This document shows, in pieces, positions 1-37,882 of a DNA stretch of 37,882 bases. Position 1 is the stretch's first letter; each line of letters opens with the position of its first letter. Source of the stretch: a virus (Duplodnaviria > Caudoviricetes); the IMG/VR virus record IMGVR_UViG_3300030098_004104, positions 1-37,882 of that record, one strand, 5' to 3'. The notes under the pieces are model-generated. The model ran no database searches, was not told where the DNA came from, and saw nothing but the letters and a program-made list of their open reading frames with translations. Made by a program: the position numbers and the translations under genes.

Positions 1-139
1 TGCCGAGCTTTAACCACCTGGGACTTGCCAGGTGCTAGCAGATCCCACGCTTGCTGTAGAGGCTCTTGGAACGTGGCTGCTGCAAACTTAGGGGCAAAGA
101 AGACCTTGCCGAGTATGCTGTTCACAGGACCAGCAGCCC
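1..139. repeat. Terminal direct repeat / circular overlap, left copy
   Basis: 1-139 matches 37744-37882 except C39/A37782 and A60/C37803. Confidence 0.97.
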
Positions 140-2990
140 GAGCAGGCAGGATTTGCTCAACCAGGTCGCCTCGTCCGGTTGCGATGTTGATGATTCTGGC
201 TAAAGCAGCGGCATCATCAGCACCGACGCGCCGCACGCCGTCCGCTGTCTGCACAACGCCAACGTCATCGGGCAGCAGGCTCTTCATCCAAAACGCGCCG
301 CCGTCTACGCGCGTCCAGTTGTCGAAGATCATAATACGCAACTGGTTGAGCATCGTGGCGTAGGTGCGCTCAGAGAAGCGGAGGATCTTACCGGCACCCC
401 TAGAAACAAGACCGCCACCAGCGAGAGCGTTGTTGACGAACATCTCCTCTCGCTTGTTTACGCCCGTGCCTCGCACCCCCTCTACGTCTGTAGTGAACAG
501 CCCAGACTTGTCTCCGTACTGCCCGACAGGGCTCTGCACCAGCTTCCGTTGCAGGTCGGCGGCGTAATCGGGGTCTAGGACAGACCTAAGCATCTTAACA
601 GCCGCCTTGGTTCCTAAGATTGGGTGCGCTTTAAACAGCTTGATGCCCTGCCTTCCGAAAGCAGAGAGATCGAGTGAGGCTTGGATTGCACGAGACATGT
701 TGAGAGCGTCAGTCGCCCTGGCGATCCAGCCAAGGTTAGCCGCAGCGTTCATCTCTGCGTTGGCGATTGCAGCCTCTCTGCTCGCGTCAGTCTGAGCGCG
801 CTTGGCCCTCTTGCGCTTCTTCTTAATCTCGTTGACGATCTTCTGCTTTTGCTTGTCTGGAAGCGCGAGAACAAGAGCGCGCTCTTCAGCTTGGTCGAGC
901 TTTAGGATCTCCTCGTCGAGCTTTTCAATGCGCTCCTGAGCCTTGGTCTTCCTTTCCTTGGCGTCGTTGAACTTAGTCTTAACCTTCTCCGCTTCATCGG
1001 GGGTAAGTTTGCCGCCCTTTTGCACCGTGGCAAGGTCTACGGCCTGGGCGTCTGTCATGTCTTCAAACATGGACACGTATGCCTGCCTAGCACGGCCAGC
1101 GCGACCCCACTCTGACCCGCTAACCTCAAGGGCGCTAAAGACCTCATCGAGCGCAGCCTCGGCCTCTTCCACTTTCTGCATGTGGTCTTTGTCTACGTTC
1201 TTTCGGGCTTTGCCGACCGCCGCGTGCGGCATAACTTGCTTCTCAGCGTCAGCCGTCTCCTTACGCATTGCTTTTGCGTACTCGGTTCGAGCAATGTCTA
1301 AGTCCTTCTCCCTGGCATACGCCACGAGGGTGGCAGCGAACTGTTGCCGGTCGGTGAGGATTCGCTCCCCTCGCCTAGCTTCGTCCAGCGCATCGAGCAG
1401 CCCAGGCTGCGGCATAAAGGTGTCAACCGAACTGCCGTCAGGCAGGACAACAGAGCCAAGCGTCACGAGGTCTTTGGCGTTGTCAAACGCCTGCGCGAGA
1501 GTGCGAGTTGCGGGGGTAGAGGTGTCCCCTTCAGGCAACCCAAGAAGCTGGCGCATAATCTTGGTGGCCTCGTGCTTGGCACCCCTGACGATTCGCTGCT
1601 TAGGAGCGCCGGTTTCAGCGCGAGCCGGAACGGGCGGCTGCTTTGGCTCAGGCTCGGCTCTTCTGTTGATCGCTTGGGCTTTCGACAGGACTTCTCTTTG
1701 GCTGAACTTAGGGAGGTTAGGGGCTGCGCTGGCGTCCTCAATCTCATCAGCCAGACCAGGGGTAGCCCCCTTGGCGTTGTCGAGCGCCTCTTGCGTCTCT
1801 TGTGCGCGCTCGGCATCTCTGGCTAGCCGAGCAGTCTCATCAATCTGGTGCTGCTCAACGGCGTCTACGGTGTCCTTCACCTCTTCGGCAAGCTCTTCGA
1901 TGGTCTTGTCCACCTTGCCGATCTTGCGCTCAGCCTTGGCCTTCTTGAGAGCCTGGTTGGCCTTGAGCAAACCACGACTCACAGAGCCCGGCACTTGGCC
2001 AGCTTTCTTCAGCGCAGAGAACGCGCCCTTGACCGCAGGCACAGCACCGAGAGACGCGACAGTGATGGCCGTGTCAATGGGCTCAGCGGCAGCGTATGCC
2101 GCTGGGTCTTGGGCCATAACATCCATGTCCACAGCCATCGCTCGGCCCATCTCTCTCGCCATCGGGGCAAAGGAGTCCCTTGCTTGGCGCTGGATGGTGG
2201 CCAAGTCTCCGCTCTCTCCAAGAACGGGGTCGCCCATTGCCAGGTCTGCGATGAAAGAAAAGGCGTCGTACAGATCAGAGGCGTCCTGCTGCACCGCGTC
2301 AGAGACAACGCGCTGGCTGCGCTTTTGAACGTCTGCCGTTCGGTCGCGCACCATGTTGGCGTACCAGGTGGGCTGCTTCTCTCTCAAGTAATCCACAGCG
2401 GCTTGGCTTGGGTTTACGTCAGGCCGAACCACGGGGGCACCACCGAGGGCTGCGCCGCCCATCATCGCGCCTGCACGCGTGAAGACAGATCGGCCTGCCT
2501 CTAAGCCCGCCTCGAAGAAGCCCGGCGCGCCTTCTGTTGCAAGGGCCTGCAACCTTCCTGACACAACCCTTTCGGCAGCGCGCTCTTGTTGCCCAGCGGC
2601 CTCCCTGAACAGTCCCCTTTGTTGAGATGGCGTAGCATCTGAAGGCCCAATCACAGCCTGCCGAGGCACCTGCCCAGGAAGAACCTCCTGCTCTACGCCC
2701 GGGAAGCCGACCTTTCGGAAGGTAGGTACGCGCGCCCTAGCGACTCGCTCGCGCTCGGCTATGTCAGCCTCTTCCTGGGTGGGCATCCCGGTGATTAGCC
2801 CAGAGATGGTCTGGGCAACGGCCTGTCCTCTTTCCTGTTGCGCCCCATCAAGAGGCTCGGGCTCGGGCGCAGGTGGCGCTTTAGAAGGCGAAGACGCAAA
2901 GATCTCCTCCAACTCTGCCTCTGTCGGAGGGGAGTCGCCAACAAGCTCAAAGACTCTGCCGTCAGGGTGTATGACTTCGTAGGTTGGCAT
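1..2990 (-). CDS. Large internal virion / DNA-ejection-like protein, N-terminal part; continues through the junction to 37146 (~1195 aa total)
   Basis: ATG at 2990 gives MPTYEVIHPDGRVFELVGDSPPTEAELEEIFAS...; absent from the ORF track, consistent with running off the window edge; same frame as 37146..37868 after subtracting 37743; Ala/Glu/Lys-rich; last and largest of three ORFs after the tail genes. Confidence 0.75.
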   Translation of the reverse strand, partial: MPTYEVIHPDGRVFELVGDSPPTEAELEEIFASSPSKAPPAPEPEPLDGAQQERGQAVAQTISGLITGMPTQEEADIAERERVARARVPTFRKVGFPGVEQEVLPGQVPRQAVIGPSDATPSQQRGLFREAAGQQERAAERVVSGRLQALATEGAPGFFEAGLEAGRSVFTRAGAMMGGAALGGAPVVRPDVNPSQAAVDYLREKQPTWYANMVRDRTADVQKRSQRVVSDAVQQDASDLYDAFSFIADLAMGDPVLGESGDLATIQRQARDSFAPMAREMGRAMAVDMDVMAQDPAAYAAAEPIDTAITVASLGAVPAVKGAFSALKKAGQVPGSVSRGLLKANQALKKAKAERKIGKVDKTIEELAEEVKDTVDAVEQHQIDETARLARDAERAQETQEALDNAKGATPGLADEIEDASAAPNLPKFSQREVLSKAQAINRRAEPEPKQPPVPARAETGAPKQRIVRGAKHEATKIMRQLLGLPEGDTSTPATRTLAQAFDNAKDLVTLGSVVLPDGSSVDTFMPQPGLLDALDEARRGERILTDRQQFAATLVAYAREKDLDIARTEYAKAMRKETADAEKQVMPHAAVGKARKNVDKDHMQKVEEAEAALDEVFSALEVSGSEWGRAGRARQAYVSMFEDMTDAQAVDLATVQKGGKLTPDEAEKVKTKFNDAKERKTKAQERIEKLDEEILKLDQAEERALVLALPDKQKQKIVNEIKKKRKRAKRAQTDASREAAIANAEMNAAANLGWIARATDALNMSRAIQASLDLSAFGRQGIKLFKAHPILGTKAAVKMLRSVLDPDYAADLQRKLVQSPVGQYGDKSGLFTTDVEGVRGTGVNKREEMFVNNALAGGGLVSRGAGKILRFSERTYATMLNQLRIMIFDNWTRVDGGAFWMKSLLPDDVGVVQTADGVRRVGADDAAALARIINIATGRGDLVEQILPARAAGPVNSILGKVFFAPKFAAATFQEPLQQAWDLLAPGKSQVVKAR

Positions 2991-3002
2991 TTAGTTCTCT
3001 GC

Positions 3003-4427
3003 CTACTTCTCTGTCACTATAAACCGGCCCGTCTTCTTGGCCGGTCGGCTCTTCCGTGCTTTCGCAATGGCAGCGTCGAGTATATCAAGCTGTGCCTTTT
3101 GCGTGGGGGTCATAACCGGGAGCTTGCCGTCAACCTCGACCAGCCCCTCTTTAACAAAGAAGTCACTCCGCGCTTTGACCGCCTTTTCAAATTCTTCTTC
3201 GGCCTTTTCAGCCTCTCTGGCCTTGGCCGTTTCTTGGCGCTTCTCGGCCCTCTCTTCCGCAGTCTCTTCTTTGTTCTCTTGACCAGCAGTGCCGCGCTCT
3301 GTCTGGGTAAGCTGAGTGCCGATCTTGGTCAGGATACGTTGGACGTTTTTCTGCGCCCTAGACCCGCTTCTTAGCCTGCTAGACAGGTACTGCAACTGAG
3401 AGATAGCCCCGTTGGGGTCGCTTCCGTAAGTAATGGTCAGCGTCTCTCCGTCGCCAATCTCAACGACTTGGTCCTGCCGTTCCGTGGTGGGCTTTCGCCA
3501 CTCATCCATCTTGAACTGGTTTTTAAAGTCGGCTTCGCTCGTGCTTGGCTTAAAGGTACGGCCAGCCTTGTCGAGCTTCTCCCGGTCTTTTTCTTTCATC
3601 CTAGCGAGCCGCCCCTTGGCGATCTGAAGATTGACCTCCCGCAACTCGTCAGGCTCCCTGCCCTCTCGCAGCAGGCGCAGGGTCTGCATCATCTCGTTGC
3701 GCGCGTCGCGCACGGTGAGGCCCTCACGAATATACGTCGGGTCATTCTCAACCGCGTCTTCCAACGCCATCCATGCGTCTCGAACCACCTCGTTGGGAAG
3801 CTGGCCGTGGTTTTGGTAGTAGTCCAGCACCGCGCCAGTCACGTCGCCCACGGTCTTAATGCCAAGCTCCTCAAGCTGGCCGCGCCGTGCCTCTCGCTCA
3901 GCCTGTGCGGTGCGCTGGCGCTCAAGGAGTGGAGCCCACAAGCCAGCCCTTTCCTCTGCCTGCATTTCTTGGGAAATTGCCGCCTCTTGTTGCTGAAGCT
4001 CTGTGGGCGCTTGGCCTGGCGGCAACTGCTCTGCCGGGACTTCTCCAAGCGAAGACGCTAGGCGTGGACCCGCGCCGGTGATTGCAGGGTCTACGCCGGT
4101 GCCCATTGGGGCGAGTGCTCGCATTGCAGAAGGGTCGCCAGCCAAAGCCGCTTGCGTAACCCCCGCCATCTGCTGCTCAACGCTGGGCTCAACAGGCCCC
4201 TGTGGCATCCCGGCCTCTTTCAACCGGCTCTCTGCCATCTGCGCCTGAATCTCTCGAACACCACGAGCGGCCAGCCCCTCTTTAGAGCCAAGAGCCTCAG
4301 CGAGACGCACCCAAGCAAGAAGCTGGTTGGGGTCTTTGTACCAGTCCTTCTCTTGCTGCGGCTGGCGCATGGCAGCGATTTGCGTGCGCTGTGGCCTCTG
4401 CGAGCCTGGGAACCTAATGCGAGCCAT
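3003..4427 (-). CDS. Putative internal virion / ejection protein (474 aa)
   Basis: Q/E/A/R-rich helical ORF between tail genes and the giant ORF, the usual podovirus ejection-protein position. Confidence 0.55.
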   Translation of the reverse strand: MARIRFPGSQRPQRTQIAAMRQPQQEKDWYKDPNQLLAWVRLAEALGSKEGLAARGVREIQAQMAESRLKEAGMPQGPVEPSVEQQMAGVTQAALAGDPSAMRALAPMGTGVDPAITGAGPRLASSLGEVPAEQLPPGQAPTELQQQEAAISQEMQAEERAGLWAPLLERQRTAQAEREARRGQLEELGIKTVGDVTGAVLDYYQNHGQLPNEVVRDAWMALEDAVENDPTYIREGLTVRDARNEMMQTLRLLREGREPDELREVNLQIAKGRLARMKEKDREKLDKAGRTFKPSTSEADFKNQFKMDEWRKPTTERQDQVVEIGDGETLTITYGSDPNGAISQLQYLSSRLRSGSRAQKNVQRILTKIGTQLTQTERGTAGQENKEETAEERAEKRQETAKAREAEKAEEEFEKAVKARSDFFVKEGLVEVDGKLPVMTPTQKAQLDILDAAIAKARKSRPAKKTGRFIVTEK

Positions 4428-4436
4428 CTGCGCCTC

Positions 4437-5075
4437 CTATGCGGGCCTTTCTTGGCTGGTCATCATCGGCAGATTGAAGCCAAACCGCTGGATAATTCTG
4501 TTAACACCTTCCGGGCTTCCGTATGCGCGTGCCTGTGCAAGCCATGCGTTTCTCTCCGCAGAGGTCTGTGCAGTCGAGGCGTTCTGCAACGCGAACTGGA
4601 TGCGGCGGTCTGCATCGCCAATGCCCTGGGCGTACTGCGTCATCTGGAGCGGGATGTCGGCAACTCGCTGCTGAGCAGCCTCTCCGACCCCAGCTTGGCC
4701 AAGCATGGTTTCTGCTGCTGTGCTTCGAGCGCCAGCCAGTGCAGACGCTGACTGCAAGTCAAACGCTCCCATGCGCGCAGCGCCCTCAAGGGCTCCCTGC
4801 TGAGCGGCATAAGCACGGCCACCGCCAAACACGCCGCCTGCTGGCATCGCAAACGCGGTGCCTCTAGCGGCCTCTTGTGCGATAGACCTGCGGCCTGCGC
4901 GGCGAGCAGACTCTAGGATCCCAACGTTCTCTTGGGCAGTCTTTACAGCTTGCTGCGCTGCTTGGGCCATAGTGGGCGCGTCAGTCTGCGCGGGAGTGAG
5001 CCCTGCTCCTGCGAAAACGGGCTCGTCCTCATCATCTGGGACAAACCCAATGCCAATGCTTGAACCGGTAGCCAT
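4437..5075 (-). CDS. Putative internal virion / ejection protein (212 aa)
   Basis: Ala/Gly/Gln-rich helical ORF; AGGAG RBS upstream; synteny. Confidence 0.55.
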   Translation of the reverse strand: MATGSSIGIGFVPDDEDEPVFAGAGLTPAQTDAPTMAQAAQQAVKTAQENVGILESARRAGRRSIAQEAARGTAFAMPAGGVFGGGRAYAAQQGALEGAARMGAFDLQSASALAGARSTAAETMLGQAGVGEAAQQRVADIPLQMTQYAQGIGDADRRIQFALQNASTAQTSAERNAWLAQARAYGSPEGVNRIIQRFGFNLPMMTSQERPA

Positions 5076-5084
5076 GCCTGTCTC

Positions 5085-6929
5085 CTAGCAAAGATGCTTC
5101 TTGCCAATAATATATACGAAGTGGCCCCCATAGCCCGAGATAACGGACCCGGTTGCCAAGTTGTTTAGTCCAGCCGTGTCGCTGATCTTCATGCGGACCT
5201 CAAGGAACTGCTCTTGCCCCTCTTTAATTGGAGCCGCTGGCGACCCCGTGCTCATCACGTTATTGCGCTGCTGGTTTAGCGTCCATGTGCGGGAAGCAAA
5301 GAACGGCTTGCCCTGCATGAAGTAGCCCGCACCCGTGGTCACGCCGTCTGTAACGATCGGCACCTGATGAAGCTCCCAGTCCCAGGCATTGCGTTGGCTT
5401 TCGCTAAACGTCGTAAGCACAGAGCCCTGGCGCAAGACAGAGCGGCGTCGGTACTTAATCCTGTCAATGTTCGCGTATCTCCACGAAGCAGAAGGTATGT
5501 TTGTTGCGCTTGAGGTGTCGGTCGGGCCTCTAAGTATAAGCCTGGCCACTTGGTTGTAACCCCAGCCGTCAGACCGCAGCCCGGTGCCAATGGCCACGCC
5601 CAGGTCGCCTTCAAAGGTGGCGGTGTTTGGGATCTGCTGACTGGCGGGCACGGTCAAGCCAGTCCTTGGAAAAAACGCTGACCAGTTCCAAGCAAGCACC
5701 ACATGGTGCACAGAGATGGGGTACGACAGCGGTATGATACGGCGGTCCCACACCTGAGTTTGGTTGCCGCCTGACGTTACAACGTAGGGCTCGCTGGCGA
5801 TGTCGTCTTCTAAGATGCCGCCGTTAACACGGTTGTTAAACAGGGGCACCGTAATGACCTCATACCCAGCGTCTTCTTGGAGTTCTTCCAAGCCAGGCCG
5901 CATAGCGTACTCGTCGTATCCACCCTTGAGCTTGTCCTTAAACACCTTATCAATGGTGGCCATCTCGTTAGACACGCCGCCCGCTTGGTCAGCAGTGATG
6001 ATCGACCCAGCCGCTGGCTCTGTAATGGTGATAGACGCACCAGCCGCCGCCCTGGTCCCTTTTGCCCCACGGTTGTTCTGCGTGGTGTTGTCAGGAAGGT
6101 TTTGAATGTCAGCGCCCATGTCTCTAGTTACAAGCGGGTGTCGGAACCGAAGAGACGCTTGGACGCTAGGCATGCACAGCGTTTTGTCTGCTCCTGAAGA
6201 TGGCTTAACAAGTCCTGGGGCCTCAATAACCAGCATGTAAGTTGAGTATGGGTTAATTGACTTGTTGATATCGGTTACAACAAACGGGTTGAGCCGCACG
6301 TCTGGGTCTAAGAAGAACGTGTTGGGCACGTCGATGCCGAACACTTCTTTCTGAATTTCCACGTTCTCAACGTCGTAGGCGTTAGGGTAGCCCACCGTAG
6401 AGAACCTCATGGGTGCCTTTTCTCGGAGCGAGATCCTGAGATTAAGATCAACCGAGCCATCAAACGTCATCTTGCCGGTGTCGCCAGACTCGCCGTCTCT
6501 GTCGGCTGAGCCATCGGTGTCGCCGTAGAACTGGTCAGCGATTGCCGCGTTTTCAGCCCGCTGCCCGAAAGATAACGAAAACTCATCGAGCATAATCCTG
6601 GGAGTGGTGTCGGTGATGTTGGGACCAAACTCTCCAGTGCTGCCAGTGGTTGCAGTGGTTACGTCAAAAAACTCCTGCAAAGGGGGCAGCGTAAAAGGAA
6701 CCCCAAACGATGCTTGGTCTTCATCGTCGTGGATATCGCTGGCTAGATAAGGAACGTGTAGGTTGACCCTGAATGGCGCGCTGGGTGTTTCTAGCTGGTC
6801 TACTCCGATACTGGACTGGTTAATCTGATAAGCAGCGCCTGTCGCCGCGCCGTCTGTCAACGGGTCAAACAGGTGGTCTGGTGTGAGCTTGGTGCCGCGA
6901 GCTAGCCTCTTTCTGTCGATCTTACTCAC
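5085..6929 (-). CDS. Putative tail/virion structural protein (614 aa)
   Basis: Beta-rich T/G/S/D composition; start overlaps upstream stop; tail module. Confidence 0.55.
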   Translation of the reverse strand: MSKIDRKRLARGTKLTPDHLFDPLTDGAATGAAYQINQSSIGVDQLETPSAPFRVNLHVPYLASDIHDDEDQASFGVPFTLPPLQEFFDVTTATTGSTGEFGPNITDTTPRIMLDEFSLSFGQRAENAAIADQFYGDTDGSADRDGESGDTGKMTFDGSVDLNLRISLREKAPMRFSTVGYPNAYDVENVEIQKEVFGIDVPNTFFLDPDVRLNPFVVTDINKSINPYSTYMLVIEAPGLVKPSSGADKTLCMPSVQASLRFRHPLVTRDMGADIQNLPDNTTQNNRGAKGTRAAAGASITITEPAAGSIITADQAGGVSNEMATIDKVFKDKLKGGYDEYAMRPGLEELQEDAGYEVITVPLFNNRVNGGILEDDIASEPYVVTSGGNQTQVWDRRIIPLSYPISVHHVVLAWNWSAFFPRTGLTVPASQQIPNTATFEGDLGVAIGTGLRSDGWGYNQVARLILRGPTDTSSATNIPSASWRYANIDRIKYRRRSVLRQGSVLTTFSESQRNAWDWELHQVPIVTDGVTTGAGYFMQGKPFFASRTWTLNQQRNNVMSTGSPAAPIKEGQEQFLEVRMKISDTAGLNNLATGSVISGYGGHFVYIIGKKHLC

Positions 6930-7786
6930 TGCTCCACCTCTTCGAGCATCGTAAACACCACCTCAAAGCCGTTCTGCGCCCAGGGGTTCGTGTCGCCCCA
7001 GCCGCCGTTGTTTGCGTTTGAGTAGTCAGGGATTACACAGTCAATACGGACCCTGCTGTCTCTTGGGATTGGGATGTTCGCGTTTCTAATTGGCATAAAC
7101 ACGCCCTGAATATCTACCCAAGGAGGGGAAGAAGGGGCCATGTCTCCAGCGACCGAGCTAATCAAGATCCCGTTCGTCCATTCGCGAGCCAGGTTTACCG
7201 CTGAGCGCAGCACCACGGGATTGTTTTGTGTTCGGTCTTCAGGCGCAAACGGGCTGTCTACGTGGATTACAAACGCAAAGTCTCTGTTGCCTTCGCTTTG
7301 AACGGTCCCTTCTGGAGGGGTAGAGCCGTATTTAAAGGTGTTGCGGAACTCGCTGGCATCAATCTGCATCCTCAAAAAGATGTCTTGCAAAACGCCCGGC
7401 TTATGAAAGTAGAAAGACGTAGACCATGTGTAGTGAATGGCGTCGCCGCCCGCAGTAAACTCTTCTCCTGGCGCTCCAATGGTAGAGTACCCCTTGGTTC
7501 TGTACGTGTTGCTAATGGAGTCAGGAAGCGTTCCAACAACATTGGCGGTATCAGCCACGTTCTTAGAGCGAAGCCACGGCCAGTGGTGCTTAGCGGCCTG
7601 CTTGTGAGGCGTCCACCCAGCGACGTATTGCGTTTGAACAAACCTGTGCTTTAGGTCGCCAAGAGGCACGCTGTTGAAGCGGTCCTTAATGTCCTCCATC
7701 GCATCGTCAAGACGGTTGCCGTCAATGGTTGTGCCATCAGCAAACTGCTCGTCTGTCATGTGCCTGGGGTGCTTACGCCACGCCAT
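6926..7786 (-). CDS. Putative tail/virion structural protein (286 aa)
   Basis: Coupled ORF in tail module; N-terminal FADGTTIDGNRLDD resembles tail-appendage anchor segments. Confidence 0.5.
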   Translation of the reverse strand: MAWRKHPRHMTDEQFADGTTIDGNRLDDAMEDIKDRFNSVPLGDLKHRFVQTQYVAGWTPHKQAAKHHWPWLRSKNVADTANVVGTLPDSISNTYRTKGYSTIGAPGEEFTAGGDAIHYTWSTSFYFHKPGVLQDIFLRMQIDASEFRNTFKYGSTPPEGTVQSEGNRDFAFVIHVDSPFAPEDRTQNNPVVLRSAVNLAREWTNGILISSVAGDMAPSSPPWVDIQGVFMPIRNANIPIPRDSRVRIDCVIPDYSNANNGGWGDTNPWAQNGFEVVFTMLEEVEQ

Positions 7787-8382
7787 TACAGTGTCCCCGT
7801 GGAAGTAACGTTAACGAACGCAGAGCCAGTAAGATTAAGCGACCCAATAACCTGAACGTCGCCCGCCGCGTTTGCAGGGTCGTTCAATACCGGAGAGGCC
7901 GTTCCAGGCCCTCCCTTAAAGATACATCCGATAATGATGGCTTGGCTTCCCTCTGCTACCGACACCATCACGCTTGTGTCTAGGCCCTTGTTCTTGTTGA
8001 AGGTGCAGTTTCTAATGACCGCCTTAACGGGGCTGTCTTTGCGCCCAACGACAACGTGCTCAGTGTGGTTTGTGTTGCTAGAGTCGAAGTAGATGCCATC
8101 AATCACAGCGTTCGCATGGACTTCAATCTTCCCCACCACAGAGGATGAGCCTGTGCCGCCACGGAGCAGCGTCGCGTCGCGCTCTAACACAGCCCCGCCG
8201 TACTCGCCCCCGCTAAGGGTGATCAGGTTGTTGTCGATCTGCGGCTCTTGGATTGGAGAGCCCGAGCTTGTCAGGTCTAGCGAATACAGAAGCTGACGGT
8301 TCTGGTCGCGAATGTCCTTGTTCTCGACTTCAGTTTCTGTCCGAAACGACTGCGGCACGTAGTATTCAAGAACGTTTGGCAT
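7786..8382 (-). CDS. Putative beta-helix (pectin-lyase-like) tail protein (198 aa)
   Basis: Repeated VIDGIYF / VIRNCTF / IIIGCIF segments typical of right-handed beta-helix rungs. Confidence 0.45.
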   Translation of the reverse strand: MPNVLEYYVPQSFRTETEVENKDIRDQNRQLLYSLDLTSSGSPIQEPQIDNNLITLSGGEYGGAVLERDATLLRGGTGSSSVVGKIEVHANAVIDGIYFDSSNTNHTEHVVVGRKDSPVKAVIRNCTFNKNKGLDTSVMVSVAEGSQAIIIGCIFKGGPGTASPVLNDPANAAGDVQVIGSLNLTGSAFVNVTSTGTL

Positions 8383-11300
8383 CAGCGACCTCGCCTTCTG
8401 CGGTTGCTGACAACCCGAAACACAGCCTTAACAGAAGAAAGCAAAATTGATTGAGCCCTGTTTTGCATGTGCCCAAAAAGCATGTAAGAGAACGAGTCGC
8501 CTTTTACCGAGTCGCTGGTTGCTATTGTAGACGACTCTTCGTCGTCGATCAGAAAGTTTCCTGTGCCCGCAGAAGCGGTGCTTCCATACGTTGGGTTTGA
8601 GGTGGCTGAGTCCCCGCTAGATGCAAACACCCTGTCTACAAGCGCGGCGTTTGTGGTTGGCTGAACCCTTGTCCTGATGTTGTTCTTAGACGCAATCTTA
8701 TCAATTGAGGTCGGCTGGCTCATTGTGCTGCTAGCCGCTTCGCCTGAATAATCGATGATCTGAGAAGTCCAACCCTTCTGGTCTACCGACGCCAGGGTGT
8801 TGTAGGTGCCCCAAACCCAGATAGGCTCTAGCTTGTCCGTGCCGTCACCGTGCGACTTCATGCGGCTGTAAAGGCCTCGGCTTTTAACTCGCACCGCGTC
8901 ATCAAGCCCAACGTGCGCGCTCTTGTAGGCCCAGTCTACGGGCTGCGCCATCTTGTCCTTAGACCGCATGGCTCCCGTAGCCATGTACTGCTCCCAAGCG
9001 TACACAGCAGGGATAACGTCGGAAGAAGATCCGAGGTTACTTTTTAACGCGCAGTCTACTCCTGTAATGTGCATGCCGCCGTAGGTGCCGTCTCCTGTGA
9101 TGTACATGGGTATGTAGATAACCATGTCGCGCTTTCCGTCTGAGATATTCATTTTCCCGTAGGTAGATGCCGCCGAACCAGCAGAGTCAAAATAAATAGA
9201 GACGTGATCACCCGTTGTAGAAGCGGCCCCTCCCGAAGTCTCAAGGCGCACTTTGCCAGAGCCACCAGTGTAGCCCCCTGCACTGTCGAGCCTTTCTGGA
9301 GGAAGAATAAAGTCGATAAGAGCCGTGCTTGACGCTGCACCGACATTAAAAACAGGGCTCCAGTAAGTGCTGTCGAACTCAAAGTTTAGCAAGAGGTCAT
9401 CAAGAACCCCCGTGCCCGTACTAGCTGACGCAGACCCAGAACAGCCGCCGCCACAAAAAGCACCAAACTCGCTCCACTTGACCGCGATCTGAATAGGAAG
9501 AAGCACCATGCGAAGATTGGCGTCGTCAGGAATAGGGGGGCAGTTGCCAGGAGTCGCCGTAGCGCCCTTCTTGTTTCCGCTCGGGAACACAAACTCTTGG
9601 GGCAACTCAATCCAGGGCATAATGTAGACAGCGGCGTTGTGGTTAAACGGCTGGTTGCTTCCAAGAAATCCCTGATTAGGAAGTTGCAAGTAGCGGCCAG
9701 CAAACTGCCTGCTGTCTTCCCGGCCTGGCGCGTTGAGGTGGTTGGTGTCCCACTCGTCCTGGCTGCGATCAATGGCTCCGCCACGCCCGTACTGGAGGAT
9801 GTAGTAAGACTTAGAGATCGTGTCGTCATCCAAAGAGGTCGCGTCGGCAAGCGTCTCTTTGTCCATGCCACCAATAAGCCAAAGGTCTGTAGTGCTAGAC
9901 ACAAGCCAGGGAAAGGTGATGTTTCCGTCTGGGTTGTCGGTGTCATCTCCACTTGCAACGCCAGGAACAGGGCGAGAGATGGCGCTCTTTTTGACAACAG
10001 AGGTGTATGACCACACCGACCACTGGCCTTCTGCGTAGCACAGAGACAGGTTTTGGCCAGGAACTGTCATAAGCACAGCGCCTAAGAAGGGGCAGTACTC
10101 AACATTAAGCCCAGTGGTATCCATGCGGATATGCGTCTGGGGCTGCTGAAACGCCAAATCCGTGTAGCCGGTGCTGCTCTCTGTGTAGAACGACGTAAAC
10201 GGGTTGCTGATAGAGTCGGTGAAGAACCGGTCTAAGCCTTGGCTAGCCTTGGCGATGTTTAAATCAGCGCCCATCAAATAAGCGCCGTTAGCGTCAGCCC
10301 AAAACAGCGCCTCTTCTACGCGAGTAACAGCGGACGGCGAAGCGCACCCAGTGCTTTCTGTCACACGGCGGAGAACGCCAGAGCTAGCCAGAAACTCGTT
10401 AGAGGGGCGGTAATACCAAGTCTCGGAATCAGTGAACACTACAACGCCAGAGCCAAGCTCAGCGATGGCTGTGATCTCACCGTCGCAAGAAATGTCTACC
10501 GTGTTCGCCTTAACCACGCTGGTTGGGTACCCTTCATCAGAAAAGAACAGCGTGCGCCCAGATGCGTACACAACGCGATTCCCAACCTTAGTGGCGGCTG
10601 TGGCTGACGGGAAGTCAGTTGTGTTGAAGTAGACAAACGCCTTTTTAGACGGGCCAGGAACCATAGGGGCTCGACGGATGACAGCCGTCTCAGAGTAAGG
10701 CTCTGCCCACTCGTGAAAGAACACGTCGTCTAGGCCCTTTCTGCGGTTGCCACGGAACGTGCAAGGGATGTAGGCAACAGTGCCCATCATTGGTGTTCCA
10801 AAATACAGAACGTCCGCATACTCAACAAAGAACGGGCTGTCAGAAGACTCCAACAAAGCCGATTCTCTGCGCTTGCCCGCTTGCTTGGACGCCGCTTGGG
10901 CGCTTAGCCACGACTGGTATGACTTGTCTTGGCATGTTTCGTATACGCCGTGCCACTCGGGAGGGTCAAAGGTTACAGCCATCTGCGTCTCGTTGCGCGC
11001 GTTCTCGCACGTCTGAACGAAGACCGGCTCTTCCCACCTGTCGCCCGTGGTCACGTCGTATATGCTGACCAGATACAGGAAGTGGATTTGCTCTTTAACC
11101 GGGCCAAGAGTAGTGGAGCACTTACCAACCAGCAGAGACACGATCTGCTCATGCCCAAAGTTGGTCTGCATATAGTAAGAGCCAAGGTGGCGCTGGTAGC
11201 CCCAGTCTACAGCGGTAGCCGAAGGCACGTTGCGGCTCATCGAGGTGTCGAACTGGTCAAGCTGACCAAACCCCTTTCGGACACGCCAAGCCCCGTTTCG

Positions 11301-11393
11301 GCGCAGCATGTTCATTGCAAACGAACCGGGGTCTGGAGAGTCGGCAGAGATGCCGCCACCCAGAATCTCAACCTCTTGGGCCTTAGTTGCCAC
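8382..11393 (-). CDS. Tail nozzle / tubular protein B-like (1003 aa)
   Basis: N-terminal GGI..D...FAMNM..RNGAWRVRKG and beta-propeller-like segments (TLFFSDEG, GEITAIAELGSGVVVFT, TGCASPSAV...LFWAD); follows adaptor gene. Confidence 0.65.
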   Translation of the reverse strand: MATKAQEVEILGGGISADSPDPGSFAMNMLRRNGAWRVRKGFGQLDQFDTSMSRNVPSATAVDWGYQRHLGSYYMQTNFGHEQIVSLLVGKCSTTLGPVKEQIHFLYLVSIYDVTTGDRWEEPVFVQTCENARNETQMAVTFDPPEWHGVYETCQDKSYQSWLSAQAASKQAGKRRESALLESSDSPFFVEYADVLYFGTPMMGTVAYIPCTFRGNRRKGLDDVFFHEWAEPYSETAVIRRAPMVPGPSKKAFVYFNTTDFPSATAATKVGNRVVYASGRTLFFSDEGYPTSVVKANTVDISCDGEITAIAELGSGVVVFTDSETWYYRPSNEFLASSGVLRRVTESTGCASPSAVTRVEEALFWADANGAYLMGADLNIAKASQGLDRFFTDSISNPFTSFYTESSTGYTDLAFQQPQTHIRMDTTGLNVEYCPFLGAVLMTVPGQNLSLCYAEGQWSVWSYTSVVKKSAISRPVPGVASGDDTDNPDGNITFPWLVSSTTDLWLIGGMDKETLADATSLDDDTISKSYYILQYGRGGAIDRSQDEWDTNHLNAPGREDSRQFAGRYLQLPNQGFLGSNQPFNHNAAVYIMPWIELPQEFVFPSGNKKGATATPGNCPPIPDDANLRMVLLPIQIAVKWSEFGAFCGGGCSGSASASTGTGVLDDLLLNFEFDSTYWSPVFNVGAASSTALIDFILPPERLDSAGGYTGGSGKVRLETSGGAASTTGDHVSIYFDSAGSAASTYGKMNISDGKRDMVIYIPMYITGDGTYGGMHITGVDCALKSNLGSSSDVIPAVYAWEQYMATGAMRSKDKMAQPVDWAYKSAHVGLDDAVRVKSRGLYSRMKSHGDGTDKLEPIWVWGTYNTLASVDQKGWTSQIIDYSGEAASSTMSQPTSIDKIASKNNIRTRVQPTTNAALVDRVFASSGDSATSNPTYGSTASAGTGNFLIDDEESSTIATSDSVKGDSFSYMLFGHMQNRAQSILLSSVKAVFRVVSNRRRRGR

Positions 11394-11401
11394 GCGACCC
11401 C

Positions 11402-12097
11402 CTAGTATTCGTTGGCTTCTAGAACGCGCTGCACGTACTGCGGAGCGTCTACTACCCGCTTGGTAAGCCCCTCTTCCAGGTCAGCCAAGCGACGCCCAAG
11501 CTGCTCCATTAAGGGCTGGTTAAACGCACCGTCCCTGATGGCGTACTGCTTTGATGCCAGCAACGCGACCACATCGTGGTACAGACTCAGGTCGTCTACC
11601 ACGTCGGTAGAGGCCAGGTTGTCCCACATAGTCGCCGACTGCTCAGGGACGTAGGCGATGTTGATGGTGTCGTTGATCTTGCCGCTAAACACCAGCTTGG
11701 TGCCTACCAGCATGTAGCCACACCACGAACGCTCAAGGGCGGTGGAACTGGTTACTGGCTCGTAAATCGTGGTTGGCAACGAGGTCGATGAGTCCAAGAT
11801 CGAGACGCTAATCAACTTTACCAAGCGCCGACCCGCAGTTGCAGACGCACCGAGCACCTTGCCAACCGCCAGGTCATCAAAGGTTACGTTGGTCGTGGCG
11901 AAGTCAAACTTGGCCGCGTCGGTCATGGTCAGGGCCGCGCCCGTCGAGTACGTCTCTGGCTGGATGCGAGTCACGATGTCTCTAAACTCGCGGTAGCCCT
12001 GCGCCAAAAACACCTTGATGTCGCTGTCTGTTACAAAAGTGGCGTCAGGCTCATCAATGTAAGCGCGAAAAAGCTCGGCTGTCTCCTTGATGTTCAT
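11402..12097 (-). CDS. Head-tail adaptor / tail tubular protein A-like (231 aa)
   Basis: Helical N-terminus (IDEPDATFVTDSDI) and C-terminal YHDVVALLAS; between portal and nozzle. Confidence 0.6.
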   Translation of the reverse strand: MNIKETAELFRAYIDEPDATFVTDSDIKVFLAQGYREFRDIVTRIQPETYSTGAALTMTDAAKFDFATTNVTFDDLAVGKVLGASATAGRRLVKLISVSILDSSTSLPTTIYEPVTSSTALERSWCGYMLVGTKLVFSGKINDTINIAYVPEQSATMWDNLASTDVVDDLSLYHDVVALLASKQYAIRDGAFNQPLMEQLGRRLADLEEGLTKRVVDAPQYVQRVLEANEY

Positions 12098-14037
12098 GTC
12101 ACCCCTCCAGGCGCAGGACTAATCATCGCCTCTGAGCGATTCGCGGCCAACCTTTCGGCATTGGAAATTGTGCCAACCTTCTGGTTCCGAGCGGCCAACT
12201 GGTCTGCGATCTGGCCCTGTGCCATAGAGGAGTCGCTAGCCATGAGTGCTGCGGCCTGTGCCGTGGGGTCCGCTCCTGGCGCTGGCGCTCGCGGGAACAC
12301 CATCTGATTGACCAGCATATTCTGGTATTGCGCGTCGTCCACGCCCATCTTGGCAGCAACGATGGCGACCATAATCTCAGATAGGTAGTCCTGTCGTTCT
12401 TGAGGCAAGTCGTAGAACGGGGCGGACTGCATGAACTCCTTGAAGACCTCCTCCATCGAGTCCAGATCGTCGTTGCGGAAGATCTGCACTTCTCCGACAC
12501 CTTCTGTCGCAAGTTGCAAGATCTCCCTCGCGTGAGCAATCGCCTGCACCTTCTTGGACACGTAAGCATTGCCAGTGCGGAAGCTGATTTCTTGCATGGC
12601 TGTAGCGGGGTCAATCAGGCCAAGCTGCAACAACTGAACAACCTTGGCGTCTCTGTCCTGCGCCTCGTCCCTGAACAGGGAGCCCGCCTCGATGAACACT
12701 TCGGGGCTCTCGTCTAGGTCAGTGGCCTTTAAAGCCTTAAAGGTGACACGACCTGACTCATCGAGCATGCGCATCATCTTGCCTTCGGTGTAGAACCGCT
12801 GCATCAGCATCAAAGCACATCGGGCCATCTCTCGGACGCCGCGCTCAATGGCCGCTTGCGTTCCCTGAAGCTGGCTAGTGTCCTGGCTGGCAAGGGCCTC
12901 AATAGCCTTGCCGCTAGTTACTCCAACGGCTCGCTTACCGAGAGAGACAGAGTGGATGCCCGCAACGTCTCCCATCTCGGACTGGATGCGCTGCACGTTG
13001 TCGATGATGTACGACGGCAGTGGAGATGGAGCGATCTGTTGGGGAGCGCCGCCTGCGGGGTTGTAGTAGATCTTCTCTCCCGGTCGGCTGGTGATGGAGT
13101 GGTTCGACACCCCAGCCGTCTTCGGAATGACCCACTTCGGATTGCCCATTAGCTCGACGTTGTGGATTACCTGCGAGCGAGCCTTGTTGTACAGGCGCTG
13201 CAAGTCCACAAGAGGGCTAATTAGGGATACGCCCCACAGGCGGCGTGGGATCTCAGTGTAACGAACGACCTGGATAGGGAAGCACTCAGCAGGAAACTTG
13301 TTCTCTTTGTACAGGTACTGGTCCCCTACCAGGATGGCGTGCTTTCCATCGCGCCAGTAAATCTCAAACACCTCAACTCGGTCCACCGGAGGGCCGGCGT
13401 AGTTGGGGTTGTAGAACGAAGCGTAGTCGTTCTCATTGATGACCGTAGCGCCGTCAATAATCTTCTTCTTATTTGGGTACGCTTCTCGAAGCGACTCCCT
13501 AGTGTGGAACGTGCGAATCGCCACCCACTGGCTCTCGTCTGGTGAGTTGACCCCGCACTCAAAGAAAAGGTCGTATGCGCCGTGCGTGCTGGTTCGTACT
13601 TCATCGAGCGCGGGGTCGTAATAGGTATGAAAGGCGGCGGTGCCAGTCGTAAGCAGCCAGCGAGTCATGTCGCTAAGCACGTCCTCCATTCGGCTAGACG
13701 ACCAGTAATACTTGAGCGCAGTCTCAGCAGACCTAGCCTTTACGATGTCTTCTGTCGAAGGGCTGGCAGGCAGAACAACCACAGACGGGTAGTTCATCTC
13801 CAAGCGAGCCAGGATGTTTCTGTAGACGTTCAGGAGCAGGTTAATCGTGACCCTGGGCTGGCCATCTCGGTTCTCTGCTCCGACGTACTGTTCAATCGTC
13901 TTGTCGTAGCGAAGCCATTGGCGGCCCTCCAGAAACCGAAGGCCCATGTCCCAAAAACGTTGCTCATAAACCTTGTCGGAACGCGACTGAGTAAGGAGCC
14001 CTTTGATGTTGTCTGGAAACTTAGACATCTCAGCCAC
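12094..14037 (-). CDS. Portal protein (P22-like, 647 aa)
   Basis: FLEGRQW, INLL, PRRLWGVSLISPLVDLQRLYNK, SGKAI motifs; Q/A/M-rich C-terminus. Confidence 0.85.
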   Translation of the reverse strand: MAEMSKFPDNIKGLLTQSRSDKVYEQRFWDMGLRFLEGRQWLRYDKTIEQYVGAENRDGQPRVTINLLLNVYRNILARLEMNYPSVVVLPASPSTEDIVKARSAETALKYYWSSSRMEDVLSDMTRWLLTTGTAAFHTYYDPALDEVRTSTHGAYDLFFECGVNSPDESQWVAIRTFHTRESLREAYPNKKKIIDGATVINENDYASFYNPNYAGPPVDRVEVFEIYWRDGKHAILVGDQYLYKENKFPAECFPIQVVRYTEIPRRLWGVSLISPLVDLQRLYNKARSQVIHNVELMGNPKWVIPKTAGVSNHSITSRPGEKIYYNPAGGAPQQIAPSPLPSYIIDNVQRIQSEMGDVAGIHSVSLGKRAVGVTSGKAIEALASQDTSQLQGTQAAIERGVREMARCALMLMQRFYTEGKMMRMLDESGRVTFKALKATDLDESPEVFIEAGSLFRDEAQDRDAKVVQLLQLGLIDPATAMQEISFRTGNAYVSKKVQAIAHAREILQLATEGVGEVQIFRNDDLDSMEEVFKEFMQSAPFYDLPQERQDYLSEIMVAIVAAKMGVDDAQYQNMLVNQMVFPRAPAPGADPTAQAAALMASDSSMAQGQIADQLAARNQKVGTISNAERLAANRSEAMISPAPGGVT

Positions 14038-14548
14038 CAGCCTTCGGCGGGTTCATGTAGGCATTAAACCCGCTCATACCGCCCTGTCGAAACGCCCTCT
14101 CTCCCCTTGTGGAAGTAAGCGCGTCAAACTTGTCGAACTCTTTGTCCCTCATAAATCGGTCCAGGGCGTTGTCGTAAGCAAGCTGGTATCGGTTATCCGC
14201 TACTTGGTTAGTGAGGTTGGCCAGGCCGGTGCCAGCCGTAGCCGCCCTAGTAAGGCCGGGTGCCGTATCGCCAGATGCCGCCTGCTCAGCACCACTGAGC
14301 AACTGCCCCGTTAGTGAGCCGAGCCCAGCGCCAGCACCGACACCGGCCAACACGCTTGTGGCTCCTAAAGCGGCTGGAGCGAGGCCACCAGTAAGAGCGC
14401 CAGCGCCAAGAAGACCAAGAGTTGTCCAAGCCTGTCGGGTTCTGTCGGACTCTTCTTCACTTGCTACACCCTGAGCCTCTCGCTCAAGTCCGGCCTGGGC
14501 AATGGACTGCCTGAGTTGGTCAGAATAAGAGAGCCCTACAGCCATCAC
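14030..14548 (-). CDS. Glycine-zipper membrane-like / possible virion protein (172 aa)
   Basis: LGLLGAGALTGGLAPAALGATSVLAGVGAGAGLGSL hydrophobic GxxxG array. Confidence 0.55.
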   Translation of the reverse strand: MMAVGLSYSDQLRQSIAQAGLEREAQGVASEEESDRTRQAWTTLGLLGAGALTGGLAPAALGATSVLAGVGAGAGLGSLTGQLLSGAEQAASGDTAPGLTRAATAGTGLANLTNQVADNRYQLAYDNALDRFMRDKEFDKFDALTSTRGERAFRQGGMSGFNAYMNPPKAGG

Positions 14549-14727
14549 GAATCCCCGTAAATCATGTCGATAATCGGAGTGTGCTCTTGGTAGAACGACT
14601 CTTCTCTATCGACTAGCGACTTCCACTCCGCCGCCTCTCTGCGGATCTTCATCCACAGGTAGACGTGTAAAAACCCCAGCAAAGAGATCCCCGCCATCAA
14701 GGCGATGAGGACGAGGATCTCTTGCAT
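14545..14727 (-). CDS. Small membrane protein (60 aa)
   Basis: N-terminal TM helix; GGAGG RBS; ATGA overlap with next gene. Confidence 0.6.
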   Translation of the reverse strand: MQEILVLIALMAGISLLGFLHVYLWMKIRREAAEWKSLVDREESFYQEHTPIIDMIYGDS

Positions 14728-14763
14728 GGGGCACCTCCAAGGGGTGAGCCTAGAAGGTTAAAC

Positions 14764-16083
14764 TCAGCTATAGATGTCGATGCCGGTCAGAACCGCATTG
14801 GCGTTCGGACGGACACAGACCGTGTTGTAGTACCAACGGTAGAAGCCCTCCCAGGCATCCTTGTCGGCAACACGGCTGAGAGCAGAGCCATCGAGGTCCG
14901 CGAACCCACCAGACTGAAGCTCAAGGAGCTTCCAGGTCTTGAGGCTCAGGAAGATCATCATGCCCTTGGGTACGTGACGCGAAACCTTCATCGGGATGTT
15001 CCCGTAGCTCAAGTCGAGGAAGCCGCCGTCACCGTTAGAAGCGCCGCCGCGAGACGTAGCCTGCATGGTGCTGGTGAGCATCCCGACGTAGTTCGAGCGA
15101 GTGGTCGGATGCACCAGGATGCAGTCGGGAGACTCTCCCGAAAGCTCGTTGACATCATCCAGCACAATCTGAATTCGCTCGCTGGTCAAGTCACCAAGAG
15201 AAGCAGCGCCAGCGCCGTTGGTGGGGTTCACCGAACGAACCACGCAGTCGAGAGTAGCCTCACGGGCGTTACCGCCACGGACAACACCGAAGTGCTCGAC
15301 CTCGCCAGCGCCAGTGGCCTTCACGCCACCGCCGAACAGGTTCGACAGGATGCCGACGGACTCAACGCCACCAGCAGCCAGCGTCGTACCACGACGAACC
15401 GCGTTGGCGTATCCGGTCGCGCCCGCAGGGGGCGTAATCGCAGCGTTGAAGGTCAGAAGGCCAGCCGCCTCGTTGATGACGGTGACGGTATCAGCCACGC
15501 CCGTGCCAGCAGTGCTGTCGAGGAACGTGGTGTTCTTCATCGTGGTACCGTCGGACTGGAATCCAGGCTGGCTGGCATCCAGAACATGCAGAGCGTCTCC
15601 GACGGTGATCTTCGAGAAGTCGCCCTGGAAAGCCTGAACGGTAGCGTTCGTGCTGCTGGTGATGAAGCCGATGATGTCGCCGCCCGTAACCAGGTTGTGG
15701 TTGGCCGAGTTCTTGATGTCATCGACGAGCTTGTTCATCTCGGCTTCCATCCAGCCGATGAACGCACCCTTACCGCCGTTGCGAGCAGAAGCGACTGCGA
15801 CACCCGTGATCTCGAACCGACCGTAAAGGTACTTGGCCTCGATCTCCAGGCGCTTGTAAGTCTGAACCTGAGCGGTAGGAAGTGGGTCAGTCTCAGTCTT
15901 GAATTCGACGCTGCTGTTGCGAGCGGTGTGGATCGGAACGATTGCCTTCTTTCCGTTCCAGTCAACGCTCATCTTCTCGAAGAGGTTCAGAACGAGAACC
16001 TCATTATTAAGCTGCTCCTGAACCGGCCCAAGGTAGAACTCCTTGAGAATCGCGTCCAGGGTAGTCTTGGTGGCCTGAGCCAT
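14764..16083 (-). CDS. Major capsid protein (HK97 fold, 439 aa)
   Basis: Follows scaffold; LKEFYLGPVQEQLNN, ILVHPTTR, YGNIPMKVSRHVPKG, RPNANAVLTGI pattern; AGGAG RBS; strong codon bias with a long antisense shadow ORF. Confidence 0.85.
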   Translation of the reverse strand: MAQATKTTLDAILKEFYLGPVQEQLNNEVLVLNLFEKMSVDWNGKKAIVPIHTARNSSVEFKTETDPLPTAQVQTYKRLEIEAKYLYGRFEITGVAVASARNGGKGAFIGWMEAEMNKLVDDIKNSANHNLVTGGDIIGFITSSTNATVQAFQGDFSKITVGDALHVLDASQPGFQSDGTTMKNTTFLDSTAGTGVADTVTVINEAAGLLTFNAAITPPAGATGYANAVRRGTTLAAGGVESVGILSNLFGGGVKATGAGEVEHFGVVRGGNAREATLDCVVRSVNPTNGAGAASLGDLTSERIQIVLDDVNELSGESPDCILVHPTTRSNYVGMLTSTMQATSRGGASNGDGGFLDLSYGNIPMKVSRHVPKGMMIFLSLKTWKLLELQSGGFADLDGSALSRVADKDAWEGFYRWYYNTVCVRPNANAVLTGIDIYS

Positions 16084-16095
16084 TGTACTCTCCTG

Positions 16096-16995
16096 TTAGA
16101 GTAGGGGGTTGAGTTTACCCCACGCGTCTCTCAGGAATGCAGAACCTTCAGCTACAGACTTCGGCTTCTTCTCGCCAGTGCCTACGGTGCTTTCCGATGC
16201 ACCAGACTTGGCAGGACGAGGAGGAGCCTCTGGCTTCTTAGCGACAGGAGCGGGGTTGTCTTTGAGATGGCGAGCGATAGCTGCCTCCTCAATCTCCGCA
16301 ATCCTGGCGCTGTATGCTTCAGCGACATTCATAATCGATACGCCGGGGTCAGAGGCGACGGCCTGCAACAAGAACTGCCGGTCAGCGTTCGGGTACTTCC
16401 CTACCGCTTCCGAAATTTCACCCTCAAGCTGGCGCTGGGCAAGTGCAACCTCCTGGGCATGGAGTCGCTCCATAAGAGCGTCCACCCTGGGATCTTGCGC
16501 TGGCTGCTCTGGCTGCTGCGGAGAACTCCCCTCCAGCAAGCCATCTAGCCACTTGTCCTCACTAGCTTGAGGCGCTTGTTGTGCCGGAAGCATCTGCTTA
16601 ATCTGCTGCGCGAGCTTTAGTTCCTCGCTTAGGCTGGCCACCTTCTGCTCAAGAGCGGATAGCTGTTCTTTGTATCCGTTCCTGGCGTCAACGACCTGCT
16701 TAAACCGGTTATACGGGACTCGGTGGCCCGGTGTCTCCTCGTCGCCTGCCTCGCCGTCAGTGTCGGCAGACGCTTCTTGAGAAGTTTCAGCAGTTGCTTC
16801 CTGTACTGGCTCAGTGTCGGTCTGAGCCTCAACCCCCGCATTATCGTTTACGTCCTGTGCGGGCTCGGACGAAGCGGCCTCTTCTGGCGCTGCCTCAACT
16901 TCAGGTGCCGGTGTCTCAACAGACACGGGCTCAACCACGCTGCCATCAAGTGCAGCCATGACTCCAGCAGTTGCTTCAGAATCCAATAGAGACAT
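16096..16995 (-). CDS. Capsid scaffold protein (299 aa)
   Basis: Acidic disordered N-terminus, RVPYNRFKQV motif, coiled coil, Pro/Lys-rich C-terminus; directly upstream of capsid. Confidence 0.8.
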   Translation of the reverse strand: MSLLDSEATAGVMAALDGSVVEPVSVETPAPEVEAAPEEAASSEPAQDVNDNAGVEAQTDTEPVQEATAETSQEASADTDGEAGDEETPGHRVPYNRFKQVVDARNGYKEQLSALEQKVASLSEELKLAQQIKQMLPAQQAPQASEDKWLDGLLEGSSPQQPEQPAQDPRVDALMERLHAQEVALAQRQLEGEISEAVGKYPNADRQFLLQAVASDPGVSIMNVAEAYSARIAEIEEAAIARHLKDNPAPVAKKPEAPPRPAKSGASESTVGTGEKKPKSVAEGSAFLRDAWGKLNPLL

Positions 16996-17006
16996 TCTTC
17001 CTCCGT

Positions 17007-18629
17007 TTAACGCCTGGTAGGCGAGTTGTTGAACGCCGCGTCAATTGGCGACGATTCATTTTCTGGAACTCCCCAACGTTCTTGCTCGTAGTCGTCGGGG
17101 CTTCCGCGATAGATGCTGCCAGTCCTCAATTCAAACTGCAACACTTCAGACACTTTCGACGGACGGAAGCGATCTGTGCGCTCCTGCCGAAGCGGCTCAA
17201 TCTGGTCCATGCCCTGCAACGCAAGAGCGTGAGCAAACACCATGTCGTCGTGCTTTTTACTCTCAGCCTCGGGCTTGCCACGGGCGTTGTATACAAAGGT
17301 GTTCATCTCGCATTTCATGCGGTCATCGTTGATCGGCAGCTTCCGCTTCGCAGTGTACTCGTGCAGACGGCTAAGCATTACAGGCCGACTAGAAGAGTTG
17401 GTGTTAAAACCCAGCTTCTCCACCCAACGACCGGCCATCTTGTCGAACTGTGTGCGCCTGTATAGGTGTGAGTACCCCTTCGATATGAGGTTCTCCAGCA
17501 CAGCGAGCCCGTAGGAGTTGGACTCCACCACGATCAAGGCTTCGTACTTCATCGCTTCCTCATGCACGCGCTCTGAGAACTCGTGGATAGAGAGGCGGTT
17601 GTAATACGTCGAGACGACCGCTGGGTTCTCTTTGTCTGTTACGTCAATTACGCAAAAGGCGCTGTAATCACCGCTCGGAGAACCCGAAGCAGAGTCAACG
17701 CCGATCGAGTAAACCTTGAAGCTCTCATGTTTCTCATAGCAACGGTACCCAGGAAACGACTGTACATTTGGAAAGACTTGATCGAAGAAGCGTTCTCCAG
17801 AGGTGATAAACGCCTGCTCGGCAGAGAGCGGGTACTCTTGCAAAAAGGTCTGCCAGTTGGACATACACTTCGTTTCAAACGTTCTTTGTGCCCAGTTCTT
17901 CTGCGGCTCAGCCAGGTCAAACTCTTTAGACAAGTTTTCGACGTGGGGGTGGTACCCCTTTGGCTTATCGGTGCTGATGTATCCAGGGTCTTCTGACCAC
18001 GGGAAGAACAGCTTGCTGTAGCCCATCTCCTTGTTCCACATAGAGTGAGCGTCGTTCATGCCGTTAGCGGTGGTTTCAAGAACCACCTCTGCATTGGGGC
18101 CGCAGGTCTGGAACGCAGACGCGACGGTCTTCTCTGGGTCATCCCAGAACGCAAACTCAGAGCAGTGGAGCGCCTGGTGCGTGGTGCCACGGAAGTTTTC
18201 AGAGTTCGCGGTTGATACGCGAATCAGGCCACCGTGGAAGAACTTGAGTTCCCGCACGTTCGACTTCTCTGTGCGGAACTTCAGGTGCTCAGGCAGGTAG
18301 TTGTAGAACCTGCGGTAGACCTCAAAGATCGATTGTGCGGACTCGATCCGATGAGCCAGAACAGCAACTTGGAAGTGGGGCTTGAACAGCGCCATCCAAA
18401 AGAATCTCGCTGCAATGGCCGTAGTCATCCCAAGCTGACGAGCCTTCAGGATGTACATCCAGTTGCTCTCTTCCGCAGTCGCCACATACCGCTGCTGCGC
18501 GGGATGAAGACTCAGCTTCCGAAGACGGCCCACCTTGTCGACAATATTCAGGTGCCGGCAGAAATAGTGAAAGTCGCTTGAGCACCGCTGAATCTCCCGC
18601 TTCTCTTGCGATGGCGTGAGGCGAGCCAC
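17007..18629 (-). CDS. terL: Terminase large subunit (540 aa)
   Basis: Walker A LKARQLGMTT, Walker B LHCSEFAFW, coupling motif ETTANG, nuclease IGVDSASG and HDDMVFA. Confidence 0.95.
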   Translation of the reverse strand: MARLTPSQEKREIQRCSSDFHYFCRHLNIVDKVGRLRKLSLHPAQQRYVATAEESNWMYILKARQLGMTTAIAARFFWMALFKPHFQVAVLAHRIESAQSIFEVYRRFYNYLPEHLKFRTEKSNVRELKFFHGGLIRVSTANSENFRGTTHQALHCSEFAFWDDPEKTVASAFQTCGPNAEVVLETTANGMNDAHSMWNKEMGYSKLFFPWSEDPGYISTDKPKGYHPHVENLSKEFDLAEPQKNWAQRTFETKCMSNWQTFLQEYPLSAEQAFITSGERFFDQVFPNVQSFPGYRCYEKHESFKVYSIGVDSASGSPSGDYSAFCVIDVTDKENPAVVSTYYNRLSIHEFSERVHEEAMKYEALIVVESNSYGLAVLENLISKGYSHLYRRTQFDKMAGRWVEKLGFNTNSSSRPVMLSRLHEYTAKRKLPINDDRMKCEMNTFVYNARGKPEAESKKHDDMVFAHALALQGMDQIEPLRQERTDRFRPSKVSEVLQFELRTGSIYRGSPDDYEQERWGVPENESSPIDAAFNNSPTRR

Positions 18630-19138
18630 TATCCAGAAGCCTCCCCACTCCCCTTATCTTCTAACTCGGGGATTGGGAGAATCTCAAGTATTTGGCCATC
18701 AGAGAGCCCATCGCCGCGTAGGGCCGCGATCTTCGCTTCTGTAAGCCGAATCTCTGCGCGCTGCGCCTCGATCTTCAAGCCGTCCATCATGCGCTTGTGC
18801 TCTAGGCTCGTGTTGTGGTTCGCCTTGTACTCGTCGCGCGTGCGCTCAAGAATCCAAGCAGCAGCACGCCAGTCCTTCTTGGCGGCATCCTTAATGCGGT
18901 CTACAAGCAAGATAGTGGCGTCTTTCTCACAACGAACGACGTTGTTTTTGAACTCGACGTAATGGGCGTACTTCTGAAGGCTCGTGTCGCCTTTGACTAG
19001 CCAGGAGTTAAAGGTCGAAGTGGGAATCTCAAGAAGCTCACACACCGACTGACGGGTGTGGCCATCTCGCAGAAGCTCATAAACACGCTCAATGATGTGC
19101 GGCTGAAACTTCGACGTAGATGGCATCTTCTTTTTCAA
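18629..19138 (-). CDS. terS: Terminase small subunit (169 aa)
   Basis: N-terminal HTH, KKDWRAAAWILER motif, directly upstream of terL. Confidence 0.75.
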   Translation of the reverse strand: MKKKMPSTSKFQPHIIERVYELLRDGHTRQSVCELLEIPTSTFNSWLVKGDTSLQKYAHYVEFKNNVVRCEKDATILLVDRIKDAAKKDWRAAAWILERTRDEYKANHNTSLEHKRMMDGLKIEAQRAEIRLTEAKIAALRGDGLSDGQILEILPIPELEDKGSGEASG

Positions 19139-19635
19139 GCCGTAACCTTTTTGCCTGCCTTGTACTCGCGCTTAACACGCCTGCGGTCGTTGCGCTTTGT
19201 TTGCTCTAACAAGCAGGTGTGAGCAGCCGTCAAGAAATTCACCAGATCGCGGCCAAACTGCGACTCATCGAACACACCAGTCTCACACATGGGGTTGTTA
19301 GACGTAAGCCGCCTATCAAACTCCCTGGTCAGCACCCGGAAGTCCCGATGCTTTGGGCGAAGTCGCTCGGTCTTGTACTGGTCTAAGACCTCGTTGGCCT
19401 GACGAACCGTGTACCGGATGGTGTGGTACGCGGACTCAACCCACTTCTCGATCTTAGGCCGAGCCTGATCGTCGTGAAAGTTGTTAAACAGGTCACGAGT
19501 AACAGCGTTCACCTCGTCGAGCACCGAAGCCAAGAGCCCCTCGACCACAGTGTGGTCAAAGCTCTGGTCAGTCGTTACTCGCAGGCACTTCTCGCCGTCT
19601 TCGTCCTCGAACTCCTGGTCAACCAGGCGAATCAA
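19135..19635 (-). CDS. Hypothetical protein (166 aa)
   Basis: ORF overlapping neighbours by 4 nt at both ends. Confidence 0.6.
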   Translation of the reverse strand: MIRLVDQEFEDEDGEKCLRVTTDQSFDHTVVEGLLASVLDEVNAVTRDLFNNFHDDQARPKIEKWVESAYHTIRYTVRQANEVLDQYKTERLRPKHRDFRVLTREFDRRLTSNNPMCETGVFDESQFGRDLVNFLTAAHTCLLEQTKRNDRRRVKREYKAGKKVTA

Positions 19636-19886
19636 CGAGAAAACCGGCGCATGTCAGCGCACACCGTCATAACTCCGGTGCCCTTACGCAAGTGGGAACG
19701 AAGGAGCGCAACAACAGCCTCTTCGGTAGACAGGCGCGCTCTTTTTGCAGCAGCCTCGAAGAGGTACATCTCTTTGTCAGAGAGCCCGCTAAGAACTTTC
19801 GGGGCAGCGGCAGGCTTCTTTGGAGCAGCTTTCTTTGGCTTCGGAGCCTGGGCTTTTGCATCTTCCGTCTTTTTCTTTGGTGGCAT
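19632..19886 (-). CDS. Small basic protein; K/A/P-rich N-terminus, possible ribbon-helix-helix-like C-terminus (84 aa)
   Basis: MPPKKK...PKPKKAAPKKPAAAPK then LSDKEMYLFEAAAKRARLSTEEAVVALLR; GGAG RBS. Confidence 0.55.
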   Translation of the reverse strand: MPPKKKTEDAKAQAPKPKKAAPKKPAAAPKVLSGLSDKEMYLFEAAAKRARLSTEEAVVALLRSHLRKGTGVMTVCADMRRFSR

Positions 19887-19888
19887 CG

Positions 19889-20311
19889 CTAGTTATCTCC
19901 TTGGCCTTTGGCAAGCAGCCGTCTTCTTTTGAGAACTTTACGTGCAAAGTACTTGCTCCTGGCCGTACATCGGTTTCCCGAGTTCCAGTGACAGAGGACA
20001 TCAAACCGCCTTGGACCGTAACGCCTCTGATGACGGATAATGGCCTCGATTCCTGCGTCAATCAAGTCACAACCCTTAATCGTCTTATTTGGGCAGTAGT
20101 ATTTGGGCAGGATTTGCAGCGGCCCCACAGCCCCAGCAGAGCTTTTGGCATCCATAGAAAAACGCGACTCCGTAAACGACAGGGCCACAGCCAAGGCAGG
20201 CTCAACGCCTTGGCGTAGCGCCGCCTGTGCCACCTCGTGGCAGACCGCTTCGCGATCAGCACTGAAAACCGCCATCCAAGACATGGCTATCGCGCACAAC
20301 TTAACGACCAT
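19889..20311 (-). CDS. Lytic transglycosylase, SLT domain (140 aa; start reassigned to ATG 20311)
   Basis: ALAVALSFTESRF, AKSSAGAVGPLQI, HWNSG motifs; hydrophobic N-terminus. Confidence 0.85.
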   Translation of the reverse strand: MVVKLCAIAMSWMAVFSADREAVCHEVAQAALRQGVEPALAVALSFTESRFSMDAKSSAGAVGPLQILPKYYCPNKTIKGCDLIDAGIEAIIRHQRRYGPRRFDVLCHWNSGNRCTARSKYFARKVLKRRRLLAKGQGDN

Positions 20312-20720
20312 CAACTTTCTCCACCAAAACGATGACGCGAGGGTCGCCATCTTTTTCCGCGTACATAGTCTCAACAATAAGGCGAACAACCTGGGCGTCA
20401 TCAAACCAGGGCTTTAGCCCATCGAGCACGCTCTTTGCGATGTTGTCCGCATCTGGCTTCTTTGGACACCAGATTGTGCCCTCTGGGTCTTTCCTTCTGC
20501 GAAGAGCCTTGGGCCTAGCCTTGTAGGAGCAGATCTTGACCGACAGCGCGCCCTCTATCGGTGCGTTAAGCACCTCAGCAGCCGACAGCGTAACCGAGTT
20601 AATGTAACCTCGGCTCTTTGCGGGTATGTACGCCCTGCCTGTGCGGGTCATCCGAGGCGACTGCTTTCCGATCGGGTCGCCCATAACGGTGAACTTGGCG
20701 CTAATGAAGGACTTGCCCAT
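20301..20720 (-). CDS. rusA: RusA-family Holliday junction resolvase (139 aa; start reassigned to ATG 20720)
   Basis: GDPIGKQSPR, KKPDADNIAKSVLDGL, DDAQVV motifs. Confidence 0.9.
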   Translation of the reverse strand: MGKSFISAKFTVMGDPIGKQSPRMTRTGRAYIPAKSRGYINSVTLSAAEVLNAPIEGALSVKICSYKARPKALRRRKDPEGTIWCPKKPDADNIAKSVLDGLKPWFDDAQVVRLIVETMYAEKDGDPRVIVLVEKVDGR

Positions 20721-20916
20721 CCTCTTCCTCCATCTCCAGGTTCTCCACAATCGAAGCCATCTGGTGCAGGTACTTCTCAAACCCATCAGCGCCAGGCTTG
20801 TTGTTGAACTTGGCCACCATAGCCACCGGCTTTTGGTCCTCGAAACGCACGAGCCACAAGTCGTCTCCAATCTCGCGCACGTCGTAGTGCACGCCCTCCA
20901 CTTGAAGCACCAACAT
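20701..20916 (-). CDS. Hypothetical protein (71 aa)
   Basis: TGATG coupling to MTase stop; fills operon gap. Confidence 0.6.
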   Translation of the reverse strand: MLVLQVEGVHYDVREIGDDLWLVRFEDQKPVAMVAKFNNKPGADGFEKYLHQMASIVENLEMEEEDGQVLH

Positions 20917-21581
20917 CAGCCACCGAGGTCCAAAGCAATCTGAAACGGGTTAAATGAGCACATCTTTCGGTGCAGCTTCTTAAAATCGTCTGGAGCAGAG
21001 GGGGGCTGAACAAAGTGAACCGCCGTTCTCTGCTTTTTAATAGGCAGGTAAATAGCCCACACGTGCGTTGTTGGCACGCCACGAGCCCCATAGTCAAAGT
21101 TTAGGCGCTTGGTCATCCAGACCAGGTGGTCAGGCTGGTATTTCCGGCCACGATCGCCCTCACCCCACCACGGAGCCGGGGTAAGAATGGCCCCGACAGT
21201 GCGGTTTTCGCGGCAATGGGCGTGAATCTTGTCCACAAACGGCAACAGGGCCTTCCCGTAGGGAGGATTAGCGATAATAGACGCCTCTTCGGGCCATTTT
21301 GCCTCTAAAGAGTTGCAGATCATCACGTCATCAGCCATCGGGGCGTCCCATAGCTCCTCTTCCCAGCCGCGCCAAAGCTCATACAAGTGCCATTTGGCCC
21401 CCAAACGCTGCAACCACCAGGGCAGAGCGCCCCTTCCGGCGGCAGGATCGAGCACAACCTGGTCAAGCAGGGGGTTCTCAAACCTGCCGCGCTCGTCGGT
21501 CCAAAATCCGCGCATCCACTCCACAAGCGCCAGTCCAGCGTTCGGCGGAGTTGGGTAGTATTGCAGGCTACCTAGACTCAC
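20916..21581 (-). CDS. DNA N6-adenine methyltransferase (221 aa)
   Basis: YYPTP, SAM-binding VLDPAAGRG, catalytic IANPPY. Confidence 0.85.
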   Translation of the reverse strand: MSLGSLQYYPTPPNAGLALVEWMRGFWTDERGRFENPLLDQVVLDPAAGRGALPWWLQRLGAKWHLYELWRGWEEELWDAPMADDVMICNSLEAKWPEEASIIANPPYGKALLPFVDKIHAHCRENRTVGAILTPAPWWGEGDRGRKYQPDHLVWMTKRLNFDYGARGVPTTHVWAIYLPIKKQRTAVHFVQPPSAPDDFKKLHRKMCSFNPFQIALDLGG

Positions 21582-21678
21582 CCTCTACCCCCTCGCAGCT
21601 TGCCCCGCACTTTTCGCACGGGCCGCTAGTTTGTTGCCGGTGGTCGCACTCAAAACACATCCAAAACAATATAATCAA
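21568..21678 (-). CDS. Zinc-ribbon mini-protein (36 aa; not in ORF track)
   Basis: TTG start overlaps dnaB stop, GGAGG upstream; MIILFWMCFECDHRQQTSGPCEKCGASCEGVEGESR has two CxxC. Confidence 0.55.
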   Translation of the reverse strand: MIILFWMCFECDHRQQTSGPCEKCGASCEGVEGESR

Positions 21679-23009
21679 AACGCCGCCTCCATGAATTTCA
21701 TGCGGGATCCTGACCACTGGATGTCTTTGCAGTCCAGCGACCTCTGCTCTCCGTGTCGGAACTTGTCCATGCCAATCTCAGCACTGTTGCGGTTCATGTG
21801 CGGCTGGATACGCGCAGGCAACCAGGGCACGAGCGCCAGGTCAGCGTCATCCTCAATCGAGCCGCTTCCCTTGGCGTCCGAGATATGAGGGCGTCGCTTG
21901 GCTCTCTTGGCCTCTAGCACCGGCTGGCTAAGGCAGACCACCACGCACCCAAGCTCTACCGCCAGCAGCTTGAGCCCACGGGTGTTGTGGCTGATTTCCT
22001 CTTCTTTGGTGGAGTCCCTTCTGCCGGTAGAGCCCTTCATCAACTGCAAGTAGTCCACGACCACCATGCCGATAGAGCCGCGCTCAATCGCGATGCGTCT
22101 GGCGGTTCGTCGGATCTGCTCCACAGTAGCGCACCGAGCCCCCTCCACAATCAGCGGCAGTGAAGACACCGTTTCAGCGGCCCCGTACATACGGCTGTGC
22201 TCCTCGCTGGACAGCCCCGGCTTTTGCTGGACATGCACAGGCACCCCGCTCTCAGCGGCCACCATTCTCCCGTACACCTCTTCTGCTGCCATCTCGTAAG
22301 AACAGACCAACACCGGATTGCCACGCTTGGCGCTAGAGAGCGCAAAGTTGTTTACTGCCAGGGCGCTCTTGCCATGACCAGCCGCGCTCATCACGACAAC
22401 CAGCCACCCAGGCCTAAATCCCCCACCGAGCACCTCATCGAGCGGCGGCAGTCCCGTAGTAAGCCGGGTGGTATCCACCTTCCCGTCTTGGATGGCCTGT
22501 ACCTGCTCCATGTAGGTCTTGATGCCATCGACCGCGCTTGTGCCCCGGTCCATGTTCCCGCGCTCTTGTAGCCGACGAAGCGTCTCCTCAGCCTGGTCAA
22601 GCGCCGCATACCCAGGCAAGTCGCCAAACCCCAGGTGGCTCACCCGGTCCCCGGCCTCCACGATGGCGCGCTTTAGGGCCTTCTCGATGACGATCTGAGC
22701 ATACCGCTGGATATTCGTGGTGGTGCCTTTGCGGTCCAAGACCTCACTCAGAGCGTAGATCCCCCCAGCCTCCTCCCAGACGCCCATGTCTTGCAGCGTT
22801 GTCTTGATCATCACCTCATCAAAGGTCTGATGCTTCCCATACGCCTGCACCATCGCAGTAAACATATGGCCGTAACGACCCAGGTAGAAGTCCTTAGACC
22901 TCAAACCCATCATCAACACATCATCCAGCAAATGAGGCCCCAGCAACAAAGCACCAAGAACCTCACGCTCAGCGTCTACCGAATGCGGCAGTACCATCCC
23001 GTCAACCAA
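21675..23009 (-). CDS. dnaB: DnaB-like replicative helicase (444 aa)
   Basis: LPHSVDAEREVLGALL, TGLPPLD, Walker A AAGHGKS, SYEM, VVVDYLQLM, CLSQ, SGSIEDDAD, KFRHG; AGGAGGTG RBS. Confidence 0.95.
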   Translation of the reverse strand: MVDGMVLPHSVDAEREVLGALLLGPHLLDDVLMMGLRSKDFYLGRYGHMFTAMVQAYGKHQTFDEVMIKTTLQDMGVWEEAGGIYALSEVLDRKGTTTNIQRYAQIVIEKALKRAIVEAGDRVSHLGFGDLPGYAALDQAEETLRRLQERGNMDRGTSAVDGIKTYMEQVQAIQDGKVDTTRLTTGLPPLDEVLGGGFRPGWLVVVMSAAGHGKSALAVNNFALSSAKRGNPVLVCSYEMAAEEVYGRMVAAESGVPVHVQQKPGLSSEEHSRMYGAAETVSSLPLIVEGARCATVEQIRRTARRIAIERGSIGMVVVDYLQLMKGSTGRRDSTKEEEISHNTRGLKLLAVELGCVVVCLSQPVLEAKRAKRRPHISDAKGSGSIEDDADLALVPWLPARIQPHMNRNSAEIGMDKFRHGEQRSLDCKDIQWSGSRMKFMEAAF

Positions 23010-23128
23010 CTGCTCACCTCCTAGTTGGCACAGTCCATGCTACGCGGGCGTGTCGCGCGCTATGAACTAGTAATCTTCAGACTAGAAGAACTGTACTGAT
23101 CTGTTCTTCTCTTATTTCTTTTAAGACT

Positions 23129-23458
23129 CTAAGCAACTGTTAAGTCTTTCTTCTCAATCTCTAGGCAACTGGAAACCTCCGCGCGCGTGCGCGTGAGAGA
23201 CTCCCGAAACTCAGACTCTCGTTCTCGTGCTGCCTGAAGCTCTGAAGAAGATGTCACCAAATCCTCCATGTTCACTCCAAGAGCACGACTCAGCAAAACA
23301 ACGTCATTGAGAGAACCACCACGGTTCTCAGCGTTGTTCTCGTATTTGCTGATCAAAGGCTGAGAGACACCACTAGCCTCAGCAAGAACCTCCTGGGACA
23401 AACCAACAGACTTGCGAAGAGCACGAAGAGTCTCACCGTCAATCTTGAACCTAGACAT
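23129..23458 (-). CDS. XRE/Cro-family HTH transcription regulator (109 aa)
   Basis: LRALRKSVGLSQEVLAEASGVSQPLISKYEN...LSRALGV; AGGAGGTG RBS. Confidence 0.9.
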   Translation of the reverse strand: MSRFKIDGETLRALRKSVGLSQEVLAEASGVSQPLISKYENNAENRGGSLNDVVLLSRALGVNMEDLVTSSSELQAARERESEFRESLTRTRAEVSSCLEIEKKDLTVA

Positions 23459-23478
23459 AAGCTCACCTCCTGGGAACA

Positions 23479-23507
23479 GGTATATGACAAATCGTCATGT
23501 AGGTCAA
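23479..23507 (-). promoter_or_regulatory. Sigma70-like leftward promoter with palindromic operator
   Basis: Minus strand TTGACC-17nt-TATACC; ATGAC-N5-GTCAT at 23484-23498. Confidence 0.75.
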
Positions 23508-24037
23508 CGGGTTTCGAAAAATTGGCCGTGGAAAGATTGGCTATTCCGCGCAGATCGACCGGACGAAACGCACATCGGGCGTAGTAAGGAAGACGCGATT
23601 CAAGGGAACGCGTAGCCCAAAGAGTCGCAGCCCAAGTAGTCGCGGCCCCTACTGAGTACCTGTTCCTTGTAGCTCAGCCCAACGAGACGGGGTCTAGACG
23701 GCGTCCGAGGCCCCGACTGGGACCATGCCCTGGACGACCCCCAGCCGAGCCCGTACAGGCACCGTTCCGAGGGGCTCAGGGCCTACGCGCCCGATACCGA
23801 GAAGAGTCGAGAGGCAGACCCCCCACAACCCACCTCCCAACCACCTCTCACCACCCCACCTGGAGACTCCGATCGGGGACCGTGGAGCCCTGGTGAGCTA
23901 CGATCGTGCTGTGATCGTGTGTCATTTCGGGCAGTTACAACCCTGTGACCCCGGATTGAGCCGAATTGGGCCCGTTCTGGGCTTCCTGATGAATTGCAGC
24001 CCGGTACAGCGTTTACAAAATGAATTGCAACTTTCTG

Positions 24038-24068
24038 TTGACCCATGACGGAGAGTTATGCCCATAAT
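24038..24068 (+). promoter_or_regulatory. Sigma70-like early promoter with imperfect operator
   Basis: TTGACC-19nt-CATAAT; ATGAC-ggaga-GTTAT at 24045-24059; upstream of the first plus-strand ORF. Confidence 0.6.
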
Positions 24069-24147
24069 ACATCTGTCGACGGGGACTGACCCCAGCGACC
24101 TGACCCTGACCCGGCCCCCGAGGCCGACCCTGACTGGAGACTGACTG

Positions 24148-24420
24148 ATGCACTACACGATCACCACCCACCCTGACAGACTGGATAGAATCATGAGCAA
24201 GCCTAGCAACCTGAAGAGCACGCAGCTACCAGCGTCCCCCGTTGTCAGCCACAACGGATATCAGAACCGCTTTGTTGTCACCGCAGACCCGGACGGGTGC
24301 CCCTATCTTCAAGAGCAGCGCCTGGTTGACGGTCGCTGGGTCGACCGTCCTGGCATTGGGTCCAACACGGTCCAGGCTGCGCTGATTGCCGTGCTCTGTG
24401 AGCGATTTGACGCCAACTAG
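24148..24420 (+). CDS. Hypothetical early protein (alternative start ATG 24193)
   Basis: GGAGA RBS; both candidate starts are preceded by the CCCTGAC..CTGGA leader. Confidence 0.6.
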   Translation: MHYTITTHPDRLDRIMSKPSNLKSTQLPASPVVSHNGYQNRFVVTADPDGCPYLQEQRLVDGRWVDRPGIGSNTVQAALIAVLCERFDAN

Positions 24421-24479
24421 TCGAAACGCCCTCCGGGGCGTCTGCGGGAGATGGCCTACCCGTACTGATGAGACAGGCC
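24420..24479 (+). ncRNA. Hammerhead ribozyme, type II with loop-I pseudoknot
   Basis: GTC-GAA-ACGCCC(TCCG)GGGCGT-C^-TGCGGG(AGATGGCCTA)CCCGTA-CTGATGA-GAC-AGGCC; all core nucleotides and three stems present; 3' AGGCC pairs with loop GGCCT. Confidence 0.93.
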
Positions 24480-24507
24480 CTGACTTCTTTACTACCTGGA
24501 GAGAATC

Positions 24508-24756
24508 ATGAGCAGCACCGCACGCCGATACCAGAACCAGAGCCCCGCGTTCGACCTTCCCGCGGGCTACGATATCCGGCTAACAGAAGAGCAGGTTGAA
24601 TTCTTGGTTCAGACTGTTCTGTCTGGATATATCGTGGATACGAGAGCCGCACTGAAGGGGCTCCCAGACTGGATGGCGGCCAACCTCTGCGAATCCATCG
24701 AGAGGGCCAGGGCCTTACAGGCAACCATTTCCGCTCAATCGTGCGACAACGACTAG
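24508..24756 (+). CDS. Hypothetical early protein (82 aa)
   Basis: GGAGAG RBS, shared leader motif. Confidence 0.65.
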   Translation: MSSTARRYQNQSPAFDLPAGYDIRLTEEQVEFLVQTVLSGYIVDTRAALKGLPDWMAANLCESIERARALQATISAQSCDND

Positions 24757-24798
24757 GCTACAGAGTAACCCTAACCCCTGACTGACTGGAGAATCATC

Positions 24799-25314
24799 AT
24801 GTTTACTGACGGAATGAAGAACAGCGTCCACGAGATCATCGCTGACACCATGCTTACCAACCGCGGCCTGACCCCGGAGCTTGCCCACCGGGTCGTGATC
24901 GAAGAGCTTGGAATGCCTCCTGAGCACTGGGAGAACAGCGCGAAGCTCATCAAGCTGTGCGCCGAGGTGATCGGGCAGTTCCGGCCCCTCTTGTCCCCGC
25001 CTCCCGGCTGGGTGGTGTCTGACCCTGCCCAGGTCTTGCGGTGCGGTGATGTGGTCTGGGACTACACCGATCACAACGAGGGGACGTATCGCGTGATCGC
25101 TCAGCATGCCACCGACGGCTGGTACGGAGCGAACACGAACAGAGCATGGGCATGGGCTCAGAAGAGGCACGGCGACCTGGAGCCCTGGGGCACGATCGAG
25201 GCGCGGCTGGTCTTCCCGGCTGGGTGGTCGTCCGCTGCCAACTCGAAGCTCGCACAGGCCCTGTGCGACCTGGCGACCTCACACCAGCCCTATGACCTGA
25301 GTATCGAGGACTAG
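24799..25314 (+). CDS. Hypothetical early protein (171 aa)
   Basis: GGAGA RBS, shared leader motif. Confidence 0.7.
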   Translation: MFTDGMKNSVHEIIADTMLTNRGLTPELAHRVVIEELGMPPEHWENSAKLIKLCAEVIGQFRPLLSPPPGWVVSDPAQVLRCGDVVWDYTDHNEGTYRVIAQHATDGWYGANTNRAWAWAQKRHGDLEPWGTIEARLVFPAGWSSAANSKLAQALCDLATSHQPYDLSIED

Positions 25315-25325
25315 GCTTCGGGCGT

Positions 25326-25361
25326 CCTGGGAGGCGGTGACACCCCGTCGCCGTCTCCAGG
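25326..25361 (+). other. Long intergenic RNA hairpin
   Basis: CCTGGGAGGCGGTGAC / GTCGCCGTCTCCAGG, ~15 bp with G-U pairs, no U-tract. Confidence 0.55.
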
Positions 25362-25404
25362 GGCTTGTCTGAGTCCATTACCCTGACTTACTGGAGAATC
25401 TACC

Positions 25405-25821
25405 ATGTTGAGCAAGCGACAGAGAATCAAGACCGTTCGAGAGATGGCAGACCGATTGCGCTATGTGTGCATGACCAAGGGCATCCACCGCCTGGGAGAA
25501 CTGGATGACACCATTAAAAAGCAGGAGCGGCACCACCGCAAGCCGCCACCGGGCATGACGCCCCGCCGATACGCGGAGTCCGTCCCCGTGGCCGTGGACT
25601 ACTTCCTTGTGCGATGCTTCGCTAATGCGTTCGAGGTGCTGCGCTCTGCTGAGACTGTCGAGGGATTGCGGAGGGATTTCGGCGGCGCTCGCACCGATTA
25701 CCTGCTGGCCCTGGCGATTGTCGCAGATTACGAGGATGAAATCGCCAGCAGCGTCCATGTCGGCGACCTCATCGCCGCGGGTGACCTTGTGGATTACTTC
25801 ACCGACATCGCGGGGGGGTGA
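25405..25821 (+). CDS. Hypothetical early protein (138 aa)
   Basis: GGAGA RBS, shared leader motif. Confidence 0.7.
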   Translation: MLSKRQRIKTVREMADRLRYVCMTKGIHRLGELDDTIKKQERHHRKPPPGMTPRRYAESVPVAVDYFLVRCFANAFEVLRSAETVEGLRRDFGGARTDYLLALAIVADYEDEIASSVHVGDLIAAGDLVDYFTDIAGG

Positions 25822-26013
25822 GTGATGAAGCCCGAGTGTTATTACTGCAATGCCCAGGCGATCGGAACCGAGAGGGACTACCTCGACTCGCAACTGGCCA
25901 CCATCAATGTGTGCCGAAATTGCGCCCACCTCAACACCACCGTGCGCCTGTTTTCTGGCGGCACATGGGTGCGCCGGTCCCGCCGAAATGCTGACGCCCA
26001 GGGAGGTGAGTGA
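25822..26013 (+). CDS. Small Zn-finger-like protein (63 aa)
   Basis: CYYC ... CRNC; coupled start. Confidence 0.6.
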   Translation: MMKPECYYCNAQAIGTERDYLDSQLATINVCRNCAHLNTTVRLFSGGTWVRRSRRNADAQGGE

Positions 26014-26417
26014 TGAGCAAGCCAACTGTCACACTGATGCAAGCTGAGCCCGCACCCGTGGTGCTTTGGGACCGTGAGCCCGAAACCAGCAACCAAACAG
26101 GAACCGAGACGATGAAAATCCGAAACCTTACACACCTAATCGAGACTCTTCGCCAGGTATTCGACCACACGAGCGAGCCCTTCGAGATGACCGTGTACCA
26201 CCTGGCCCCAGGCGTCACGCTTCAACGGGTCCAGAACAAAGACCTGGCATGGGAGCACCTGAACCCACAGCGCCGAGACGACTGGCAGATATGCGACCGC
26301 ACAGAGCCAGGGATTGTGCGACGCGTCACCGTGCGAACGTCCACAGGCGAGGCCACGCTAGACACCGTCCTTGAGCAGGCCTTCAAGGCCAGCCCAGACC
26401 CACAGAACACCCTCTAG
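26010..26417 (+). CDS. Hypothetical protein (start 26010/26013, or internal ATG 26112)
   Basis: GGAGGTGAGTGATG coupling. Confidence 0.55.
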   Translation: MMSKPTVTLMQAEPAPVVLWDREPETSNQTGTETMKIRNLTHLIETLRQVFDHTSEPFEMTVYHLAPGVTLQRVQNKDLAWEHLNPQRRDDWQICDRTEPGIVRRVTVRTSTGEATLDTVLEQAFKASPDPQNTL

Positions 26418-26497
26418 AACGCATTTCACGCCCTCAAGGGAGGGCAACCTACCAACCAACCAAGCAAAAGCCCGTACGCGGGCAGGGAGATAGCAAG

Positions 26498-26746
26498 ATG
26501 AGCAGAACGCGGCGATACGTGAGCGAGAGCGAGGTGCGCCAGGTCGCAGACACGGTGTGCAGGTCATGCGACTTCGTGCACCGAGGCGACACGGCAAGAT
26601 TGCGGGAGATTGCCCGCGATGAGTTCAGAGAGATGGGCATCGAGCCCACGCCTAGCCAGGTGGGCTACGCGGTCAAGCTGGGCCGCGCATCCTACGGGGG
26701 GGTTATCCGGTCTACGAAGGCCGCAATCTACGGGGGTCGACGATGA
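26498..26746 (+). CDS. Hypothetical protein (82 aa)
   Basis: GGGAGA RBS; overlaps next start. Confidence 0.6.
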   Translation: MSRTRRYVSESEVRQVADTVCRSCDFVHRGDTARLREIARDEFREMGIEPTPSQVGYAVKLGRASYGGVIRSTKAAIYGGRR

Positions 26747-27213
26747 GTGGCGAGTATACATCAAACCTGGAACTTAAACGCGCGTGGGACGCTTCGGGCA
26801 GCGCAAGCGCCGCGAACAAGATCGCCGCTGAGCGTTACGCGAGGGCCGTGTTTCACAAAGATGGGCGCAAACGCAAGGCGCTAGGGGATGACCAGCAAGC
26901 TGTGATGAACGCGATCAGCAGGCCCGGATCGGGGTCGTACCCTGGCGCGGGTTGGCGTTATGGGAGCCACTCCCTTACGGTGCGCGTGCTCAACACTTTG
27001 GTTCGGCGTGGGCTGGTTTGGCGCTGGGCGATGCCTTATCACCCATTTCACAACAGCGACCGCGTGATCTACGACGACGTGTACACGCTGCCCGACCGCA
27101 CGCCTGGGCTTGCCGAGCACTACTCGGCTGGCCCTCCGATCCTGACCTGGCCCGTTGGCGACCGTCGGTTCCCCGATGGCCTTCAAAGCCTGAAAGGGGG
27201 CGACAATGGATAG
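26743..27213 (+). CDS. Hypothetical protein, possible winged-helix (156 aa)
   Basis: LGDDQQAVMNAI ... TVRVLNTLVRRGLV resembles wHTH. Confidence 0.55.
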   Translation: MSGEYTSNLELKRAWDASGSASAANKIAAERYARAVFHKDGRKRKALGDDQQAVMNAISRPGSGSYPGAGWRYGSHSLTVRVLNTLVRRGLVWRWAMPYHPFHNSDRVIYDDVYTLPDRTPGLAEHYSAGPPILTWPVGDRRFPDGLQSLKGGDNG

Positions 27214-27415
27214 CCTCATGACAGCCATCGCTCTGGCTCTGGCCCTGCTGTTTACCAGCAGCGGCCCAGGTCCGGTGGGCATCATCGATCAGGTGTCGGA
27301 GGACGCTCAAGGCCAGTTGGTGGCCGTTGTCGAGTGTCCAGTTGACGGCGGCTGGGAAATGGTTTACGTTAACGGTTCTGGGCTGGCAGAAGGCGACAGC
27401 CACCCATGTGATTGA
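27206..27415 (+). CDS. Small secreted/membrane protein (69 aa)
   Basis: Hydrophobic N-terminus (LMTAIALALALLF); GIIDQV...LAEGD. Confidence 0.55.
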   Translation: MDSLMTAIALALALLFTSSGPGPVGIIDQVSEDAQGQLVAVVECPVDGGWEMVYVNGSGLAEGDSHPCD

Positions 27416-27495
27416 GGAGCACCCCGCAGGGCTTCACTCCGGTGGTGTCCTGCAAGGTGAACTGGATCACCAAACTGACTGAATGGAGGTGTGCC

Positions 27496-27825
27496 ATGCA
27501 TGGCCACGACGAAGACAGCGCGATCGAGTATGCGACCCAGGACTACTGGGCTGGCAAGGGCGGCAGGCATCTGGACAAGATGCGCGAAGTGGCTGACGCC
27601 GCTCGCAAAACCGCGGTAGTGCTTAGCAGGCAGTACGACGCGATAACTGACGCATTGCGTGATGTTGCTCGGGAGATGGACAACTTGCGATCGGTTCGTG
27701 ATGACTTGCTTGAGGAAATCAAGGCGGCTGAGGCTGGGCTTGAGGCTGCAAAGGACGCCGGACTCGCGAGGTACATGACCTTTCGACGAGAGGAAAAAGC
27801 CCGTGCGCGCAAGGGGGGTGAGTGA
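27496..27825 (+). CDS. Coiled-coil hypothetical protein (109 aa; start reassigned to ATG 27496)
   Basis: GGAGG RBS at ~27485; heptad-rich. Confidence 0.6.
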   Translation: MHGHDEDSAIEYATQDYWAGKGGRHLDKMREVADAARKTAVVLSRQYDAITDALRDVAREMDNLRSVRDDLLEEIKAAEAGLEAAKDAGLARYMTFRREEKARARKGGE

Positions 27826-28007
27826 TGAGAGTCTCTGATGTCATCAAGATGCTCGTGGACAATCGCGAGAGCTTTGGCAATTACCGCATCGATGGGACGC
27901 CGCGAGACACCACTGTTGACGAGGGCTACATCAGCATTTCCGTGACCGGCGGTGAGGCTGGTGCGGTCATCGTCTTGGAGGGCGCTACCTTCAAGGAGGT
28001 TGAGTGA
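27822..28007 (+). CDS. Hypothetical protein (61 aa)
   Basis: Coupled start and stop. Confidence 0.6.
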   Translation: MMRVSDVIKMLVDNRESFGNYRIDGTPRDTTVDEGYISISVTGGEAGAVIVLEGATFKEVE

Positions 28008-28336
28008 TGAACGGCGATGACACGCGAGAGTGGGAGCTTTCATCGGCAGGCCGCAGGCAGGTGCGAGAGCAGCACGGCGATGACTTCAACAAGCTGTTGC
28101 GGGAGCTTCAAGATCTGAACTCGAAGCTGGCAGCGAACACCGCGAGGATGGACTCCATCGACGCGGAGCACCGCAGGATCGACGAGCGGTGGCACAGCTT
28201 GAACAACGAGCACACCGCGCTGATGGAGAAGGGGCACACCCTGGAGGCCGCTGTTGAGCGGGTGTTCGCCCGCGCAAAGGACCGGCTCAACGCTGTGCAG
28301 CTTCACCAGCTTTACCTGGAGGATGCGGAGCGATGA
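28004..28336 (+). CDS. Coiled-coil hypothetical protein (110 aa)
   Basis: AAGGAGG RBS; heptad-rich. Confidence 0.6.
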   Translation: MMNGDDTREWELSSAGRRQVREQHGDDFNKLLRELQDLNSKLAANTARMDSIDAEHRRIDERWHSLNNEHTALMEKGHTLEAAVERVFARAKDRLNAVQLHQLYLEDAER

Positions 28337-28515
28337 GTGACACCAAGATGAGAGACGTGTCCCTAGCCCTGAAGGGTCACAAGATCAAAGTTGTCAGGGT
28401 GAACGGTGAGGTCAGGGTCCGTATTGACGGGGCCATGGTCGAGCCAGCGTTTCCAGACTACCCAACCGCCGTGGCCTGGATGATCGCTTTCTTTTCTAAC
28501 TCGGCGGACGCATAG
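28333..28515 (+). CDS. Hypothetical protein (60 aa)
   Basis: ATGA coupling. Confidence 0.55.
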   Translation: MSDTKMRDVSLALKGHKIKVVRVNGEVRVRIDGAMVEPAFPDYPTAVAWMIAFFSNSADA

Positions 28516-28524
28516 GGGTGAGCC

Positions 28525-29211
28525 ATGCATAGCAGGACTCAAGCGTGGGTAGAGGAGGAGCTTGCCGCTCCTCTCAATCCCGCAGTTGTAGAAGAGAAGG
28601 AGGGAATGAGTTACCTCCCGGTCTTCTACGTTCGACAAGAACTAAACAGGATCTTCGGCGCGTCTGGCTGGCGCATCACTCTGCGAGACAACTCGTTGAT
28701 CAACCTATACGAGGTCCAGTCGAATCGTGGCGGCAAGGAGGACAAGAAGCGCCGGGTGATGGTCTACCGTGCCCACGTCACGCTTCGTGTTCGCTTCCCA
28801 GACGGTGAGGTCGTTGAGCATGACGGTGTTGCTGCCGGTGGTGCTCAGTCGTACTCTCCGTTTTGGGAGGACTTGCACCACAACGCCATGACCAGCGCAT
28901 CTTCCAACGCTCTCAAGCGTGCGGCGATGAACCTGGGCAACGCGTTCGGGCTCAGCCTGTACGACGGCAAGAACCCGGTGCACATGGGAGGCTGGGACAC
29001 CTGGGCTGGGTATGCGTACCCGCTCACGCCCACCGCCCGTCACCTGCGCGTGCTTAACGAGCTTGGTCTTGACGTTGATGAGGTCAACGCCTGGATCGAG
29101 TCCGAGGGCTGGCCTGCGTTCGCGCACAAGGATCCCGCAGAGTTCGCCAACTACATGTCCAACGGTGGCATGGATCGCTTCAATAACTTTCTGAACAGCA
29201 ACAAGGAGTAG
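28525..29211 (+). CDS. Rad52/Rad22 (Sak-like) single-strand annealing protein (228 aa)
   Basis: GMSYLPVFYVRQELNRIFGASGW ... AMTSASSNALKRAAMNLGNAFGLSLYD. Confidence 0.88.
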   Translation: MHSRTQAWVEEELAAPLNPAVVEEKEGMSYLPVFYVRQELNRIFGASGWRITLRDNSLINLYEVQSNRGGKEDKKRRVMVYRAHVTLRVRFPDGEVVEHDGVAAGGAQSYSPFWEDLHHNAMTSASSNALKRAAMNLGNAFGLSLYDGKNPVHMGGWDTWAGYAYPLTPTARHLRVLNELGLDVDEVNAWIESEGWPAFAHKDPAEFANYMSNGGMDRFNNFLNSNKE

Positions 29212-29213
29212 CC

Positions 29214-29780
29214 ATGTTCAAGGTAAGTGATTTTCAAGATGCCGGTGCACCCGGCTCAACTGCTGAGCGCCTCGTCCCAGACGGTGTGCATGTGTGCAAG
29301 ATCGTCCAGTCGGAGATCGTGTTCTCTTCCAACCGCAACAAGGAGCCAAAGAAGCTCTCGCCTGAGTCAGTCAATCAACTGACCGCGTGGGGGGATATGC
29401 GGCTCGATGGCAGGCCGTTTGCCGTGGGTCGCACCGCAGAGAACCTGCTGGTGGTGTTCGAGGTTGTCGGCGGCGAGTACGCTGGCTGTGTCATCAAGAA
29501 GTGGTTTGTGTGGCGGCACCCTAGCACGCAGTCGATGAAGATCGGACGCATCCAGGCCGCTAAGATGTGCGAGGCCCTCGGGCTCGAAGGGTTCACCAAG
29601 CCAGAGCAGATGCTCGGGCGAGTGCTCAACGTCGAGACTGTCACGCGAGAGCCGAACAACGGCTTCGGCGCGAAGCCTGAGCCCGTGGCGTACTCGGCTG
29701 CTGAGGGTGTGGAGCAGCCTGCTGCCCCCGCTCCGCCTGTGGTCAACGCTGCGTTTCAGGACGATGACGTTCCCTTTTGA
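29214..29780 (+). CDS. Single-stranded DNA-binding protein-like (DUF669-like, 188 aa)
   Basis: LVPDGVHVCKI, LVVFEVVGGEYAG, acidic-aromatic C-terminus FQDDDVPF; follows annealase. Confidence 0.75.
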   Translation: MFKVSDFQDAGAPGSTAERLVPDGVHVCKIVQSEIVFSSNRNKEPKKLSPESVNQLTAWGDMRLDGRPFAVGRTAENLLVVFEVVGGEYAGCVIKKWFVWRHPSTQSMKIGRIQAAKMCEALGLEGFTKPEQMLGRVLNVETVTREPNNGFGAKPEPVAYSAAEGVEQPAAPAPPVVNAAFQDDDVPF

Positions 29781-29805
29781 CACCTATGACGATCTGTCAT
29801 ATAAG
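29777..29805 (+). promoter_or_regulatory. Sigma70-like promoter with palindromic operator
   Basis: TTGACA-17nt-TATAAG; ATGAC-gatct-GTCAT at 29786-29800; followed by CAGGAGGTGA RBS. Confidence 0.8.
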
Positions 29806-29825
29806 TATCTCAGGAGGTGAGTGAG

Positions 29826-29978
29826 ATGACTGACTGTGAAGACATGGAGCAGGGCTACGGCGCTGCTGAGCACAAGGCTCGACGCGAGGAGCCTTTCCAC
29901 TACGACCAGAGCTTTCGCCGTGTTCGCGATGCGGAGGAGGTCCGACGCCAGAAGGAGATTGATGATGAGCCTTTCTAG
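29826..29978 (+). CDS. 50-aa acidic peptide ending in SSB-tail-like DDEPF (not in ORF track)
   Basis: AGGAGG RBS, ATG 29826; MTDCEDMEQGYGAAEHKARREEPFHYDQSFRRVRDAEEVRRQKEIDDEPF*. Confidence 0.65.
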   Translation: MTDCEDMEQGYGAAEHKARREEPFHYDQSFRRVRDAEEVRRQKEIDDEPF

Positions 29979-30432
29979 TATCGAGAAGTCTCGCGCCGCG
30001 ATTGCTGCGTACAATCAGCGGCTCGTGTTTCATGAGCCTGACTGGTCGTGCGTCGAGTGCGGCGAGGTCTACCATGACGAGTGTCCTGATGACACGCAGC
30101 GCAGCCCGGAGTGCGAGGACACTTGCCTCAAGTGCGCTGAGGATGTCTGGCCGAAAGACCCCATCGAGGAGAAGTTCGAGGCGTTCCACGCTGAGAACCC
30201 TGGGGTCTACGCTGAGCTTGTCCGGCTTGCGTACAGTGTGCGCAACGCTGGCCGTGCTCGGTATGGGATCGCCACGCTGTTCGAGGTGATGCGCTACCGG
30301 CGTGACATCCAGACCAGCGGCGATGTGTTCAAGCTCAACAACAACTTCCGCGCTCTCTATGCTCGTAAGATCATGGACGAGCACGAGGGGCTGTCTGGTT
30401 TGTTCGCCACCAGGAGACGGCGCACGGGCTAG
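29962..30432 (+). CDS. Phage hypothetical protein with N-terminal Zn finger (156 aa; start reassigned)
   Basis: AAGGAG RBS; CVEC/CLKC, then FEAFHAENPGVY...FKLNNNFRALYAR, a pattern I recall from phage hypothetical proteins. Confidence 0.7.
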   Translation: MMSLSSIEKSRAAIAAYNQRLVFHEPDWSCVECGEVYHDECPDDTQRSPECEDTCLKCAEDVWPKDPIEEKFEAFHAENPGVYAELVRLAYSVRNAGRARYGIATLFEVMRYRRDIQTSGDVFKLNNNFRALYARKIMDEHEGLSGLFATRRRRTG

Positions 30433-31772
30433 AAGTCCACCCCTGTGGCGGCACGCAGGTCTTTCAGTCGGTCACGCGCTTCAAAGTGCTTCCCCGACCA
30501 GGCCAGCGTGCCGCCATGGATTTGCATCACGTTGGTGTAGATCCTGTCTCCCTTCTTGGTCAGCACGGCGAGCCCTTGCTGCCAATCAACCCTCGGCGTT
30601 GCCGCAGGAACAGCCCCGTCCGTCCTGCAAAGGGTGCCGGGGCTCATGCACGTAATGACGCGTTGCCCGGTCGGGCCGTGGATGGTCTTGCATGCCATCT
30701 CCAGGCGGTGGATGTGGCCTACAATGGTTGAGTGGGTGGCTTCTTTGAGCATGGCCGCTACCGTAGAGCCTCCACCCTTTCTTGCTAAGGTTCCGTGATG
30801 AAACCTAACGGTGTCCCACAGCCAGAAGCCCTCTCCATAAGGCCCGATGTACTCGATGTCTAGGGAGTCTAAGGCGAGCAGCCTCGGGATGCTGATGGCG
30901 TCGTGCCCTCCAGGGTCGTCTGCTGGGCGCACCCCTTCGGCCTCACTTAAAGACTCCAGTATTGACCTGGAGATTCGGAACTCGTGGTTCCCCTCGATGT
31001 AAAGGATTGTTGCGCTTGGGGCAACTAGACGCAACTGACCCAGCCACCAGTGCAACTCTACTAGAGACGGCTGCGTTGTGTATCGCACCTCTCTCGGCTT
31101 GGCGTATGAGCCCCACGGGGCCAGGTCTAGCATGTCGCCCAGCAGCACAATGGTGTCGGGGCGCAAGTGCTCAGCCATCTGAACGGCCAAGTCCCAGGCA
31201 CGTCGGTCGTGCATTGGGTCTAGATGGCCGGTTTCTGTGCGCCTGTAGCCGTTTTGAGAGTCTGGGACAACCAAGACCACACCTTCGGCCTCAGACGGCG
31301 CTGAGCGCGTTTTTTTAAGGTGCTCGATCGGCTGCACTTGAAGGTTAGCCCACTCGGGTATGCGCTCCAACCACGCTTTGACCTGCCACATGGGGACAGG
31401 CCCGTCTTTAGACATTGAGTCCCATTTGTTGGCGACCCACTTCTTAACGAGCCAGTCTTCTTTTACCCCTGCTCCGTCAAGAAGCTCCTCAAGCGTCTGG
31501 ATAGCGCCCTTGCTAGACAGGGTGGCTTCATCCCCGCTTTGCTCCCATGTGGTCGGCGTTGCAGGAGACGACCAGTCGTGCTTCTTCACACTCAGGTCTG
31601 GGCGTTCTTTTTTTATCCATAAGAAGAAGTCTCTGACTTCCTCGCGGCTCATGCTGTACCCAAGCGCCTGTGCCTTACGCATCATTCGCGAGTATTGGCC
31701 GTTGATCGCGTTAGAGTAAGCGACCCTTGGGTCTGACCCAACAATTTCTAGCCAGTGGCCTGGCGTGTCCAT
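30429..31772 (-). CDS. Calcineurin-like metallophosphoesterase with N-terminal extension (447 aa; start reassigned to ATG 31772)
   Basis: VVPDSQ, LLGDMLD, IEGNHE, FHHG, VGHIH motifs; TAATG coupling. Confidence 0.85.
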   Translation of the reverse strand: MDTPGHWLEIVGSDPRVAYSNAINGQYSRMMRKAQALGYSMSREEVRDFFLWIKKERPDLSVKKHDWSSPATPTTWEQSGDEATLSSKGAIQTLEELLDGAGVKEDWLVKKWVANKWDSMSKDGPVPMWQVKAWLERIPEWANLQVQPIEHLKKTRSAPSEAEGVVLVVPDSQNGYRRTETGHLDPMHDRRAWDLAVQMAEHLRPDTIVLLGDMLDLAPWGSYAKPREVRYTTQPSLVELHWWLGQLRLVAPSATILYIEGNHEFRISRSILESLSEAEGVRPADDPGGHDAISIPRLLALDSLDIEYIGPYGEGFWLWDTVRFHHGTLARKGGGSTVAAMLKEATHSTIVGHIHRLEMACKTIHGPTGQRVITCMSPGTLCRTDGAVPAATPRVDWQQGLAVLTKKGDRIYTNVMQIHGGTLAWSGKHFEARDRLKDLRAATGVDF

Positions 31773-32155
31773 TATTCTAAATAATAGAGGGCCGTCAGGG
31801 TTCCTAAAGTGCCGAGGAGCGCCCCGCCTATGAATACATAAGCAGGACGCTCGTACCAAGGTGGGCTGCGTAGTCCCTCCACTAGCGCAGCCTGAAGATT
31901 GTCACCCCGATATCTCTCGGCCTCGACGGCGGACTCAAGGGCGCTGAGATTGATCTGACACTCACTGTGAAGATAACGGAACTTCGCCGCGCACTCCGGT
32001 AGGTCAACCTGAACGCATGTTACACACTGGAGCGCCTCATGGGAGGGCACAAGAACTCCAGAACATAACGCCTTATCGCCCGCAGCAATAGACTCAGCCT
32101 CGTCGCAGATAGGAGACGCTCCGACTATCAACGCGGCTGTGAGGAAGGCAATCAC
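31772..32155 (-). CDS. Envelope protein with signal peptide, Cys-rich helical region and C-terminal TM; possible spanin component (127 aa)
   Basis: MIAFLTAALIVGASPIC...PPWYERPAYVFIGGALLGTLGTLTALYYLE. Confidence 0.55.
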   Translation of the reverse strand: MIAFLTAALIVGASPICDEAESIAAGDKALCSGVLVPSHEALQCVTCVQVDLPECAAKFRYLHSECQINLSALESAVEAERYRGDNLQAALVEGLRSPPWYERPAYVFIGGALLGTLGTLTALYYLE

Positions 32156-32286
32156 TTGCCCTTCTTTTTCTTCTTTTTGCCGTACTCTACAAGCATCTCG
32201 TTAGCCGCAGAGCGGCGAGTCTCTGCCATACCACCGGTGCCGTAGCTCAGCTTGGTCTTGCCTGTCTTTTTCTTTACCTTGTACAT
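32152..32286 (-). CDS. Lys-rich 44-aa peptide (not in ORF track)
   Basis: AGGAG RBS; MYKVKKKTGKTKLSYGTGGMAETRRSAANEMLVEYGKKKKKKGK; GTGA overlap with next gene. Confidence 0.65.
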   Translation of the reverse strand: MYKVKKKTGKTKLSYGTGGMAETRRSAANEMLVEYGKKKKKKGK

Positions 32287-32297
32287 GATTGCTCCTA

Positions 32298-33548
32298 TTA
32301 GGGCCTTGGTGCGGCCTTCTTCTTCACGTACTCAAGCTCTTGCTTGGTGATGGCAGGCTGGTCGAAGCCCGTTCGCAGGTTTTCCCTGCCTGTCCGCAAC
32401 ATAATTCGTGCCACGTTCTCGCGCGCTGGGTCCATGCTGAACACCGGCATCTGGCTGCGCTGCGGCAAGTCAAGTGCTCCGGTGATGCCCTCCTCTATCT
32501 CTCGGAAGAACTGCTGGAGGCTTGGGTCTTCACGCCCTGCCACCTCGATGACCTCGCCCACCCCAGGGAGGCCTGCTGCCTTGGCCGCTCCTCCCAACAT
32601 GAGCTTGGCTGCTACGCCTGTGGCCAGGGCCTTGGGGGCAAACTTGGCAATCGCCTTTTGTCGAGCAGCGCGCAGCTTGGTTAGCTGTTTCTGCTTTTTG
32701 GGAGAAAGCTCGCCATAATACGAAAGGTCAGTCTCAAGCTCGTTCAACAGGGCTTTTCGGCCAGAGCCCATCTCTTTTTTAATCTTGCTCTCAAGCTCTT
32801 CTGCCGCTCGCTGCTGTGCAGCCTTTGCCGCCTGTCTGCGAGCTTCTGACTTCCCTGCCGGAGTCCCTGGCATGCGCTCGCTGCTCATCATAGACTCAAT
32901 TTCCCGCCTGCGTCGGGCAATGTCGTCTTTTACATTTTGCTTGTCGCGTTTCCATCGCTCAAACGCAGCGTCAGACATTCGCTGGCCTGGCCTTAGAGGC
33001 TTTTCGAGCCTAAGCAGGTCTTCTTCGAGCGCCTTTATTGTTGGGTCTTGCGCCATCACTCTTCTCCCGTGGCCTTGTCCCCCCACAGGGACAGACTTGG
33101 TTATCTTTACAAAGTCCGGGTCAAACGCAACCATCTCGCCAGCATCTGCCGCGTAAACCCCGTCGTACCCTGCGGCCAATGCCCTCTCTTTAAACTCTTG
33201 CGACCAAGCCCTGCTTGTCTGCTTGTTTCCATCCCATACAGGAGACTCTGTAACACCAAGCATCTTAGCGGCAGCTTCGACAACAGGCCGGTCTTTGGAT
33301 CGTAGAACTAACGGGCTCCTTACTCCATGCTCCGCTGTTATTACTCTCGGCTGGCTTCCAGAAGCCATGGTTGCGTAGCTTCTGGCTATTTCGGGATCTT
33401 TGGTAAGATAGACTCCCTCGCCAAGAACCCCGGCATCGGTGCCGCCGCCTTGCGGGTGCCGAAACCAGTCAAAAGGTGTCGCGGTGCCGTGGAACATCTT
33501 GTCAGGAGGGGATGACACTACTCTTCTCCTGAGAACGTCTTGTTCCAT
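32298..33548 (-). CDS. ADP-ribosyltransferase (ART-PolyVal-like) domain protein with helical C-terminus (416 aa)
   Basis: MFHGT..PFDWF, LGEGVYLTKDPEIARSYA, AGYDGV...GEMVAFDP. Confidence 0.75.
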   Translation of the reverse strand: MEQDVLRRRVVSSPPDKMFHGTATPFDWFRHPQGGGTDAGVLGEGVYLTKDPEIARSYATMASGSQPRVITAEHGVRSPLVLRSKDRPVVEAAAKMLGVTESPVWDGNKQTSRAWSQEFKERALAAGYDGVYAADAGEMVAFDPDFVKITKSVPVGGQGHGRRVMAQDPTIKALEEDLLRLEKPLRPGQRMSDAAFERWKRDKQNVKDDIARRRREIESMMSSERMPGTPAGKSEARRQAAKAAQQRAAEELESKIKKEMGSGRKALLNELETDLSYYGELSPKKQKQLTKLRAARQKAIAKFAPKALATGVAAKLMLGGAAKAAGLPGVGEVIEVAGREDPSLQQFFREIEEGITGALDLPQRSQMPVFSMDPARENVARIMLRTGRENLRTGFDQPAITKQELEYVKKKAAPRP

Positions 33549-33832
33549 AGGCCAGCAACCTTCTCCGGGTTGCCGCCTGTCTCATGAATCACCTTGGCCG
33601 CTGCCTGTATCTCTTGCGAGACGATCGAGTGGGCCTCCCGCAACGCCCTTAGCTCTGACTCTTTGTTCTCTATGATTCGCCTGTGCCGCTCCGATGTCTC
33701 CTGGGCTACGTGCATCGACCGCTCCATAGCCGTCACGGTATCCTGAGCACGTAAAGCAATAGCCGAGGCTCGTTTCCACAGTATCCACAGAACCAGGACA
33801 GCAACAACGAGGGCGGCGACCAGGTACATCAT
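33518..33832 (-). CDS. Putative inner-membrane spanin (104 aa)
   Basis: N-terminal TM followed by coiled coil; follows holin-like gene. Confidence 0.55.
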   Translation of the reverse strand: MMYLVAALVVAVLVLWILWKRASAIALRAQDTVTAMERSMHVAQETSERHRRIIENKESELRALREAHSIVSQEIQAAAKVIHETGGNPEKVAGLWNKTFSGEE

Positions 33833-34143
33833 CAGAAGTCAACGTCCACAGAGGGGCCTCTACGGCCCTTTATGCGTTCTTTGACAGCAGCCACCACCGT
33901 AGTGGTCAGGCTACCGGACGCAACGCCGATAACGATGCCAATAGGCCAGCTTTCTAGCATCCAGCCGAACAAGGCACCGACAACAACGGCCACAGCACGG
34001 AGCGTGGTCTTCCTAGAGGACGCGTTGGGCATCTTGGGCTTGGCCCATGCGCGCACCACCTGGGTGATGCTGGATGAGGCCAAGGCGCAGAGCGCCAACA
34101 GGATAGCGAGTTTGTCCCATGTCAGGTCGTCAATGCCCTGCAT
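33832..34143 (-). CDS. Putative holin (103 aa)
   Basis: Up to three hydrophobic segments, basic C-terminal region. Confidence 0.6.
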   Translation of the reverse strand: MQGIDDLTWDKLAILLALCALASSSITQVVRAWAKPKMPNASSRKTTLRAVAVVVGALFGWMLESWPIGIVIGVASGSLTTTVVAAVKERIKGRRGPSVDVDF

Positions 34144-34387
34144 CTTGATGTGCCTCCAAGCGTGTGATCCGCTGGTCTTGGGTGCGGATCTCCTCCCAGA
34201 TGTTCTTACGAGCCTCTCGCGCCTCGCTGACAGTGGTTGTCATCGTGTTCAGGCGCTCCTCAATGACAGCCAGGTGTCCCTCAATCTTGGCCATGGCAGA
34301 CTGCTGCCTGGCCAGAAGCGTCCACACCGCTCCAGCAAGAGGAATCAACTGGCCCAGGGCTTGGACCACCCAGCCGGGATCTTCCAT
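34130..34387 (-). CDS. Membrane-anchored coiled-coil protein, holin/antiholin-like (85 aa)
   Basis: N-terminal hydrophobic helix, coiled coil ending RITRLE. Confidence 0.6.
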   Translation of the reverse strand: MEDPGWVVQALGQLIPLAGAVWTLLARQQSAMAKIEGHLAVIEERLNTMTTTVSEAREARKNIWEEIRTQDQRITRLEAHQDAGH

Positions 34388-34758
34388 TAGTAGAACACGG
34401 CTACCGATAGGCTTGTGCCTTCATAGTAAATCTCATCAACGCCAGTAGGTAGCGTGTCAATAGCCAGAAACAAGCTGTCGCCATCAGCGAGCTTGATACC
34501 ACGGCCAGCAACAGCGCCATCACGAGTCTTGATGTACGCAACAGCGCCGCTGTCGTTAGAGATGACTATCGACTTAATTGCGCCAGACCGGATGGTCGAA
34601 GACCCCAGGCCTGCAAAGGCGGTGCCCATCGCTGTGGTGAGAGATGGGGTTACGCTGCTGTTACCGAGGACTAAAATAACAAAGTCGCCGGTAACAACGG
34701 GGGCGTTGAGAATTGAGCGGGTGGTGTTGCCGATCATGGTGCTGGCTCCTGTTGCCAT
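34387..34758 (-). CDS. Putative virion structural protein (123 aa)
   Basis: Beta-rich; IVISNDSGAVAYI...GIKLADGDSL. Confidence 0.55.
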   Translation of the reverse strand: MATGASTMIGNTTRSILNAPVVTGDFVILVLGNSSVTPSLTTAMGTAFAGLGSSTIRSGAIKSIVISNDSGAVAYIKTRDGAVAGRGIKLADGDSLFLAIDTLPTGVDEIYYEGTSLSVAVFY

Positions 34759-34940
34759 GCAGAGGTTTGAACGAGCGCAAAGGCTGCGGCGTGGTCAATA
34801 GAGCCATCGACTGGCTCGGTGAACTTGAGGATAGCTTGGGTTTTATCCAGCGTGTAACGAGGCTGCGTTGTAACACAGGCAGGGTTCTCCATGTGAGCCT
34901 CCACCTCGTCAGCGGGGTATACTCGGTAGTGCAATATCAT
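34734..34940 (-). CDS. Small protein downstream of LamG gene, possible assembly chaperone (68 aa)
   Basis: PRYTLDKTQAILKF ... SAW; coupled to the LamG gene. Confidence 0.55.
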   Translation of the reverse strand: MILHYRVYPADEVEAHMENPACVTTQPRYTLDKTQAILKFTEPVDGSIDHAAAFALVQTSAWQQEPAP

Positions 34941-36514
34941 GGTGGTGAATCATCCTTAACGTTGTCTGCGACTATGCCCTCGGCGGTTCCGTTGTCTCCT
35001 TCAGAGCCATAGTCAACAAGAGTTGGGAAGCTGTTGTCTCCAGCGCCAAAGCGATACAGGTGCTGGGGAGGAGTAGAAAGAGAGCGGGGATCGGGCATGT
35101 TACCTGAGCCATAAAGGGCAGTAACGTCAGAGGCGCTCAGCGCGCTAGTCCACATGCTCACCTGGGAGATGTAGCCAAAGAAGCACTGCTCAATCTCATC
35201 GCCACCATCATAGCGAAGAGCGCCAATGGTAAAGTCCTTCACGTTTAGGCTGCTGCCTCTGGACTTGGAGTATCCCACGTAGTTGCCGTCAACGTATAGC
35301 TTAACGGCCTGGTCGGTGTTTGAGCTTCCCACGTATGTAATGACAATGTGGTGCCACTCGCCGTCAGTAGGGTCGATCCCGTTGGGGTCGGTAGAGTTTA
35401 CCCACACCTCCTTGTGTGCACCGTTGGGGCTCGTGTCAGCGTCATCCCTGCCAAACAGCGCAGAGGTAGCGGACGCCGCCGCGCTTCCAACAGCCTTAAA
35501 GTAGGCTGGCGAGCCTCCAGAGGCCCCCTGAATTTGCAGGTAATAGAACTCGTGGTTGTCGTTGTTAGAAAAAGACCACAGCGTCTGCTGCACGGCACTG
35601 GTCGCCTTGAACCAGATAGACACGGTTTGGGCGTCTGTTTGCCAGTCAAAGTTTCCGCCGCTGTGAGCCACGGCATCAGCTTGAATGTAGTCATTCACGC
35701 CGTCTAGCAGGTAGCTCATACCAGCAGGGTAGCCGTCAACAATAGACGAGAGAGTCATGTTGTAGGCGGTGCCGTCTTGCTCGCCAGTTCCGTAGTCAAT
35801 GAGCGTCGGGAAGCGCACGTCGCCGTTGCCAAACTTGTAGAAGTTCGTTGGCTTCCGGGTCAGCGTTGCCTCGTCGACTGGGCGGTTGTTGTTGTAAAGC
35901 GCAGCAACGTCCGAGTCAGCCAAGGCGACAGTGTAGACGCTAGCCTGGTGAATAAGGCAGTCGGCAGCGTATGTCGTTGAGCCGCTAAGGCGACGTGCGC
36001 CGAAGGCAAGCGTATCTGCCGTTAGGGCACCAGCCGACACGGCAACTGTAGAAGGAGAGCCACCGTCAACGTAGACCTTAATCGCGCTAGACCCATCGTA
36101 TGTGACAACGATGTTGTGCCAAGCGTTGTCATCAAGGCCCGTGCCAATAATTTCTGGGTTGCCGCCCGTGCCAATAGGATAAGAGCCCGATCCGTTACCC
36201 CAGCCGTATAAGTTGATTGCGCCGCTAGACGATATGGCCAGCCAATACCTAGTGCTTGCCGCCCCAGAGTTAGTAAACGACCACAAGGCGGATAAAGACA
36301 CCGCAGGCGTCGCACGCGCCAGCTTAAACCAAACAGAAACGCTGTGGGCGTCGTTGCCGAAGTCAATTGCAGACGCGGCCCCGTTAGCTAGCACGTAGTC
36401 GTCTACGCCGTCGAAATCGTAAGACTTGCCTGTTGGGCCTGCCGCTCCGCCGCTCCCCGACTTCTTAACGGGGTTCATTCGGTACATTGCGCTGTTGTAT
36501 GGGACGCCTTTCAC
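34937..36514 (-). CDS. Tandem LamG / concanavalin A-like tail or capsid fibre protein (525 aa; GTG start 36514)
   Basis: Two copies of the pattern SY..DGV.DY ... VS.WFK ... WH.IV.TY ... K.YVDG ... SDV.ALY; AGGAG RBS. Confidence 0.85.
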   Translation of the reverse strand: MKGVPYNSAMYRMNPVKKSGSGGAAGPTGKSYDFDGVDDYVLANGAASAIDFGNDAHSVSVWFKLARATPAVSLSALWSFTNSGAASTRYWLAISSSGAINLYGWGNGSGSYPIGTGGNPEIIGTGLDDNAWHNIVVTYDGSSAIKVYVDGGSPSTVAVSAGALTADTLAFGARRLSGSTTYAADCLIHQASVYTVALADSDVAALYNNNRPVDEATLTRKPTNFYKFGNGDVRFPTLIDYGTGEQDGTAYNMTLSSIVDGYPAGMSYLLDGVNDYIQADAVAHSGGNFDWQTDAQTVSIWFKATSAVQQTLWSFSNNDNHEFYYLQIQGASGGSPAYFKAVGSAAASATSALFGRDDADTSPNGAHKEVWVNSTDPNGIDPTDGEWHHIVITYVGSSNTDQAVKLYVDGNYVGYSKSRGSSLNVKDFTIGALRYDGGDEIEQCFFGYISQVSMWTSALSASDVTALYGSGNMPDPRSLSTPPQHLYRFGAGDNSFPTLVDYGSEGDNGTAEGIVADNVKDDSPP

Positions 36515-37149
36515 GAGACGCTCTCCTGATGAAGCCATCGCCACAGAGAAGGGGTTACAGGCATCAGCCCTCGCCTCAGTCTCCCGTTAATTCCAGAGGC
36601 TCTCTCAGCCTCCACAATCGCAGCCTTTGTCTTGCGACCGATAATGCCATCAATTGGCCCTACGTCGAAGCCTTTGGTTGCAAGAGCGTGTTGTAAAAAC
36701 TTCATGCGCTCTATCTTCGGTACCTGTACATGCGGCCCATCGCGGAAGGTGCGCCAGAGCGCGCCAGACTCAAGGCCAACCTCCTCGGCCAGTTTCCCCA
36801 TCGGGATGTACCAGCGTTTGAGCGATCCGCGCTGCAATAGTTGCAGTCGCAAGCCCTCTGATTTGGGCGGTCGGTTTTCGTAGATGTCTCGGTCATCGGG
36901 ATCAGCGTTTGTGTAGACCCACACATCAGCAGCCAGGCTGGGCAGGTAGTTGTGCAAGCTGAAGCGACGGATGCCGTCGATCTTCGAGCGCCCAGCCTTG
37001 TATGCTAGCTGCTGCTCCTCTGTCGACCTATGAGCCCAGATCAAGCACATCGACGTGCCAGGGTTGGCGGTTCGGTGGACCACGGCCAGGTCGTTTACTC
37101 GCCAGCGAAGCCACTGGTGAAGGTCGTCAAAGCGGGGCTGCGTTCTCAT
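36511..37149 (-). CDS. Endolysin: M15 L-Ala-D-Glu-type peptidase plus C-terminal peptidoglycan-binding domain (212 aa)
   Basis: HRSTEEQ, SLHN, AADV, DGPHVQ; LQHALATKGFDVGPIDGIIGRKTKAAI. Confidence 0.85.
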   Translation of the reverse strand: MRTQPRFDDLHQWLRWRVNDLAVVHRTANPGTSMCLIWAHRSTEEQQLAYKAGRSKIDGIRRFSLHNYLPSLAADVWVYTNADPDDRDIYENRPPKSEGLRLQLLQRGSLKRWYIPMGKLAEEVGLESGALWRTFRDGPHVQVPKIERMKFLQHALATKGFDVGPIDGIIGRKTKAAIVEAERASGINGRLRRGLMPVTPSLWRWLHQESVS

Positions 37150-37882
37150 CGGTACCTCTGCTGGCCCTTCTTGGGCTTTCGGATGTAGTTCGAGAAGCCA
37201 AACAACTCTAGGGCATGGCCAACCACGTCCTTAGACTCCTGCTCGGAGTAGCCCTTCGCCTGCACGTAATTCACAGCGTCGCCGATAAGGGTCGAGACGT
37301 TGATGGGAACTCCAAGCGACACCACCGGCAACACGACGCGCTGAGCCACGTAGTTGAAGATGTCGTCGCCCTCTTTGCCTAGCTCTTGCCCGCGGAACCC
37401 TCGGTTCGTAAAGATTGTGTACGCCGCGCCAAGAGGCCCAATCAGCTTGTTGCGGATTAGCCGGTTCATCTCTGGGCTTGTTACTTCTCCAACGCCTGAC
37501 TTGTCCGTGTCTTGCAGGATGCTCAGCAAGGGCAAGTATCGCCACATAGAAGCGCCACCACCGCTCATGTCTATGATGCGGCGGCTACCGTCTTCTTGTG
37601 GGATAGACAGCGCCAAGAAGTCTGGGCTGTCAGGGTTGAAGAAGTCTGCCATCGCCTCGTCCCAGGGCTTGTCGCTCATGGTTGCGTTGGCTGTGACCAG
37701 AATACCCAGGTTAGCTGCTTGCTCTTTTATGAGGCGCTCAAACTGCCGAGCTTTAACCACCTGGGACTTGCCAGGTGCTAGAAGATCCCACGCTTGCTGT
37801 AGCGGCTCTTGGAACGTGGCTGCTGCAAACTTAGGGGCAAAGAAGACCTTGCCGAGTATGCTGTTCACAGGACCAGCAGCCC
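37146..37882 (-). CDS. C-terminal part of the large internal virion protein that starts at 2990
   Basis: In frame with 1..2990 through the 139-nt overlap; the track's start at 37868 is an edge artefact. Confidence 0.75.
   Translation of the reverse strand, partial: AAGPVNSILGKVFFAPKFAAATFQEPLQQAWDLLAPGKSQVVKARQFERLIKEQAANLGILVTANATMSDKPWDEAMADFFNPDSPDFLALSIPQEDGSRRIIDMSGGGASMWRYLPLLSILQDTDKSGVGEVTSPEMNRLIRNKLIGPLGAAYTIFTNRGFRGQELGKEGDDIFNYVAQRVVLPVVSLGVPINVSTLIGDAVNYVQAKGYSEQESKDVVGHALELFGFSNYIRKPKKGQQRYR
37744..37882. repeat. Terminal direct repeat / circular overlap, right copy
   Basis: Matches 1-139 at 137/139 positions. Confidence 0.97.

What the first reader, a model, noticed from the sequence alone, without database searches (positions are those of the whole stretch)
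24420..24479. Complete type II hammerhead ribozyme between two early genes
Seen in sequence: stem II GTC(24420-22)/GAC(24472-74); GAA core; stem III ACGCCC/GGGCGT with TCCG loop; GUC cleavage triplet ending at C24442; stem I TGCGGG/CCCGTA; CTGATGA core at 24465-71; a 5-bp pseudoknot between 3' AGGCC (24475-79) and loop-I GGCCT (24453-57). It starts on the upstream stop codon and runs into the leader of the next gene. Established: type II hammerheads with this pseudoknot are known from phage and environmental sequences. Inference: self-cleavage splits the early mRNA and leaves a structured 5'-OH end on the downstream cistrons, which could stabilise them.
Basis: partly seen in the sequence, partly recalled or inferred. 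Interest (0 to 1): 0.85.

Follow-up and report, generated by a model that had tools for sequence, protein, structure and literature searches.

The report
Phage hammerhead ribozyme between swappable genes
A marine bacterial virus carries a textbook self-cutting RNA motif of a known kind (type II hammerhead) between two small genes; related strains keep it while swapping the genes on both sides, so it likely serves as a fixed cut point that gives the downstream message a standard new start.

Summary
Confirmed, and of a known kind. Window 24419-24482 (+) matches Rfam Hammerhead_II at 44.3 bits (cut-off 37). It is the only hammerhead found in this ~37.8 kb circular marine phage. Type II pseudoknot hammerheads cutting phage polycistronic RNA are published (PMC3088659).

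The stop-codon overlap is a family habit: 127 of 161 surveyed phage hammerheads start 0-6 nt from an upstream stop (shifted null about 2%), and 132 of 161 have SD plus start codon within 40 nt. This scan found the stop habit before on other DNA.

What this locus adds: strain contigs from four studies keep the ribozyme while the flanking genes differ. A second element of no known family, a long hairpin at 25316-25376, behaves the same way in one run.

Best reading: it cuts after C24442, freeing the first cistron and giving the rest a structured 5'-OH leader, like a natural insulator. Cleavage, early timing and stabilisation are untested; no RNA run was available and the host is unknown. Interest 0.3.

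The parts
24419..24482 (+). Type II hammerhead ribozyme (Rfam RF02276 match)
   Evidence: 44.3 bits, cut-off 37
24420..24422 (+). Stem II 5' strand; its G is the last base of the upstream TAG stop (24418-20); pairs with 24472-74
24423..24442 (+). GAA core, stem III (6 bp, C-UCCG-G loop of UNCG type) and C17; predicted cut after 24442
   Evidence: core rules; the UNCG label is recalled
24443..24464 (+). Stem I (6 bp, 10-nt loop); would be the 5'-OH end of the downstream product
24453..24457 (+). Pseudoknot 5' strand in loop I; pairs with 24475-79
   Evidence: family register 12, the commonest; duplex -7.5 kcal/mol
24465..24479 (+). CUGAUGA core, stem II 3' strand and pseudoknot 3' strand
24478..24510 (+). 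Repeated leader (CTGAC...CTGGAGA) with SD GGAG 24498-24501 and ATG 24508; similar leaders at 24171, 24776 and 25381
24148..24420 (+). Upstream orphan ORF (90 aa from 24148, or 75 aa from 24193); replaced by other sequence in several strains
24508..24756 (+). Downstream orphan ORF (82 aa); replaced or absent in several strains
24038..24068 (+). Promoter-like site (TTGACC, 19 nt, CATAAT); likely start of the operon, spacer atypically long
   Evidence: pattern chosen after seeing the site; not found by the 16-18 nt scan; strain likeness runs up to 24083
24406..24425 (+). Predicted competing hairpin: last codons of the upstream ORF pair with the stem II 5' strand and GAA (-5.3 kcal/mol); not a family feature
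25316..25376 (+). Second intergenic element: long imperfect hairpin just after the TAG at 25312-14, followed by the same leader; no Rfam family; possible RNase III site (inference)

Best explanation
This is a type II pseudoknot hammerhead motif sitting between the first and second small genes of a phage operon, and it likely cuts the message after C24442 so that the downstream genes get a standard, structured 5'-OH start whichever gene lies upstream. Shown: an intact core, all three stems, a pseudoknot in the family's usual register, placement flush with a stop codon and just before an SD, and retention in strains whose flanking genes differ. Inferred: (1) host RNA polymerase starts near 24075 and reads a long, probably early, operon; (2) once the pseudoknot strand at 24475-79 is made, the motif folds and cleaves during transcription; (3) the first cistron leaves with its stop codon intact, a 22-nt tail closed by the stem III hairpin and a 2',3'-cyclic phosphate; (4) the rest starts with a 5'-OH inside stem I, 65 nt before the ATG, which uncouples it from the first gene and, in an RNase E-type host, would slow 5'-end-dependent decay; (5) the ribozyme and the repeated leaders act as fixed joints between which small genes are exchanged.
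For: Rfam match and core rules. The pseudoknot is present in 82 of 96 same-subtype hammerheads with 24 different tail sequences; the tail-swap null is 12 +/- 3, maximum 24. Disrupting such pseudoknots lowers the rate 20- to over 100-fold, and three tandem arrays cleave as predicted in vitro (PMC3088659). In haloviruses HF1/HF2 a major transcript 5' end maps within 3 nt of a hammerhead cut site. Placement: 127 of 161 flush with a stop, 132 of 161 with SD plus start within 40 nt; the longest upstream frame ends beyond the start of stem II in only 9 of 161. Strains: one 5685-nt contig in run X12 follows the window over 23000-24083 and 24768-25830 and holds 24417-24481 with 0 differences, with other sequence on both sides; X9, X16 and X17 show similar breaks. 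RNase E cleaves 5'-OH substrates poorly through its 5' sensor. Engineered RiboJ does this job in synthetic constructs.
Against: No cleavage or expression data exist for this RNA. A local hairpin 24406-24425 is predicted to sequester the stem II 5' strand and GAA (unpaired probability 0.16 at 37 C, 0.05 at 20 C; the model ignores the pseudoknot and tertiary contacts), so this allele could be slower. The SD region is predicted partly paired (unpaired probability 0.34-0.43, measured on 24497-24502, one base off the GGAG). RNase E direct entry needs no 5' phosphate, and RNase J1 degrades the 5'-OH glmS product. The host is unknown. The promoter has a 19-nt spacer and was picked after inspection. 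4 of 18 consensus hammerheads tested by Perreault were inactive. Strain evidence comes from contigs, some only 86-456 nt long.
Confidence: 0.65

Rival explanations
1. Translation-gated switch: a ribosome terminating at TAG 24418-20 covers the stem II 5' strand, GAA and half of stem III, so cutting would happen only when the first gene is not being translated, which links downstream expression to translation state.
For: Forcing 24405-24433 unpaired (my assumed ribosome cover) abolishes stem III in the predicted fold. In the survey 44 of 51 TAG triplets ending on the first base of stem II close an open frame of at least 150 nt, and the strain contigs break at or within 11 nt of the same TAG.
Against: Compact phage genomes would also push the motif against the stop codon; my shifted null lies mostly inside genes and cannot separate the two. 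Offsets spread over 0 to -6 rather than one position. Termination is brief compared with a cleavage rate of about 1 per minute (rate; termination time recalled).
Confidence: 0.15
2. Down-regulator: the cut exposes the downstream RNA to a 5'-to-3' exonuclease, as with glmS, so it lowers or times out expression of the genes after the first one.
For: The 5'-OH glmS product is degraded by RNase J1 in Bacillus subtilis. The host here is unknown.
Against: The new 5' end would be base-paired in every predicted fold. The family keeps an SD and start codon a median 25 nt after stem II, with an A-rich linker (47% A), and arrays repeat the motif before gene after gene (28 of 126 loci with a hit hold 2-4 copies), which fits an expression leader better than a decay signal.
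Confidence: 0.12
3. Passenger or mere recombination joint: the motif is kept as a short homology block for gene exchange, or is damped by the upstream hairpin, and cutting has no effect on fitness.
For: Repeated regulatory cassettes drive modular shuffling in T4-type phages (PMC2839356; abstract and section 13). The predicted hairpin 24406-24425. There is only one copy in this genome.
Against: The core, three stems and pseudoknot are all intact, with 0-3 differences over 56-73 nt in strain contigs whose neighbours are wholly different. Homology alone needs no catalytic core. The competing hairpin is not enriched in the family (23 of 161 at -5 kcal/mol or better, against 40, 28 and 24 further upstream).
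Confidence: 0.08

Closest known systems
Type II hammerhead ribozymes with loop I / 3'-tail pseudoknot (Rfam RF02276; Perreault et al. 2011, PMC3088659; parts 1-5 of 8 read, supplements not opened)
   Same: Topology, full core, GUC triplet, 5-bp pseudoknot, intergenic place in a phage among small unknown genes; proposed processing of long phage transcripts.
   Different: Nothing in the motif. It is a single copy rather than an array. The main text has no occurrence of 'stop codon', 'ribosome' or 'Shine', so the flush placement is not stated there.
Two look-alike hammerheads in cultured Roseobacter phage CRP-212 (MZ892988.1, locus L001)
   Same: 90.5% identity over 42 nt of the 3' part; annotated gp56 ends on a TAG whose G starts stem II, gp55 ends 3 nt before the second copy; a repeated leader and SD follow.
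   Different: Two copies in 6 kb; flanking proteins show no tblastn match to the window's ORFs. Only one of the two copies reached Rfam's cut-off.
HHphage hammerhead of haloviruses HF1/HF2 (PMC3088659)
   Same: A hammerhead just upstream of a start codon in the early region, with a transcript 5' end mapped at the cut site.
   Different: Variant core, archaeal host, 13 nt before a helicase gene.
RiboJ synthetic insulator (passages of PMC8942793)
   Same: A ribozyme plus hairpin before an RBS that gives the same mRNA 5' end whatever lies upstream: this is what the element works like.
   Different: Engineered, placed after a promoter; here natural and placed after a gene. Insulation is not tested here.
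PeSL cassettes of T4-type phages (PMC2839356; abstract and section 13 read) and T7 RNase III processing signals (passage in PMC3867540)
   Same: Repeated intergenic modules running from a stop codon to an SD in variable regions full of orphan genes, used as joints for gene shuffling (PeSL); cutting of a long phage message between genes (T7).
   Different: PeSLs are promoter-terminator units and T7 uses a host enzyme; here the cut is self-catalysed. The hairpin at 25316-25376 may be of the T7 kind, which is untested.

Membership tests
Type II hammerhead ribozyme (RF02276) | Covariance-model score above the curated cut-off | tested here: met
   44.3 bits against 37, model positions 1-66
Type II hammerhead ribozyme (RF02276) | Core C3 U4 G5 A6 N7 G8 A9, G12 A13 A14 A15, U16 H17 | tested here: met
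   CTGATGA 24465-71, GAAA 24423-26, T24441, C24442; rule
Type II hammerhead ribozyme (RF02276) | Pairs next to the core intact (10.1-11.1, 1.1-2.1, 15.1-16.1) | tested here: met
   G24472-C24422, T24443-A24464, A24426-T24441
Type II hammerhead ribozyme (RF02276) | Stems I and III closed by loops, stem II open | tested here: met
   stems I and III pair probability 0.80-1.0 in uncut RNA; stem II itself is not predicted by ViennaRNA (probability 0.02 or less)
Type II hammerhead ribozyme (RF02276) | Pseudoknot of 4 or more pairs between loop I and the tail after stem II | tested here: met
   5 Watson-Crick pairs; register 12, as in 60 of the 86 registers counted in the subtype
Type II hammerhead ribozyme (RF02276) | Site-specific self-cleavage giving 2',3'-cyclic phosphate and 5'-OH | not testable with these tools
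   Needs in vitro transcription or end-mapping RNA data
Clustered prophage hammerhead arrays (Perreault Fig. 3) | Several hammerheads flanking single genes or short gene blocks | tested here: not met
   One only: Rfam and my type I, II and III descriptors on both strands
RNase III processing site (element 25316-25376) | Long, mostly paired hairpin between genes | tested here: inconclusive
   About 26 predicted pairs, -41.3 kcal/mol; z -2.26 for 25305-25410; the length requirement is recalled and no RNase III rule was applied
RNase III processing site (element 25316-25376) | Cleavage by RNase III | not testable with these tools
   Needs an enzyme assay or an rnc mutant

The most novel reading that the evidence does not exclude
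Phage hammerheads are natural insulator cassettes: stop codon, ribozyme, leader and SD form a portable joint that lets a phage swap small early genes freely while every downstream gene still gets the same protected 5' end, with cutting gated by the ribosome terminating on the overlapping stop codon. In this phage a second RNA element of no known family (25316-25376) fills the same slot.
Probability: 0.25. Interest if true: 0.65.

Novelty: new member of a known kind. Interest (0 to 1): 0.3.

Why it matters
The purpose of the many phage-associated self-cleaving ribozymes is still open (review PMC6765202, passages). This locus does not settle it, but it is a clean test case: a single canonical ribozyme after the first gene of an operon, kept while its neighbours change. 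That points to a role tied to position rather than to any one gene. A two-reporter test with a one-base core mutant would separate insulation, decay and translation gating. As a motif it is ordinary: the pattern alone is estimated at about 1300 stored stretches in IMG/VR.

Tried and rejected
Other ribozymes or hammerhead types in the window: none; the weak snoRNA matches at E 4-6 are chance. tRNA/tmRNA: none.

Expression data: no RNA holder listed, which is no evidence either way.

Host: terminase hits were only about 25% identical and the capsid gave two hits at 25-27%; there was no relative in genome contigs, and the variant pattern found nothing there.

Close relatives with the operon: Rad52-like query gave one 29% hit; DnaB gave L142 (58%), which does not reach the operon; ORF 24799-25314 gave none. 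The repressor-like gene gave 13 loci, of which only L143 (99.9% identical, 8 differences, none in the ribozyme) is this phage and is not independent; the other 12 are distant HTH genes with no hammerhead by my descriptor.

Flanking proteins: no PHROG family, and only 2 homologs each, 76-99% identical, among near-length proteins.

An anti-core hairpin next to the ribozyme, as in an earlier scan note: the best downstream duplex with the core was -5.9 kcal/mol, about 120 nt away, so rejected here. The ribozyme core doubling as SD: rejected, there is a separate SD. The upstream competing hairpin as a conserved switch: not enriched.

The second hairpin as a degenerate hammerhead: it has no GAAA or CUGANGA; no Rfam match, no IMG/VR match, nothing in earlier findings.

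Literature searches for the stop-codon placement (listings only) and word searches in two papers found no statement of it. The library lacks most subscription papers, and I opened no supplements; the alignments and figures in the supplement of PMC3088659 may show it.

Full report
OBSERVATION. The sequence holds every element at the stated place. Rfam Hammerhead_II (RF02276) matches 24419-24482 on + at 44.3 bits against a cut-off of 37, E 5.1e-6, over the whole model, and is the only family over its cut-off in the window. The motif meets the acceptance rules of Perreault et al. 2011 (full core, three junction pairs intact). My descriptor finds it once in the window; in 300 dinucleotide shuffles a loose version arose once and one as good never. 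No type I or III motif was found on either strand. Plain folding is uninformative: z -0.65. Stems I and III are predicted (0.80-1.0 in uncut RNA) but stem II is not, and the model omits the pseudoknot, whose duplex alone is -7.5 kcal/mol.

SETTING. The window is a virus record rated 100% complete with a 139-nt end overlap, 57% G+C, held by marine, plankton and sponge metagenome runs. PHROG matches place portal, major head protein, terminase, RusA, a methyltransferase, DnaB and an HTH regulator (23129-23458) on the minus strand. A plus-strand block of small orphan ORFs starts at 24148 and runs to a recombinase-like gene at 28525-29211. Calling this block early is inference from that layout. A promoter-like site lies at 24038-24068 with a 19-nt spacer (I chose the pattern after seeing the site, and the standard scan missed it). 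The ribozyme follows the first ORF, whose TAG supplies the first base of stem II. After it come a leader, an SD at 24498-24501 and the ATG at 24508. The same leader motif precedes four genes and occurs nowhere else in the window. Both flanking proteins have only two near-length homologs each.

FAMILY SURVEY. A pattern fixing stem II as GTC/GAC and the GUC triplet, with no upstream letters, returned 132 IMG/VR loci from 6 of 64 parts of the collection (about 1300 stretches estimated). With the window, L001, L003-L008 and L141 I scanned 141 sources: 188 descriptor hits, 171 unique, 167 after requiring stem III of 4 and stem I of 5 pairs, and 161 with at least 280 nt upstream. Of these, 127 of 161 have an open frame of 150 nt or more ending 0-6 nt before stem II; the same test at shifted positions gives a mean of 1.9% and a maximum of 4.3%. 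After dropping similar upstream sequences it is 119 of 152. Downstream, 132 of 161 have an SD of at least 3 letters, a start codon and an ORF within 40 nt, against 15 of 161 on the opposite strand. In the window's subtype, 82 of 96 have a 4-bp Watson-Crick pseudoknot, with 24 tail sequences, against 12 +/- 3 when tails are swapped; this control does not correct for kinship. The survey is biased to one stem II variant, and its null lies mostly inside genes, so it cannot tell selection for overlap from genome compaction. The cultured phage CRP-212 shows the same layout at annotated gene ends. Earlier notes of this scan report the stop-codon habit on other DNA; they are not independent support.

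STRAINS. In run X12 one 5685-nt contig follows the window over 23000-24083, holds 24417-24481 without a difference, and rejoins at 24768-25830, with 358 and 943 other letters on the two sides. X9 shows joints 24171 to 24411 and 24211 to 24409, and also a contig with the window's own upstream gene; X16 shows a loose end at 24414 and a joint 24486 to 24779; X17 has two short contigs with loose ends at 24417 and 24484-86. Strain contigs differ by 0-3 letters over 56-73 nt. The loose ends after the ribozyme in X9, X12, X16 and X17 carry the same type of leader. The 4-10 visible upstream codons of four contigs show no stop in frame with the TAG (read by eye; weak). X11, another study, is identical over 24380-24540. 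Against over-reading: these are contigs, several are short, the side of some joints is under 31 letters, and unrelated hammerheads also lie on this stretch (X8 records 17, 18; X12 records 3-5; X16 record 8). The X12 contig is the firm case.

MECHANISM. Most likely (0.65) the ribozyme folds once the pseudoknot strand is made and cuts after C24442. The first cistron keeps its stop and a 22-nt tail closed by stem III; the remainder begins with a paired 5'-OH end 65 nt before the ATG. Chemistry and site follow from the family. Processing of polycistronic phage RNA was shown in vitro for three arrays and in E. coli for one, and a halovirus transcript starts at such a site; the purpose is still called undefined in a 2019 review. 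Stabilisation is plausible in an RNase E host, since 5'-OH substrates are cleaved poorly through the 5' sensor and E. coli appears not to phosphorylate hammerhead-made ends, but direct entry is a major route, and in Bacillus the glmS product is degraded. The host is unknown. One local caveat: the last upstream codons can pair with the stem II strand and GAA (-5.3 kcal/mol), which could slow this allele; it is not enriched in the family. Rivals are translation gating (0.15), down-regulation (0.12) and passenger or recombination joint (0.08).

SECOND ELEMENT. 25316-25376 folds into a long imperfect hairpin just after the TAG of ORF 24799-25314 (-41.3 kcal/mol; z -2.26) and is followed by the same leader. 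X9 and X12 contigs run through it, and X16 has a loose end at 25310 and a joint 25400 to 26497 with an 88-letter side, so it too persists beside other genes. It has no Rfam or IMG/VR match. An RNase III site like T7's five processing signals is my guess.

VERDICT. A real, canonical member of a known and common kind; membership is met on every feature testable here, and cleavage is untested. It works like the engineered insulator RiboJ and sits like a PeSL cassette. I did not find the stop-codon placement in print (supplements not opened). Papers seen: PMC3088659 parts 1-5 of 8; PMC2839356 abstract and section 13; PMC6765202, PMC4191395, PMC11780869, PMC3867540 and PMC8942793 passages; all others as listings only. 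Interest 0.3.

Noticed in passing
window 25316-25376 +: Long imperfect hairpin just after a stop codon, followed by the repeated leader; kept in strains, with other genes on both sides in run X16; no known family; possibly an RNase III site.
   Followed up: partly
window 24060-24190, 24478-24507, 24776-24798, 25381-25404 +: Repeated leader CTGAC...CTGGA(G/T)A before four small genes, and a cluster of CTGAC words at 24086-24173; several strain breakpoints fall in or near these leaders.
   Followed up: partly
window 24038-24068 +: Promoter-like site with a 19-nt spacer, facing away from the HTH regulator gene 23129-23458; strain likeness ends 15 nt after it.
   Followed up: partly
window 23460-24030: About 570 nt with no ORF matched to a known role (not scanned against families) between the regulator and the promoter-like site, with C-rich tracts and short repeats; similar sequence in strains. 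Possible origin or control region.
   Followed up: no
window 26418-26497: Intergenic gap with two small G+C hairpins; one reads as a terminator-like site on the minus strand.
   Followed up: no
window 1-139 and 37744-37882: 139-nt end overlap at 98.6% identity: the record is a circular or terminally repeated genome.
   Followed up: yes
L001 2220-2285 and about 2971-3042 (Roseobacter phage CRP-212): Two type II hammerheads, not among the record's listed features, in a cultured phage with a known host: a ready system for in vivo tests.
   Followed up: partly
L009-L140: A second subtype with a 4-bp stem II, a 7-bp stem I, a very short loop I and no pseudoknot is common, and sits in the same stop-to-SD slot.
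   Followed up: no
L142: Related phage contig (terminase 60%, DnaB 58%) in which DnaB is followed by the packaging genes without matches to the RusA and methyltransferase genes seen in the window.
   Followed up: no
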